64,000 nt of DNA from a bacterium (GTDB taxonomy: Bacteria; Bacillota_I; Bacilli_A; RFN20; CAG-826), in contig CAVEPD010000002.1 of the NCBI GenBank assembly GCA_963617535.1, positions 23,917-87,916 of the forward strand, read 5' to 3'. Made by a program: the position numbers and the translations under genes. The notes under the pieces were generated by a model. It searched no databases. It saw only the letters and a program-made list of their open reading frames with translations, and was not told where the DNA came from. Position 1 is the first letter of the stretch; each line of letters begins with the position of its first letter. Below, one piece after another: positions 1-64,000 of the stretch.

Positions 1-2165
1 TCATTTGCACGGTAAGCGACCTCGCGGATGATCTTTGGAACTACACCCAAAACCGCAACCTGAGATACACGAATTACTTCTCTGTCATTGTGGGCGATGA
101 TGGACGTATCTCTTCTTTCTCCGCTTATGAGAAAGATTCCTCTACTTTTGCTGAGGTTTACGCGGTTGACATCACAAGATTCGACCGTAACGCCTTCACT
201 CCTTATGCCCGTTGGGTTGAGGCGGGCTCTAAGGTGAACACCCGCATCTATGACCTCAAGACCGGATATTCCACTGTTTCCTCCTATAAGCTCAATTACA
301 GCGGCGAGGCCGTTGAGATAAGCGGCGTTGTCTCTGGCTTTGACTACGATGGCGCTTTCTACATCGCTAACGATGATGATAGATGCGGCAGCTGCGGCAT
401 TCGCGTGGTCTTGGAAGATAGCTCCTCTTTGCCTTCCCTTAATGACGTCGTAACCGTGAAAGGCTATATCGATTCGAAGAATTACGTTGCCTATATTGAC
501 GACGCGACGTTTAGCAAGACAGGCGTTGCCACTTACTACCCATATTTCGAAGAAGAGTCGATCGCTGATTATTATGGCGGCGGCTATTACGGGGCTTACG
601 CTTTTGCTAACAACCCCACTTATGGCGGATCGATTTATAGCACTTACGCTTACATCTCCAGCCTTCCGGAAATCCTGGAAGAAGGGAAGAAAGCTACGAT
701 TGGCCTGGTCTGTCCTTCTTATCAAGTTACAGACGGCACCCTTTTCTCCATGCAATTCATTTTGCCTGCCAAGATGCCGCTTTCAGAAAAGGAATCCATC
801 CTTTCGAGCCTAGAGGAATTCGGAATTTACTCCGCGGAGAATAACACCGCCACTGAGGTCTCCATTGAGAAAGTCATCTTCCAATTTGACACGAACGTTG
901 ATTTCTGCGTGACCCTTGAATACGGAAAGAACAGCCGCGTTGGCAAAGCGCTTAGCCCTTCTGAGAAAGTGGAAGACAAGACGGGTCTAAAGGATTTCCC
1001 CTTCCCCTCCGCCTCCCAGTTTAGCTGCTTCCGTTTCGGCGGGGCCAGCGGGATGTTCCTCGAATCCACCTATGGAAGAAGCGAAAGAGAACAACAGGGC
1101 GTTTACTATTATGCTTCTTTGACTTCCAACGAACTTTCCAAAGAGATCAGCGACTTGGAGGCTTATGGCTTTGCTTTGTATGACATCATCAAAGACGATA
1201 ATTCCAAGAAACATTCCATTTACAAGATGAACGACGTTTATGTTGATTTCCGTTCGACCAAGAGCAGTTTCGGCGGCGACTGCTCCGTGGAAATCTGGAT
1301 CTATAAGGGCGAGCTCATCTACAAGGACACAATCAGCGAGATTCTCGCGGAGAAAATCTCCTATTTTGATTCCGATGACTTCATCATCCCCGAAGGATCT
1401 TACCAAGCCGATTTTACTTACTATGACCTTCCTAGCGCAGACGGCCAGAAATTTGAGCATGGTTCTTACATCCCCTGCGTGACTCTTGACGTGGACGAAG
1501 ATATTTTCCAGAGCTTGAGAAAACGTTATCTGAGCGAGAAAGGCTATTCCCTCTATCGCAATTCCGACAACTCGGTCTATACCTACAGGACTCGCGGCTC
1601 CACTCATTACGTGCTTTATAAGAGCATCGAAGGCAGCGATGAGAAAGTGTTCCTCGATATGGTTATGTACCCCACGAACGACTACACCTTCTTGAATCAC
1701 GGGGACTTTGCCTATCGTATTGAGATCATGATTTATAAGGGAACCGCCCCGATGAGTACCCTTTACCAAGACAATCTTGATGAGTACTTCACCATCTTCA
1801 ATGACCGCAACAAGGTGACGAACGGCCTCCCAAATTTCTCCTTGCCCGAAGGAACTAAAGTTGAGATGGTCTACGCTTTGCCTTTAGATACCATGGAGCA
1901 ATTCGAATACACCTACTATGGCTACTTCAGTGATTTGAACGCGTTCGTCTACCCTTCTTCTAATTCCACTTTAGACGCGACCTATACGGCGATTACCGAC
2001 GGCCTTAAAAAGGCGGGATATACGCTTTATAGCACCTCCGAGAAAGGCAACGAAGTCTACCTCTTGGATCAAACGGATGACTATGGAGCCTACATCTTGT
2101 TGATGAAAGACACCTCTAGAAAATTCATCCGTCTTCTTGAGGGCATCGGCGGGGTTGATTTCTAA
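1..2165 (+). CDS. Large hypothetical protein, 5'-truncated at the window edge; rich in Tyr/Gly/Ser/Asp, likely surface or secreted
   Basis: Frame 3 is open from nt 3 through the track's GTG at 90 to TAA at 2163-2165 with no upstream in-frame stop, so the gene begins before the window. No signal peptide is visible inside the window. No recognisable catalytic motif; composition resembles extracellular beta-rich proteins. Confidence 0.5.
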   Translation, partial: ICTVSDLADDLWNYTQNRNLRYTNYFSVIVGDDGRISSFSAYEKDSSTFAEVYAVDITRFDRNAFTPYARWVEAGSKVNTRIYDLKTGYSTVSSYKLNYSGEAVEISGVVSGFDYDGAFYIANDDDRCGSCGIRVVLEDSSSLPSLNDVVTVKGYIDSKNYVAYIDDATFSKTGVATYYPYFEEESIADYYGGGYYGAYAFANNPTYGGSIYSTYAYISSLPEILEEGKKATIGLVCPSYQVTDGTLFSMQFILPAKMPLSEKESILSSLEEFGIYSAENNTATEVSIEKVIFQFDTNVDFCVTLEYGKNSRVGKALSPSEKVEDKTGLKDFPFPSASQFSCFRFGGASGMFLESTYGRSEREQQGVYYYASLTSNELSKEISDLEAYGFALYDIIKDDNSKKHSIYKMNDVYVDFRSTKSSFGGDCSVEIWIYKGELIYKDTISEILAEKISYFDSDDFIIPEGSYQADFTYYDLPSADGQKFEHGSYIPCVTLDVDEDIFQSLRKRYLSEKGYSLYRNSDNSVYTYRTRGSTHYVLYKSIEGSDEKVFLDMVMYPTNDYTFLNHGDFAYRIEIMIYKGTAPMSTLYQDNLDEYFTIFNDRNKVTNGLPNFSLPEGTKVEMVYALPLDTMEQFEYTYYGYFSDLNAFVYPSSNSTLDATYTAITDGLKKAGYTLYSTSEKGNEVYLLDQTDDYGAYILLMKDTSRKFIRLLEGIGGVDF

Positions 2166-2189
2166 GCCTTTCTATCCAACTCTCCTCAA

Positions 2190-5100
2190 TTGGCGGATAA
2201 TTCCCTTGTGAAGCCAAAGAAAGAGCAAAAAACAAGCACTCAGCGAGTCATTTCTCTTTCCATCAAAGAAGGGAAATGGCTCTCGATTGTCTATGACTCC
2301 CATAAGGAGAAGAGAGACACTTCTTTTTGGTGTTATGTCCAAGACATCGATCCGAAAAGCAAAACCCTTTTCTGCGATATGTATAACGATTTCAAGGGGA
2401 CGGATACCCTTGAAAACATCTCTTTACGGTTTGATCGAATCAAGTCAGCGATTCTTTTGAATTTCACTACAGGTGGAATAAACAAGGAGCTAATCCACAA
2501 AATCAACGCAGATCTCCCTTCTTTTGCCTGGCTTGAGTATGAAAACTTCGACAATAACATCCTTCGTTATTTGGAACTTTGCTGCCAAATGGACGCGGAT
2601 CCTTGCATAAAAGACACCGCTTTGGTGGATGGAATTGACTCCGATGTCTTGAAAGAAAAAGGCATGTGCAAACTCGACGATTCCCAAATGAAACAAATGG
2701 GCAAATGCGTTAGGCAGAATGAGATTGAGGAATGGAACTCCCGTTATAACGAACTGGCCTTGTCCCGCCTCTCCATCGATATCCAAAACAAGAAATACAT
2801 CGTCGCTTATGAGCCCCTGGCTTTCTCTCCGAAAGACAAATCCATCAAAAAAGTGGGAGGCATACGCCTAAACCCTTCTTTCCTAATCGAAGGGAAGAAG
2901 CATTCGTTATCTACTTACACCGAGATGTCGGCCTCGGAGTTCCTGGATTTGCTGAATGAGAAGTTCATCGAGGCTTCTGAAATCATCCGCGAATCTCTTC
3001 GGAAAAATGAGATAATCGATACACGTCCTAACTTCTTTTGTCTTTCAAAGGAATATCAGATTGATTTTGCGACCTTGTTTGAGAAGATTGAACAAAAATG
3101 GGCAAAGGGAGAACTCGAAGCTCCTTTGAGAGCGTTCTTCGGAAACACTTCTTATGCGGATAACGGCAAGAGAAAGCCCGGGATTGTTTTGTTCGATACG
3201 CACGTGAACGCCGATCAGGCTTTCGCCATCTATAGCGCTCTCAAAAACAAAGTCACCTACGTCCAAGGCCCGCCGGGAACAGGGAAGACCTGCACGATCT
3301 TCAACGTCATTCTCTCTTGTTTCTTTGATGGCAAAACCGTCTTGGTCTCCACCAATAACAACAGGCCATTAGACGGCATCGCCGCGAAGCTTCACTTCGT
3401 AGAGGAAGGAGAAGAAATCCCCTTCCCTTATCTTCGCCTTGGGAACAGGCAGGTGAACCAGACTGCTTTAGACACCTTGAAACGATATTTCGCCTCATCT
3501 TTCAAACCATCTTTAACTCTCAGCGAGTTAGACGAACTGAGAAAGAGAGTCCTTGGGAAGAACAAGCAAGCCGTTGATAACCTCACTTCCTTCATGCAAC
3601 GGAAATCCCTTTTGGATAACTTGTCTTTCCTAGACAAGGTATCCTCACTCGATGCCAAAAAGAAAATCATCGCCAAAGAAAGGGGCGTCATCGAGGGGAA
3701 ACTAGCAAAGCTTCCGGAAATCGAGGAGAAAGAAATTATCTCTAGCTTCGTATCCCTTAGTAACGACAAAGAAGCTCTCACTTATTTGAAGGAGTCCTCC
3801 ATCCGTTGTTTGTCACGTCTTTCCTCCCCGGATTTCGATGAGCTGCGTTCAATCGTGTTCAAAGAGAGCCCGGATAGGCGTCTTACGATGTTTAATTCCT
3901 TCCTAAGGAACGACAAGAACGTCGCGCTTCTCACCACCGCTTTCCCCGTTCTTTTCACGACGAATATCTCAAGTGAGAAGCTCGGCACCGCGGATTTCCT
4001 TTTTGATTTGGTGATTATGGACGAAGCGGGTCAAGCGGATGTGGCAAAGTCTCTTTTGCCAATCTCTCGCGGCAAATCCCTTCTTCTTGTCGGTGACGAG
4101 GATCAGCTACTTCCAGTGATAGATGTCGATCCGTCTGTGAACGAGTCAATCCGCAAAGAGTATGAAGTAGCCGAGACCTATGACTACATCAGCAATTCGA
4201 TATTATCGACGATGAAGGCTGCCGATAAAGTCAGCAACCGCGTTTTGCTTCGCTCGCATTACCGCTGTGGCAAGAAAATTATTGGATTCAGCAACAGCTA
4301 TTTCTATGGCAAGCAGCTGCGCATCAGCCCTGCCCTTGCAGAAGGTGAGATCGCTTTTTGCCCTTCTTACAACAAGGTGAAAGCTCCATTGCGAAACCAG
4401 AATTTCCAGGAGGCCGCAAACGTCGTCTCTTACGTAGAAAAGTACGGCGAAAAGGACTTGGCCATCATCACCCCGTTCGTGAACCAGGCTTGCCTAATCA
4501 ACTCTTTGCTCGCGAAAAAAGGAATCGAAGGCGTGAAGGCTGCGACCATTCATTCCGTCCAAGGAGACGAGAAGGGAACCGTTCTCATTTCAGCAGGCAT
4601 CTCTTCTTCTTCCTCGAAAAGGACCGTCGAATGGCTCAATAGCCATGGGGAAATCGCCAATGTAGCGACGTCTCGTGCGAAAAAGAAACTTGTGGTGTTC
4701 GGCGACCAGGCCTCTTTGAAAAAGATGAGCACGGGTGATAGCGTCTGGAATTCTCTTTTCGAATACTGCGGGGCCAAAGGGCAGGTCGAGGTGATCCCTC
4801 CTAGCTATGAAAACGCGGAGATAGGTAAAAGCAACGGCAGTCTGACGGAAGACGAATTCTATAAAACAATTGCTCATATCGTCTCGGTTAGAGGCAATAT
4901 CTCCGTGGTCAGGAACGTGCCAATAAAAGACGTGCTAGGAGAGGAATATAGCGGGGATTTGCGGGAATTTGATTCCGTTATCTACGCAAAAGCCCTGTTT
5001 TCTCCCAAGAAGCCAATCTTCGCTTTCGAGTTCGATGGAGGCGAGCATTACAAGGATGTGAACCGCATCAAGAGCGATAAAAAGAAGGCGAAAGACTGTA

Positions 5101-5225
5101 AAGAGAAAGGCCTTCGCTTGATCCGAATCCCCAATTCTTACTGCAAGGATTACGAATTCCTGAAGGCTCTGATTGAAGATTACTCCAAGGATGTTAGCGA
5201 AGGCGAACAGCTAACGCTGTTTTGA
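2190..5225 (+). CDS. WYL-like N-terminus + Upf1-like SF1B helicase + C-terminal DUF559/Vsr-like PD-(D/E)xK endonuclease; candidate defence helicase-nuclease
   Basis: Walker A VQGPPGTGKT; motif II DLVIMDEAGQ; GDEDQLLPV (motif III-like); HYRC (IV); SVQGDEKGTV (V); NVATSRAKKKL (VI). This is the Upf1/AAA_11-AAA_12 pattern. The C-terminus FAFEFDGGEHY...GLRLIRI fits the DUF559 endonuclease signature. The N-terminal region carries FWCYVQDID and LRFDRIKS, resembling a WYL domain (FRxDRI). Start is TTG at 2190 with no obvious RBS. Confidence 0.75.
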   Translation: MADNSLVKPKKEQKTSTQRVISLSIKEGKWLSIVYDSHKEKRDTSFWCYVQDIDPKSKTLFCDMYNDFKGTDTLENISLRFDRIKSAILLNFTTGGINKELIHKINADLPSFAWLEYENFDNNILRYLELCCQMDADPCIKDTALVDGIDSDVLKEKGMCKLDDSQMKQMGKCVRQNEIEEWNSRYNELALSRLSIDIQNKKYIVAYEPLAFSPKDKSIKKVGGIRLNPSFLIEGKKHSLSTYTEMSASEFLDLLNEKFIEASEIIRESLRKNEIIDTRPNFFCLSKEYQIDFATLFEKIEQKWAKGELEAPLRAFFGNTSYADNGKRKPGIVLFDTHVNADQAFAIYSALKNKVTYVQGPPGTGKTCTIFNVILSCFFDGKTVLVSTNNNRPLDGIAAKLHFVEEGEEIPFPYLRLGNRQVNQTALDTLKRYFASSFKPSLTLSELDELRKRVLGKNKQAVDNLTSFMQRKSLLDNLSFLDKVSSLDAKKKIIAKERGVIEGKLAKLPEIEEKEIISSFVSLSNDKEALTYLKESSIRCLSRLSSPDFDELRSIVFKESPDRRLTMFNSFLRNDKNVALLTTAFPVLFTTNISSEKLGTADFLFDLVIMDEAGQADVAKSLLPISRGKSLLLVGDEDQLLPVIDVDPSVNESIRKEYEVAETYDYISNSILSTMKAADKVSNRVLLRSHYRCGKKIIGFSNSYFYGKQLRISPALAEGEIAFCPSYNKVKAPLRNQNFQEAANVVSYVEKYGEKDLAIITPFVNQACLINSLLAKKGIEGVKAATIHSVQGDEKGTVLISAGISSSSSKRTVEWLNSHGEIANVATSRAKKKLVVFGDQASLKKMSTGDSVWNSLFEYCGAKGQVEVIPPSYENAEIGKSNGSLTEDEFYKTIAHIVSVRGNISVVRNVPIKDVLGEEYSGDLREFDSVIYAKALFSPKKPIFAFEFDGGEHYKDVNRIKSDKKKAKDCKEKGLRLIRIPNSYCKDYEFLKALIEDYSKDVSEGEQLTLF

Positions 5226-5273
5226 CTTTGTTTTCCTTGTTTCCTCCGTCTATAAGTCTATACTTGCCCTTGA

Positions 5274-6443
5274 ATGATTGAACTTTACACGTCGGTTCTA
5301 ATCGTTGAGTGTCTCGCTCTCGCGATTCTAGGTGTCATGGTCTGGCACAACCAACAGCTATCAAGAAACGAGAAATTTAGGTTCACCTTGACCTATATTG
5401 TTCTTTCGTTGTCCGCTATTTTCGAATGGCTTGCCATTTATCTCAACGGTGATGATGGCTCCCTTCGCTGGCTCCATGTCGCGGCGAAATGCTTGGACTA
5501 TTCTCTTACCCCCGCCGTTGCTTTCTTCTTTGTCCGCCAGGTTGCTCAGCTTAAGAAAATCGAACCATTTTTCTTGATCCTGCTTGGTTTGAACTTCATC
5601 CTTCAGGTTATTTCTTGCTTCACCCATTGGACCTTCTACATCGATGATGCCGGCGTATATCAGCATGGCTTCTTGCACCCCGTCTACATTGCCGTTTACG
5701 TGCTTGCGATTTGCTACGTCGTTTTGGGATTCATCGTTTACGCCAAACGTTTCCCTCGCCAAAACCTTATCCCCTTTATTTTTCTTGTCATACTTGCTGT
5801 TGGAGCCATCCTTGTCCAAGAGTTCTTCGGCGATAAGCTAAGTGGCAAGATCCGCATCGGGACTCTTTCCCTCGTTTTCTCAACCATCTTGCTTTACATC
5901 CATTATGTCAGCTTTGCCCAACAGCAAAAGGATCTCGACTTAGCCGGAAAGGATAAACTGCTCCGTTCCGATTCTTTGTCTGGCTGCCTCTCTCGTTACG
6001 CCTATAACCAAGCCTACACCGCGCTGAAGTCAAAGCCCCTTGCCCATGATTTCGCGGTTATGTACATCGACTTGAACGGCTTGAAACAGATCAATGACAA
6101 ATACGGCCATGAGGCTGGGGACGGGTACATCAAATATGCGAGTTCGATTTTGCTGAGCACATTGCACGGCAAAGGCGAATGCTTCCGCACGGGCGGAGAC
6201 GAATTCCTCGTCTTACTCCACTCCAGCGAAGAAGAAATCCAAGGCCTTTCCTCGCTTTGCCAAGCCAAAGCCGCGGAATGGAAGGGAATCAAGGGAGAGA
6301 CGATGTCCCTTGCCATTGGCTATGCCACCGTCGCAAATAGCAATGAGACGGACCTTGATAAGCTCATTGGCCTTGCCGATGCGAAGATGTACGAAGAAAA
6401 GAAACGGTATTACGAAGAACACAGCCTCAAAGTGAGACGTTAA
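5274..6443 (+). CDS. Membrane-anchored diguanylate cyclase (GGDEF domain)
   Basis: N-terminal half has about 6-7 hydrophobic segments. C-terminal half contains RTGGDEFLVLL (GGDEF motif) and the typical DKYGHEAGD region. Confidence 0.8.
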   Translation: MIELYTSVLIVECLALAILGVMVWHNQQLSRNEKFRFTLTYIVLSLSAIFEWLAIYLNGDDGSLRWLHVAAKCLDYSLTPAVAFFFVRQVAQLKKIEPFFLILLGLNFILQVISCFTHWTFYIDDAGVYQHGFLHPVYIAVYVLAICYVVLGFIVYAKRFPRQNLIPFIFLVILAVGAILVQEFFGDKLSGKIRIGTLSLVFSTILLYIHYVSFAQQQKDLDLAGKDKLLRSDSLSGCLSRYAYNQAYTALKSKPLAHDFAVMYIDLNGLKQINDKYGHEAGDGYIKYASSILLSTLHGKGECFRTGGDEFLVLLHSSEEEIQGLSSLCQAKAAEWKGIKGETMSLAIGYATVANSNETDLDKLIGLADAKMYEEKKRYYEEHSLKVRR

Positions 6444-7192
6444 TCCACTCGTTCGAAGAATTTATCCCAGTAATGCTTCTTACTTTGATTCTCTAGGCGT
6501 TCGAATCTTCCTTCGCTTTCAGCGCTTTCTCTAAAAGCGCCTTTCTCGCTTAATAGCTCTGGATGGTTTTCTAAATGTGGTAACGCGCCGAATTCGCGGA
6601 TGCGGAAACTGGCGTGTCCTGGAATCATTTCCTCTGTTTGAACGGTCGTGATCGACGACGTCGGCATGAAAAAGTTATGCCACATCAATGCAGGAGAAAC
6701 GCGGATCAGTCTGCTGAGCAAGAAACTGCCTAATCCTAAATGGCAAACAAACAGAATGCTTTGCTCATTTTTGCCTTTATTGGTTTTGAAACAGTTTCCT
6801 TCTCTTTCGTAGCCACGCTCCTTCAAGAAGTCATAAAAAGAATTTTCGACGTTACGGAAGATTTCTTTGTTTTCGGGGGAGACGTCCATTTCTGGGGCAT
6901 CCCACCACTTCTCGGTGTCATAGCATAGGGGGTTCTTGGTCCATGACTCTGGTTCCCTATCCCAAGCCCAAGGGGATTCCTGAAGCCAAGACAAAGTGAC
7001 GGCTTCTCTCTTTTCCTTATTTATATAGGGCTCCGCGGTCTTCTGGGCTCTGCCTAAGGGGGAGAGATAGATCTCATCGAAATGGCGTTTCGCTAATTCA
7101 CCCGCGAGCAGTTCGGCCTGCTTAAATCCCTTCTCGGTTAGGGAATCGTGTTCATAGTCGGGATCGCCGTGACGGACAATGGTGATTTTCAT
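6440..7192 (-). CDS. Histidine phosphatase family protein (phosphoglycerate mutase-like)
   Basis: N-terminal KITIVRHGDPDYE RHG catalytic motif; 250 aa. Confidence 0.7.
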   Translation of the reverse strand: MKITIVRHGDPDYEHDSLTEKGFKQAELLAGELAKRHFDEIYLSPLGRAQKTAEPYINKEKREAVTLSWLQESPWAWDREPESWTKNPLCYDTEKWWDAPEMDVSPENKEIFRNVENSFYDFLKERGYEREGNCFKTNKGKNEQSILFVCHLGLGSFLLSRLIRVSPALMWHNFFMPTSSITTVQTEEMIPGHASFRIREFGALPHLENHPELLSEKGAFRESAESEGRFERLENQSKKHYWDKFFERVD

Positions 7193-7317
7193 GGGAATAG
7201 GTTAGCAAAGTTTCCATAAGGAAGCGCAGGAAAGCGGTTTGTTTTGACGGATTAACAAAAAGATATGGCTTCTTTTCGCCTCGCGCCTAGAATGAGAGGG
7301 AATTTTAGGAGCAAAAC

Positions 7318-9216
7318 ATGAAAACAAGAATCCAAGATGACCTCTACCACGCGGTAAACGGGGAATGGCTTGAGAAAGCCGTGATCCCGGATGACCGCCC
7401 TACTTGTGGCGGTTTCTCTGATCTCAATGAGAACGTGGAGAAAACCCTGAGAGCGGACTTCGCCTCCTTTGCTAAAGGCGAGAAGGACATCCCTTCACCC
7501 GAGGTTGGCGAAGCCGTGAAGCTCTACAACCTCTATTTGGACGTCGAAAAGAGAAATAAGGAGGGTATTGCGCCGGTATTGCCGTCTTTGAAGATGATTC
7601 AGGACGTTAAATCCGTGGACGATTTAAGCGCAAAAGCCAAGGATTTCGAGCTTGCAGGCATTCCTCTCCCCTTCAATTCCGGGGTGACGGAGGACATGAA
7701 AGACGCTACCAAATATTGCTTTGTCTTGCTTGGGCCAAGCACCATCTTGCCAGACACTTCTTATTACGCGGAAGGCAACGAAGCTGGGAAACAACTCCTT
7801 GCTGTCTATTCTCAGATGGTCGCTTCTCTTCTGGCCATGACTTCCTTAAGCGAAGAAGAACAAAAGACATATCTTAGTGATTGCTTAGCCTTCGATGCCT
7901 TGGTGGCGAAGCAAGTGAAAAGCCAAGTCGAATGGGCGGATTACGTGAAGAACCATAATCCGATGGACCTGGAGAAAGTGGATGGCTACATGAAACCCTT
8001 CTCCTTCAAGACCTATCTTGCTTCCATCTTTGGGGACAAAATCCCCTCCATTATCGTGGTTTATGACCCAAAAGCCATCGAGAATTTCTCAGCTTATTTC
8101 AACGAGAAGAACCTTCCTTTGTATCTTCACTGGGCTTACTGCAAAACCTTGCTTGCCGGCGCTAAGTATTGCTCCGAGCAAACCCATGAGATCTCGACAA
8201 TCTATAACCGCACCTTGATGGGCGTTCCTAAGGATCCCGTCTTAGATAAGCAGGCCTATCAGCTTTGCTCTACTCTCTTCTCCGACCCCATTGGTATCTA
8301 CTATGGAAAGACCTACTTCGGGGAAGAGGCGAAGAAAGACGTCGTCTCCTTGGTGAAGAAAATCATCGAAACCTACAAAGGCAGGATGGCCAAGAACTCC
8401 TTCCTCAAAGAGGCCACGAAAGAAAAGGCGATTCTCAAGCTTTCGACCATCGAAATCAAAATGGGTTACCCCGACAAAGGCGATCCCTTCTACTCTACCT
8501 TAAAGGTCGATGAAGGCGATTCATTGTTGGATAACATTACCAAAATCGGCGCAAAAGCCGTCCAAAGAGACTGGAATAAGCTTTATTTGCCGGTCGACCG
8601 TAGCCGTTGGGGCATGCCTGGCCATATGGTCAATGCCTGTTATAACCCCTCCGCCAACGACATTACCTTCCCTGCGGCGATCCTCCAAAAGCCCTTCTAT
8701 GGCTTAGATCAAAGCGAGGAAGAAAATCTCGGTGGCATTGGCGCGGTCATTGGCCACGAAATCAGCCACGCCTTCGATAACAATGGCGCTTCTTTCGATG
8801 AGACTGGCAGCCTCAACAATTGGTGGTCGGAAGAAGATTACGCCGCCTTCAACGCCCTCACGAAGAAGATGATTGAGGAATTCGATGGTATCGATTTCTA
8901 TGGCGGCAAGGTGAATGGGACTCTCACCGTCAGCGAGAACATCGCTGATAATGGCGGCGTTGGAGTCACCCTTGAGATCATGAAATCCATCCCGAACGCG
9001 GATTATGCGAAATACTTCAAGAACTGGGCGAAAGTTTGGTGCATGAAGGGCAAGCCCCAATACATCCAATATCTTTTGGTTAATGATGTTCATGGGCCCG
9101 CGGAACTCCGCGCGAACATGCAACCTAGAAACTTCCCTGAATGGTACCTCACCTTCGACGTGAAGGAAGGAGATGGCATGTATCTATCTCCTGAGAAACG
9201 CGTCTCCATTTGGTAA
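7318..9216 (+). CDS. pepO: M13 family zinc metalloendopeptidase (PepO-like)
   Basis: HEISHAFD (HExxH) and ENIADNGG (M13 signature ENxADxGG); 632 aa, cytoplasmic PepO-like; AGGAG RBS. Confidence 0.85.
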   Translation: MKTRIQDDLYHAVNGEWLEKAVIPDDRPTCGGFSDLNENVEKTLRADFASFAKGEKDIPSPEVGEAVKLYNLYLDVEKRNKEGIAPVLPSLKMIQDVKSVDDLSAKAKDFELAGIPLPFNSGVTEDMKDATKYCFVLLGPSTILPDTSYYAEGNEAGKQLLAVYSQMVASLLAMTSLSEEEQKTYLSDCLAFDALVAKQVKSQVEWADYVKNHNPMDLEKVDGYMKPFSFKTYLASIFGDKIPSIIVVYDPKAIENFSAYFNEKNLPLYLHWAYCKTLLAGAKYCSEQTHEISTIYNRTLMGVPKDPVLDKQAYQLCSTLFSDPIGIYYGKTYFGEEAKKDVVSLVKKIIETYKGRMAKNSFLKEATKEKAILKLSTIEIKMGYPDKGDPFYSTLKVDEGDSLLDNITKIGAKAVQRDWNKLYLPVDRSRWGMPGHMVNACYNPSANDITFPAAILQKPFYGLDQSEEENLGGIGAVIGHEISHAFDNNGASFDETGSLNNWWSEEDYAAFNALTKKMIEEFDGIDFYGGKVNGTLTVSENIADNGGVGVTLEIMKSIPNADYAKYFKNWAKVWCMKGKPQYIQYLLVNDVHGPAELRANMQPRNFPEWYLTFDVKEGDGMYLSPEKRVSIW

Positions 9217-9231
9217 GCATCTAGACTTGGC

Positions 9232-9262
9232 CTTAGCCCTCGCTTAACCCGAGGGCTTTTTT
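9232..9262 (+). terminator. Rho-independent terminator after pepO
   Basis: Hairpin AGCCCTCG-cttaac-CCGAGGGCT followed by TTTTTTCT. Confidence 0.5.
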
Positions 9263-9310
9263 CTGCTTGTCAAGGCGTCTAATATTTGTCCATCAGCAAG
9301 GAATGGAAAT

Positions 9311-11572
9311 ATGAACAAAACCAAAACGAATCTTCTAGCCGCCTTCTCTATTTGCCTGGCCCTTTTGTCTTCCTGCGGAAATCAAGATCAGACCCCGGAA
9401 GGCTGGGCTTACACGAAGGAGGACATGTCTAAGTTCATATCCCTAGACGCGGTGCTCGTGAACAAGGGGAACAACGTTTTGACCTTTAGCAACGACACGA
9501 ACGTGGCTTTGTTCTCGAATGATTTAAACGAAGACAACGTGATTGTCTATGACATCGACAAAGCCTCGAAAATCTTGGAAGAAAAGAACAAGGAATACGC
9601 GGATTATTCCGTTTTGAAAGAAGCCTCCCTGCCGATTTCCCTCATCGAGACTCTTCCGGATAAAGACGGCTTCAACGTGACTTTCTCTTCTAGCGACTCC
9701 TTGAACTACGGGATGCTGATTAGCTCCTCGGTCACTTGCTCGAAAGAATACATCATGGTAAGCAAAGCCGAGGGCGAGGCCAACTTAGTCTCCGATCCTC
9801 AGTCGATTTTCGAAGAGAATTATCTAAAACAAGGTAGCGGCTGGGACGAAGGAGGGAAGTTCATCTTTCAGATTGTCAGCAACATCGGGACGATCATCGT
9901 CGGAACTGCCGCGGATAACCCTGTTGCGATTCTTTCCGGAACGCTCGGCATCTTGGGCACTCTAGGCGATAATTTCCTTAGCGGCGGGCCCACTATCCAA
10001 AGCGTCATGAACCAGCTTAAAGAGACGGACCGCAAAATCGATGAGCTGAGTGCGAAGCTAGAAAAGAACACTCAGCAACTCGCCAGCGAAATCATCCGCA
10101 CCGAGGCACTTGTCGACCAGACGAACCTCAATACCTTGAACCTTGCGATCAATGACTTCGCGACCAACTGCATTTCGCCCATCAATGTATTTAACCGCAA
10201 CTTGGGTGATGAAGTTGGTTCCTATTACCGGGATTTCGTGCAAACCTCCGAGACGGTGAACCTTGCATTAGAGAAAACTTCCGCAGGAGAATGGACTTCG
10301 ACCTCTTTGACGGATATAAGCGATGACTCCGCGTACAACTTTTCTCTCACCATCGGCGATTTCCCTAACGCGAAAGCCCATTTGGCCAGCCATAACAACA
10401 TCGTTGAAGAAGGCTTCATGGGTGAGCTCGATAAGGATATCGACGCCTCGATCGCGGCTAAAACTGACCTCCCAGAGGGCATCGACAAAGAGAATCTTCG
10501 CGGCTTCGTCAGCGCGATGATCTACGAGCAATTTATGAAGCAATATTTCTCCACTCATCGAGAGAAAGCCCAGGAATATCAGAACCTGGTGATTGAATTC
10601 GCGGAAAGGATCCTTGGTTTCTCCGGGAAGGTCTCTATCCTAGGGACCTATCTTTCTCGCCTTGAATGCATGTACAACTTCGGAAGCGAGATCAAGCCTC
10701 TCGTCCGCGCTTTAGCGGTCAACCTGCTCAAGATTTTGGACATGAACACTGCTCGCGCCGCCGAGGCTCGCCTTTTCGCCGGAGACTCCTACGCCATGCT
10801 GCAAAACTACTATATCTCCGCTCGTGAAGCGATTCAGAACTTCTACAAAAACGTCGCGGATATGTCTGATTCCTATTCGTTCACGACCTCCGCTTCATTA
10901 AGTGGCGGTTTTTATCATGCTAAATACAGCACCTCCTATTATAACCTTGGCAATCACTGCAGCTTGGGCGTCACTTTCAGCGCCGAGAAGGTCGAGAAGA
11001 ACGATGGAAGCATATTTACGAGCGCTGAAGATATGTCGAAACACACCGGCATCAGTCCAAACGATCATTCCCGAATCGTCACGAGGTGGAACTTGCTTCG
11101 CTCTTCAGGCGCTTCCGATAGCAGCAACGATTATATTCATTACCTTGCGAATTCAAACGTCATCTCCTCTTCCTATTTGGATGCCGCGGAGACCCTCATA
11201 TCGCTTAAAAGTGCGGATTCCTCTTGCTACCGCATCTTGACGAATGATCGGACCGAAAGAGACCTTCACAATACGGATGCCTCCACTTCTTTAGTCTGCG
11301 TCGCTAGAGGCAATCCCAAAGGAGACTATTTCGAGCTAGGAAAGACCTACAACTACAGCAAAACCCATACCGATTCCTATTGGGCGGGCAAAACGTACGA
11401 GGGAGCTTTCATCGCCGCCTCTAGCGGTTCCTCGCTGGGGACCCAAAAGATTGCCTCCTGGGCTCGTTACGCCGAAAACCACTGGTATTGGACGAATGAC
11501 GAGTATTGGTCGTTCACTAGCCGCGACTCGGAAGGCTACTTCTTCTTGATTGACCTGGCCAGCACAAAATAA
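9311..11572 (+). CDS. Large lipoprotein of unknown function (helical N-terminal half with an internal hydrophobic hairpin, beta-rich Tyr/Trp-rich C-terminal half)
   Basis: Signal peptide with lipobox LLSSC-G (MNKTKTNLLAAFSICLALLSSCGN). Coiled-coil-like stretch QLKETDRKIDELSAKLEKNTQQLASEII. Buried hydrophobic segment GTIIVGTAADNPVAILSGTLGILGTLG. No enzymatic motif recognised. Confidence 0.6.
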   Translation: MNKTKTNLLAAFSICLALLSSCGNQDQTPEGWAYTKEDMSKFISLDAVLVNKGNNVLTFSNDTNVALFSNDLNEDNVIVYDIDKASKILEEKNKEYADYSVLKEASLPISLIETLPDKDGFNVTFSSSDSLNYGMLISSSVTCSKEYIMVSKAEGEANLVSDPQSIFEENYLKQGSGWDEGGKFIFQIVSNIGTIIVGTAADNPVAILSGTLGILGTLGDNFLSGGPTIQSVMNQLKETDRKIDELSAKLEKNTQQLASEIIRTEALVDQTNLNTLNLAINDFATNCISPINVFNRNLGDEVGSYYRDFVQTSETVNLALEKTSAGEWTSTSLTDISDDSAYNFSLTIGDFPNAKAHLASHNNIVEEGFMGELDKDIDASIAAKTDLPEGIDKENLRGFVSAMIYEQFMKQYFSTHREKAQEYQNLVIEFAERILGFSGKVSILGTYLSRLECMYNFGSEIKPLVRALAVNLLKILDMNTARAAEARLFAGDSYAMLQNYYISAREAIQNFYKNVADMSDSYSFTTSASLSGGFYHAKYSTSYYNLGNHCSLGVTFSAEKVEKNDGSIFTSAEDMSKHTGISPNDHSRIVTRWNLLRSSGASDSSNDYIHYLANSNVISSSYLDAAETLISLKSADSSCYRILTNDRTERDLHNTDASTSLVCVARGNPKGDYFELGKTYNYSKTHTDSYWAGKTYEGAFIAASSGSSLGTQKIASWARYAENHWYWTNDEYWSFTSRDSEGYFFLIDLASTK

Positions 11573-11707
11573 GCTTATCACCTCCTATCGCCTCTTTTCC
11601 TCAGCTCCTATTTCCTGCAGCCATGTTCGCATATGAGACAAAAAGGGAACGAAATAGCACAATTTCTTTTCTCTATCGTTTTCCGTTTCGCTCATAATAA
11701 TCGCAAA

Positions 11708-11721
11708 TAGGGGCTTAAGCC
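11708..11721. promoter_or_regulatory. Perfect 14-bp palindrome GGGGCTTAAGCCCC, ~25 bp upstream of fucI (possible operator or small hairpin)
   Basis: Seen directly in sequence between the lipoprotein gene and fucI. No U-tract follows, so it is unlikely to be a terminator. Confidence 0.25.
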
Positions 11722-11744
11722 CCATTGAAAGGAAAAGTTAAGAC

Positions 11745-13553
11745 ATGGAATCTAAATCTCGTCTTATCGGTGGATACCCCGTTATCGGCATCCGCCCGAC
11801 CATCGATGGCAGAAGAGGACCTCTCAAAGTCAGAGAGTCTTTGGAAGACCAAACGATGGGCATGGCTCTTGCGGCCAAAAAATTGCTTGAGGAAAACATC
11901 CGTTATAGCGACGGAACGCCCGTTAAGGTCGTCATCGCTCCTTCGACCATTGGCCGCGTCCCTGAAAGCGCCGCCTGCGCCGAATATTTCAAAAAGGAAG
12001 GCGTCGACATCACTTTGACCGTCACTCCTTGCTGGTGCTATGGCGCGGAAACCATGGACATGGATCCGATGACCATCAAAGCCGTTTGGGGCTTCAATGG
12101 CACTGAGCGTCCAGGCGCGGTTTATCTTGCCTCCGTCCTCGCCACCCACGCCCAAAAAGGCCTTCCTGCTTTCGGAATCTATGGCCACGAGGTTCAGGAC
12201 AAAGACGATAACAGCATCCCTGACGATGTCAAAACCAAGATCCTCCGTTTCGCCCGCGCCGCGGTCGCGGCTGCCACTCTCCGTGGCAAGAGCTACCTCC
12301 AGATCGGCTCTGCCACCATGGGCATCGGCGGTTCTCTCATAAACTATGACTTCATGGAAGAATACCTCGGTCTCCGCGTTGAAAGCGTCGACGAGGTTGA
12401 AATCATCCGTCGCATGACCTTGGGCATCTATGACCACAAGGAATACGAGCGTGCCCTTGCTTGGGTGAAAAAGAACTGCCACCCTGGCATCGACAAGAAC
12501 CCCAAGGAACTTCAGCGCAGCGCCGAACAAAAAGAAAAAGACTGGGAATTCACGGTCAAGATGTGCTGCATCATCAAAGACCTCTATAACGGGAACAAGA
12601 ACCTCCCCGAAGGCTGTGAAGAAGAAGCTCTTGGCCACAACGCGATCGTCGGTGGCTTCCAAGGCCAGCGTCAATGGACCGACTTCTATCCTAACTGCGA
12701 CTTCCCTGAAGCGATTCTTAACAGCACCTTCGACTGGGTCGGCGCGAGAGAACCCTATACCCTCGCTACCGAGAACGACACTCTTAACGGCATCGGTATG
12801 CTCTTCGAGCGTCTCCTCAATGGCCGCGCTTCTATTTTCGCCGATGTCCGCACCTATTGGTCGGGCTCTAGCGTCAAGCGCGTCACTGGCTACGACATCG
12901 AAGGCCACGCCAAAGAAGCGGATGGCTTCCTCCATCTCATCAATAGCGGCGCGCAGTGCATCGATGCCTGCGGCGAAGTCACTGACAAGAACGGCAACCA
13001 CGTCATGAAGCCCTGGTGGGAGATGACGGATGAAGATATCAAGAAGTGCATGGACGCCACCACTTGGCCCTATGCTGACCTTGGCTACTTCCGTGGCGGC
13101 GGATACAGCTCCCGCTACCTCACCCGTGCTGAAATGCCGATGACCATGATTCGTCTCGACATCGTGAAGGGCCTTGGACCTGTCCTCCAAATCGTTGAAG
13201 GCTATAGCGTCCATCTTCCTGACGAAGTCAGCGACACCCTTTGGAAGAGAACTGACTACACCTGGCCCTGCACCTGGTTTGCTCCTCGCTGCAACGGCAA
13301 AGGCTACTTCACCAGCGCTTACGAAGTCATGAACCATTGGGGTGCCAACCACGGCGCCATCACCTATGGCCACATCGGTGCGGATCTCCTCACCCTTGCT
13401 TCCATCCTCCGCATCCCTGTCGCGATGCATAACGTCGACGACAAAGACGTCTATCGTCCGGCTTCTTGGGGATTATTCGGAAGCGATCTCGAAGGCCAGG
13501 ACTATCGCGCTTGCGAAGCTTATGGCCCGATGTACAAAAACATCCGCAAATAA
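11745..13553 (+). CDS. fucI: L-fucose isomerase
   Basis: Alignable along its length to E. coli FucI from memory: [66 protein letters not shown]; about 600 aa. Confidence 0.9.
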
Positions 13554-13603
13554 GCTAAACATTAATATCGCTTTCTGATATAAGCAATTGATTAGGCTTC
13601 TCC

Positions 13604-13636
13604 TTGTTGGAGGAGCCTTTTCGTTTGCTAACGCAT
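13604..13636 (+). terminator. Rho-independent terminator after fucI
   Basis: GGCTTCTCC-ttgtt-GGAGGAGCC followed by TTTTCGTTT. Confidence 0.5.
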
Positions 13637-13693
13637 AAAAATGTTACTTGCCGACATCTACATGAAAGCCCTTTCTTTTAAACTAAGATCGAT

Positions 13694-16612
13694 ATGAAAA
13701 AGATTTTTCTTTTTACTGCCCTTGGCTGTGCAGCCATTATGGCCGGTATGATCGCTGCAAGCGCGAAAGGCGTATCGACCTTCGCTAATACTGTCACTTC
13801 CGGCGCGAACTGGGTCCATTACAAGCAAAAGGAAGCCACTTCAACAGAAAATGGCATTCGCGAATATTGGGTCGCCTGCGGCTTGAATCATTATCAGTTC
13901 ACCGCCCCGGATTCTAAAAACATTCGTGAAGCTACCTCTTATGACACCTCCGGCTTCACGGAGAATGACCCTCGTTGGATTAAATGGGTAAATGAAGATT
14001 CTTTGGCGTTCTACGATTCTTCCGCGAGCTATGTAGATTGCTCTGAAATCAGCCAAATAGATGGGAATTGCAAGGTTTTTGGGGATTTCAGCTTCGAAAT
14101 TGGGCGCAAAAGTCGCGTAAACATTTCAAAGGATGATAGCTCACCCGCTTATTCAGTCATGGCTTTGGCTGCCAGCAAAGTTATTGACAGCAATGAGGAT
14201 TTAGAAAATTTCACGAAGTCGATTGAGATGAAAAACGACGACGGCTATTACGTCATCACCGCGGATTTGAATTCCCCAACCGCTTCAATTAATAGTCTTG
14301 ATTCAGATTGCTATTTCTCTGGAACGATCGATGGAAGAAACCATACGATTACGAATCCGATTGCTTGGGGATATCGCCTTTTGGGGCAAGTTAAAGGCGC
14401 GACTATCAAGAACCTTAATTACAAAGACGTTGCTGTTTTCTCTATTCTTGCCTCTTCACTGGAGGACACGGCGATTGAGAACTGCACCTTTAAGGCGGCT
14501 TCAACGCTCAACCCCGCTTCTGGCGTGGGCTTCCTTTGCGATGCCATGTATAGCGGCGTTTCCTTAAAAGATGTGACGATTGATTTCGGCGGAGCTTCTT
14601 CCAAAATCAGTTGGAACAACTCTTTGGTTCCAGCGATCGCCAAGGAGAATGCCTCGACTTTGGACAATCCGGTCACCTACGAGAATGTTGTTTTCCATGG
14701 ATTGAATTCGACCGACATGTATTTAAAGGATACCCAGGGACGCGCGCTTCGACCCGAAGGCATCACTTACGAAAGCTCCTATTTGTTCTTGGAAAACAAC
14801 GCATCCGCCTATTCCTTAGCTTATCTTTCTTCAAGCGCTGAGGCCAAAACTGCGGCTACTTATGTCCAAGGGAAACTTGCTACCTCAACGGGAGTTACCT
14901 TGCCTTTGACTACTTTCGAAGAAGCGAACGCAGATGAAGATCATAAAGGGGCGAATATCTATTTTGGAGATTCAACCTTGGCTACTTCCTATGGGACGAG
15001 TGTTCCCACCGCGAAAGGGTCCTTTACATTATTCACGGGCGGCAAGGGTATCTTCCTCTTCTCAAATGACACGATGGGATATCAGGCAGGCGCCTTGAAA
15101 CTCCTTGAGGAACTTGTTGGCTATTGCTACGTCGGCGATCAAACCGAATCGTTCACTTATACGAAGGGAGCATCGATTGATTTGCCTTATTTAAGGCTAA
15201 GCTACACCCCTTCTTTTGGGCTTCGCAAATGCGACTGGAGCGATGGCAATGATGGGGATATGTATTCCTGGGGCTATAACCAAGGCTATGGGGATTACAA
15301 CTATTACATTCCTGCTCCCGCTGTTGGAACGCTGAGCGGCGAGTATTTCCACACCTCCATTCGTGCGCTTTATCCTGGAACTTATTACACGGATCACCCC
15401 TCTTGGTTCGCGGAGAATGAATCGGGTGAGAATTATGGGGAAGATTATTTGCAATGGCAGCTTTGCTACACCGCGCACGGAAATAACGACGAATATCAGG
15501 CGATGTTGAACCAAGCCACGACTTATGTGATGTGGCTTTATAACACACGTACGAACACGAATTTGAAGACCTTCTTATTTGGAATCGCGGATAACGGCAA
15601 TATTTGCCACTGCTCTTCTTGCAATGCAGCTGTCACGCTATATGGTTCGATCGCCGGCACGGTTCTGAATTTCGTGAATGACCTTCGCGATTTGGTGATA
15701 CCTCAATTGGATGAGGCGGAACAAAAAGAAGCGAGTATCGGTTTCTTTGCTTACGATGGATATGAAGAAGCCCCTATCGTAAATGGCACCCCAACGCTTC
15801 AAATGAAGGAAAATGTTTTCTGCTTGGTTGCGCCTGTCAACGCCAATTACACCTATCCCTTAACAGATTCCTGCAACGCTTCGTCGAAAGCCATGTTTGA
15901 CGATTGGACAAGAATCGGAGATGTCTCTGCCTGGCTTTACGACACGAACTTTATGTACTACCTCTTCCCACTAAATTCTTTTGAAGCCAACCACGCCAAC
16001 CTCGTTTATCTCCAATCCAAAGGGGTAAAGATGGTTTATTTGCAAGGCCAGCACAACGCTGCGCAACCTCGGACCGCTTTTGGTGCCTTCAAGAAGTTCT
16101 TGGCGGGCCGAACGATGATGGATGTTAGCCAAAGTTATGCGTCTTTGAAGGAAGAGTTCTTCTCTTCTTACTACGGGGAAGCGGGAGATCTCATGGAACA
16201 ATTCTTTGACGAAATGGTCTCACGATGCGTTTCCATTGAAACCAATTCAAAGTTCCATAGCTCCCTTTATGCTCAAGACACCTCTTACGGTAAAACCATC
16301 TTCGAGCAAATCGCGGATGGAAATTTCTGGGATTTTGATGAGACAAAGAGCTGGGCGGATCTTTGCGATAAGGCTTGTGCGAAAGCTACCTCTTCCTCAG
16401 CGAAGCGTCATATCAAAATTGAGTCGATTTTCCCTCGAATGGCATTATGTGAATTATGGAAGGCCATCAAGTGGGAAATTTTCGATGGGAGCAGCAAGCT
16501 TAAGGCCTTCCGCCAATCTTTCAAAACTGATTGCGAAGAACTTGGAATCACGACTTATAGAGAATCCGGAGTGCAACTCAGCGATTTCTACGAACAATGG
16601 GGCATTGCCTAA
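13694..16612 (+). CDS. Large secreted protein of unknown function, possibly carbohydrate-active (adjacent to fucI)
   Basis: N-terminal signal peptide MKKIFLFTALGCAAIMAGMIAASAKG; 972 aa; Trp/Tyr-rich; CHCSSCN Cys cluster. Family not recognisable by eye. Confidence 0.55.
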   Translation: MKKIFLFTALGCAAIMAGMIAASAKGVSTFANTVTSGANWVHYKQKEATSTENGIREYWVACGLNHYQFTAPDSKNIREATSYDTSGFTENDPRWIKWVNEDSLAFYDSSASYVDCSEISQIDGNCKVFGDFSFEIGRKSRVNISKDDSSPAYSVMALAASKVIDSNEDLENFTKSIEMKNDDGYYVITADLNSPTASINSLDSDCYFSGTIDGRNHTITNPIAWGYRLLGQVKGATIKNLNYKDVAVFSILASSLEDTAIENCTFKAASTLNPASGVGFLCDAMYSGVSLKDVTIDFGGASSKISWNNSLVPAIAKENASTLDNPVTYENVVFHGLNSTDMYLKDTQGRALRPEGITYESSYLFLENNASAYSLAYLSSSAEAKTAATYVQGKLATSTGVTLPLTTFEEANADEDHKGANIYFGDSTLATSYGTSVPTAKGSFTLFTGGKGIFLFSNDTMGYQAGALKLLEELVGYCYVGDQTESFTYTKGASIDLPYLRLSYTPSFGLRKCDWSDGNDGDMYSWGYNQGYGDYNYYIPAPAVGTLSGEYFHTSIRALYPGTYYTDHPSWFAENESGENYGEDYLQWQLCYTAHGNNDEYQAMLNQATTYVMWLYNTRTNTNLKTFLFGIADNGNICHCSSCNAAVTLYGSIAGTVLNFVNDLRDLVIPQLDEAEQKEASIGFFAYDGYEEAPIVNGTPTLQMKENVFCLVAPVNANYTYPLTDSCNASSKAMFDDWTRIGDVSAWLYDTNFMYYLFPLNSFEANHANLVYLQSKGVKMVYLQGQHNAAQPRTAFGAFKKFLAGRTMMDVSQSYASLKEEFFSSYYGEAGDLMEQFFDEMVSRCVSIETNSKFHSSLYAQDTSYGKTIFEQIADGNFWDFDETKSWADLCDKACAKATSSSAKRHIKIESIFPRMALCELWKAIKWEIFDGSSKLKAFRQSFKTDCEELGITTYRESGVQLSDFYEQWGIA

Positions 16613-16647
16613 TCTTTTTGCCCTTTAATTAAGGTACAATACCCCTC

Positions 16648-18798
16648 ATGGAAATCGTTCAATATCTTTCGTCGACCTTAAACATCACCCCCGCTCAGGT
16701 CGAAGCGGTTCTCCGCCTCCTCGCGGAAGGCGGCACGGTCCCTTTCATCGCCCGCTACAAAAAGGAAGAAACAGGGAATCTAAGCGACGTCACTCTTCGC
16801 GCTTTCGAAGAAGAGAAAGCCAAATTCGAAAAACTTGAAGACCGCAAGGCCACGGTTTTGAAAAGCATTGAAGAGCAAGGAAAGCTCACCCCTGAATTAA
16901 AGGAAGAGATCCTTTCTTGCACCGTCCTTTCTACTCTTGAGGCCATTTACCGTCCTTACAAGCCAAAGAGAAAGACCAGAGGTTCCATCGCGAAGGAAAA
17001 AGGACTAACCCCCCTCGCCGAATATATCTTGAAGCAAGAAGGGAGCCTTTCTTCTTTGTCGGAGTACGCGAAGACCTTCATCAACGAAGAGAAAGGCGTG
17101 AAGAACGAAGAAGAAGCCATACAAGGGGCGAAAGACATCATCGCCGAGCAAATAAGCGACAACCCCTCCTATTATCTTTTCGCGAAGTCCTATATCTACA
17201 AAGCAGGCAAGATCACCTCGAAAGAAACGAAAGAGGACGAGGATCAGAAATATCTCACCTACAACAACTTCACCGTCCAGGTGAATCGGATCAAACCCCA
17301 TCAGATTTTGGCGCTTTCTCGCGGCAAGAAGGAAAAGAAGCTCACCTATTCCTTTGTGTACGATGAGGTTACCATCGAAAATCAAATCGCCCGCGAGCTT
17401 ATCAAAAGAGGTAGCCCCTTCAATGACGTTCTAAAGGAAACGATTGAGGATTCCTATAAACGCTTGATGGGCCCTTCTTTGGAAAACGAAGTCAATTCCG
17501 AACTCTTTGAGAAAGCGGAGGATGCCTCTCTTGTCCTTTTCTCGAAAAACCTTAAACAGCTCTTACTCGATTCCCCGTTGAAAGGAAAACAGATCCTTGG
17601 CTTTGATCCCGGCTATCGAAATGGCTGCAAATTGGCCCTCATTAACCAAAACGGGGCCGTTATCACCTCTTGCATCATCTACCCGACGGTTGGTAGAGAA
17701 GCTCAATCAGAAGCGAAGCTCATCGAACTTTATAACAAGTATGGATATGACGCGATTGCCTTAGGGAATGGCACGGCTAGCAGAGAAAGCGAGGCCTTCT
17801 TAAATAACTTCTTGGCGAAGAACAAGATGAGCAATGTCGCGATCACGATCGTCAATGAATCAGGAGCCTCCGTCTATAGCGCTTCTCCTTTGGCGGTGAA
17901 GGAATTCCCCAACATGGATATCGATGAGCGTTCTTCCGTTTCTTTGGCTAGACGCCTCCTTGATCCGATGGCGGAGCTCGTGAAGATTCCTCCCGAAGCT
18001 ATTGGGGTTGGCCAATATCAGCACGACATGGATCAAACCCGCTTAAAGCAAACCCTTGGCGATACGACGATCGATACGGTTAACCAGGTTGGCGTTTGGG
18101 TGAACACCGCTTCCATCTCGCTTCTCAAATACGTCTCCGGCCTCAATGAGAAAATTGCCACGTCGTTAGTCGCTTATCGCGATGAGAATGGACCCTTCAA
18201 GTACAGGAAAGACCTTTTGAAAGTCAAAGGGCTTGGCGAGAAGACATTCATGGATGCCGCCGGCTTCTTGCGCATTGAAAACGACAATCCGTTAGAACGC
18301 ACCGCGGTCCACCCGAAGGATTACGAAGCGACCGAGGCGTTGCTAGGGAAGCTCGGCTTGTCTTTGAAGGACGTTGGCACGCCGCGCGGGAACGAAGCTC
18401 TAGCCAGGGTCACTAATGTTGCTCCTTTAGCCAAAGAGCTCAATATTGGTGAATACACCCTTCATGACATTATCGAAGAGCTAAAGAAGCCCGGCCGCGA
18501 TCCGCGCGAGAAAATGGTTACCGCGAAGCTCGATAGCAAAGTAAAAGACATGAAAGACCTTGCTGTTGGAATGATTCTTAACGGCACGGTCAGAAACCTT
18601 TCCGACTTCGGCGCCTTCGTCGATATCGGCGTCCACCAGGATGGTTTGGTCCATATCTCGGAGATCGCAGACCATTTTGTTTCCCATCCAAGCGATGAAC
18701 TTCATATGGGCGAGATCGTCACGGTTAAAGTCATCGGAGTCGATTTGAACCGTAAGCGAATCTCTTTGTCGATAAAACAAGTCAAGAAAGCGGAATGA
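16648..18798 (+). CDS. tex: Transcription accessory protein Tex (YqgF/HhH/S1 domains)
   Basis: N-terminus AQVEAVLRLLAEGGTVPFIARYKKEETG is typical of Tex. C-terminal S1 domain GTVRNLSDFGAFVDIG...VHISE; 716 aa. Confidence 0.9.
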   Translation: MEIVQYLSSTLNITPAQVEAVLRLLAEGGTVPFIARYKKEETGNLSDVTLRAFEEEKAKFEKLEDRKATVLKSIEEQGKLTPELKEEILSCTVLSTLEAIYRPYKPKRKTRGSIAKEKGLTPLAEYILKQEGSLSSLSEYAKTFINEEKGVKNEEEAIQGAKDIIAEQISDNPSYYLFAKSYIYKAGKITSKETKEDEDQKYLTYNNFTVQVNRIKPHQILALSRGKKEKKLTYSFVYDEVTIENQIARELIKRGSPFNDVLKETIEDSYKRLMGPSLENEVNSELFEKAEDASLVLFSKNLKQLLLDSPLKGKQILGFDPGYRNGCKLALINQNGAVITSCIIYPTVGREAQSEAKLIELYNKYGYDAIALGNGTASRESEAFLNNFLAKNKMSNVAITIVNESGASVYSASPLAVKEFPNMDIDERSSVSLARRLLDPMAELVKIPPEAIGVGQYQHDMDQTRLKQTLGDTTIDTVNQVGVWVNTASISLLKYVSGLNEKIATSLVAYRDENGPFKYRKDLLKVKGLGEKTFMDAAGFLRIENDNPLERTAVHPKDYEATEALLGKLGLSLKDVGTPRGNEALARVTNVAPLAKELNIGEYTLHDIIEELKKPGRDPREKMVTAKLDSKVKDMKDLAVGMILNGTVRNLSDFGAFVDIGVHQDGLVHISEIADHFVSHPSDELHMGEIVTVKVIGVDLNRKRISLSIKQVKKAE

Positions 18799-18801
18799 AT
18801 T

Positions 18802-18824
18802 GACGGGTTCGCCCGTCTTTTCTT
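18802..18824. terminator. Bidirectional terminator between convergent tex and proX-like genes
   Basis: GACGGGTTCGCCCGTC palindrome followed by TTTTCTT. Confidence 0.5.
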
Positions 18825-19326
18825 ATTCCCCGATAAGTTTCACGGAGATATAAGGATGATGGATAAACGAGAGGTATTTCGTTAGGAAATCTTCTGTGGA
18901 GATAGTGAGGGTGACACTGTTGGTGCAAGGGTGGAACCCTAAGGTTTTCTCTTTGAGCAAATCTTCATCAATCAATAACTGAATCGCATTGTTTTGGTCA
19001 TAGAGGAGCCCAAGGGGATTCGTACATCCTTTGAAGCAATGGAGGTCTTCACTCAGCTCTTCTTCGTTTGCGAAAGAAAGCCTCGCCGAGTTGATTTGCT
19101 TGGATAGTTCCTTTGTTTTGAAACGCTTGTCGCCGGGCATCAGCAAAAGATAAAACTTCGTGTGCTGCTGGTTGCATAGAAAGAGATTTTTTGGGACCTT
19201 CGTTTCTAGCCTTTGTTCAATCTCGGTGTATTGATCCATGGTAAACATGGCCTCGTGTTCCATCTTTTTGAACGGAATAGAGAGGTTTTGCAGTGTTTTT
19301 TCGATTTCTTGTTCAAATTCGTTCAT
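18823..19326 (-). CDS. YbaK/ProX-family aminoacyl-tRNA deacylase
   Basis: Track ORF runs to 19521 but overlaps the upstream gene. The internal ATG at 19326 (MNEFEQEIEK...) lies just downstream of the aminopeptidase stop and gives ~167 aa. The body resembles ProX/YbaK (KNLFLCNQQHTKFYLLLMPGDKRF...LSFANEEEL...NPLGL...HP...NSVTLTIS). Confidence 0.7.
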   Translation of the reverse strand: MNEFEQEIEKTLQNLSIPFKKMEHEAMFTMDQYTEIEQRLETKVPKNLFLCNQQHTKFYLLLMPGDKRFKTKELSKQINSARLSFANEEELSEDLHCFKGCTNPLGLLYDQNNAIQLLIDEDLLKEKTLGFHPCTNSVTLTISTEDFLTKYLSFIHHPYISVKLIGE

Positions 19327-19417
19327 GCTTAAGATTATAAGACAAGCCTTTGCTTTGCTTGCGTGCATCATCCTACATAAAAAGCGCCTCCAACACGGAG
19401 ACGCTTGAGGGTTTGCC

Positions 19418-20788
19418 TTAGGCTTTGAGGAAGGCTTTGTAGGCGAGATATGCTTCGTAGACGTCCGCTTTGGAAACAATTTCCATCGGAGCGTGCATGG
19501 AGAGCACCGGGACGCCGGCATCGAGGACGTACATGTTGTAGTTCCCGAGGATGTAGGCGATCGTTCCTCCTCCGCCTTGATCGACTTTGCCGATTTCGGA
19601 GGTTTGGTAATAGACGTTATTCTCGTCCATCGCGTTTCTTACGAAAGCGACGAATTCAGGCATCGCGTCATTGGAGCCGCTCTTGCCACGGGATCCGGTG
19701 TATTTGTTGAACACCACGCCTTTTCCAAAATAGCAGGAATTATTTGGCTCATTGACGCTAGGATACAGCGGATCGACTGCGCCAGAGACGTCGCTAGAAA
19801 GCATCTTGCTGTTGCTCATCGCGTGACGGACGGCGAGGTTGCTGTCTTTGCCTTGCTTAGCGAGCATCTCAGCAATCGTGTTCTCGAACCACATGGATTG
19901 AGCACCCGTCGCTCCGATTGAGCCGACTTCTTCTTTGTCGACTAGAACTGCGATGGTCGTGTATTCACACTCCCCTTGATCAAGGACTGCCTTGAATGAA
20001 GTGTAGGCACAGACTCTATCGTCATGGCCGTAGCCAGCGATCATGGAACGGTCTAAGCCGTAGTCTCTCGCCGGTCCTGCAGGTACGGCGACGAGTTCGC
20101 TAGAGAGGAAATCCTCTTGCTCAATCCCGTATTTTTCCTTCAAGAGTGCGAGGATGTTTTCCTTCACCAAGTGCTTTTTCTTGTCTTGGGTCTGCGCAGG
20201 AATGTTTCCAATGGAGAGATCAAGGCTTTCACCTTCAATGGCTTTGGCCAAGGGTTTTTGCATTTGATCCGCGGAAAGATGAATTAGGAGATCGGTGATG
20301 CCAAGGACGGGGTCATTAGGATCTTCGCCGATGGAGATTTTGACGCAGGTGCCGTCTTTTTTGTAGACGACGCCATGAAGCGCCAAAGGAATGGTGACGT
20401 ATTGATACTTCTTGATGCCGCCATAGTAATGGGTTTCAAACATCGCGAAGCCACCCTTCTCATAAAGAGGGTTCTGCTTGATGTCTAGGCGTGGGGAATC
20501 AATGTGAGCCCCAAGGATTCTTGAACCTTCCTCGATTGGCTTTTTGCCAATGACGGCGCACAAGAAGTTCTTCCCTTTATTAAGCGCGTAGACCTTGTCT
20601 CCAGGCTTCAGCTCCTTGAAGGTACTGAGCTCTTTGAACCCTGCCTTTTCCGCCGTATCGATGGCTTCTTCAACGACGAGACGCTCCGTCTTGCCATAGC
20701 TTAAGAATTGTTTGTAGCCTTCGCAAAAGGTGAAAATAGCTTCTTTTTTCTCGTTGCTTGCGTCAGCCCAAATGTTTTTTGCGTACAT
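19418..20788 (-). CDS. M18 family aminopeptidase (aminopeptidase I / ApeA-like)
   Basis: ILGAHIDSPRLDIKQNPLYE, THYYGGIKKYQ and the DKEEVGS region are typical of M18. The track start at 20845 is TTG. The ATG at 20788 (MYAKNIW...) has a GGAGG RBS 8 nt upstream and matches the N-terminal length of known ApeA proteins. Confidence 0.8.
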   Translation of the reverse strand: MYAKNIWADASNEKKEAIFTFCEGYKQFLSYGKTERLVVEEAIDTAEKAGFKELSTFKELKPGDKVYALNKGKNFLCAVIGKKPIEEGSRILGAHIDSPRLDIKQNPLYEKGGFAMFETHYYGGIKKYQYVTIPLALHGVVYKKDGTCVKISIGEDPNDPVLGITDLLIHLSADQMQKPLAKAIEGESLDLSIGNIPAQTQDKKKHLVKENILALLKEKYGIEQEDFLSSELVAVPAGPARDYGLDRSMIAGYGHDDRVCAYTSFKAVLDQGECEYTTIAVLVDKEEVGSIGATGAQSMWFENTIAEMLAKQGKDSNLAVRHAMSNSKMLSSDVSGAVDPLYPSVNEPNNSCYFGKGVVFNKYTGSRGKSGSNDAMPEFVAFVRNAMDENNVYYQTSEIGKVDQGGGGTIAYILGNYNMYVLDAGVPVLSMHAPMEIVSKADVYEAYLAYKAFLKA

Positions 20789-20934
20789 GTAACTGTCCTC
20801 CCGGTAAGAGAAAAGATACTCCTTGAATTCCTCAAAACAAGCCAAACGATGGGAAAAACTGCTAAAGTGAGAAAATGAGTCTCATTTCTTAAGAAAGAAA
20901 TGCCTTTTTCCCTCTTTTCAACCATAATAACCTC

Positions 20935-22533
20935 ATGGGCTATTTAGTGGATTACCTAAAATGGAGAGGCGAGATCACCTTAGAGAATTCGCCTTTCAAC
21001 GTTTTTGATTCTATGGTTATATCCGCGCTTAGCTACATCCGTTTCGAAGGCACGGTCACAAAGGAAGAAACTTTGCCGTTAGTTGAGGCGGTTGAACGAA
21101 TCAGAAAGATCAAGGAGCCTGTGTTCGCTACCTGCGACTGGGCGATGCAAAAGAAAGCATATAAGGAGCTTTTGGACGCGATTGTCAAAAGCAAACGCTT
21201 CTCCTCCCTGATTCTCTCTCGTTATGAGGACAACACCGACGAGAAAGATACAACCCAGTTCGGGGCGATGACGTTCACTTTCCCTAGTGGAGAGATTGCG
21301 CTTGGCTTTCGCGGGACGGATGAAACTATCGTTGGCTGGAAGGAGAACGCGCAGCTCTCTTTCATGAAGGCCAGCGCTCAAAAGAAAGCCGCTGAATACA
21401 CCGCTAGGCAGGCTAAAGAGGGAAAGCCGTTTTTCCTCTGCGGCCATTCAAAAGGCGGGAATCTTGCCTTATGTGGCGCTATTGCTTTAAGCGAAGAAGA
21501 ACTTCCCCTGCTGCAACATCTTTATCTTCTTGATTCTCCGGGCCTCTGTCCTGAGGTCTTTGGGAAAGTAGACCTTTCTCCTTTTGATGATAGAACCACT
21601 TTTATCGTTCCCTCCTATGATGTTGTAGGTCAGTTCTTCCCTATGGGGTTCAAACATACCCATATTATCCAAAGCGATGCGATGGGTGTGCTTCAGCATG
21701 CTTTTCTTGCTTGGAGAATCGATGGGGGCTCCTTCATCGAAAAGAAGGGCTATTCCCCGGAATGCGAATGGGTCAATAAAATGGTCCGTGATTGGCTGAT
21801 TGATGTTACTTTGGAAGAAAGAAAGCAGTTTGTTAACGACATTTTTAGCGCGATGACAAAACATGGCGAGAAGACCGTTTGGGATTTGGGAAAGAACCCA
21901 ACTAGGACGATGGATCGTCTTGTTCTTTCTTATATCGGCGCAGGCAGAAATGAACGCAAAACCGTAGCAAAACTTGGATTTGCGGCGTTTTTTGGGGCTT
22001 CCTTCCGTGAGGTCATTCACCTGAAAAGCTTCCCGGAATTCCTCATTTCAAACCTCACTCAAGCGATTGCTTTGATCACGATCGGGCTTCTTCTTACTTT
22101 GATGCCGGACTCTCTCCCTTGGATTGTCGTTGCAATAGTCTCGGCCTTGCTGGTGTTAACTTGGGTCGTCGCGATTTATTACCTCGTCAAATCAAAAGGC
22201 GATTGGCGACTATATCAGCTGCGAATCGCTATAGTCGTGATGGCCTCTCTTGCCTATGCGGGGTTAGCAGTTCTTGGGTATAACATTATCAATAGTCTTT
22301 TCACTTGGGCGGCAGGGATGCTCTTTTTGTTCTTGGCCCTCATCATAGGAATTTCCTTGCGCCAAACGGGCGGGAAGAGAATCTATCGACGCGTTGTGAA
22401 TTTTATCGAAGTTGTTCTTTATACGTTGATCGGCATGTTCTTGCTTTTCGCGCCACAAAGCATCTTGGGCTACGGCATCTTTGTAACGGGCATCATCATG
22501 ATGGTCGACGGAATCTATAAGCTGATCCGTTAA
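20935..22533 (+). CDS. DUF2974/Mbeg1-like alpha/beta-hydrolase (lipase-like) fused to a C-terminal multi-TM domain
   Basis: GHSKGG nucleophile elbow in the FRGTDETIVGWKEN...LCGHSKGGNLAL context. C-terminal about 170 aa has 5-6 hydrophobic helices. Confidence 0.55.
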   Translation: MGYLVDYLKWRGEITLENSPFNVFDSMVISALSYIRFEGTVTKEETLPLVEAVERIRKIKEPVFATCDWAMQKKAYKELLDAIVKSKRFSSLILSRYEDNTDEKDTTQFGAMTFTFPSGEIALGFRGTDETIVGWKENAQLSFMKASAQKKAAEYTARQAKEGKPFFLCGHSKGGNLALCGAIALSEEELPLLQHLYLLDSPGLCPEVFGKVDLSPFDDRTTFIVPSYDVVGQFFPMGFKHTHIIQSDAMGVLQHAFLAWRIDGGSFIEKKGYSPECEWVNKMVRDWLIDVTLEERKQFVNDIFSAMTKHGEKTVWDLGKNPTRTMDRLVLSYIGAGRNERKTVAKLGFAAFFGASFREVIHLKSFPEFLISNLTQAIALITIGLLLTLMPDSLPWIVVAIVSALLVLTWVVAIYYLVKSKGDWRLYQLRIAIVVMASLAYAGLAVLGYNIINSLFTWAAGMLFLFLALIIGISLRQTGGKRIYRRVVNFIEVVLYTLIGMFLLFAPQSILGYGIFVTGIIMMVDGIYKLIR

Positions 22534-23228
22534 TGCTTCTCCAAGAACGTTTTTAAACTCTTATACAAAAGTAGCGATAGAGCGATGACAATCGCGTCTT
22601 TCATTGCGTTAAAGGGCAAGACTGCGAACAAGGCGTAGCCCCACTCCAAATTGTTTATTGCCGGATTTGCTGCTTGGCAAATCGCAAGCAATGAATCTAA
22701 AGGGATGCCATACAAAGAAGAATAGAAAGGAATGAGGACGTAGACGTTTAAAACCATTGCCATAACAAGCTGGAGAGGCATCGAAACCGCTAGGCCAATG
22801 AGGGCTCTCTTCCAATTTTTCTTTCCTTTGTAGATGAAACAGGCAGGAAGAATAAAGAATAACGACAGAGCTAAATCCGCCCATTCTCCGACGCTTGCCG
22901 TTGTGGTAAACGGGAGTTTTATAAGGGTTTTGCAGAGCAATGTGAGAAAAGCGCACCAAGGCCCTTCGGCCAGCCCAACGATTAATATAGGGACTTCGTC
23001 GAAGTGGAGGGTTAAAAATTCGGGGACGAATGGCAACTTGATGGTGAATATCGGGACAACATACAAAAGAGCGGATAAAGCCCCAAAAATGCCTGCTTTG
23101 GCGATTAAAGAAACGCTCTTTCTGCTACTTTTTCCTCTGCTTGTTTCCTTGAAATAGAGACGGCAAACAAAGCATGAGGTCATGGCAAGCGCAACAATCG
23201 TTATGACTTTGACTAAGGTCTCGTCCAT
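22530..23228 (-). CDS. Probable ECF-transporter substrate-specific (S) component
   Basis: About 6 TM helices, about 230 aa, with a pattern typical of folate/riboflavin-type S components. Substrate unknown; start may be the internal ATG at 23183. Confidence 0.4.
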   Translation of the reverse strand: MDETLVKVITIVALAMTSCFVCRLYFKETSRGKSSRKSVSLIAKAGIFGALSALLYVVPIFTIKLPFVPEFLTLHFDEVPILIVGLAEGPWCAFLTLLCKTLIKLPFTTTASVGEWADLALSLFFILPACFIYKGKKNWKRALIGLAVSMPLQLVMAMVLNVYVLIPFYSSLYGIPLDSLLAICQAANPAINNLEWGYALFAVLPFNAMKDAIVIALSLLLYKSLKTFLEKH

Positions 23229-23233
23229 GAAAT

Positions 23234-24202
23234 TTATTTTTCACGAATGGCATCAACGAATTCTTGGACGGATTTGTCGTAGAGTTCAGGGTTGACGATG
23301 CGAAGGTGGCTATGGGCTCCATGTGGGAACATGACGAGTTTCTTGGGAGTGGTCTCGGGGAGTTTAGAATAAAGGAGTTTTGTCTTTTCCGGCAAGGAAT
23401 AGATGTCCTCTTCTGAGGCCATCATCAAGGTCGGGATTTGAACCTCGCTCATGCGAAAGATGGGCCCGTCTTTTTTGATGTCGTAGCCATAGAGTTTTTT
23501 AATGCGATGACGGAAATAAGCAACGCAGGTAAGCGGATTGATTTTCGCGTTTTTCCTTACCCTTAGTTTCAAAGTTTCATAAAGGCTCACGTAGAGGCCG
23601 TCAGTGACTAAACCAACGATCGCGGATGGCTTATTCGGATCCGTAACCGCATGGACGCAAGAGCTGGAGCCCACACAGATTCCATGAAGAATGACCTTTT
23701 CGATGCCTTTTTTCGTGGTCAGCCAATGAACGAAAGCGAAAATGTCGAGACGTTCCATATAACCGCAGCCGTGGTTTTCGCCATCGCTTTTGCCGTGCGC
23801 TCTAGTGTCCACCACCAATACGTTTACTCCCGCTTTGCGGTAGCTTTCCGCGTAGAAAAGCGAATAGACAAGCGTTTCTGGGCGACCAGGCATAATGATG
23901 ACGGCCTCTTTGCTTTTGAAGTCATAATATTCGCCATAGAGGTTCAAGCCATCTTCGGTTAAAACATGAACTTCCGAGCAATGCTTCCGATTTGAGGCTT
24001 GGAAGTCTTTCGCTAGGCTCCACATCCTCAGCATCTCTTCGTTCTTTGTGTCGCTTGGGGCGTTCCTACTCCACTTCTCTTTCTTTTTCCTTGTGAAAAG
24101 GGAATCGAAGATGGGGATGGGCACGATGAAGAACATGCTGAACAAAGGCATCACGACGAGGATGAGAACGAGTCCGAGAATTAAATAAAACCACCAAGGC
24201 AT
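23234..24202 (-). CDS. Membrane-anchored alpha/beta hydrolase
   Basis: N-terminal TM helix then alpha/beta-hydrolase layout: HGKSDG region, HGICVGSS nucleophile-like motif, C-terminal His. Confidence 0.55.
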   Translation of the reverse strand: MPWWFYLILGLVLILVVMPLFSMFFIVPIPIFDSLFTRKKKEKWSRNAPSDTKNEEMLRMWSLAKDFQASNRKHCSEVHVLTEDGLNLYGEYYDFKSKEAVIIMPGRPETLVYSLFYAESYRKAGVNVLVVDTRAHGKSDGENHGCGYMERLDIFAFVHWLTTKKGIEKVILHGICVGSSSCVHAVTDPNKPSAIVGLVTDGLYVSLYETLKLRVRKNAKINPLTCVAYFRHRIKKLYGYDIKKDGPIFRMSEVQIPTLMMASEEDIYSLPEKTKLLYSKLPETTPKKLVMFPHGAHSHLRIVNPELYDKSVQEFVDAIREK

Positions 24203-24329
24203 GGGGGTATTTTAAACTCTTCGTTCCCTTAAGCATAGAAGCAGGCTTTTCCCCATAGGGGAATGGTTTGCCTTCTTTCTTGTTTTTAGTTCTAGTAGAA
24301 TGATGCCCGTTAGAAGGAACTAAGAAAAC

Positions 24330-25268
24330 ATGGACCAAAAATTTGCCCTCGTAACTGATTTCGGTTGCGCACTTACGAAAGACCTCCGTGATCGCTTTCA
24401 AATTGATGCTTACATCAATGGAAACGTCACTTATCCTGACGGTCACACGATCAAATCCGACCTCGATTGGAAGACGATGACCCCAGAGCAGTATTTCAAC
24501 TCGTTCAAAGACAAGAAATTCATTCTTAAGAGCAGCTGTCCGAATGTCGATGAGATTGAAGCGATGCTTTTGCCTTTTGCAAAAGACGGACGCGACATTT
24601 TGATGGTCACGATCTCTCATGGCTTGAGCGGAACCTACAATTTTGCCCTCAAGGCCGCGGAAAAAGTGATGAGTGAATATCCCGGAGTCAAAGTTCGTAT
24701 CGTGGACTCCCTTCGTTATAGCACCGCCCAAGGCATGCTCCTCTCCTATGCCTCAAAGCTCAGAGAAGAAGGCAAGAGCTGCGATGAAGCCGCGGATTGG
24801 CTTGAAGAAAATAAACAATGCTTCCATCAGATTGGCATCATGGACGATCTTTTCTTCCTCGCTCGCACCGGTCGCGTCAATAAGGCTGCGGCATTCATGG
24901 GGTCGTTAGTCGGCGTTGAACCGATGGCGGATTTCTCGTCGAATGGCCTTTGCACGGTTATTGGCAAAGGAAAAGGGAAGAAAAAGAGTCTCGATGCGGC
25001 GGTCGCTTATTTGCAGAAACTTGCAATCAACCCCAAGGACCAAGTTCTTTTCTTGGCCCATTCGCTTCGCGAAAAGGAAGCCGAGTATTTTAAGAAGATC
25101 ATCGAAGAAAGAGTTGGACCGAAAGAGGTTATCGTTTCTTCCGTCGACATGGTTTGTGGCGCAAACATTGGCCCAGGCCTCGTCGCCGTGTTCTTCTATG
25201 GCCAAAAAATCACCGACGATCTCTCCACGGAAAAAGCCGTTCTCGCCGAGTGCTTGCAAGGAAAATAA
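24330..25268 (+). CDS. fakB: DegV family fatty-acid-binding protein (FakB-like)
   Basis: DegV hallmarks: N-terminal ALVTDFGCALTKD, TSCPNV...E, ISHGLSGTYN. Confidence 0.8.
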   Translation: MDQKFALVTDFGCALTKDLRDRFQIDAYINGNVTYPDGHTIKSDLDWKTMTPEQYFNSFKDKKFILKSSCPNVDEIEAMLLPFAKDGRDILMVTISHGLSGTYNFALKAAEKVMSEYPGVKVRIVDSLRYSTAQGMLLSYASKLREEGKSCDEAADWLEENKQCFHQIGIMDDLFFLARTGRVNKAAAFMGSLVGVEPMADFSSNGLCTVIGKGKGKKKSLDAAVAYLQKLAINPKDQVLFLAHSLREKEAEYFKKIIEERVGPKEVIVSSVDMVCGANIGPGLVAVFFYGQKITDDLSTEKAVLAECLQGK

Positions 25269-25271
25269 GGA

Positions 25272-26942
25272 ATGACGAATCTCGACCCCGCCCTTTTTAA
25301 ATCGATGATGGTCAATGGCTATCTCGATTTGAAGAGCCACCTCAACGAAGTGAATGACCTGAATGTTTTCCCTGTCCCCGATGGAGACACGGGCTCAAAC
25401 ATGGGCAGCACGATGAACGGGGGCATCCTCGCTCTTTCAAACTCTAAAAGCCATTCGGTCGGTGAGCTTTCCTCCGAAATGGCAAAGGGAATGCTATTAA
25501 GCGCAAGAGGGAACTCCGGCGTCATTCTTTCCCAGTTCTTCGCTGGTTTCGCAAAAGGCTTAACGGGTATTGAAGAACCTAGCGTGGAACAATTCGCTAA
25601 GGCGATGTTTCGCGGCGTGCAAGAGGCATATTCGATTGTCGTGAAACCCGTCGAAGGGACGATTCTCACCGTAATGAGAGAAGGCTGCGAAGAGGCTGGG
25701 AAATACCTAAACAACCACACCTCCTTCGCGGATTATTTCACTTCTTTGATCTCTGCAATGAGAGCGAGCCTAGACAAAACCCCGGATTTGCTTCCAATTT
25801 TGAAAGAAGCTGGCGTGATTGACTCTGGCGGCGCGGGACTTGTTTACATTGTCGAAGGCATGGGGCAAGCAATCGGAGGGAAAATCATTGAAGACGTGTC
25901 TCTTGATTTGTCCTCTTCCACTCAACAAAGCGTCGATCTTTCGGCGTTTACTCCGGATACTCCTTTGGATTATGGCTATTGCACGGAATTCATCTTGCAG
26001 CTCAGCAATCTCAAAGGCGGCGTGGAGAAATTCAAACTCGAAGATCTCGTTTCTTATTTCAACACCCTCGGCGATTCGCTCGTCGCTTTCGCCCAAGGCA
26101 CATTGGTAAAAGTTCATGTCCATACGAAGACGCCAGAAAAAGCGATCGCCTATGCTCGCCAATTCGGTGAATTCTTGACGTTTAAGATGGAGAACATGAC
26201 GTTGCAACACAACGAGACCTTCATTGAAAAATCCCGTCACCGCGGTTTTGTCAGCAAGCCTTTGCAGGCTAAAAAGAAATTAGGAATCGTCGCCGTCGCC
26301 CCTAGCACCGTTCTTGCATCGCGTTTCAAGGAATACGGCGTTGACCAAGTGATTTTGGGAGGCGATACGATGAATGTCTCCGCTCAGGCGTTTATTGACG
26401 CAATCAACAAAGCGAACGCAGAAGAAGTAATCGTTTTGCCGAACAACAAGAATGAGATTATGGTCGCCGAGCAAGCCTGCTCAGCGATTAGCGATGCCAA
26501 AGCGGTTGTCTGCAAAACCGAAGATGTCGCGATTGGCATTGGCGTTGCCTCCGTGATGGATAAGGCGAACCTTTCGCTTGAAGAGAACCTCGAATACGCA
26601 AAAAACGAAATCGAAAACTGCATCTCTTTGAAGATTGGGCGGACTTCGAAAACGTTTATGCTAAACGGCAAGGAAGTTGCTCCTGGCGGGTATTTGGCAT
26701 TTATGAACGGCGCGCCCGTTTATTACAACGATAATTTTGAAGGGGCTTTTGCGGGCTTATTGGAAAAAATAGAGGGTTTTGACGAGAAATCCGTGCTAAC
26801 GATGTTCTTCGCGGACAACATTACCGAAGAAACCCGTTCTTCTTGCGAAAACATCGCCCAAGAGAAATCGGATGGCTTCCTTGAGACTTATTCGCTTCCT
26901 GGTGGTCAAAAGATTTACCAGCTGATTGCTTTGTTGGAGTAG
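25272..26942 (+). CDS. fakA: DAK2-domain fusion protein YloV (fatty acid kinase FakA-like)
   Basis: DAK2 motif VPDGDTGSNM near the N-terminus, about 550 aa, immediately downstream of the degV-family gene as in the fakB-fakA arrangement. Confidence 0.8.
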   Translation: MTNLDPALFKSMMVNGYLDLKSHLNEVNDLNVFPVPDGDTGSNMGSTMNGGILALSNSKSHSVGELSSEMAKGMLLSARGNSGVILSQFFAGFAKGLTGIEEPSVEQFAKAMFRGVQEAYSIVVKPVEGTILTVMREGCEEAGKYLNNHTSFADYFTSLISAMRASLDKTPDLLPILKEAGVIDSGGAGLVYIVEGMGQAIGGKIIEDVSLDLSSSTQQSVDLSAFTPDTPLDYGYCTEFILQLSNLKGGVEKFKLEDLVSYFNTLGDSLVAFAQGTLVKVHVHTKTPEKAIAYARQFGEFLTFKMENMTLQHNETFIEKSRHRGFVSKPLQAKKKLGIVAVAPSTVLASRFKEYGVDQVILGGDTMNVSAQAFIDAINKANAEEVIVLPNNKNEIMVAEQACSAISDAKAVVCKTEDVAIGIGVASVMDKANLSLEENLEYAKNEIENCISLKIGRTSKTFMLNGKEVAPGGYLAFMNGAPVYYNDNFEGAFAGLLEKIEGFDEKSVLTMFFADNITEETRSSCENIAQEKSDGFLETYSLPGGQKIYQLIALLE

Positions 26943-26945
26943 GAC

Positions 26946-27299
26946 ATGGAAGAACAGGAAATCATCGAGGTTGAGGCAATCGATAAATCGATTCATGAAG
27001 CCCAGCCGAACAAAAAACCGAAGAAGGCCAAATACCAATATGGCAGGCGGATCGAGAGATTCACGAAAATCGACTGGTTTTGTCTGCGCTTCTTTTTCCC
27101 GTTCTTTTTGATTGGGGTCCTTGGCTCTTGGGCGCTTTGGATTGGCTACTTCCAGCATCCCGAGAACGTGTTTTTCCTAATCTTTTTGATTTTAGCGTTA
27201 ATCATCTTGGGCTTTTCTGTTTTGATGTTTGCCTCTCACTTCCTTTGGAAGGCATTAATCAATTCCTGGAAGAAAAAAGATCCGAATTACGAGGGGTAA
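26946..27299 (+). CDS. Small membrane protein (2 TM)
   Basis: 117 aa, two hydrophobic helices, GGAG RBS, 4 bp after the fakA stop. Confidence 0.45.
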   Translation: MEEQEIIEVEAIDKSIHEAQPNKKPKKAKYQYGRRIERFTKIDWFCLRFFFPFFLIGVLGSWALWIGYFQHPENVFFLIFLILALIILGFSVLMFASHFLWKALINSWKKKDPNYEG

Positions 27300-27302
27300 G
27301 TT

Positions 27303-28007
27303 ATGGCTTCGATTCGCGTAGAGCATTTGTGCAAAATCTATAACCAAGGAAAAGAGAACGAAGTCATCGCGTTGAACGACGTCTCTTTTTCCGCGGAGGA
27401 AGGGGAATTCATTGTTATCATTGGCCCTTCTGGCGCGGGAAAGAGCACCCTTCTTAATCTGCTTGGCGGCATGGATGTTTCCACTTCTGGCTCTTATTGG
27501 ATCGGGAATGAAGACGCCTCGAAGTTCAATGCGAAGCAATTGCAGTTACTTCGTCGCGATAAGATTGGTTTCGTTTTTCAGTTCTATAACCTCATGCCGA
27601 ACCTAACGGCGTTAGAAAACGTCGCTTTGGCAGCGTCAGTTGTCGATAACGCCTTTGATCCTAAGACGACCTTAGAAGGAGTTGGCTTAGGCAAACGTTT
27701 GGGCAATTTCCCTTCAGAGCTTTCTGGCGGCGAACAGCAAAGAGTCGCTATCGCGCGCGCTTTGGTGAAGAATCCTGCCCTGCTTCTCTGCGATGAGCCA
27801 ACGGGTGCTCTTGATTCGAAGACCGGAGCCAGCATCATCAAACTCCTTTCGGATGTCTGTGCTTCTTACAAGAAAACCGTTTTGATGGTCACTCATAACG
27901 CGAAAATCGCTTCCGTCGCGAAACGTGTTTTGAAAATCGCGGATGGACGGATTGTCGAGGATATCCATAATGACCATCCTTTAGCCCCTGAGGAAGTTAG
28001 CTGGTAA
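27303..28007 (+). CDS. ABC transporter ATP-binding protein (LolD/MacB/FtsE-like)
   Basis: Walker [13 protein letters not shown], signature [15 protein letters not shown], Walker [10 protein letters not shown]-loop VTHN. Confidence 0.85.
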
Positions 28008-28943
28008 ATGGGAAAAAAGAGGCGGTATTTGCATTGGTTTCGGAAGAATATCTTTTCTTCCATTGGTTTGCGCGTGCTTCATAAGGCTAAGTCTGTCGAA
28101 AAGTGGAAAGGCCAAAAAGGGCCTAGTCTAGAGGAGACGGACGAAGCTCTTTGCAAAGCCATAGACTCAAAGGAGCCGTTCGCCGCGATTCGTTTCGGCG
28201 CGGTTGAGCTTTCTTGCTTGAACAACCATGAGAAGATCGAGCTTGGCTTAAAGAAGCATTATAAGGAATCCGTTGTCTATTCTATGAAGAACAACGCGGG
28301 CTTCTTCCCAACCGATGAGGCATCCTTGCAAGAATACGGCGACAAACTTCTCCCCTTGTTAAAAGAAACGACCTTCTTGGGAATCTCTGGCGTTCATATG
28401 GAAGAATACTTCCAAGAAGTTTATTGCCCGAATAGCCAAATTCTCCTTTATGAAGGGTTTGAGCCGCTTCATGGGCGTTGGTCTAGCCACCTAAAAGGAA
28501 AGAAAGTCCTTGTGGTCTCCCCTTTCGTGAGCCAGATTAAAGAACAATACGCGCGTAGAGAAGAGCTTTTCCCTAAGGGCAGCGATATTCTCCCTGAATT
28601 CACTTTGCTTACAATTGAGTCTCCTTTGACTTGTGCGGATGGCATCGTGGAAGGATCGAATTTCTTTAACGAACTAGAGAAGATGAAAAAAGCCATGTCG
28701 GAATGCGATTTTGACATCGCGCTTATCGGCGCGGGGGCCTATGGAACTTTCCTTGCTTTGGAAGCGAAACGCCTTGGGAAACAAGGAATCCAAACTGGTG
28801 GAGCCACAATGACTTTCTTTGGAATGATTGGCAAACGGTGGGACAAACGCGACCATGTGGCGAAATATGTTAATTCTTCATGGATCAGACCCTCTCGGAA
28901 ACCTGCCGGATATGAGAAAATAGAAGGAGGAGCGTATTGGTGA
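28008..28943 (+). CDS. Hypothetical cytoplasmic protein in glycan/lipid cluster (weak resemblance to DUF1792/GT-D-type glycosyltransferases)
   Basis: 311 aa, no TM. The AAIRFGAVE motif is reminiscent of the GT-D fold, but this is unverified. Translationally coupled to both neighbours. Confidence 0.4.
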   Translation: MGKKRRYLHWFRKNIFSSIGLRVLHKAKSVEKWKGQKGPSLEETDEALCKAIDSKEPFAAIRFGAVELSCLNNHEKIELGLKKHYKESVVYSMKNNAGFFPTDEASLQEYGDKLLPLLKETTFLGISGVHMEEYFQEVYCPNSQILLYEGFEPLHGRWSSHLKGKKVLVVSPFVSQIKEQYARREELFPKGSDILPEFTLLTIESPLTCADGIVEGSNFFNELEKMKKAMSECDFDIALIGAGAYGTFLALEAKRLGKQGIQTGGATMTFFGMIGKRWDKRDHVAKYVNSSWIRPSRKPAGYEKIEGGAYW

Positions 28944-30361
28944 TGGAAGAAAACGATATTTCAAAGAACACCGAAGAGACGGCTTTTCTGTCTCGTTACG
29001 ACACGGTTTTATCCTTTTTATCGCTTGAGGTTCTTTGCTTAGGAACCTTTGCATTAGGAGGCGCACTGGGCCTCACCATTTTCCGTATTCTTAGTCTTTT
29101 CTTGTCCGTCATCACGATTGGTTTCTTGTTTAACAACTACCGCGCGGAAGAAAAGAAACGTTACTGGATATGCTTGATCCCCTTCTTTTGCCTTGCTCTG
29201 CTTCTTGGGCTTTCGCGTTTTTTCCTAACAAGCGGGACGTCCCTCTTCAGCAATTTCGTTAACGGACTAGTCGTCAGCGTTGGTCTCGTTGGTTTCTTCT
29301 TGCTAGGACAAGGAGTTAAATCGATTCCCGTCCTTAAGAAAGACATCATCTTGCTTTGCCTAGGCGGCACGCTTGCCTTAATGGTCCTGATCCCAGGCTT
29401 CTACTCTTTGATCCGTTATGGCTTCTTCTACGCCCAAAGATACAAGGGAATGGTCTATTACTACGATGGGGTTGTTTTCCAAATCGCGAATGAGACCAAG
29501 GCTTTGAGCGGATTCTCTTTCTTGGAAGTGAGTCTTTCTTATGGGAAGCTTGCTTCTTTTTTGCTCAGCCTTGCCGCGATTCCATGTATGTTCATCTCTC
29601 CTAAAAAGGAGACGAAGCGATTCCTCTGCTTCCTTGGATTTGGCTTATTTGGCCTATTCGATTTAATCATCGTGCCCTTCTGGCTTGCTTTAATCCTTGT
29701 GGCGTTTATTTATTTGCTCGCTCTGATTTATCGACTCGTTTGGGGGAAGGTACAAAAGGACAATAGCCAGGAGAAGGCAGACAAGGTCTTAAAGATTTGC
29801 TTCTTCGTTCTGATTGGCCTTGTACTAGCTGGGCTGCTTGTCTTGACAATCGACGCCTTAACAAACTCCATTATTTCCAAATTGCCCATCAAAGCCGTGC
29901 AGACAAGCAGGTCTGGCGGCATTCTTTCGCGCATCGCCAACGCGATTCGCGGCGTCTTCCTAGAGGAAAGCGATTCGAGTAAGAAACTTAACTTGCTCGG
30001 AATGCTTTTTGGGGTCAACTCCACTTATGCAAGCGGTAAGATGCTCACTAGGGTTTTCGAGTTCAGCTTGCTTTGGGAAAATGGCCTAATCGCGTTCGCC
30101 TTGTTCCTTTATTGCGCTTTCTTCATGATCAAAGAATCCCACCGCTTTTTGGTGAAAGGAAATGAGAGGATAGATTATAAAGTCGCCATCGTCGCGCTTC
30201 TTCTTGGACTGTTCCTCTATCTTTCTATCTTCAATGATGAGCAACCCGTCCGTCATTCGGAAGCTTTCTCTGCTTGGAGCAGAGGTTCCTTCCCGATGCT
30301 TGCTTGCTTCGCTTCCGGTTTGATTTATACCCATAAGGAAAAGGAGGCTGCCCATGAATAA
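28943..30361 (+). CDS. Polytopic membrane protein (about 10-12 TM), possibly O-antigen polymerase/ligase-like
   Basis: ATG at 28943 overlaps the upstream stop (TGATG) with GGAGG 12 nt upstream. Many TM helices and a larger loop near residues 300-360. No catalytic motif recognised. Confidence 0.45.
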   Translation: MEENDISKNTEETAFLSRYDTVLSFLSLEVLCLGTFALGGALGLTIFRILSLFLSVITIGFLFNNYRAEEKKRYWICLIPFFCLALLLGLSRFFLTSGTSLFSNFVNGLVVSVGLVGFFLLGQGVKSIPVLKKDIILLCLGGTLALMVLIPGFYSLIRYGFFYAQRYKGMVYYYDGVVFQIANETKALSGFSFLEVSLSYGKLASFLLSLAAIPCMFISPKKETKRFLCFLGFGLFGLFDLIIVPFWLALILVAFIYLLALIYRLVWGKVQKDNSQEKADKVLKICFFVLIGLVLAGLLVLTIDALTNSIISKLPIKAVQTSRSGGILSRIANAIRGVFLEESDSSKKLNLLGMLFGVNSTYASGKMLTRVFEFSLLWENGLIAFALFLYCAFFMIKESHRFLVKGNERIDYKVAIVALLLGLFLYLSIFNDEQPVRHSEAFSAWSRGSFPMLACFASGLIYTHKEKEAAHE

Positions 30362-31358
30362 GAAAAACCTTTGCGCACTGCTTCTAGCGTGCCTCTCCCT
30401 CGCTTCCTGCACGGACACGTCTGAACTATACGAAGGGGATGCTTATGTCGCGTTGAGCTTCGTAGACAACCGTTACTCCGTTTGGCCGGATAAGCTAAAG
30501 AACGCGACCATCAAAGAAACCAAAAATCTTGTGAACGTCAAAGAAGATGGAAGCACGAATGGCTGCTATTTCGCTGGTAGCGACATCGCTAGCGATGGGG
30601 TGACTTGCTATGGCTACAATCAACTTAAAGCCAGACACCCTGAGGCTGTGACAGTTGATGGGACAAAAGATGGGACGCCTTTGTATTGGACGATTCCTAG
30701 CGGAGGCATGACCTTAAGCGATGGGACCCGCATATACGCTGGAGCCGACATTATTAACAATGGCGTTGGAAAATGGGCGGATCAGTCACCTCTAGTCGGC
30801 GTGCTTTATGGACAAACCAAGAAGCTCAATCTTTTGAATTCCGCCTTCTCCCGTGGCTATTTGTCCAAACTTTATAACGGGCAGATCCAATGCGATGCCT
30901 GGTCGAGCTATTCTCTTGTTGAACTTGATAAGTCGGGGTATGGGACCTTCTTCCCCGTAGAGCTTCATAGCGCTTCTTATTTCGCTTTCTCTTGCCGTGG
31001 CGGCAGCGATACCCCGGGAAATGCCGCAGGAAGGCTCAGCCGTTTCAATATAAATGTGACCTTCTATAAATTAGAAAACGAGGGCTACGTTGGGACGACT
31101 TTCGCGCTTGATAATGTTCCTCTAGAGACCAATATCTCCGCAGAACACACTTCTTTGGTGGGCTTTTACTTCGATGAAGTGGGCTATGACCCAAGCGGAG
31201 TGGTCGGGATGTCCGTGACTTATTCTTTAAAAGAAGACAAAGCTTTGATTGATGGTGTCGAGGTTTATCCGACGGACGATTTTGATGACCCCGATGCGGC
31301 TTATCACACCGGACTAATCATGCTTGAAGTCTTGTTCCCGGATTCCGAATGGAACTAA
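30354..31358 (+). CDS. Lipoprotein of unknown function
   Basis: Signal peptide with lipobox MNKKNLCALLLACLSLASC-T; GGAGG RBS; 334 aa, beta-rich. Confidence 0.6.
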   Translation: MNKKNLCALLLACLSLASCTDTSELYEGDAYVALSFVDNRYSVWPDKLKNATIKETKNLVNVKEDGSTNGCYFAGSDIASDGVTCYGYNQLKARHPEAVTVDGTKDGTPLYWTIPSGGMTLSDGTRIYAGADIINNGVGKWADQSPLVGVLYGQTKKLNLLNSAFSRGYLSKLYNGQIQCDAWSSYSLVELDKSGYGTFFPVELHSASYFAFSCRGGSDTPGNAAGRLSRFNINVTFYKLENEGYVGTTFALDNVPLETNISAEHTSLVGFYFDEVGYDPSGVVGMSVTYSLKEDKALIDGVEVYPTDDFDDPDAAYHTGLIMLEVLFPDSEWN

Positions 31359-31361
31359 GGG

Positions 31362-32276
31362 CTATTTCTTTTTGAGATAAGGCGAAATATCGAGCCATTC
31401 ACCCATAGTGAAATCGCAGGAATCGTCATCTAAGATGAGCGTTCCTTTGGCTGGGGTGAAGGTCATTTCGCTGAAATATATTTTTCCATCGATCTCATAA
31501 AGGTCGCAACGCACGAAGGGGAAGGGCGCGCAAAGGTCTTCCGCCATCTTGACCATGGCATCCCAATCCTTCGGCTTTTCAGGGCACACATCTGCTTTTT
31601 TCCAGCCGTTGAATTGGCTTCCGTCAAAAGACTCCCAAGCGGTGGTCAGCTCCGTGTAACGGATATCTTTTCCTCTGCCCGTGACGACATATAGGTTCTT
31701 GGCTTTTCCGTTATAGACGTGAATTTTGTATTCCACGGGTAAAACAGAAGGGTCGCCCATCCATTTCTCAATAATGATTTGGGGTTTGATTGGCGAATAA
31801 TGACGTTCCATGGTCTTCTTGCCGTAGTCGGAAGAAAGCCAATGGTCAAATTTCTTTTTTGCTTCGTTGAGGTCCAGGCTTGCTTTGTCTTTCACCAAGA
31901 TATTCCATCCTGAAGCATGGGAGCATTTCATGACGAAACGATCGGGAAGACTATCGAAAGGAATATCCGAGAAACGGTCAAAAACCCCGTAAATCGGAAT
32001 TAAATTGTCCTCATATCCCTTTTCTTTTACGTAGTCTCTTACTCCGACTCGTCCGGCGCAGCGGCTGACTTCTTTCCATTTGGGATAAACGTACAGCCTT
32101 AAGTATTGGAGCTTTTCGGTATAACGCACAGGCGGGTTCAAATGCAATTTGTGATGGGTGATGTAGCGATATTGCAGTTTGACGTATAACGTTGGGGATA
32201 TGCATTTCACAAAGGGACGGGCAATGGAGCCCAACGCCCTTTTCAATTTGTTTTCCTTTAAGTTGGGGTTGCTCAT
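31362..32276 (-). CDS. ATP-grasp fold amidoligase, TupA-like (teichuronopeptide-type)
   Basis: About 300 aa with FVMKCSHASGWNI, YKIHVYNG and RCDLYEIDGKIYFSEMTFTP, characteristic of the TupA-like ATP-grasp family found in polysaccharide loci. Confidence 0.65.
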   Translation of the reverse strand: MSNPNLKENKLKRALGSIARPFVKCISPTLYVKLQYRYITHHKLHLNPPVRYTEKLQYLRLYVYPKWKEVSRCAGRVGVRDYVKEKGYEDNLIPIYGVFDRFSDIPFDSLPDRFVMKCSHASGWNILVKDKASLDLNEAKKKFDHWLSSDYGKKTMERHYSPIKPQIIIEKWMGDPSVLPVEYKIHVYNGKAKNLYVVTGRGKDIRYTELTTAWESFDGSQFNGWKKADVCPEKPKDWDAMVKMAEDLCAPFPFVRCDLYEIDGKIYFSEMTFTPAKGTLILDDDSCDFTMGEWLDISPYLKKK

Positions 32277-33835
32277 TCTTTGGCCTCCTTCTTTTTGAAA
32301 AAGGAATAGATGGTCTGCTCTTTTAGCAAGAACAAAGAAATTAGATAGACGAACGCGTCAAGCGCGACGGTGATAAGCAAAGAGAATAAGGATATTTGCC
32401 AGGCTTCTTCAAAGACGTTGGTGAGAACGTTAGAAAGGAACGGGCAAAAGAAATAAGAGAACACAGCGATGGCGATGCCCACCGCAACAATTTTGAGGTT
32501 GTTCAAATTGAAGACTGCCTTTAAGGAGTATTGACGGGATACGTAGATGAGATAGGCGCAAAGCAGTAAATCGCTTAATGCGGTCGCCAAAGCAACGCCA
32601 ATTGCTGGGTGATCTTTAAAGAAGACCAAGGCAAAAAGAACGGACAAGCTGACGTTGAGAATGACGCCGAAAGTCATCGCATAGAGGTAGTACTTCTCTT
32701 TTTTCATCGGCAAGAGAATCTCATTATAGATGTTGTCGCCAATGGAATAAGTCAACATCATCAGCGAAAGCGTGACGAGCACCCAATCGGCATCTTGATA
32801 CATGTTGCTTCCTGACAAAACGTCCCCGGAGCCTGATATCAAAGAAGTGATTGGCTTTGCCATCGTGGCCATCGTCGCAATAGCAGGAATCGCGATGAAA
32901 AAAGTCAAAGCGAAGGACCCGTTGATTAATATTTGATAGAAACGTTTGTTTTCTTTCCCGTAATAATAAGAGGCTCGAGGAAGGAAAACCGCATAAAGAG
33001 AAGTGATTAAAGTGATGACGATGTCGATGCCTTTGACCCCGACTGAATAGGAGCCGACGCTGGCTTTGCTCGTATCGATTAAGCCCAGTAAGAACTGGTC
33101 GGTCTGGTTATAAAGAGTGAGCGCGAATGAAATTAGGAAAAGAACGAGAAGAGGCCGGATAAGTGGCTTAATCGGGCATAGTTTTGCTTTTCCTAATGAA
33201 ATGTAGCGTGGCAATAACAAGCAATTTGTAAGCGAGGTGAGCAAGGTATAGCTGATGGCGATCAAAGCGTAGATATAAACCTCACCCATTAGGAAAGCGT
33301 AGGTGTCGCTGCGACGGATGAACATGAAGGTCATTAGTGCCCCGATGGCGATGAAGGAAATGGAACGAACCGTGATGTAAAAATGCTTTTCGAGGGCGAT
33401 ATAAATCCATTCGAAACTAAAGGCCCCCGCTAAGAAATTCAGCGACAACAAGAATATGAGTTCCTTGCTCTCTAACAAAGAAGGAACGCTGAAGACGAAA
33501 ACGCACATTAGGCCGAATGAGAAAAGGGTCGTGATCCCTTGGAGGAGAAAGAATGTTTTGGCTAACGAGGCCAACTTTCTTTTATCGTCTTTTACTTTTG
33601 AGCATTCTCGAATCGCTAGATTCGGAATTGAAATTTTGGCCAAGACGAGGAAATAGTAAACAAAAGCGTTGGCCCAACTATAGAGGCCGAAAACTTGATC
33701 TCCTAAAGCCCTGGTTATATAGGGGTAAGTCAAAAAGGAAAGGATGGTCATCGTCAGCGTGCGAATCAAATTGATGATGACGTTCGAGCGTACGCTTAAG
33801 GTATTTCTTTCGCTTTTCTTCGTTTCGACGGCCAT
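32273..33835 (-). CDS. wzx: Oligosaccharide flippase (Wzx / MOP-family polysaccharide biosynthesis protein)
   Basis: The track ORF extends to 34366, but the N-terminal 177 aa are antisense to the adjacent GT gene. The ATG at 33835 (MAVETKKSERNTLSVRSNVIINLIR...) gives a typical Wzx N-terminus and about 12 TM helices. Confidence 0.7.
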   Translation of the reverse strand: MAVETKKSERNTLSVRSNVIINLIRTLTMTILSFLTYPYITRALGDQVFGLYSWANAFVYYFLVLAKISIPNLAIRECSKVKDDKRKLASLAKTFFLLQGITTLFSFGLMCVFVFSVPSLLESKELIFLLSLNFLAGAFSFEWIYIALEKHFYITVRSISFIAIGALMTFMFIRRSDTYAFLMGEVYIYALIAISYTLLTSLTNCLLLPRYISLGKAKLCPIKPLIRPLLVLFLISFALTLYNQTDQFLLGLIDTSKASVGSYSVGVKGIDIVITLITSLYAVFLPRASYYYGKENKRFYQILINGSFALTFFIAIPAIATMATMAKPITSLISGSGDVLSGSNMYQDADWVLVTLSLMMLTYSIGDNIYNEILLPMKKEKYYLYAMTFGVILNVSLSVLFALVFFKDHPAIGVALATALSDLLLCAYLIYVSRQYSLKAVFNLNNLKIVAVGIAIAVFSYFFCPFLSNVLTNVFEEAWQISLFSLLITVALDAFVYLISLFLLKEQTIYSFFKKKEAKE

Positions 33836-33886
33836 TGCGGGAATTATTATACACGCGCGGAAGAATTTCTTTCTTTTTGTGAGATA

Positions 33887-35080
33887 ATGGGCTTGATGAA
33901 AATTCTTGTCGTGACGCCCCATTATTACCCGGAAGGTTTCTCGATCACTGCGATGTGCGAGGAATGGGTTAAAGAAGGGAATGATGTTCTCGTCGTAACC
34001 GATAAACCCAATTATGGCTTTGGGCGGATTTTGCCTGAATATCGTCATGTGAACGACGAAGTGATAAATGGGGTCAGAGTCCACCGCTGTAACAGCTTTG
34101 CCCGCAAGGACTCGAGAATTTCGATCATTAAAAATTATCTTTCCTATTATCTGACCGCGAAACGCTACCTCACTCATCTTAAAGAAGAGTTCGATGTTGT
34201 CTATTCTTTTTCCTTGTCTCCCGTGATGGGCATTTCTGGGGCCAACGTTTACGCCAAGAAGCATCATGTCCGCCATGTTCTTCACTGCCTTGATCTTTGG
34301 CCGGAATCCGTATCGTCTACGGGCGCGATGAGTAAGAAGAATCCTGGCTACCGCATTCTTTCTCACTGGTCAAAAGAGATTTATAAAAAAGCAGACGAAA
34401 TTTTGGTTTCTTCCCCCTCGTTTAAGACTTACTTTCAAGAGGTTCTTGAATTGCCCGGGGACAATATTTCTTTTGTTCCCCAGCCTCCTTACTTAGTGGA
34501 GCAGAACGGGGAAGACTTTCAATATCCCCGCAAAAACGCCTTCCTTTATGCTGGAAATATCGGCCGTTTGCAGCTTGTTGAGCAATTGTGCGAGGCTTTT
34601 TCTTTGCTTCCCAAAGACATTGAAACCACCCTTTATATCATTGGGATGGGCGCTAGACAAAAACAGGTTGAACAGCTTATTAAAGAGAAGCGTCTCGATG
34701 GACGCGTTGTTTTCTTAGGCCCCAAGCCGAGAAAAGAAACGGCGAGATATTATGCGAAAGTCGATGCGGTCGTCGTCAGTCTTACGGATAAAGGTTTCGT
34801 TGGCAAAACAATCCCAAATAAATTAAGTTCCTCTCTTTATTACGGGAAGCCGTTTTTTGGGGTGATTCAGGGCGACGGCAGAGCAATTCTAGAAAAAACG
34901 GGCGGCGCTGTTCTTTCGGATGGTGAGGATCCCGCTTCCATTAAAGAAGCATTGGTTCAATTCTTGAAACTAAGCGATGAAGATAAGGCGAAAATGGGCG
35001 AAGCAAACAAAAAATGTTTCGATGACACTTTCTCTTTTTCTTCCTGCATGAAGCAAATCAACGAGCACTTAAAGAAGTGA
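33887..35080 (+). CDS. Glycosyltransferase family 4
   Basis: KILVVTPHYYPEGF N-terminus; C-terminal GT4 Rossmann domain; 397 aa. Confidence 0.75.
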   Translation: MGLMKILVVTPHYYPEGFSITAMCEEWVKEGNDVLVVTDKPNYGFGRILPEYRHVNDEVINGVRVHRCNSFARKDSRISIIKNYLSYYLTAKRYLTHLKEEFDVVYSFSLSPVMGISGANVYAKKHHVRHVLHCLDLWPESVSSTGAMSKKNPGYRILSHWSKEIYKKADEILVSSPSFKTYFQEVLELPGDNISFVPQPPYLVEQNGEDFQYPRKNAFLYAGNIGRLQLVEQLCEAFSLLPKDIETTLYIIGMGARQKQVEQLIKEKRLDGRVVFLGPKPRKETARYYAKVDAVVVSLTDKGFVGKTIPNKLSSSLYYGKPFFGVIQGDGRAILEKTGGAVLSDGEDPASIKEALVQFLKLSDEDKAKMGEANKKCFDDTFSFSSCMKQINEHLKK

Positions 35081-36215
35081 GGAAATCAATCAAGGCTTTT
35101 CCAATCGCGTAGGAGCCTAAATCCTTTTTTATGCTCGAGGGGGACATATTTGGTTTTACCTTTGTGATTGTCCCATCTTTTCCGATGTGCTCTTTGTAGA
35201 ATTTCACTAGGTTAGCTGTCGGGTCTTCCCCGCTGTTTGGGAGAACGTTAATCGAATTTTCGTAAGCCTCCAAAATGGGTGTGGACGGCGTGGACAATAT
35301 TGTGGATCCGGAGGCGAGATACTCCAAAACTTTGGAGGGAACGGAGACTTCGTCAAGCTTCTTTGAGTAGATGCGTGGGTTGATTAGCAACGCGGCATTT
35401 TTTAAATAAGCATAATGGTCTTGCTTTGTTAGCTGTCCAACAAAGTGAACCCTTTTGTTGAGCTTGCATTTTTCCTTAAGAATGGATTCGTAAGGACCAT
35501 GCCCCGCAATCACGAGGTCGATGTTGGGCCGCGCTACCAAATAGCTGTCGATTAAGGCCTTGGTCCCATCTTTGACGAACAACGCTCCGCCATAATAAAT
35601 GTAAGGCGTGCCTAAAGGCGACGGACAAGCGGGAATGTCATCAACTAGGCCCATTTTCACTAGAGCTGGTGCATCGTTTTTATTGAATAAGGAAACTAGT
35701 CCTTTGGTTAAAGCAAAATATCCGTCGGCCTTAGAAGACAAAGAAAGGCATGTTCTTTGATAGGTTTTGCCCGTTCCTGAGATGTTATGAGGGTCATCGG
35801 TTAGAATGGCCACTCGTTTAACGCCGTATTTTTTGCTAAGGATTTTCGCGGCTTTTGCTAACGCCAAGTTTAGTGAGTCGTATAGAACGAAATCGTCCTC
35901 GCCTATATCGGGAAAATCTGACTTTATTTTTTCGGCGATTTTTTTAGGCAAAGACAAAAAACGAAAAACCTTATTCCCCCTACCGTCCAAATAATGGACG
36001 CGGAGAGGCCCATAGGGATCAAAGGTCTTTGCTTCTAACCAACCTTCTTGGCTTGGGATCAATGAATAGGCTTCGGTTTGAATGAAGCCGGCGAGCGCGT
36101 GAAGCAATTTGTTGTGGAAATTCTGCCCGGCCGGGTTTGGCTTCATGACGGCTTTCGCGTTAAGGAGAGCAAAGTCGCTTTCCTCAAGGGCGTTGCTAAG
36201 GTAAAAGATTCTCAT
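35058..36215 (-). CDS. Glycosyltransferase (GT-B fold, GT4-like)
   Basis: 385 aa; RIFYLSNAL start and two-Rossmann organisation with a C-terminal EX7E-like region. Confidence 0.6.
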   Translation of the reverse strand: MRIFYLSNALEESDFALLNAKAVMKPNPAGQNFHNKLLHALAGFIQTEAYSLIPSQEGWLEAKTFDPYGPLRVHYLDGRGNKVFRFLSLPKKIAEKIKSDFPDIGEDDFVLYDSLNLALAKAAKILSKKYGVKRVAILTDDPHNISGTGKTYQRTCLSLSSKADGYFALTKGLVSLFNKNDAPALVKMGLVDDIPACPSPLGTPYIYYGGALFVKDGTKALIDSYLVARPNIDLVIAGHGPYESILKEKCKLNKRVHFVGQLTKQDHYAYLKNAALLINPRIYSKKLDEVSVPSKVLEYLASGSTILSTPSTPILEAYENSINVLPNSGEDPTANLVKFYKEHIGKDGTITKVKPNMSPSSIKKDLGSYAIGKALIDFLTSLSAR

Positions 36216-36223
36216 GGTGCTGC

Positions 36224-37315
36224 TTATTTGACTTTTGAAAAGTAATCAACGAAGAACTGAGCGGATTTCTCCATCGTGTTGTTTCGGGCGACTTTTAAGG
36301 CGTTCTCCTCCATGGTTTTGCTTGGGAAACTCCGCAAAACCTTGGCGATTTCGTTCTCGTCATCTAAGTCGATGAGGTATCCATTTTCCCCGTCTTTGAT
36401 TAAATGGAGAGCCGCATTCACCTTCTTGGAGGACACAACCGGCAACGCTTGGCTTAAAGCCTCGTTGATCACGTGGCCATAGATGTCTTCTTTGGAAAGG
36501 AAAACGAAGCAATCCCCGGCTTTGAAATATTCTAGGATTTCCTCGTGTGGCTTGAAGGGCAACAAGAAAACGTTATGTAAATCCAGTGAACGAATGAGGG
36601 CTTCGTATTCTTCTTTCTGCTCCCCTTCCCCGAGAATATAGAGGCTGTCCGAAGGGCTCATGAGCCTCCATAAGCGAATTAAGGTCTTGTAGTTCTTCCT
36701 CTCGATGAATTGGCCTACGGAAAAATAGATTCTTTCGCCTTTTAGGCCCAGTGCTTCTCTGAGTTCCCTTTTCTTTTCTAGACTCGCTGGTTCACTAGGG
36801 AGTTCCTTTTCGAAAACCGTCGAATAGGGGTAATAGGCAATCTTATTTTTGTCCGCCCCATAATAGGTTAAGTAAGAGGCGCTATTCTCATCGGGGCTGA
36901 AATAAAGCTCCGCCCCTTTGATGAAATGGGTTTTGATGCGGCGTCTGAAAACACCCTCTTTCGGCTTAGCGATGCCTCCGTTAATCCAGAAAACATAAGG
37001 AATCTTGTGGCGCTTGCAATAGGCGATGGTCCTTTGCTCAGTGAGGGTTCTCCAACCATTAATCACGATGATGTCGTATTGGTTCTTTTTTAAAGCTTTG
37101 ACGGGATCACGCGTGTAGTTATCCCCCTCACCCCAAGCTTTTGAAGCGCAGATATGACAGGAAAAAGAGAGAGGCTTCTCAGAATAGAAAATGCTGTTTC
37201 TGCTTTTTTCACTTGCGCGTTCAAAATAGACATCGAGGTCCACTTGTTTTCCTAGCTCATTAAAGTAGTTGACCTTGTAAGGGGCTGGATGATTGAAAAG
37301 CCAAAACACTTTCAT
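36224..37315 (-). CDS. Glycosyltransferase family 4
   Basis: YGHVINEALSQALPVVSS (EX7E-type motif) and GEGEQKEEYEAL region; 363 aa. Confidence 0.75.
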   Translation of the reverse strand: MKVFWLFNHPAPYKVNYFNELGKQVDLDVYFERASEKSRNSIFYSEKPLSFSCHICASKAWGEGDNYTRDPVKALKKNQYDIIVINGWRTLTEQRTIAYCKRHKIPYVFWINGGIAKPKEGVFRRRIKTHFIKGAELYFSPDENSASYLTYYGADKNKIAYYPYSTVFEKELPSEPASLEKKRELREALGLKGERIYFSVGQFIERKNYKTLIRLWRLMSPSDSLYILGEGEQKEEYEALIRSLDLHNVFLLPFKPHEEILEYFKAGDCFVFLSKEDIYGHVINEALSQALPVVSSKKVNAALHLIKDGENGYLIDLDDENEIAKVLRSFPSKTMEENALKVARNNTMEKSAQFFVDYFSKVK

Positions 37316-37353
37316 ATCCCCCTCATTATCGCACGGGAAGTTATAATCGTCTT

Positions 37354-38019
37354 ATGATTTCGGACTGGAAAACGTTCTTTGACAAGGTTCATGCCGAACC
37401 CTACAGCAAAACATTGCATGATTTTTTAAGGGAAGAATATGCCTCTCATGTTGTATACCCTCCTCACGATTTGGTGTTTAATGCCTTCAACTTAACATCC
37501 CCAAAAGACATTAAGGCGGTCATTATCGGGCAAGACCCCTACCACAATCCCGGGCAGGCGATGGGCTTGTCTTTTTCCGTTCCAGAAGGCGTTCCTTTGC
37601 CTCCTTCTTTGATCAATATTTACAAAGAAATCGAAAACGATCTTGGCTGCAAGATGGATTTCAATAACGGCGATCTGACTTGCTGGGCTAAGCAAGGCGT
37701 CCTCCTTTTGAATGCCTATTTGACGGTTCGCGAGAACGCCCCGCTTTCTCACGCGAGAAAGGAATATGACTCGTTCATCGCGGATACGATGAACTATCTA
37801 GATACCTTAGATCAGCCAATCGTTTTCTTACTTTGGGGCGGTTTTGCAAAGAAATTCATCCCTTTTGTGAAAAACAAAAACCATTTTGTCTTAACTTCCG
37901 TTCACCCCTCTCCTCTTTCCGCGAACCGCGGAGGCTGGTTTGGTAAACATCAATTTTCTAAGGTGAATGAAATTTTAATTTCTCATGGCGCGACCCCGAT
38001 TGATTGGAGCAACCAATGA
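37354..38019 (+). CDS. ung: Uracil-DNA glycosylase (family 1)
   Basis: GQDPYH water-activating motif, GVLLLN, HPSPLS. A TATAAT lies 7 nt upstream of the ATG, so the transcript may be leaderless. Confidence 0.9.
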   Translation: MISDWKTFFDKVHAEPYSKTLHDFLREEYASHVVYPPHDLVFNAFNLTSPKDIKAVIIGQDPYHNPGQAMGLSFSVPEGVPLPPSLINIYKEIENDLGCKMDFNNGDLTCWAKQGVLLLNAYLTVRENAPLSHARKEYDSFIADTMNYLDTLDQPIVFLLWGGFAKKFIPFVKNKNHFVLTSVHPSPLSANRGGWFGKHQFSKVNEILISHGATPIDWSNQ

Positions 38020-38633
38020 AGGGCGTTATCGTTGTCGGCAACAATCTCGACGCTTCTTTGGCGCGAGAAGAATGCAAAGACGCCTTTGTGATTGGCGCGG
38101 ATAAAGGCGCCCTCTATTGCTATAAGAACGGCATTCAAATGGATGTTGCCGTTGGAGATTTTGACTCGCTAAACCCAGAAGAGAGGGCACGTGTATGCTC
38201 TTTTGCCAAAAAGACGGTGATGCTAAACCCAATCAAAGACGATACAGATACGGCTCACGCTTTGTCTCTATTAAAAGATTGTGGAAAAGTTTCGATTCTT
38301 GGAGGGATCCAAGGAAAGCGAATCGAGCATTTTTTGGCGATTCTCGACTTGCTGGCTAACGACACCCGCGTTTGTCTCAAAGACAACAATAGCTTGTTGA
38401 ATGTTCTTCTTCCGGGCGAATACGTTTTTGAAAAAGGCCCTTATCAGTTCTTCTCGATTTTCGCCGTGGAGGATTCGCTTGTGTCTTTAGAAGGCTTCGC
38501 TTATCTCTTGGATAATTTTCTCTTAAAGAGGCTAAATCCTTTGGGCGTGTCGAATCAAATTGAAGGCGAAAGGGCCCGCATAATCCTAAAAAAGGGAAAA
38601 CTCCTTTTGGTTCGTTCTAAGTCTGACTCTTGA
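38016..38633 (+). CDS. thiN: Thiamine pyrophosphokinase
   Basis: VGDFDSL motif and IKDDTD...GGIQGKR region. The ATG at 38016 overlaps the ung stop (ATGA) with GGAG 7 nt upstream; the track's earlier start is TTG. Confidence 0.8.
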   Translation: MKGVIVVGNNLDASLAREECKDAFVIGADKGALYCYKNGIQMDVAVGDFDSLNPEERARVCSFAKKTVMLNPIKDDTDTAHALSLLKDCGKVSILGGIQGKRIEHFLAILDLLANDTRVCLKDNNSLLNVLLPGEYVFEKGPYQFFSIFAVEDSLVSLEGFAYLLDNFLLKRLNPLGVSNQIEGERARIILKKGKLLLVRSKSDS

Positions 38634-38659
38634 ATTTGCCCGTGCCTGGTTCTAGGATT

Positions 38660-38760
38660 TGCACGTCGATAGGGGAGCCGCAAAGGCTGAGAGGCTATCT
38701 GAAATGGTAGCGACCCTTGACCTGAACTAGGTAATGCTAGCGTAGGAAATCGAGCTCAAC
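38660..38760 (+). ncRNA. TPP (THI-element) riboswitch controlling thiT
   Basis: GGGGAGCC...GCTGAGAGGC...ACCCTTGACCTGAACTAGGTAATGCTAGCGTAGGAAA matches the THI-box consensus (CUGAGA, ACCCUU-GAACCUGAUC-GGUUAAUACC-AGCGUAGGGA). P1 stem is TCGAT/ATCGA. Confidence 0.8.
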
Positions 38761-38785
38761 TCCGTTTTTCTTAGGATGTCTCCTT

Positions 38786-38822
38786 CTCCGTCAGCGACCT
38801 GTTCTGACGGATTTTCTTTTTC
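38786..38822 (+). terminator. Riboswitch expression-platform terminator
   Basis: CCGTCAG-cgacctgtt-CTGACGG followed by ATTTTCTTTTTC, immediately upstream of the thiT RBS AGGAGG. Confidence 0.6.
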
Positions 38823-38834
38823 TAGGAGGCAATT

Positions 38835-39509
38835 ATGGCAAAGAAAAGAACGCACGATTTGATAATGACGATGGTCGAAATCGGCGTGATGGCTGCGCTT
38901 GGGTTCGTCTTGGACGAGCTCTCCGGCATCATGTTCAAGGGGATCTTTGTCAACGGAGGCTCGATTGGCATCGCGATGCTTTGCGTGCTTCTCATGGCTT
39001 ATCGAAGGGGGTTTGTCCCCGCCCTCATCACGGGCCTGGTAATGGGGCTGCTTGATTTGGCGACTGGCCCCTACATTATCCCAGGCGAAGCTTGGAGGGC
39101 CGTGGTTCAAGTTCTTCTCGATTATGTCTTGGCCTATCCGATGGTGGCTTTTGCCGCTTTGTTCCGCCCTGCTTTCTTGAAGAGCGAAGACCAAGGCAAG
39201 AAAGTTCTCTTCCTTTGCTTGGGCACGATCCTCGGCGGTTTGCTTAAGCTCTTCGTTCATTATCTTTCCGGGATTTTGTTCTGGGCGGATCCAAGTAGCT
39301 TCGCTTTCTCTTGGACGTGGATGAACCCCCATCTTTATTGCTTCCTGTACAACGCTTTATACGTTTTGCCTTGCCTTGCCTTGTCTTTGGCCTTTTTGCT
39401 CGTTCTCTATTGGAGAATGCCGAGCCTTCTAAAAGATCCAGAACGGCTCTATTCCCGTGGAAAAGAGAAAGAAGAGACGCCTGAAGAATCGAAGAAGGAG
39501 GAAAAATAA
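38835..39509 (+). CDS. thiT: ECF-type thiamine transporter S component ThiT
   Basis: 6-TM protein of 224 aa preceded by a TPP riboswitch and adjacent to a thiamine pyrophosphokinase gene; strong AGGAGG RBS. Confidence 0.7.
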   Translation: MAKKRTHDLIMTMVEIGVMAALGFVLDELSGIMFKGIFVNGGSIGIAMLCVLLMAYRRGFVPALITGLVMGLLDLATGPYIIPGEAWRAVVQVLLDYVLAYPMVAFAALFRPAFLKSEDQGKKVLFLCLGTILGGLLKLFVHYLSGILFWADPSSFAFSWTWMNPHLYCFLYNALYVLPCLALSLAFLLVLYWRMPSLLKDPERLYSRGKEKEETPEESKKEEK

Positions 39510-39510
39510 C

Positions 39511-39906
39511 ATGGTTTTGCCAATTGGAATATTGACTTTAGGGGCGGGGATGTTCGGTTGCTTCCTCTCCTTCTATATCTTGTCTTTCTCTTCTTATAAC
39601 GATGGTTGGGGAACGGATGTCTCCTTTAACGAGGACTATCTGATTCTCACCTTAATTGGACTTTTCCTTGCAATTCTTGGGGCTTTCTTGCTTTTTGCTC
39701 ATCTCAAAAAGAAAGAGAACAAGCACATCCTTTTCGGAGGGCTCGCCGCGATTAGCGTCATCTCCCTTGTCTATGCCTTGTTCATGGTTATCAAAAGTTA
39801 TGTGAAATGCTTTTCCACCACCCCGTTTTATTGGGGCTGGTTCTTTGTTTCCTTGTTGTTAGGGCTACTTTCCGTTTGCTTGCTTAAAACCAAAGAAACC
39901 AAGTAA
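39511..39906 (+). CDS. Small membrane protein (4 TM)
   Basis: Internal ATG with GGAGG RBS directly after the thiT stop; the track start (39457) overlaps thiT; 131 aa. Confidence 0.45.
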   Translation: MVLPIGILTLGAGMFGCFLSFYILSFSSYNDGWGTDVSFNEDYLILTLIGLFLAILGAFLLFAHLKKKENKHILFGGLAAISVISLVYALFMVIKSYVKCFSTTPFYWGWFFVSLLLGLLSVCLLKTKETK

Positions 39907-39996
39907 GCAAAATCCGTTCCAAATCTCTTGAGTTTTTAAAGGATATTTTTCACGCCCGTGTTATAGTTCCTCCGTTCAAATCCTAAGGAGGCCCAT

Positions 39997-41220
39997 ATGG
40001 AAGAAGAAAAGAAAGAAGCCCTTCCTTCGCAGGAAGAAAATCCCGTTCAAGAAACAACCACTGAACCCGCTGCCGAACCGATTGGTGAGGCCAAGATGGA
40101 ACCCGCAGTCGAACCTGTTGTCGAGCCTATCGAGGATGATGACTTCGCGGATACAAAACGCAACGCCGAAATTGAAGCCGCTAAGCAAAAGAAGCAAGAA
40201 GAAGACGCGGTTAAAAAAGAGGAAGAGGAGGTAGAGGAGGCCCTTGAAGAGCTTCCTGATCCCTTCCCGGAACAGGCTTCTTACGAATACACGGATGACC
40301 TCTTGAATAAAATCGAGAAGGCGCGTGTTGCTTTCTACAAGGAATATAAGAAGAACAATGGCATTAAGATCGCCCTCTCCGTGGTAGGTCTTGCCGTCAT
40401 TATCTTGTTCTGGATTTTGCCTAACGCCCTTAAATGGGGAGGGGATAATTCCGTTATTCCGATGGTGGTTTCGCTTTCCGTCGCCGCTGGGGTGCTCGCT
40501 CTTCTCGGCGTGATGTCCTTTTTAACCAGGAAAGCCAACGACAAAAGAATCAAAGCTTACTTTGGCGTTCTTTACGAGAATCTAAACCAATACATATTTA
40601 ATGGCATCCCCGTGGAGAACATCCAAGGGAAGGTCGAAGACAAGATTTCCAAAGACGAATTCGCCGCGTGCGGTATGTATCCCGGCGCCTCTTCTATTGG
40701 TAGCCGCGACAATATCACCTTCACTTATCGTGATATGGACTGCGCTCTCGCCGATGCCGCTGCCCAAAAAGAAGCTGGCAAAGCGATGCAAACTGTCTTC
40801 GTTGGGAAATACCTCCGTACCACGAACAATTTCCAAGGGAAAGAAGACGGCCTCGTCATTTATTTCCGTGGTAATAAAAGAGCCCTCCCTCCCGAAATTC
40901 TTCCGAAACTTAATCTTTTGGAAAAGAACAAGTTCTACAAGATCTACGGCGATCCTAGCGACAAGAAATATTTAACCCCGAAGATCCGTTCGATGCTTAA
41001 GGAAATCCATACGAACAAGGTTCTCGTCGATGTGGCGATCGCCATCAAGCCGGGTAAGACCTACTTCGCCCTTGGCTACGAAGACTCCTTGATGGTCCTC
41101 CCAATGCAAAAGCCGTTCAATCCTGGCCCGACTCGCGAGTACAAAGAAGAACTTGCGATGTTCCTAGAGCTCGCTTACGCCTTCTATGAAAAGAAGGGCG
41201 AAAACAAAGACGCAGAATGA
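39997..41220 (+). CDS. Hypothetical membrane protein with acidic Glu/Pro-rich N-terminus
   Basis: AGGAGG RBS; N-terminal about 110 aa low-complexity acidic; two TM helices; C-terminal about 230 aa globular domain with no recognised motif. Confidence 0.5.
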   Translation: MEEEKKEALPSQEENPVQETTTEPAAEPIGEAKMEPAVEPVVEPIEDDDFADTKRNAEIEAAKQKKQEEDAVKKEEEEVEEALEELPDPFPEQASYEYTDDLLNKIEKARVAFYKEYKKNNGIKIALSVVGLAVIILFWILPNALKWGGDNSVIPMVVSLSVAAGVLALLGVMSFLTRKANDKRIKAYFGVLYENLNQYIFNGIPVENIQGKVEDKISKDEFAACGMYPGASSIGSRDNITFTYRDMDCALADAAAQKEAGKAMQTVFVGKYLRTTNNFQGKEDGLVIYFRGNKRALPPEILPKLNLLEKNKFYKIYGDPSDKKYLTPKIRSMLKEIHTNKVLVDVAIAIKPGKTYFALGYEDSLMVLPMQKPFNPGPTREYKEELAMFLELAYAFYEKKGENKDAE

Positions 41221-41225
41221 ATGAT

Positions 41226-41258
41226 TGCCCCTCCTCGACGAGGGGCTTCTTTTTGTTC
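41226..41258 (+). terminator. Rho-independent terminator
   Basis: GCCCCTCCTCGACGAGGGGC followed by TTCTTTTT. Confidence 0.5.
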
Positions 41259-41333
41259 TCGCAAAGGCATATCGCGCTTATAATAAACCCGCAAAGGAAT
41301 CCGACGTTTTGGATTTCTTCTTGGTAACCTCGT

Positions 41334-41900
41334 ATGAATGAAGTAGATCCCAGATTCGCGCGCTGGATGAAAGTCCAGGCGTACAAACACGATGGGGCCT
41401 TGCACCGCCAATGGTCCCCAGCTTATCTCGTCGAAGAAAATGACGAATATTGGGCTTTGGCGTCCAAGATGAGCTCTGTCACGGAAAATGACGGCCGCAA
41501 ATGGATGACCAAAGAAAAGGCTGTTTTCATTCTCTTTAAGAAACGTTGGATGAACGTGATTTGCATGTTCAAAGAAGGGCAAGGGATTTGCTATTACGTC
41601 AATATCGCCACCCCCACGATTCTCGACAACGGATATTTGAAGTACATCGATTATGATTTGGACGTTAAGCTCTATCCAAATCACACGGAGAAGACCCTCG
41701 ACGAAAACGAGTTCGAACGCCATATCCAAACTTATGGCTATTCCCCTGAATTAACCGCGGCCATCCAAAAATCCGCGGAAGAGGTTAAGGAAATGATCAA
41801 CCGCGGTGAGGCTCCTTTCGTCGATTCTTTCGTCATGAGGCTTTACAACAAATTCTTGATGGAGAATAAGCCCATCGTCCCCGCGAACCACAAGGGGTAG
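41334..41900 (+). CDS. DUF402 family protein (Ntdp/FomD-like nucleoside di/triphosphatase family)
   Basis: Resembles Firmicutes DUF402 proteins of about 180-190 aa (YKHDGALHRQW, ICYYVNIATP, DYDLDVKLYPN). Confidence 0.6.
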   Translation: MNEVDPRFARWMKVQAYKHDGALHRQWSPAYLVEENDEYWALASKMSSVTENDGRKWMTKEKAVFILFKKRWMNVICMFKEGQGICYYVNIATPTILDNGYLKYIDYDLDVKLYPNHTEKTLDENEFERHIQTYGYSPELTAAIQKSAEEVKEMINRGEAPFVDSFVMRLYNKFLMENKPIVPANHKG

Positions 41901-41941
41901 TTTCGCCTCCTCTCTTGCAGGGGTATATAATCGCATCGCTT

Positions 41942-42403
41942 ATGGAAAAAACTTTTGTTACGCAAAGCAAAGAAGAAACCCGTTCCCTTGGGAAACGTCT
42001 TTCCGCCTTCTTAAACGAAGGGGACGTGATTCTTTTAGAAGGCGATTTAGGCGCGGGCAAAACAACTTTCGTCGGTGGCGTTGCCGAAGGGCTCAACGTC
42101 AAGGAAGATGTGATCTCACCGACTTTCAACATCATGAAATGCTATTTCCACGGTACTCTTCCCCTTTATCACATCGACGCTTACCGTCTTGAAGGACAAA
42201 ACATCGAAATTGGCTTAGACGAATATATCGAAGGTGACGGCGCGTGTTTTATCGAATGGCCTCAGTTCATTGCTCCCTTGATCCCGGAAGATAAATTGGA
42301 AATCGTTCTCACAAACAAAGGCGAGAATAATAGGTCAATCACTTTCAAAAGCGAATCGCCACGTTTCACGAAAGTGATTGAACAAATGGAGGTAGTAGCA
42401 TGA
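41942..42403 (+). CDS. tsaE: tRNA threonylcarbamoyladenosine biosynthesis protein TsaE
   Basis: P-loop GDLGAGKTTF and PTFNI. Likely start is the ATG at 41942 (MEKTF...), 10 nt after a TATAAT, suggesting a near-leaderless transcript; the track start at 41915 is TTG. Confidence 0.85.
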   Translation: MEKTFVTQSKEETRSLGKRLSAFLNEGDVILLEGDLGAGKTTFVGGVAEGLNVKEDVISPTFNIMKCYFHGTLPLYHIDAYRLEGQNIEIGLDEYIEGDGACFIEWPQFIAPLIPEDKLEIVLTNKGENNRSITFKSESPRFTKVIEQMEVVA

Positions 42404-43455
42404 TTGGCCTTCTTTTGGATAGCTCAGATAAAAATCTTTCTGTTGGCCTGGTGAAAGACCATGTTTTTTTAGGCAAGGCCTCTTATGAAGCCTGGCAAAG
42501 GCAAAGTGAGCTCCTCGTGGATGAGATTCATAAGCTCCTTCTTGCTAACGGATTAAATGGCAAAGACATCAACTATGTCGTGTGCTCGAAGGGGCCTGGA
42601 TCCTATACCGGCGTGCGTATCGCTTTGACGGTTGCCAAAACGATTTGCTTTGCTCTTAATATTCCTTTATACCTCGCTTCCTCATTGGAAGTGTTGCAGC
42701 ATCAAGGTGGCGTCTCCGCTTGCCTTTCTAATGCCCGCGGGAAACGGAGTTATTTTGCGGTTTACAATGGTGAGAACGTCGTTGAAAAAGACTGCATTTT
42801 AGAAAACGAAGAGGTTTTTGCGTACTTTTCTTCTCATCCAGAGGTTACTCCTTGTGGCGATATCAAGTATCTCGGTATGGAAAGCGCCTCTTATGACGTC
42901 CTAGAGAATCTCAATCATTGCGACACCCCTGCTCACCTATGCGAAGAGCCCCTTGGAGCGAAGCCGGTTTACTTAAAGGACGATTACGACAAGGGACATT
43001 TCAAAACCATTGTGAGGAAGATGCTTCCTAGTGACATGGAAGCGGTTATGAAAATCGAGAATGAGGTTTTCGTGGCCCCTTATACGGAAGCTCAGATGCT
43101 TTACGAGCTTAACGAAAATCCTGTCTCCCATCTTTATTGCGCGGTTGTCGATAACGAGGTTGTTGGTTTTGTTGATTTTTCCATTACGTTCAATTCCGCT
43201 TACATCTCTCAAATCGGCGTGAAAGAAGCCTTTAGGCGCAAAGGGATTGGAAACCTGCTCATTGGCCAAATCATCAAAGACTGCGAGTCTCAAGAAGATC
43301 CTGTCGAGTTCCTGACACTTGAAGTGAGAGAAAGCAACGAGAACGCCCAAAAGTTCTACAAGAAGCATAAATTCCAGGCAATCACCGTCAAAAAAGGATA
43401 TTACTCCAACGGCGAGAATGCCGTGGCGATGGTAAGGAGTCTCATCCATGGCTAA
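42400..43455 (+). CDS. tsaB: TsaB (YeaZ) fused to ribosomal-protein-alanine N-acetyltransferase RimI
   Basis: N-terminal about 200 aa is TsaB-like (LLLDSSDKNLSVGLV..., GPGSYTGVRIALTVAK). C-terminal about 150 aa is a GNAT fold (QIGVKEAFRRKGIG...). Single uninterrupted 351-aa ORF. Confidence 0.8.
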   Translation: MIGLLLDSSDKNLSVGLVKDHVFLGKASYEAWQRQSELLVDEIHKLLLANGLNGKDINYVVCSKGPGSYTGVRIALTVAKTICFALNIPLYLASSLEVLQHQGGVSACLSNARGKRSYFAVYNGENVVEKDCILENEEVFAYFSSHPEVTPCGDIKYLGMESASYDVLENLNHCDTPAHLCEEPLGAKPVYLKDDYDKGHFKTIVRKMLPSDMEAVMKIENEVFVAPYTEAQMLYELNENPVSHLYCAVVDNEVVGFVDFSITFNSAYISQIGVKEAFRRKGIGNLLIGQIIKDCESQEDPVEFLTLEVRESNENAQKFYKKHKFQAITVKKGYYSNGENAVAMVRSLIHG

Positions 43456-44473
43456 GATTTTGGCAATTGAATCAAGCTGCGACGAAACCGCCGTGGCAAT
43501 CACCGATAACGGCAAGCTTTTGGCTAACGTTGTCGCAACCCAGATCTCAGTTCATGAGAAATTTGGCGGCGTCATGCCGGAAATCGCGTCTCGCCTTCAC
43601 ACGGAAAATATCGCCGTTTGCTTGAAAGAGGCCCTTGAGGAAAGCCATTTGAAATTTGAGGATATGGATGCTTTCGCGGTTACTCGCGGACCTGGTCTCA
43701 TTGGCTGCCTTCACGTTGGCCTTCAAGCGGCGAAAACTCTTGCGATGCTTTACGATAAGCCCCTCATCCCCGTCCATCATTTGGCTGGACACATCTATGC
43801 GAATGAGTACGTCGGTGAATTCATTTACCCCATGCTTTGCGTCGTTGTTTCCGGCGGGAATACCGAGCTTGTCCTGATGAAGGGCGACTTGGATTTTGAG
43901 ATCATCGGCGAAACAAAAGACGATGCGGTTGGCGAATGCTATGACAAAGTCGCTCGCGTTTTAGGACTTCCTTATCCGGGCGGGTTGCCAATCGACCAAC
44001 ATGCGAAAAAAGGCCAGCATACTTATCACTTGCCAATCCCTGATGCAGGCCCTAGCGCAGGAAAATACGATTTCTCTTATTCGGGACTAAAAACCTCAGT
44101 CATCAATCTCGTCAATTCGATGAAAATGAAAGGTGAGCCCGTGAATATCGATGACATGGCTCGTTCTTTCCAAGATGTCGCAATCGGCATGGTCGTTGAA
44201 AAAGCTCTTCGCGCGGCAAGCGACTATCATGTCAAACAGATTGTTTTGGCGGGTGGCGTTTCTGCGAACAGCTATCTCCGTGAGCAAATGAAAACCAAAC
44301 TCGAAGGCACCGGAATCGACTTGATCATTCCACCCCTTTGGTGCACCACCGATAATGCTGCCATGATTGCGAAAGTCGCCGAAAGACTTTATGAACGCAA
44401 AATTTTCGCCCCGCTTACTTTGGGCGTAGATCCCAACTGGAAAATTGACCATTGGATGGATTTTGAGGAATAA
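43448..44473 (+). CDS. tsaD: tRNA N6-adenosine threonylcarbamoyltransferase TsaD
   Basis: MAKILAIESSCDETAVAI start and VSGGNTELV; Kae1/YgjD family. Confidence 0.9.
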   Translation: MAKILAIESSCDETAVAITDNGKLLANVVATQISVHEKFGGVMPEIASRLHTENIAVCLKEALEESHLKFEDMDAFAVTRGPGLIGCLHVGLQAAKTLAMLYDKPLIPVHHLAGHIYANEYVGEFIYPMLCVVVSGGNTELVLMKGDLDFEIIGETKDDAVGECYDKVARVLGLPYPGGLPIDQHAKKGQHTYHLPIPDAGPSAGKYDFSYSGLKTSVINLVNSMKMKGEPVNIDDMARSFQDVAIGMVVEKALRAASDYHVKQIVLAGGVSANSYLREQMKTKLEGTGIDLIIPPLWCTTDNAAMIAKVAERLYERKIFAPLTLGVDPNWKIDHWMDFEE

Positions 44474-44477
44474 CGCG

Positions 44478-44531
44478 TTTTTGCGACGTTTTCTATTTCT
44501 TAGAAATTAGCTAATTTTTGCGACGTTTTCT
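44478..44531. repeat. Two perfect 17-bp direct repeats (TTTTTGCGACGTTTTCT) 20 bp apart at the tsaD / hypothetical-gene junction
   Basis: Copy 1 is at 44478-44494 (intergenic). Copy 2 is at 44515-44531, which encodes the last codons (ENVAKIS*) of the minus-strand gene. Confidence 0.5.
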
Positions 44532-44890
44532 TCTTTATAAGGCAAAATTGCGGGGAAATCATCTCCGTCTTTAATTACCTGAACCGCTAAGGCGTGCTTT
44601 TCGGGATAGACGTCCATGACGATTCCTTTTAAGCCCGCAGGATAACCAGCCACTTCTGCTTTTGTTATGACGTGCTCGCCTTTTTCAAAAGGAGAAATGA
44701 TGCTTTCTTCTTCCGCTGGGCGAAGCTCTTCCGGGTAATAGGAAGCATTGCCAATGAGGGCATCTTCGGTCGCGTAAAACCCGACTGTGAAACTCTCTTT
44801 ATGAACGGCGTCGATAACGCCGATATCGCCCTCTTTTGCAACCCCCCGTTCGACCAACACAATGACCTTGTCACCCACTTTGTACTTCAT
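44507..44890 (-). CDS. Hypothetical small protein (127 aa)
   Basis: The track ORF extends to 45190 and overlaps asnS. The ATG at 44890 (MKYKVGDKVIVL...) has an AGGAA RBS and avoids the overlap. Confidence 0.45.
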   Translation of the reverse strand: MKYKVGDKVIVLVERGVAKEGDIGVIDAVHKESFTVGFYATEDALIGNASYYPEELRPAEEESIISPFEKGEHVITKAEVAGYPAGLKGIVMDVYPEKHALAVQVIKDGDDFPAILPYKEENVAKIS

Positions 44891-44974
44891 GCGCTTTAGT
44901 TTATTCCTATTTGAGCCCTGGAAAACCCTTTTCGCCCTTAAAAAATAAGAATTACGTAGTAAACTAACTCTGCT

Positions 44975-46369
44975 ATGCAACCGAAAGCCATTACTGTTTC
45001 CGAGCTTAATGCTCGTTTCGCGAAGAAAGAAGATATCGCGAGCCTTGATTCCGTCCTCTTGGAAGGATGGGTCCGTACGAACCGCGACTCCGGGTCGATT
45101 GGGTTCATTGCTTTGAATGATGGCACTTGCTTCAAAAACATCCAGATCGTTTATGACGATAAGATTGCGAATCACGATGTTGTCTCGCACCTTCTTACTG
45201 GCGCGGCAATCTTAGTGAAGGGGAAAATCGTCATGACTCCCGAGATGAAGCAGCCTTTCGAAGTGCACGCTTCTGAAATCCAAGTTCTTGGCGATGTCGA
45301 TCCTGACTATCCGCTTCAAAAGAAGCGTCATAGTTTCGAATATCTTCGTGATGAAGCCTATTTACGTCCTCGTACGAATACCTTCTCCGCGCTTTATCGT
45401 GTCCGTTCTTCCTTGGCCTTGGCTATCCATGAATTCTTCCAGTCCCGCGGGTTTGTTTATGTCCACACCCCGGAATTCACTGGAAACGATGCTGAAGGAG
45501 CCGGCCAGGTTTTCAGCGTTTGCACGAAAGACAAGGATGGCAAGCTCAGCGAAACCGACTTCTTCGGCAAGAAAGTTTCCTTGACCGTTTCGGGGCAGCT
45601 TCATGTTGAGGCTTTCGCCCTTGCTTTCCGCGATGTTTATACCTTTGGCCCAACCTTCCGCGCGGAGAAATCCAACACTCCTCGCCACGCGTCCGAGTTC
45701 TGGATGATTGAGCCTGAACTTGCCTTCGCCGACCTCGATGATGACATGGCGTGCATGGAAGAGTGCATTAAGTGGTGCATCAACTGGGTTTTGGAAAAAT
45801 GCCCGGATGAGATGGCTTTCTTCGATAAGATGATCGCCCCTGGATTGCTTGATAAACTCCACCGCGTTTATTCCACTCCTTTCATCAAAATGGAATACAC
45901 CCAGGGCATCGAACTGCTTCAGAAAGCCGTGAAAGACGGGCATAAGTTCGATGACTGCGATATCTATTGGGGCAAAGATCTGGCTTCTGAACACGAACGT
46001 TATTTAACTGAGGAAATCGCAAAAGGACCACTTTTCCTCATCAACTATCCTAAAGAAATCAAAGCTTTCTATATGAAAGAGAACCCGGATGGGAAGACCG
46101 TGGCCGCTTGCGACTGCCTTGTTCCTGGAGAGGGTGAAATCATCGGGGGCAGTCAGCGTGAAGAACGTTATGATGTCCTTAAGAGAAAAATGGAGAAAGC
46201 CGGCAACGTCGATGAACTTGAATGGTATCTCAACCTGAGGAAATACGGCGGATGCATCCATTCGGGCTTTGGCATCGGCTTCGACCGCTTGCTTATGTAT
46301 TTAACTGGCGTTGCGAACATTCGTGACACCGAGCCCTTCCCCCGCACTTCTTCTGCTTTAAAATATTAA
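44975..46369 (+). CDS. asnS: Asparagine--tRNA ligase (class II)
   Basis: 464 aa; N-terminal anticodon-binding OB-fold (GWVRTNRDSGSIGFIALNDG); class II motifs FRAE, GGSQRE and GFGIGFDRL; length fits AsnRS rather than AspRS. Confidence 0.8.
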   Translation: MQPKAITVSELNARFAKKEDIASLDSVLLEGWVRTNRDSGSIGFIALNDGTCFKNIQIVYDDKIANHDVVSHLLTGAAILVKGKIVMTPEMKQPFEVHASEIQVLGDVDPDYPLQKKRHSFEYLRDEAYLRPRTNTFSALYRVRSSLALAIHEFFQSRGFVYVHTPEFTGNDAEGAGQVFSVCTKDKDGKLSETDFFGKKVSLTVSGQLHVEAFALAFRDVYTFGPTFRAEKSNTPRHASEFWMIEPELAFADLDDDMACMEECIKWCINWVLEKCPDEMAFFDKMIAPGLLDKLHRVYSTPFIKMEYTQGIELLQKAVKDGHKFDDCDIYWGKDLASEHERYLTEEIAKGPLFLINYPKEIKAFYMKENPDGKTVAACDCLVPGEGEIIGGSQREERYDVLKRKMEKAGNVDELEWYLNLRKYGGCIHSGFGIGFDRLLMYLTGVANIRDTEPFPRTSSALKY

Positions 46370-46373
46370 TCTC

Positions 46374-46571
46374 ATGGATAACGCGAACCTTACGAATCAA
46401 AACCAAGCCGATCAGGCCTTACCGGGCAATTCTTTTGTCACGACTGACATGCCTGATCCCGAGAAAGCAAGAAAGCAGCTTGCCAATAAGAGAGTTTTCT
46501 TTGTTCTTTTGGGTCTCATCGTCGTCGTTGCTTCCTTGATTGCTTGGGAGATTGTCGATTTAGTTTTATGA
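46374..46571 (+). CDS. Small single-TM protein (65 aa)
   Basis: ORF with a C-terminal hydrophobic helix; coupled (ATGA) to the next gene. Confidence 0.35.
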   Translation: MDNANLTNQNQADQALPGNSFVTTDMPDPEKARKQLANKRVFFVLLGLIVVVASLIAWEIVDLVL

Positions 46572-47113
46572 GAAAAGAACGCGCCCAGACCCAAGTTATT
46601 CAATGGAAAGAGAACAAAGTCCCAACCTCCATTCGCGTGGGTAGGGTTTTGCTTGTCATTGGCGGTATCCTTTTTATCATCAACTCAATTAACTCTTTGG
46701 CTTATTGGGGAATTTGTTTTGGGTTCCATTGGCTTCCTGAAAATGCGATGGGCCAAGAGACTTTCACGGAACTGAAAACGATGTTCCCCGAGCTTTCTTT
46801 TTGGACTAGGCCCCTTGATCTCATCAATGTGATCTCGGATGCCTTCAATCCGATCCTTTACGTTTTGAAATTCCTAGCGGCCCTTGGCGCATTTGCTTAC
46901 GTGAAAGACAAGGGTGGACATTTCATCGACTGGGTCGCTTGGGCGGCTATCATAGGGATCGGAATCTCGGTTTTCGATTTTGCCGCGAACATCCGTACGC
47001 TCGTTCAAAGCAATTTCGATTGGAAAACATTCGGACTTAATTTTTTCTCCATGCAAATCGACACTTTGATTTATTCGATCGGGTGGTTCTTGGCAAAGAA
47101 CTGGCTTGATTAA
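46568..47113 (+). CDS. Membrane protein (4 TM)
   Basis: ATG at 46568 overlaps the upstream stop; hydrophobic helices; no recognised motif. Confidence 0.45.
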   Translation: MRKERAQTQVIQWKENKVPTSIRVGRVLLVIGGILFIINSINSLAYWGICFGFHWLPENAMGQETFTELKTMFPELSFWTRPLDLINVISDAFNPILYVLKFLAALGAFAYVKDKGGHFIDWVAWAAIIGIGISVFDFAANIRTLVQSNFDWKTFGLNFFSMQIDTLIYSIGWFLAKNWLD

Positions 47114-47802
47114 TCTTGGCTCGGCGGCGTCGGGTTTTTCTGCGTGTATTGGATATCTTCTTCTGCTTTGAAATCCTTTAGGGACTTTGAGTAAATTGTT
47201 TTCGCGCGGTGCTGAATCATCACGAAACGGGAAATCCAAGCCTGGCAAAGATAGGCGTACCAAATCCAAGAGACATAGAAAAGCGCCACTTCGATATAGG
47301 CAGGAAGGTGCTCTAGGACAAAGGTCGGTTTATGGGTTATCGCAGGGAATCGAGCGAGCATAGAGATGCCGAATACCCTGACAATGAGAGGATCATCGCG
47401 ATAGACTTCCGCGCCCGCATTCCATTCGTAATGGAAGAATAGTTCCGAGAATTGGGCGAAGATATTGTCTTTCCACGTGCCGAACCCCAAGGAGCAGAAC
47501 ACCCAAATAAGCAAGGCAACCACGGAGATCGCGAAGGGAATTAAGGTCTGCTTATAAAGCAAACGATTGCTTTTGCGCATGGCTAAGCTCTTGAAAGCCT
47601 TGGGGGAATCCACAACATGGGTTCTTGCCGCGTCAGACATAATCGTGTCGACTTTCTCCGCTTGATGAACCATGGTCTTATGGATGGCTATACCTAAAAA
47701 ACCCAGCAATAAGAAAAGCACGAAAAGGATGACAATCAGAATGATGAGCAGCCTCCTGTCGGAATCGCTCATGGAAACGGAAACGAGGAAAAGATTATTC
47801 AT
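47110..47802 (-). CDS. Membrane protein of unknown function
   Basis: 230 aa with 4-5 TM helices; last gene of a three-gene minus-strand operon. Confidence 0.5.
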   Translation of the reverse strand: MNNLFLVSVSMSDSDRRLLIILIVILFVLFLLLGFLGIAIHKTMVHQAEKVDTIMSDAARTHVVDSPKAFKSLAMRKSNRLLYKQTLIPFAISVVALLIWVFCSLGFGTWKDNIFAQFSELFFHYEWNAGAEVYRDDPLIVRVFGISMLARFPAITHKPTFVLEHLPAYIEVALFYVSWIWYAYLCQAWISRFVMIQHRAKTIYSKSLKDFKAEEDIQYTQKNPTPPSQD

Positions 47803-48385
47803 GCTTCGCCTCCTCCGCTTGTTCGACAGGTGCTTCTACGGGCTCATTTTGCGGTTGCATAGGAATTTGCCCCGCGAAGCTCGCTTCGGAAAAAGATCCG
47901 GCTTCTCCGGGAATCCTATCCGCGGTAAAAGGTATAAAAGAAGGGTTCGGCTGAGGAATTTGGCTTGCTTGGAAGGGCACTCCTTGTTGCTGGATCCCTT
48001 GAGGATTTTGAAAGGGCATCCCTTGTTGCTGTATGCCTTGGGGATTTTGAAAAGGGATCCCCTGCTGACCCATGGGGCCCATAGCGCCTGGAGTTGCATT
48101 GTAATAGACCTGCTGAACGTAGATGTTATTGGGCTGAGGGGCAGGCTGAGGTTGTTCCTTCGCTTGAGCAATGTTCAGCGCTTCCTGTTTTCTCTTGTAG
48201 GCTTCTTCATCCTCCTCGAAAACGGGGAAGCACTTCTTGCCGGAGAAAAAATTCACCATCATGATGATAAACTCGACGATGAAATCCAAAATGCCGAAAA
48301 CGGCGACCAAAGCGATCAATATCAAAAGAAGAGGCGAGCAAATCGCGAAGATAATACCGATGCCAAACTCTTTGAGGAACTTCAT
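47795..48385 (-). CDS. Single-TM protein with Gln/Pro-rich tandem repeats
   Basis: N-terminal TM helices, then repeats (QGIPFQNPQGIQQQGMPFQNPQGIQQQGVPFQ), acidic C-terminus. Confidence 0.5.
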   Translation of the reverse strand: MKFLKEFGIGIIFAICSPLLLILIALVAVFGILDFIVEFIIMMVNFFSGKKCFPVFEEDEEAYKRKQEALNIAQAKEQPQPAPQPNNIYVQQVYYNATPGAMGPMGQQGIPFQNPQGIQQQGMPFQNPQGIQQQGVPFQASQIPQPNPSFIPFTADRIPGEAGSFSEASFAGQIPMQPQNEPVEAPVEQAEEAKHE

Positions 48386-48406
48386 TTTTCCGCTCCGCTT
48401 CTCATT

Positions 48407-49315
48407 TTAGTTTGAGTTGCTCTTCAATCCTAGAAAAACATCGGGCAAAGAGGACAAAGCGAAGCTTAACGGGAAGACGACGAATGTGAGGATGGCCGTG
48501 CTAGGAGAAACGCTTTGAAAGAAGTAGGCAATCAATAGGATGGAGCCGAAAACGGTTAATCCCAAAAGCAGGTACAAAGACCAATGGGGTTTTGGGAAGC
48601 GCGTCGCTAATCCTGCAAGAGCCCAGTAAAATGCGCATCCGAGGAAAAAATATGCCAGTTTTGCGTAGATAAATATGAATAAAACGCAAAATAAGCTGGA
48701 AACGATGGCGCTGATTGGGTACCACATTTCCGCTTTTTTCTTCTCTCTGAACACAATGCCGATATGGGTTGCTTGCAAAGAGAAAAACAGATGTGACAGC
48801 CCGGTGACCGCGAAAGAGTAGGCGAGAGCGAACAAGGCGAAGCTGTCATATAGGAGTTCGGATGATTTGAGGTTTAGCAAGGCGAGGATGACTTCTCTCA
48901 TATCGACTTCATAAATTGCTTTGACTAGCAATAATGAAAGCCAGAAAAAAGAATACTGGATCATCGCGACCACAAAGTTCGTTGCAATGACATTTGTTTC
49001 GCGGCGAAGGAAGAACCCATACGCGGTTCCGGAGCATAAAGCGGGAAGCAAATAGAAAAGCGTGTTCTCGAAGTTCCAAGCCGAAACGGCTATGGAAACA
49101 CCCAGAGCTCCAAAAAGATAGACTGCGTAGTACCTCTTTTGGCAAAAGTAGCCAATCAAGGCGGAAAGTAGCGGCGCGATGAGCATCAAGAAAAAAGCTG
49201 ACAAAGGCAATAAAGCGCTGACTAAAGAAAGAATTCCGTCGAACCCGGCGATGATGGCACAGAAAGCGAGATTCTGAACCGGCGTTTCCTTTTTCGTGAA
49301 AACCTTCATTGGCAA
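48407..49315 (-). CDS. Polytopic membrane protein of unknown function (about 8 TM)
   Basis: 302 aa, highly hydrophobic; first gene of the minus-strand operon. Confidence 0.5.
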   Translation of the reverse strand: MPMKVFTKKETPVQNLAFCAIIAGFDGILSLVSALLPLSAFFLMLIAPLLSALIGYFCQKRYYAVYLFGALGVSIAVSAWNFENTLFYLLPALCSGTAYGFFLRRETNVIATNFVVAMIQYSFFWLSLLLVKAIYEVDMREVILALLNLKSSELLYDSFALFALAYSFAVTGLSHLFFSLQATHIGIVFREKKKAEMWYPISAIVSSLFCVLFIFIYAKLAYFFLGCAFYWALAGLATRFPKPHWSLYLLLGLTVFGSILLIAYFFQSVSPSTAILTFVVFPLSFALSSLPDVFLGLKSNSN

Positions 49316-49440
49316 TATTTTACTAATGCCATGGGCTTATAAGAAAGTTTTTCACACGCCGAAATGAGTTTTCCACATCTTTCGTTTTTCCTCGGTCTCT
49401 TTATTTATAAAGAGCCTTCCCGAGTCTAAAATAGAGAGGT

Positions 49441-53726
<4,286 letters not shown>

Positions 53727-53801
53727 GACCCTCTCTTCTAGAAGAGAGTACCTCTTTCGCCTATAATAACCGCGCTAATTTGTTAGTATTGAGGAAAACG
53801 C

Positions 53802-54098
53802 ATGAAAGAAATCACGCTAGATGTGCTTAAAGATGCGGCGAATCGTCTCCTTTTCACGATGAGCGATGAACAGTATCAGACCTTGCTTGAAGAGTTCGAC
53901 GTTTTGAAACGCCAAATGGATCTCATTGGGGAAATCGAGGGCCTCGATTCTTATGAGCCGATGACTTTCCCCTTCGACTGTACTACTTCCTTTTTAAGGG
54001 AAGATATTCCGACTGCGCCTTTAGATCGTGACGAGGCCCTAAGAAACGCCGGATCAAAAGAAGATGGGCAAATCAAATTGCCGAAGGTGATTGGATGA
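53802..54098 (+). CDS. gatC: Asp/Glu-tRNA(Asn/Gln) amidotransferase subunit C
   Basis: 98 aa, GatC-like; immediately upstream of gatA and gatB. Confidence 0.85.
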   Translation: MKEITLDVLKDAANRLLFTMSDEQYQTLLEEFDVLKRQMDLIGEIEGLDSYEPMTFPFDCTTSFLREDIPTAPLDRDEALRNAGSKEDGQIKLPKVIG

Positions 54099-55567
54099 TG
54101 AGCTACCTAGATTGTTCCATAAAAGAAATCCACCAAGCCTTGGTGGAAAAGAAGACGACCCCGCTTGAGCTCACGAAAGAGGCTCTTAATAGGGCGAAAG
54201 AAGATAAGCAAAACTGCTTTGAGCTTATTCTTGAAGACGAGGCGATCGCCTTTGCTTCAACTTTGACTGAGCCAGAAGAAGACAACCTTCTTTGGGGCAT
54301 TCCTTATTTGGCAAAAGACAATTTTTCCACGAAGGATATCGAAACGACGGCTTCTAGCAACGTCTTGAATGGCTACGTTCCTTTGTTCGACGCGACGGTT
54401 GTTGCCAAACTCAAAGATAAGAAATGCGTGCTCATCGGCAAAACTACGTTAGACGAACTTGCGATGGGCGGCACAGGAACTACTGGCCACAAAGGCATCA
54501 CCTATAACCCTTACGATCCCTCTCATAAGAGAATGATTGGTGGCTCAAGTTGCGGCAGCGCCGCGGCGGTTGCTGCTGGGATCGTTCCTTTCGCCTTAGG
54601 TTCCGATACCGGTGACTCCGTTCGCAAACCCGCTTCTTTCGGGGGTCTTGTTGGCATGAAGCCGACTTGGGGAAGAATCTCTCGCTATGGCTTATTCCCC
54701 TTCGCTCCAAGTCTCGATCACGTTGGCTTCTTCACTCGTTCGGTGGAAGATAACGCGATCATCCTTGAAGCTCTTTCCGGCAGAGACGATATGGATTTCA
54801 CCTCGTCGAACCGCCCTGTTGAAAACTACGCAAACATCGCTTCTCCTTCCTTAAAAGGCAAAAAGATCGCGGTTTTGCGGGAAATTGTTGATTCCATTTC
54901 CGATAAGAAAAACCTGCAATTCTTTGATAATTCCATCGAAAAGATGAAACAAAGCGGCGCGGAAGTTGATTACGTCGACTTTGGCCTCGCGTTACTTCAA
55001 TCCATCTACCCAACCTATATCGTCATCAGCTGCGCCGAGGCGACGAGCAACGATGCGAATTTAGATGGAATCAAATTCGGCCCCTATTATGGTGGCAATA
55101 CCTATCAAGACGTTATGTTCAATGCGAGAACGAAAGGCTTCTCCGAATTAATCAAACGTCGTTTTGTCATCGGCAGTTTCGCCCTTATGAAAGAAAACCA
55201 GGATGTTCTTTTCCTCCGTGCCCAAAAGAACCGCGCCAAAATCGTGGAGCGCGTGAACCAAATTCTTAGCGACTACGATTGCATTTATCTGCCTGCGGCC
55301 CCTTCAACCGCCCCGCTCATCGGCGGCGCTTCCAATAAACTCTCCAACGAGTATTTGGTCGCCGATAACCATTTGGCGCTTGGGAATTTCGCTGGCCTTC
55401 CTTCGATTACTCTGCCCTTAGGTTTAGAAGACGGCATGCCTCTAGGAGTTAACTTCATGGGCAAGGCGTTTGAAGAGAAAGAGCTTTATGAGGTCGCCAA
55501 ATGCTTTGAGGACATCACCGGCCTTGCAGGGCTTTCTGTTTTGAATAAAAAGGAGGGCAATCTATGA
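54095..55567 (+). CDS. gatA: Glutamyl-tRNA(Gln) amidotransferase subunit A (amidase signature)
   Basis: Amidase signature GGSSCGSAAAVAAG...GSDTGDSVRKPA. Confidence 0.9.
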   Translation: MMSYLDCSIKEIHQALVEKKTTPLELTKEALNRAKEDKQNCFELILEDEAIAFASTLTEPEEDNLLWGIPYLAKDNFSTKDIETTASSNVLNGYVPLFDATVVAKLKDKKCVLIGKTTLDELAMGGTGTTGHKGITYNPYDPSHKRMIGGSSCGSAAAVAAGIVPFALGSDTGDSVRKPASFGGLVGMKPTWGRISRYGLFPFAPSLDHVGFFTRSVEDNAIILEALSGRDDMDFTSSNRPVENYANIASPSLKGKKIAVLREIVDSISDKKNLQFFDNSIEKMKQSGAEVDYVDFGLALLQSIYPTYIVISCAEATSNDANLDGIKFGPYYGGNTYQDVMFNARTKGFSELIKRRFVIGSFALMKENQDVLFLRAQKNRAKIVERVNQILSDYDCIYLPAAPSTAPLIGGASNKLSNEYLVADNHLALGNFAGLPSITLPLGLEDGMPLGVNFMGKAFEEKELYEVAKCFEDITGLAGLSVLNKKEGNL

Positions 55568-56991
55568 ATTTTGAAGCGATTATTGGACTTGAGATCCATG
55601 TCCAAATGAAGACGAAGAGCAAAATGTTCTCCTCGTCGCCGAACTCCTTTTCCCGCACTCCGAATAGTGAGATCACCCCGTTTGACATGGCCTTTCCAGG
55701 CACGATGCCTCGTGTGAATAAGCAGGCGGTCATCAATGCGATTCGCGTGGCAAACGCCCTTCACATGACCATCGACCATACCCTTTATTTCGACCGCAAA
55801 AACTACTTCTACAGTGATCTTCCAAAGGGGTTCCAAATCACGCAGCAACGCCGTCCAATTGGAAGTCATGGGTATCTCGATATTCTTGATAAAGACGGGA
55901 ACACCAAACGAATCAAGATTGAGCGTATCCATATGGAAGAGGATACATGCAAGCAATTGCACCTTTCTGATTGTTCCCTTTTGGATTACAACCGCGCGGG
56001 AACTCCTCTTGTGGAAATCGTTTCCGAGCCTGACATTCGTTCAGGCACCGAAGCCATGCATTATGTTGAGGCGATTCGCAACATCGTCGTTTATTCGTTG
56101 ACAAGCGATGGGAAAATGGAAGAAGGCTCCCTCCGCTGTGACGTGAATGTCTCTTTGCGCCCTTTCGGCGAAGAAAAATTCGGCACCAAGGTCGAAATCA
56201 AGAACCTTAATTCCATCAAAAACATTGAACAGGCTCTCGACTATGAGATTGCTCGCCAAAGCGCATGCTTGCTTACGGGCGTCCCTGTTCAGCAGGAAAC
56301 CAGGCGTTTCGACGAGGCAAGCGGCAAAACCGTGCTCATGAGAGTCAAAACCGACGCGGTCGATTACAAATACTTCTGCGAGCCCAATATCCCTCCGATT
56401 CACTTGAGCGACGAGTTCGTAAACGATGCAATCGCGACTTGCCCCGAGCTTTATGACGCAAAGAAAGAACGTTATCTAAAGAATGGACTTTCGGATACAG
56501 ATGCCTCCATTCTTTTGTCGGATCTTGCGATGTCTTCCTATTTCGAAAAAGCACTCGAAGGCGCGAAAAACGCTAAGACCGTCGCGAACTTCCTTATTGT
56601 CGAAGTGAACTCCTATCTTAACAAAGAAGGCAAGAAAATCGACGAATTCCCATTGTCCCCTGCTCTCTTAAAGGACGTTTGCAATTTGCAAGACGAGGGG
56701 TATACCCATAAGCAAGCGATGCAGATTTTCTCTTATTTGCTCGAGAACGGAGGAACGGCTGAAGAGGCAAGAACTGCTCTCAAAATTGAAAAGCAATCGA
56801 ATGACGAAGGCGCCGTTTTAGCCTTTGTCACACAGGTTTTGGACGCAAATCCCCAGTCAATCGCAGACTTCAAGGCCGGAAAAGACAGAGCCATCGGGTT
56901 CTTGGTCGGACAGGTCATGAAGGCTAGCAAAGGCAAGGTCAACCCTGCTGCCGTAAGCAAGATTTTGCAGGAAGAGATCAAAAAGCGCTGA
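55564..56991 (+). CDS. gatB: Asp/Glu-tRNA amidotransferase subunit B
   Basis: N-terminus MNFEAIIGLEIHVQM; C-terminal GatB/YqeY domain. Confidence 0.9.
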   Translation: MNFEAIIGLEIHVQMKTKSKMFSSSPNSFSRTPNSEITPFDMAFPGTMPRVNKQAVINAIRVANALHMTIDHTLYFDRKNYFYSDLPKGFQITQQRRPIGSHGYLDILDKDGNTKRIKIERIHMEEDTCKQLHLSDCSLLDYNRAGTPLVEIVSEPDIRSGTEAMHYVEAIRNIVVYSLTSDGKMEEGSLRCDVNVSLRPFGEEKFGTKVEIKNLNSIKNIEQALDYEIARQSACLLTGVPVQQETRRFDEASGKTVLMRVKTDAVDYKYFCEPNIPPIHLSDEFVNDAIATCPELYDAKKERYLKNGLSDTDASILLSDLAMSSYFEKALEGAKNAKTVANFLIVEVNSYLNKEGKKIDEFPLSPALLKDVCNLQDEGYTHKQAMQIFSYLLENGGTAEEARTALKIEKQSNDEGAVLAFVTQVLDANPQSIADFKAGKDRAIGFLVGQVMKASKGKVNPAAVSKILQEEIKKR

Positions 56992-56996
56992 TTAAT

Positions 56997-57749
56997 ATGG
57001 AAAAGGAAATTGCGGAATTAAAAAAGTATCTTGAAACCGTCGCTTCTTTTTCCTTGCCCCAATACAAAGAATTGCCTGGCGTAGAGCTTTACATGGAGCA
57101 GGTTCTGAAATACATTAACGGAACCTTGGATTCTTTGACCCTTGACCAAGAGAACATGCTTACGTCTTTCATGGTCAACAACTACGTCAAGGCCAAGATG
57201 ATCGACCTTCCGGTCAAAAAGAAGTATTCCAAAGAACAGATCGGCTATTTGATGGCCATTTGTTTGATGAAGTCGACCATTTCGATGGCGGATATGTCCT
57301 TGCTTCTGGAATTAGATTCCTGCGTCTCCGTAGACAAAGGACGGCTTTACGCCTTTTGGGCCAGCATGGAAAGCTCGATTCTTAATGAAACGGCGAAGAA
57401 GACCATTTCTAGGATTGAGAATTTCACCAAGAGCAGTGCTTCCGAAAAAGGCAAAAAGAGCAAAAATAATGAAGAAGATGTGCGTGCCTCGCTTGGCTTA
57501 ATCGCTCTTCGCCTTGCTATTCAGTCCCAGGCGAATAAACTAATATCCGATTCGATTATCGCAGCTCTTCGCGCCGATATGCACGGCGACGAAAAGAAGA
57601 AAAAAGCCGTCGAAGCCGAGCAAAAAGAAGCGAATCACCGGGCCGAGCGCGACGCCAAAAAAGAGGCGAGGCGCTTAGCTGCGGAAAAGGAAGCGAAAGC
57701 GAAAAAAGAAAAGAAAGAAACCCCAGTTAAAAAAGGAGCTAAAAAATGA
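56997..57749 (+). CDS. Hypothetical protein with Lys/Glu-rich C-terminal tail (DUF1836-like, Firmicutes-conserved)
   Basis: 250 aa; N-terminal globular region; C-terminal charged low-complexity KKKKAVEAEQKEANHRAERDAKKEARR... Confidence 0.45.
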   Translation: MEKEIAELKKYLETVASFSLPQYKELPGVELYMEQVLKYINGTLDSLTLDQENMLTSFMVNNYVKAKMIDLPVKKKYSKEQIGYLMAICLMKSTISMADMSLLLELDSCVSVDKGRLYAFWASMESSILNETAKKTISRIENFTKSSASEKGKKSKNNEEDVRASLGLIALRLAIQSQANKLISDSIIAALRADMHGDEKKKKAVEAEQKEANHRAERDAKKEARRLAAEKEAKAKKEKKETPVKKGAKK

Positions 57750-58759
57750 AAAGAATTCTTGTTACTGGTGGAACCGGATTTATTGGTTCCGAAACCGTTA
57801 TTTGCCTGATTCAAAATGGCTACGAACCCATTTTGGTGGACAACCTCTGCAACTCAAAAAAAGAAGTTCTCTCGCGCATTCAAACCATCACCGGAGTGAT
57901 GCCTAGGTTCTATCAAGTCGACTGCTGCGATTATCCTTCCTTTAAAAAGGTTTTCGAGCAAGAACAGATCGACGCGGTCATCCATTTCGCTGGGCTTAAA
58001 GCCGTTGGCGAAAGCGTCGCGAAGCCGATTGAATACTATTCGAATAACTTTATTTCCACGCTCACCCTTCTCGCTCTGATGAAAGAATTCGGGGTCAAGA
58101 ACCTCGTCTTCTCCTCTTCTGCTACCGTTTATGGCATTCCGAAGCATGTTCCTTTGAAGGAAAGCGATCCGACTTCAGATGCGACGAATCCTTATGGCGA
58201 GACAAAACTCGTGATCGAGCGAATTCTAACTGACGCCCAAAAGGCGAATCCCGATTGGAACATCGCTCTCCTCCGTTATTTCAACCCCATTGGCGCTCAC
58301 CCCTCCGGACTTCTTGGCGAAGATCCTAACGGCATTCCCAATAACCTTATGCCTTACATCTGCCAGGTTGCTGTCGGAAAAAGAGAAAAGCTTCATGTCT
58401 TTGGCGATGACTATCCAACTCCTGATGGAACGGGCATCCGCGATTTCATTCACGTCGTCGATTTGGCGGAAGGCCATGTCGCCACGCTTTCTAAACTTGC
58501 CAAGAATCCTGGCCTAGTCATTTATAACTTAGGCACTGGTAAGGGCACTTCGGTCCTCGAACTTGTGAACGCTTTCGAAAAAGCGAACGGAATTAAGATT
58601 CCCTATGTGATTGATCCTCGCAGACCCGGTGATGTTTCTGAAAACTACGCGGACGCTTCTAAAGCGGAAAAAGAACTTGGCTGGAAAGCAAAGAAAGATA
58701 TCTTTGACGCTTGCAAAGATGCCTACAATTTCCAGAAGAAAAACCCTAACGGCATTTAA
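57746..58759 (+). CDS. galE: UDP-glucose 4-epimerase
   Basis: NAD-binding GGTGFIGS, catalytic YGETK, SSATVYG; 337 aa. Confidence 0.85.
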   Translation: MKRILVTGGTGFIGSETVICLIQNGYEPILVDNLCNSKKEVLSRIQTITGVMPRFYQVDCCDYPSFKKVFEQEQIDAVIHFAGLKAVGESVAKPIEYYSNNFISTLTLLALMKEFGVKNLVFSSSATVYGIPKHVPLKESDPTSDATNPYGETKLVIERILTDAQKANPDWNIALLRYFNPIGAHPSGLLGEDPNGIPNNLMPYICQVAVGKREKLHVFGDDYPTPDGTGIRDFIHVVDLAEGHVATLSKLAKNPGLVIYNLGTGKGTSVLELVNAFEKANGIKIPYVIDPRRPGDVSENYADASKAEKELGWKAKKDIFDACKDAYNFQKKNPNGI

Positions 58760-58780
58760 TTGCTTTCAAATTCGCATACA

Positions 58781-58812
58781 TGCCCCCGCTCTTTTTGGCG
58801 GGGGCTTTTATC
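58781..58812 (+). terminator. Rho-independent terminator after galE
   Basis: GCCCCCGC-tcttttt-GGCGGGGGC followed by TTTTAT. Confidence 0.55.
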
Positions 58813-58816
58813 GTGC

Positions 58817-58844
58817 GTGACAAACGCCTGTAACCTAGTAGAAT
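58817..58844 (+). promoter_or_regulatory. Sigma-A-like promoter for the DUF1508 gene (-35 GTGACA, 16-nt spacer, -10 TAGAAT)
   Basis: GTGACA at 58817-58822 and TAGAAT at 58839-58844; GGAG RBS 10 nt before the ATG at 58869. Confidence 0.35.
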
Positions 58845-58868
58845 GTTCTCCGACTGGAGCAACTGCTT

Positions 58869-60602
58869 ATGAAAACAAAGAAAACATCAATTATCGTTAC
58901 GATAGTCGTCGTAGCCATTTGCTTATTGACCTTTGGTCTGTCTTTCCTTCCGTTTGGCGCCGCTGGTGACTTGAATGAATATTTCTCCCAGGAAGAATTC
59001 AGCAATATACTTAGCGCCCTTTATTTCCAAGGGGGAACCATTGGACTGCTTCTTGGCATCGCGATGTATGCTGGCCTTGTCTTCGTGATTGTCATGTTCA
59101 TCGTTGCCCTTTGTAAGAGACGCGGCTGGTTCGCTCTGCTTGATTTGCTTGCTCTTTTCCTTGGCTTCCGCGCGGCTATGAACCTTGCTTATTGGGGGAT
59201 GATGAATCGCAACTCGATTGGCTCTTTTGTCTTCGCCATCGTTCTTATTGTCATGTGCCTTTTTGTGGCTATCTTGCCGTTACTTTGCGTCACTTCTGAT
59301 CCGGATACCCATTCCACCGCTACCTTCACGCCTCTTCCTTCTACCATCCCGACCGTAGAAAAGAAAACTTCTTCTAATGGTGAATCCGAAGAGAAGAAAG
59401 ACGACGAAACTGCTGCTTCGGTTTCTAATGAGACTCCTGCTCAAGAAGAGACCAAGGAAGAGCCTGTTCCCGAAACAAAGGCAGAGCCCGTGGCTGAAGA
59501 GAACGCTGCTGAAACGAAAGACGCACCCGCGGAAGAAAAACCCGTGGAATCTGAAGCCGATTCTTCCGCTAAAGAGGAAACTTCGGAAACCCCTTCTGCC
59601 GCTTCAAAAGATGATAAAATAGCCAAAACGGAGGAAAAACCGATGAAAGCAGAAAAGAAACCCACTAAGACCGCAACCCCGAAAGCTGCTCCGAAAGCCG
59701 CAGCCGCCACCAAAGCTGCTCCGAAAGCCGCAGCCGCCACCAAAGCTGCTCCGAAAGCCGCAGCCGCCACCAAAGCTGCTCCGAAAGCCGCAGCCGCCAC
59801 CAAAGCTGCTCCGAAAGCCGCAGCCGCCACCAAAGCTGCTCCGAAAGCCGCAGCCGCTCCTAAAACTCAGAAAGCTCTAGGCAAGTATGAAGTTTATCCT
59901 GAAGCTGGCTTCTTCAAATATCGTTTGAAGGCCAATAACGGAGAGATTCTCATCGTCTCCAATGGTTATAAGACCAGAGATGGCGCCCACAAAGGCATCG
60001 ACACTTTAGTTAAAGCCGTTGCTGGCGGCGTCGCTAAGATCGTTATCGACAAGAACAAATACGCCCAGTTCCGTCTCTACACCGCCTCTGATTCCCGTTT
60101 GATCGTCGCTGGTGAATACTATCCGAACACCAAAGGCGCCCAAAGTGCTCTGGAATCCGTTGAGAAGTTCTACAAGACTGACAAGATTGTTGATCTCGAC
60201 GAAATCCCGGAAGATGAAGTCAGGGAATGGCGTATCACTCTTGCCAAGGCCGACAATAGCGGCAAAGGCAAGTTCGAAATCTATATCGACGAGACCAAGA
60301 AATATCGCGGAAGGCTTCTTGCCAATAACGGCCAACTTCTCTTCGCGACCGCCGCTTACGCCGCCAAGAACGGCGTCAATGGTGCCCTCGAGAAGGTTCA
60401 AAAGAAGTTCAACTCCACGGATGTCACCGTGACCTGCGATAAGCAAGGCCGCTACCAGTTCATCGTTTATGGCGATAACGGGTCTGTCCTTGTCATGGGC
60501 GAGTCCTACAAGAGCAAAGACCGCGCGATCTCCGCTGCACAAAGCTCTAAGAACTTCTCGGCAAATCCGCAAATCGTGGATGTCACGAAAGACGAAGACT
60601 AA
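58869..60602 (+). CDS. Membrane-anchored protein with (KAAPKAAAAT)n linker and tandem YegP/DUF1508-like domains
   Basis: N-terminal 4 TM helices; acidic low-complexity region; 6x perfect decapeptide repeat; four DUF1508-like half-domains (NNGEILIVSNGYKTRDGAHKGIDTL, SDSRLIVAGEYYPNTKGAQSALESV, NNGQLLFATAAYAAKNGVNGALEKV, DNGSVLVMGESYKSKDRAISAAQSS). Confidence 0.6.
   Translation: MKTKKTSIIVTIVVVAICLLTFGLSFLPFGAAGDLNEYFSQEEFSNILSALYFQGGTIGLLLGIAMYAGLVFVIVMFIVALCKRRGWFALLDLLALFLGFRAAMNLAYWGMMNRNSIGSFVFAIVLIVMCLFVAILPLLCVTSDPDTHSTATFTPLPSTIPTVEKKTSSNGESEEKKDDETAASVSNETPAQEETKEEPVPETKAEPVAEENAAETKDAPAEEKPVESEADSSAKEETSETPSAASKDDKIAKTEEKPMKAEKKPTKTATPKAAPKAAAATKAAPKAAAATKAAPKAAAATKAAPKAAAATKAAPKAAAATKAAPKAAAAPKTQKALGKYEVYPEAGFFKYRLKANNGEILIVSNGYKTRDGAHKGIDTLVKAVAGGVAKIVIDKNKYAQFRLYTASDSRLIVAGEYYPNTKGAQSALESVEKFYKTDKIVDLDEIPEDEVREWRITLAKADNSGKGKFEIYIDETKKYRGRLLANNGQLLFATAAYAAKNGVNGALEKVQKKFNSTDVTVTCDKQGRYQFIVYGDNGSVLVMGESYKSKDRAISAAQSSKNFSANPQIVDVTKDED
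59679..59857 (+). repeat. Perfect 30-bp tandem repeat, about 5.5-6 copies (unit CCGAAAGCCGCAGCCGCCACCAAAGCTGCT), inside a CDS
   Basis: Identical copies at 59691, 59721, 59751, 59781 and 59811, plus partial flanking copies. In-frame, encoding AAPKAAAATK units. Confidence 0.9.
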
Positions 60603-60616
60603 TCACGTCAGCCATC

Positions 60617-60648
60617 TAAAAGCCTTGGGAAACCCAGGGCTTTTTTCA
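60617..60648 (+). terminator. Rho-independent terminator after the DUF1508 gene
   Basis: AGCCTTGGG-aaa-CCCAGGGCT (one G·U pair) followed by TTTTTTC. Confidence 0.5.
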
Positions 60649-60693
60649 TATGCATGTTGCTTGTGTGAAAAAGGAAACGATATTAAGATTAAG

Positions 60694-60710
60694 ATACCCC
60701 TAGGGGGTAT
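60694..60710. promoter_or_regulatory. Putative CsoR operator (GC-rich pseudo-palindrome ATACCCCTAGGGGGTAT) overlapping the csoR promoter
   Basis: 17-bp near-perfect inverted repeat 6 bp upstream of the csoR ATG. Resembles known CsoR operators of the ATACCC-N-GGGTAT type. Confidence 0.5.
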
Positions 60711-60715
60711 ATATT

Positions 60716-61024
60716 ATGGAAGAAAATACCTGTCCTTGCTGCGCTAAGAAAAAGCACCAGCCTCGTAGTGAAGAGGAAAAGAAAAAGCTCGTAAATCGCG
60801 TTTCTCGAATCGAAGGTCAATTAAAAGGCATCGCCAAGATGATCGAAGAAGACCGTTATTGCGGAGACATTCTAATTCAGCTTTCCGCGGCAGAAAAAGC
60901 CCTTGAATCCTTTGGCTACACCATCTTGAATGCGCATTTAGAAAGTTGCGTGAAAGATGACATTCTCGCCGGAAAAGACGAGGTAATCGGGGAGACGATG
61001 GAACTCATCAAGCGTCTGAAATAA
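60716..61024 (+). CDS. csoR: Copper-sensing transcriptional repressor CsoR
   Basis: 102 aa; RIEGQLKGIAKMIEEDRYCGDILIQLSAAEKAL matches the CsoR/RcnR family including the Cu-ligand Cys; directly upstream of copA. Confidence 0.8.
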   Translation: MEENTCPCCAKKKHQPRSEEEKKKLVNRVSRIEGQLKGIAKMIEEDRYCGDILIQLSAAEKALESFGYTILNAHLESCVKDDILAGKDEVIGETMELIKRLK

Positions 61025-61026
61025 GC

Positions 61027-63621
61027 ATGGATAAGAAAGTTAAATTTGATGTAAGCGGCATGACCTGCGCCGCTTGCTCCGCTCATGTTCAAAAGGCCGT
61101 TTCCTCGTTGCCTGGCGTGAAGGAAGCTGATGTTAGTTTGCTAACGAATTCGATGGTTGTCTCATTTGACTCCTCCACTAACGAGCGGGGTATCTGCGAG
61201 GCCGTTAAGAAAGCCGGCTATGGCGCGAAAGTGTCTGGAACAGCAGGGAATAAGAAAGAAACGATCGCCGACGAAGAAACGCCTAAACTAGTTCGGAGAC
61301 TGATTGTTTCGCTTGTTCTCTTGATCCCGCTTTTCTATTTTTCCATGGGCTATATGAACCATAGCTGGGGATGGCCTTTAGGAGTGATTGGTGAGAATCC
61401 CTTCTATTATGGGATTTTGGCAATGTGCCTATCGCTAGCCATCCTGCTTATCAACCACGCTTTCTTCGTTTCGGGCTTCCGTTCCTTGATTCACGGAGGG
61501 CCTAATATGGACACGCTTGTCTCTCTCGGAAGTGGGATCGCGTTCATTTATGGCGTCGTCGTCTTGTTCCTGATGTCTTCCCTCCTTGGGCCTGAGATGG
61601 GTGAGGCGGGTTGGAAAAAGGTGATGTCTCTTTCCATGGGTCTGACATTCGAAACCGCTGGCATGGTGCCGACGCTCATTACGATTGGGAAAACCCTGGA
61701 ATCTTTTTCGAAAGGGAAAACTACCAACGCCATCAAATCTTTGCTCGACTTGTCTCCAAAAGAAGCTCATGTTCTTCGGGACGGCAAGGAGGAAACCATT
61801 CCGACGGAGAATGTTTTGACTGGAGATATTTTCTTCGTCCGCCCCGGCGAGGCAATTCCCGTAGACGGCGTTGTCTTAGAAGGAGAAAGTGCTGTAGATG
61901 AATCTGCTTTAAGCGGAGAAAGCATCCCGGTCGATAAAAAAGCCAATGACCGCGTATCGAGCGGAACGATTAATAAGAACGGCGCATTGCAATGTAAGGC
62001 TACTCAAGTGGGCAGCCAAACCACCTTACAACAAATCGTGAAGATGGTTGAAGACGCGGCAATGAGCAAAGCCAAGATTTCTCGGATTGCGGACAAAGTG
62101 TCCGGCATCTTTGTCCCTGCGGTTCTCCTCATCGCTTTGATCGTGTTGCTTGGCTGGCTCATTTTCGGTGGCAATTACGTTAATGGGGCCTTTAACGGCG
62201 AGATGAGCACTTTGACTTATTCTCTTGAACGATGCGTTTCGGTTCTTGTTGTGGCGTGCCCTTGCGCGCTTGGCTTAGCCACTCCTGTAGCGATTATGGT
62301 CGGCTCAGGCAAAGGAGCTAAGAATGGAATTCTATTTAAAACGGCTTCCGCCTTGGAAGAGACTGGGAAAGTCGATTTTGTTCTTCTCGATAAGACGGGC
62401 ACGTTAACGAAAGGCACTCCAACCGTGACGGATGTTATCCCTTTTGGCGAACACAATTCGGATGAGCTTCTTGCCCTTGCCTACTCTTTGGAAACATCCT
62501 CTGAGCACCCTTTGGCCAAAGCGATTGTCGAGAAAGGAACAGAAAAAGGAATAAATCCTGAGCGAGTCACAAACTTTAAGGCCATCTCGGGCGCAGGCGT
62601 CTCTGGGCTTATTGGTGGCATTGTTTGCTATGGCGGGAAAGCCGCTTTGTTTGAGGACAAGGTTCATTTGGATTCTAAGACATTAGAAATTGTTGCTGGC
62701 TTATCAAATGAAGGCAAAACTCCCCTTCTTTTTGCAAAAGGAAACGACTTTTGCGGGGTTATCGCAGTTTCTGATTCTTTAAAAGAAGACTCGAAGAAAG
62801 CCGTCGAGGAATTCAAAAATCTAGGTTTAATCCCCGTGATGCTTACTGGGGATAACTTAAGGACTGCTACTTATGTCGCGAGAGAGGCAGGCATTGAATA
62901 TGTGAAAGCCGACCTTCTGCCAGGTGACAAATTAGCCTTTGTAGAATCCCTTAAAAAGATTGGTCGCGTCGCGATGGTCGGTGATGGGATTAACGATGCT
63001 CCCTCGTTGACTGCGGCGGATATTGGGATTGCAATCGGCGCCGGGAGCGACGTTGCGATTGATTCGGCGGACGTGGTTTTGATGAAAGGAACTCTTCGTG
63101 ATGCCGCTGCAGCCATTCGGCTTTCTATGCACGCCCTTTTAAATATCAAAGAAAACTTATTTTGGGCATTCTTCTATAACCTCATCATGATCCCCGTTGC
63201 TGCAGGAGCTTTTTCTGGCCTTGGTTTAGCGAAGCTGAAACCTTGGTATGGGGCCGCGGCGATGGCTTTATCTTCGGTAACCGTTGTTTGCAATGCCTTA
63301 AGAATTAACCTTTTCGATATTTATAAGAACCACACTTGCCATAGAAAAGTTAAAATTAATCTCGAAGACGTTGATAAACTCTTGTCTACAAAGAAAGAAG
63401 GAATTGTTATGAAAAAAGAAATCGTTATCTCCGGGATGATGTGCGAACACTGCGCCGCCCACGTGAAGAACGCTCTTGAAACGGTTACTGGAGTGAAAAG
63501 CGTCCAAGTGATTTTAGCTGATAAGAAAGCTATCGTTGAGTCGGAGGGGAACGTTGAAAATTCCGCTCTTGGCGACGCCGTTACCAAAGCCGGCTACAAA
63601 GTCGTCTCGATTAACGATTAA
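61027..63621 (+). CDS. copA: Copper-translocating P1B-type ATPase CopA with N-terminal HMA and an additional C-terminal HMA (CopZ-like) domain
   Basis: N-terminal GMTCAACSAHV; CPC in TM6; DKTGTLT; GDGINDAP; C-terminal KEIVISGMMCEHCAAHV. An internal GAAGGA-N6-ATG at 63397-63411 precedes the C-terminal HMA. Confidence 0.9.
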   Translation: MDKKVKFDVSGMTCAACSAHVQKAVSSLPGVKEADVSLLTNSMVVSFDSSTNERGICEAVKKAGYGAKVSGTAGNKKETIADEETPKLVRRLIVSLVLLIPLFYFSMGYMNHSWGWPLGVIGENPFYYGILAMCLSLAILLINHAFFVSGFRSLIHGGPNMDTLVSLGSGIAFIYGVVVLFLMSSLLGPEMGEAGWKKVMSLSMGLTFETAGMVPTLITIGKTLESFSKGKTTNAIKSLLDLSPKEAHVLRDGKEETIPTENVLTGDIFFVRPGEAIPVDGVVLEGESAVDESALSGESIPVDKKANDRVSSGTINKNGALQCKATQVGSQTTLQQIVKMVEDAAMSKAKISRIADKVSGIFVPAVLLIALIVLLGWLIFGGNYVNGAFNGEMSTLTYSLERCVSVLVVACPCALGLATPVAIMVGSGKGAKNGILFKTASALEETGKVDFVLLDKTGTLTKGTPTVTDVIPFGEHNSDELLALAYSLETSSEHPLAKAIVEKGTEKGINPERVTNFKAISGAGVSGLIGGIVCYGGKAALFEDKVHLDSKTLEIVAGLSNEGKTPLLFAKGNDFCGVIAVSDSLKEDSKKAVEEFKNLGLIPVMLTGDNLRTATYVAREAGIEYVKADLLPGDKLAFVESLKKIGRVAMVGDGINDAPSLTAADIGIAIGAGSDVAIDSADVVLMKGTLRDAAAAIRLSMHALLNIKENLFWAFFYNLIMIPVAAGAFSGLGLAKLKPWYGAAAMALSSVTVVCNALRINLFDIYKNHTCHRKVKINLEDVDKLLSTKKEGIVMKKEIVISGMMCEHCAAHVKNALETVTGVKSVQVILADKKAIVESEGNVENSALGDAVTKAGYKVVSIND

Positions 63622-64000
63622 GCCAGAAGCGCGATGAGCTCATCTTGAAGCCCAGCCACGACTTCTAATTTTCCGTTATCGTTATACAAATCGGTTTCGC
63701 TGCGCATACCAAAATCGGGCGCGTAAACCCCCGGCTCATCCGAGAATGACGTGCCTGAAAGCAAAATTCTTTCATCGTGCGTTTCGTAATTGTCCAGGTT
63801 TGCGCCTGGGCCATGCGGGGAAACATCGTCGGCGATGTTGTGCCCGACTCTATGAACAAAGTAATCCCCGTACCCAGCGTCGGATATTATTTTTCTAGCG
63901 ACGTCGTCTGCTTCATAAGCGTGGACGTTCCTTAAAGGAAGTTCCTTCTTCAAAAATGAGATAACTCCATCCCTAGCCGCTTTAACAATGGCAAAGCGGT
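63618..64000 (-). CDS. M24 family metallopeptidase (Xaa-Pro aminopeptidase-like), 3' part; gene starts beyond the window end
   Basis: Frame is open from 64000 down to the stop at 63618; FVHRVGHNIADDVSPHG resembles the M24 HxxGHxxG metal-binding region; the track start at 63953 is TTG. Confidence 0.6.
   Translation of the reverse strand, partial: RFAIVKAARDGVISFLKKELPLRNVHAYEADDVARKIISDAGYGDYFVHRVGHNIADDVSPHGPGANLDNYETHDERILLSGTSFSDEPGVYAPDFGMRSETDLYNDNGKLEVVAGLQDELIALLA

Follow-up and report, generated by a model that had tools for sequence, protein, structure and literature searches.

Among the described systems that are closest to the protein analyzed here, Hhe, reportedly a single-gene system of Gao et al. 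2020, is described as a helicase plus Vsr endonuclease, and the nuclease of Mokosh systems is of the phospholipase D type. In Nhi, Hna, HmaA and DdmD, as in the present protein, a helicase is coupled to a PD-(D/E)xK-type nuclease in one polypeptide, and several of these systems respond to phage single-stranded DNA (ssDNA)-binding proteins or replication intermediates (PMC11232893). Nhi combines an N-terminal HsdR-like nuclease with a DUF2075 SF1 helicase in a protein of about 610 amino acids; Hna, HmaA and DdmD differ from the present protein in that they contain SF2 helicases (PMC11232893). The type III-B CoCoNuT helicase CnuH is predicted to target RNA (PMC11090510). A regulatory domain attached to an SF1B motor is known from TePif1, where a WYL domain serves as an ssDNA-binding regulator of the helicase and links ATP hydrolysis with unwinding (PMC6628001), and fusions of WYL domains with SF1 helicases have been noted in defense-oriented comparative genomics (PMC4012209).

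The window (the whole 64,000-nucleotide stretch of DNA that was analyzed) contains a single uninterrupted open reading frame on the plus strand in which these themes are combined (Table 1). One database gene call (P0001) starts at the GTG, comprises 1005 amino acids and is 100% identical; another call of the same cluster (P0333) starts at the TTG and comprises 1011 amino acids. Thus, the ORF list, the translation and the database gene calls all bear out the 1011-residue frame given in the preliminary description, and the choice between the two starts is immaterial because residues 1-8 are disordered in the structure model. All motifs quoted in that description were found in the translation and their coordinates checked, namely FWCYVQDID and LRFDRIKS, the helicase motifs GPPGTGKT (3267-3290), DEAGQ (4020-4034), GDEDQLLP, HYRC, QGDEKG and VATSRAKKKL, and the nuclease motif FEFDGGEH (EFDGGEH at 5028-5048). 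The proposed division into an N-terminal WYL-like head, an Upf1-type helicase motor and a C-terminal nuclease is correct in essence, although two of the three profile searches by which it was to be checked fail as worded: AAA_11 and AAA_12 are matched, whereas WYL (PF13280) and DUF559 (PF04480) are not.

Table 1. Features of the WYL-like/helicase/nuclease gene (positions in the window)
Feature	Positions	Strand	Basis or description
Whole gene	2190..5225	+	1011 codons from TTG 2190 or 1005 from GTG 2208, plus stop codon
WYL-like Sm-fold barrel, one helix and five strands	2235..2462	+	Residues 10-85 (1005-aa numbering)
Family-specific alpha/beta region	2475..3197	+	Residues 90-330; secondary structure from model
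Helicase RecA1 domain (AAA_11)	3201..4121	+	Pfam AAA_11 E=4.9e-26, 92.5 bits; Walker A GPPGTGKT, motif II DEAGQ
165-residue helical insertion between Walker A and motif II	3447-3941	+	Residues 414-578 in model
Helicase RecA2 domain (AAA_12)	4203..4709	+	Pfam AAA_12 E=1.1e-17, 64.7 bits; HYRC, QGDEKG, VATSRAKKKL
Vsr-like PD-(D/E)xK nuclease, DUF2726 type	4848..5174	+	DUF2726 profile, conservation, model core

In the helicase motor, both AAA_11 and AAA_12 are above the gathering score (the cut-off for AAA_12 is 27), the Walker A motif, motif II and motif VI are intact, and all 44 family members match both profiles. The E-values of the two profiles (Table 1), along with hundreds of full-length homologs, place the resemblance far above chance. 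In a Foldseek search, the protein aligns best with Senataxin, IGHMBP2, UPF1, Sen1 and Dna2 (E about 1e-22), and RNA helicases (Senataxin, IGHMBP2 and UPF1) predominate among the closest relatives of solved structure. Profiles, motifs and fold matches thus give full support to the earlier assignment to the Upf1-like SF1B helicases.

The C-terminal domain, previously annotated as a DUF559/Vsr-like PD-(D/E)xK nuclease, retains the Vsr-like PD-(D/E)xK part of this assignment but not the DUF559 part: DUF2726 is matched by 37 of the 44 family members (best E-value, 3.2e-8), whereas DUF559 has no match in the query and matches a single member of the 44 (E=0.0014). For the isolated C-terminus of the query, the score with DUF2726 (PF10881) is borderline, at 24.3 bits against a cut-off of 24.7. 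In the structure model, the nuclease core adopts an alpha-beta-beta-beta-alpha-beta topology. The residues E881, E920, D922, E941, G944, E946, H947, D957 and K960 are invariant, G945 is kept in at least 90% of the family members, and an EFD motif is located at 4965-4973; a sequence search with the nuclease region yielded no match in the PDB. VSR, DUF559 and DUF2726 belong to the same group of PD-(D/E)xK enzymes (PMC3424549), and DUF2726 is a DNase domain of the restriction endonuclease fold that occurs fused to Abi-type modules (PMC3710099). The enzymes of this group with known functions act on DNA (PMC3424549, PMC3710099); homing endonucleases are among the members of the Vsr/DUF559 group, and in Fusobacteria, mobile elements surround the DUF2726 genes (PMC3424549).

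The WYL assignment of the N-terminal head holds at the level of the fold but not at the level of the Pfam profile. No match to PF13280 was obtained at E<=10 in residues 1-340 of the query, none of the 44 family members matches it at E<=0.01, and the N-terminal profile recovered no WYL protein from the PDB by sequence. In the model, however, the five-strand, Sm-like barrel gives a better superposition with WYL domains of known structure than with generic Sm or SH3 barrels, and the best-matching WYL structures in a fold search with the model of residues 1-335 are DNA-damage regulators bound to ssDNA. The barrel is a predicted sensor of single-stranded nucleic acid or of another ligand. WYL domains are also employed by regulators of the DNA damage response, such as PafBC and DriD.

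The region between the head and the motor contains a second five-strand barrel at about residues 179-233, flanked by helices in the model. Judging by the offset in the alignment with IGHMBP2 and by the family description in PMC11090510, this barrel and the helices probably correspond to the Upf1-type 1B barrel and stalk. The middle region has no Pfam match and no PDB match by sequence (residues 90-335), the profile of residues 1-335 recovers only the present family, and the fold search with the 1-335 model yielded nothing convincing outside the WYL barrel. The idea that the middle region arose as a second, duplicated copy of the WYL barrel was rejected on the basis of hhalign (probabilities below 2%).

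The family shares its logic with Nhi, Mokosh, Hhe and CoCoNuT CnuH (the last compared by description) but falls outside all four. The matches to named defense systems in PADLOC and NCBIfam (MkoC, MkoA, PDC-S37, Hhe, ProA and PLuB) are partial, confined to the helicase core and far under the curated cut-offs; the best PADLOC matches are MkoC (3e-43) and MkoA (7e-39), with the best stretch of the MkoC profile spanning positions 670-951 of 1136, that is, the helicase core. The preliminary description had separated the protein from Nhi and Mokosh, and the defining features of both are indeed absent. Mokosh shares with it the Upf1-like helicase core and, in type II, the single-protein helicase-nuclease arrangement, but the present protein lacks a PLD domain, has no MkoB neighbor and matches the MkoA and MkoC profiles only in part. 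There is no PADLOC match to Nhi at E<=0.1, the nuclease is C-terminal and Vsr-like, and the helicase is of the AAA_11/AAA_12 type.

Hhe (NCBIfam NF042953, PADLOC PDLC02194) is likewise a single large protein that combines an Upf1-like AAA_11/AAA_12 helicase with a Vsr-like nuclease, and one member of the present family weakly matches the Hhe-type nuclease model MTES_1575. However, Hhe consists of about 1,800-1,900 amino acids and includes DUF4011, which is missing in the present protein, and the N-termini differ; the Hhe model scores only 77 bits (cut-off, 2000), within residues 600-752 of the helicase core, and the PADLOC Hhe match (4e-17) covers 140 residues.

CnuH, as described for the predicted type III-B CoCoNuT systems (PMC11090510), resembles the present protein in its layout: an UPF1-like SF1 helicase is combined with a small, predicted nucleic acid-binding domain at the N-terminus, a barrel of the OB/1B type, a large coiled-coil (helical) insertion that follows Walker A and, joined straight to the C-terminus, a Vsr-like PD-(D/E)xK nuclease. 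The differences are that CnuH carries a Sul7s-like wHTH domain in place of the WYL-like head, is encoded in an operon with the NxD McrB-like CnuB, CnuC, the Hsp70-like CnuD and CnuA, whereas no partner gene recurs with the present family, and is mainly alphaproteobacterial, whereas the present family is found in Bacillota and Bacteroidota. Membership in CoCoNuT type III-B was rejected given the WYL-like N-terminus and the lack of CnuB, CnuC, CnuD or CnuA among the neighbors in the window. The McrBC genes adjoining two family members (loci L021 and L023) do not change this assignment: both McrB proteins contain the canonical MNTAD motif rather than NxD, and McrC has an active D-x-K. Outside the named defense systems, Dna2 also joins an SF1B Upf1-like motor to a PD-(D/E)xK nuclease that acts on ssDNA, but it carries its nuclease, which is of the RecB type, at the N-terminus; TePif1, another SF1B helicase, lacks a nuclease and has its WYL domain at the C-terminus. 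Both show zero sequence identity to the present protein outside the motor.

The architecture of roughly 1,000 residues is conserved end to end, at 30-40% identity, in Bacillota, Bacteroidota, Coriobacteriaceae and Treponemataceae; orthologs from Bacteroidota include those of Algoriphagus aestuariicola and Winogradskyella psychrotolerans. The family includes about 458 clusters at 50% identity among 1.84 billion representatives, its distribution is patchy, and its members are currently annotated only as 'AAA family ATPase / DNA helicase'; a literature search found no description of the architecture. In viral contigs, phage records and plasmids, we detected partial helicase relatives but no full-length copy. 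The phylogeny of the gene tracks that of tex, and therefore points to prolonged vertical inheritance and not to a recent transfer, while the gene diverges faster than the nearby tex (81% versus 93% identity, and 57% versus 74%). Comparison with related strains, which had been proposed as a check, revealed variable presence: six related genomes carry the gene in a syntenic position, but in another relative (L061), as read from a MAG assembly, an internal deletion has removed the helicase core, and in a further one (L064) the gene is absent from the syntenic site. Because it is gutted in one relative and missing in another, the gene is dispensable.

In the window and in the six syntenic relatives, the neighbors encode a GGDEF protein (a neighbor noted previously, located downstream), a histidine phosphatase, an M13 peptidase, a fucose isomerase and lipoproteins, and none of them has a PADLOC match. 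The gene is linked to tex in the present lineage. The 'giant surface-type' neighbor of the preliminary description, located upstream, is, more precisely, a predicted lipoprotein of 877 amino acids that contains the lipobox LLASCGG and lacks any Pfam domain; its gene is cut by the start of the window. The locus is an 'accessory pocket' with respect to its dispensability but not to its setting, which is syntenic in six genomes, with metabolic and housekeeping neighbors and no adjacent defense gene. A common operon with the upstream genes was rejected, given that the lipoproteins vary among relatives and match neither Pfam nor PADLOC. Scanning for promoters and terminators gave no information, with counts at the level of shuffled sequence.

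Across the family, an all-against-all BLAST of 237 neighbors from 49 loci identified no partner common to the members, no neighbor is conserved across 47 loci, and the flanks show no recurrent integrase, transposase or repeat boundary. Some loci adjoin genuine defense genes: among 150 neighbor proteins from 46 loci, PADLOC matches include McrBC (2), Drt2, ThsB, pAgo (2), AbiO (2) and Nhi-like proteins (3), given here as raw counts. Many other matches are cross-hits of SbcC/SMC-like ATPases, and probably of a RecQ-type helicase as well, so that the defense-island signal is modest. Many family loci are purely housekeeping in context, and in another species, the gene has the same housekeeping surroundings on all 24 contigs that were read, adjoining the gene for GAPDH. 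Repair-type neighbors include SbcCD (L030 and L047), NERD/HRDC (L002-L006), RNase H (2) and HRDC (3).

Collectively, the domain layout suggests a self-contained, single-polypeptide helicase-nuclease that would act on single-stranded nucleic acid. The WYL-like barrel would bind ssDNA, or possibly RNA, and thereby load the enzyme or activate it allosterically; the Upf1-like SF1B motor would then translocate 5'->3' at the expense of ATP, and the Vsr-like (DUF2726) nuclease would cut the strand or duplex fed by the motor. The identities of the domains, the conservation of their catalytic motifs, the distribution of the family, the lack of a partner gene and the dispensability are observed; the ligand of the WYL-like domain, the direction in which the motor moves and its substrate, the activity of the nuclease and the role in defense are what we infer. 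The best reading, which we favor tentatively, is an accessory role in defense or surveillance against invading nucleic acid, for example, phage or plasmid replication intermediates, which would group the enzyme by its logic with Hhe, MkoC of type II Mokosh, Hna, Nhi and the type III-B CoCoNuT helicase. Such a role is made plausible by the AAA_11/AAA_12 and fold matches, the WYL precedents in TePif1 and the WYL-SF1 fusions, the association of DUF2726 with Abi modules and the MkoC and MkoA matches, as well as by the small, cross-phylum, partner-free family, the McrBC and other defense neighbors at some loci, the losses, and the divergence faster than that of Tex. A narrower proposal, somewhat more doubtful, is that of a previously unnamed stand-alone immune enzyme in which a profile-invisible WYL-type sensor gates the motor and its fused nuclease, so that a single protein would detect, follow and degrade the single-stranded replication intermediates of an invader; such an enzyme would correspond to Hhe and the type III-B CnuH in a compact form that works without partners.

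Against defense stand the housekeeping neighbors without PADLOC matches, the fixed GAPDH context, the vertical residence, the absence of full-length mobile copies, the modest island signal and the use of WYL domains in PafBC and DriD. DNA repair or R-loop processing is a serious rival. Under this explanation, which we consider less likely, the protein would be a bacterial Dna2- or Senataxin-like enzyme of genome maintenance that processes ssDNA flaps, resected ends, hairpins or R-loops, with the WYL-like head sensing damage-derived ssDNA in the manner of PafBC and DriD. It accords with the presence of Dna2 and Senataxin/Sen1 among the best structural matches, the ssDNA-bound damage regulators among the WYL matches, the stable, vertically inherited chromosomal position near tex among housekeeping genes, the repair-type neighbors at several loci and the absence of the family from mobile elements. 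Arguments against it are a family that is small and patchily distributed for a core repair function, the loss of the gene in two close relatives with no replacement at the locus, the lack of a conserved repair neighbor, the divergence faster than that of Tex, and a nuclease of the Vsr/DUF2726 type that is typical of conflict systems rather than of the RecB/Dna2 type.

The solved RNA helicases among the closest relatives, the MkoA and MkoC matches, the shared layout with the predicted RNA-targeting CnuH (PMC11090510) and the link to tex would be compatible with a helicase-nuclease directed at aberrant or foreign RNA, a stand-alone analog of CnuH or Mokosh; yet the known enzymes of the Vsr/DUF559/DUF2726 group act on DNA (PMC3424549, PMC3710099), the best WYL matches bind ssDNA, no McrBC, Hsp70-like or HEPN partner is conserved, and the McrBC of L021 and L023 keeps MNTAD and D-x-K instead of the CoCoNuT features, which makes an RNA-directed enzyme decidedly improbable. 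A selfish function, such as that of a homing-type or transfer-related nuclease-helicase, is suggested by the homing endonucleases of the Vsr/DUF559 group and the mobile surroundings of the fusobacterial DUF2726 genes (PMC3424549) and by the spread of the family across phyla, but is extremely improbable in view of the lack of recurrent integrases, transposases or repeat boundaries and of full-length copies on plasmids, phages and viral contigs, the single fixed context within a species, and the single-copy, immobile state already largely seen.

If the favored defense role is correct, the family would represent a compact system, encoded by one gene, whose sensor, motor and effector are each separable by point mutation, and a clean model of a WYL-type domain that controls an enzyme directly rather than via transcription. 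If the enzyme functions in repair, it would be a bacterial counterpart of Dna2 or Senataxin in gut lineages that have been little studied. In both cases, a family of about 460 clusters has no functional annotation beyond that of an ATPase or helicase, and its head illustrates that WYL-like sensors can escape Pfam profiles entirely and be recovered only by structure prediction. The family is widespread in gut Bacillota and in marine or soil Bacteroidota.

The gene of interest in the window is a real open reading frame, as judged by its translation and by the agreement of database gene calls, and all the motifs quoted in the preliminary description were found in the translation, with their coordinates verified. 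The public gene call P0333 uses the TTG start (1011 aa), and P0001, which is 100% identical, uses an alternative GTG start at 2208 (1005 aa); residue numbers below refer to the 1005-aa form unless the 1011-aa numbering is stated. On contig CAVIAY010000002.1 of MAG GCA_963640735.1, the window starts at position 2330.

Coordinates of the studied gene, its surroundings and the loci of relatives
Feature	Location	Strand	Description
Whole gene	window 2190..5225	+	1011 codons from TTG; ORF read and translation
Upstream genes	window 1-2165; L001:431-4494		477 and 877 aa; L055 has a further gene of 720 aa
Fucose isomerase gene	window 11745-13553	+	
Overlapping ORF	window 11715-13553	-	571 aa
Gene remnant	L061:6786-7911		two ORFs, 201 and 169 aa
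Fragments in the helicase's place	L064:4800-6000	-	two short fragments, AAA_14 and DUF4143
Family gene	L002-L005:8001-11015		57%-identical clade, directly downstream of Tex
Downstream genes	L002-L005:11073-12413		41-aa ORF, then NERD/HRDC gene (two ORFs in some assemblies)
Non-coding gap	L063:7149-8001		~850 nt, unusually long, between GAPDH and the helicase gene
Helicase and small-protein pair	L007:3096-5158; L018:6798-8974; L043:3603-5801		homologous; 450-620 aa and ~105 aa
SbcD/SbcC-like or SMC-like ATPase genes	L030:9075-13492 (Hungatella); L047:853-5974 (Bacterium D16-56); L011:9257-12796 (Algoriphagus)		adjoin family member
Distant relative H16	MT835661.1:10382-11827		human-faecal "Bacteriophage sp." contig; 27% identity, query residues 523-953
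Distant relative H15	NZ_OY725763.1:32605-33762		Parabacteroides distasonis plasmid; 27% identity, query residues 579-950

The Pfam search of the query yielded matches to AAA_11 (E=4.9e-26) and AAA_12 (E=1.1e-17), both of which are also matched by all 44 aligned family members. The best PDB fold matches of a whole-protein AlphaFold2 model built from the 44-sequence alignment (mean pLDDT 82) are Senataxin, IGHMBP2, UPF1, Sen1 and Dna2, with Foldseek E values of ~1e-22 to 1e-23, and the PDB sequence search is concordant with these. Thus, the studied protein is a complete Upf1-like SF1B helicase, and this part of the preliminary description is borne out. In the model, a helical insertion of ~165 residues (414-578) separates Walker A from motif II; in the UPF1-like CnuH helicases of CoCoNuT, Walker A is likewise reported to be followed by a large insertion of helical or coiled-coil type (PMC11090510).

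The C-terminal domain had been described as a DUF559/Vsr-like PD-(D/E)xK nuclease, an assignment that holds at the level of the group but not at that of the Pfam family, where DUF2726 (PF10881) takes the place of DUF559. The isolated C-terminus of the query scores 24.3 bits against DUF2726 (cut-off 24.7), and 37 of the 44 family members match this profile (best 3.2e-8), compared with a single member each for DUF559 and MTES_1575. VSR, DUF559 and DUF2726 have been placed in one PD-(D/E)xK group by Steczkiewicz et al. (PMC3424549), and DUF2726 has been described as a DNase of the restriction endonuclease fold by Anantharaman et al. (PMC3710099). The modeled core shows the canonical alpha-beta-beta-beta-alpha-beta arrangement; E881, E920, D922, E941, G944, E946, H947, D957 and K960 are invariant in the family, G945 is kept in at least 90% of the members, and the catalytic constellation of the predicted nuclease looks intact.

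The proposed WYL-like N-terminus found no match to the Pfam WYL profile at any threshold tried, either in the query or in the 44 family members, and a profile of residues 1-335 found nothing in PDB by sequence, but the head is recovered as a divergent domain at the structural level. In a separate AlphaFold2 model of residues 1-335 (pLDDT 82.5, ~90 or more across residues 10-100), residues 10-85 form one helix followed by five strands, and the LRFDRIKSA stretch resembles FRxDRI, the WYL-domain signature of the Pfam model. We conclude that residues 10-85 are an Sm barrel of divergent WYL type; the PDB structures matching the head include several that are, by their entry titles, complexes with single-stranded DNA. 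WYL-SF1 helicase fusions were already listed in 2014 (PMC4012209), and there is a precedent in TePif1, an SF1B helicase regulated directly by its WYL domain, which binds ssDNA to do so (PMC6628001).

For residues 90-330, there was no Pfam match, no PDB sequence match and no convincing fold match, and comparison showed that it does not repeat the WYL barrel. This region contains a five-strand barrel at ~179-233 flanked by helices, and the IGHMBP2 alignment begins at chain residue 154, corresponding to query residue 302 (1011-aa numbering). Because this position and alignment offset match the layout of the UPF1/DNA2 family (PMC11090510), we infer that the barrel and helices represent the 1B OB barrel and stalk.

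The view that this is not a named system holds for Nhi, Mokosh, Hhe and CoCoNuT type III-B, whose defining tests the protein fails. The query has no match to the Nhi model and differs in nuclease position and helicase type (PMC11232893); it lacks a detectable PLD nuclease and MkoB partner for Mokosh, reaches 77 bits where the Hhe model demands 2000, with no DUF4011, and has neither the CnuB/C/D/A partners nor the N-terminal domain of CoCoNuT type III-B. [quoted passage not shown] Hhe is also close. The protein belongs among single-protein helicase-nuclease systems, as a variant from an uncharacterised family.

This family is coherent and uncharacterised to date. Full-length homologues (~1,000 aa, 92% down to ~30% identity) come from uncultured Mollicutes/Bacilli, Erysipelotrichaceae, Lachnospiraceae, Gemmiger and Coriobacteriaceae (in Treponemataceae, one short contig holds a truncated copy), and from cultured Bacteroidota (Algoriphagus, Cyclobacterium, Chryseolinea, Winogradskyella, Flavobacterium). 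When 1.84 billion representatives were searched with the profile of the N-terminal 335 residues, 458 clusters were found. Every long match is a protein of ~1,000 aa that carries the module at its N-terminus or, in one case, close to it, so the head is confined to this architecture. The alignments of H15 and H16 run from the second helicase half into the Vsr-like nuclease, so helicase-nuclease cousins with other N-termini occur on mobile DNA.

Five relatives, whose helicases share 81-92% identity with that of the window, keep the helicase-GGDEF arrangement, which together with the window makes six syntenic genomes. The gene tracks the nearby Tex gene yet diverges faster (81% versus 93% for Tex; 57% versus 74%). 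In L061 (GCA_963628075.1, CAVGEQ010000004.1; Tex 89% identical), the syntenic site holds a remnant in which residues 1-187 are fused to residues 820-1005, with ~630 codons deleted, the whole helicase core among them; the remnant may be a genuine pseudogene, or the deletion may have arisen in the assembly of the MAG. At the syntenic site of L064 (ERZ27279214 k141_490392; Tex 82% identical), upstream of the GGDEF gene, there is no trace of the gene, and the fragments found there look like a decayed ATPase gene. The question whether the gene is variably present among related strains thus receives a qualified yes: it has long resided on the chromosome and yet is dispensable.

When the 237 neighbours from 49 loci were compared all against all, no conserved partner emerged, and the family is taken as a single-gene unit. 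Overall, the preliminary interpretation is partly supported. Its molecular side is well founded, the protein being probably an ssDNA/RNA-sensing 5'->3' helicase-nuclease by predicted activity, and a role in defence or anti-MGE surveillance can be proposed tentatively. Among 150 neighbour proteins scanned with PADLOC and Pfam, there are some genuine defence genes; the matches (raw counts) include Drt2, ThsB, two pAgo, two AbiO and three DUF2075/Nhi-like helicases, the latter probably paired with small MazG-like genes, and McrBC adjoins the family gene in L021 and L023. However, many of the PADLOC matches are SMC/SbcC cross-hits, so that naive defence counts are inflated. Many family loci are plainly housekeeping, and repair-type neighbours recur (SbcCD in L030 and L047, NERD/HRDC in L002-L006); genome maintenance is a serious, though less probable, alternative to defence. 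An RNA-directed role is considerably less probable, and a selfish-element role highly improbable, with no full-length family copy found on viral contigs, phage records or plasmids; a small remainder of the probability goes to none of these roles.

The McrBC of L021 and L023 is canonical and was ruled out as CoCoNuT. The ATPases of L030, L047 and L011 cross-hit the PADLOC models LmuB, DndD, PbeC, AriA, GajA and mad3. The gene pairs of L007, L018 and L043, three unrelated loci, lie within two genes of the family member; judged by family counts, they probably are the three DUF2075/SLFN-g3 (PADLOC Nhi/DpdF-like) and three MazG-like matches, and may represent a recurrent two-gene module. The GAPDH-gap context is common to all 24 contigs read from the species that carries P0111.

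In the window, PADLOC gave 0 matches among the neighbours. The GGDEF neighbour previously reported is present downstream, as are genes for a histidine phosphatase, an M13 peptidase and fucose isomerase. Upstream lie two genes for predicted lipoproteins without Pfam domains (lipoboxes LLLSCG and LLASCGG, Ser/Tyr/Asp-rich); the reported giant surface-type protein is the one of 877 aa, with LLASCGG. This cluster is present, partial or absent across close relatives (L054 is without it) and is therefore itself a variable cassette. The ORF covering nearly all of the fucose isomerase gene has no Pfam match and is probably a shadow ORF; the fucose isomerase gene is clearly richer in G+C (0.55-0.56) than its surroundings (~0.47).
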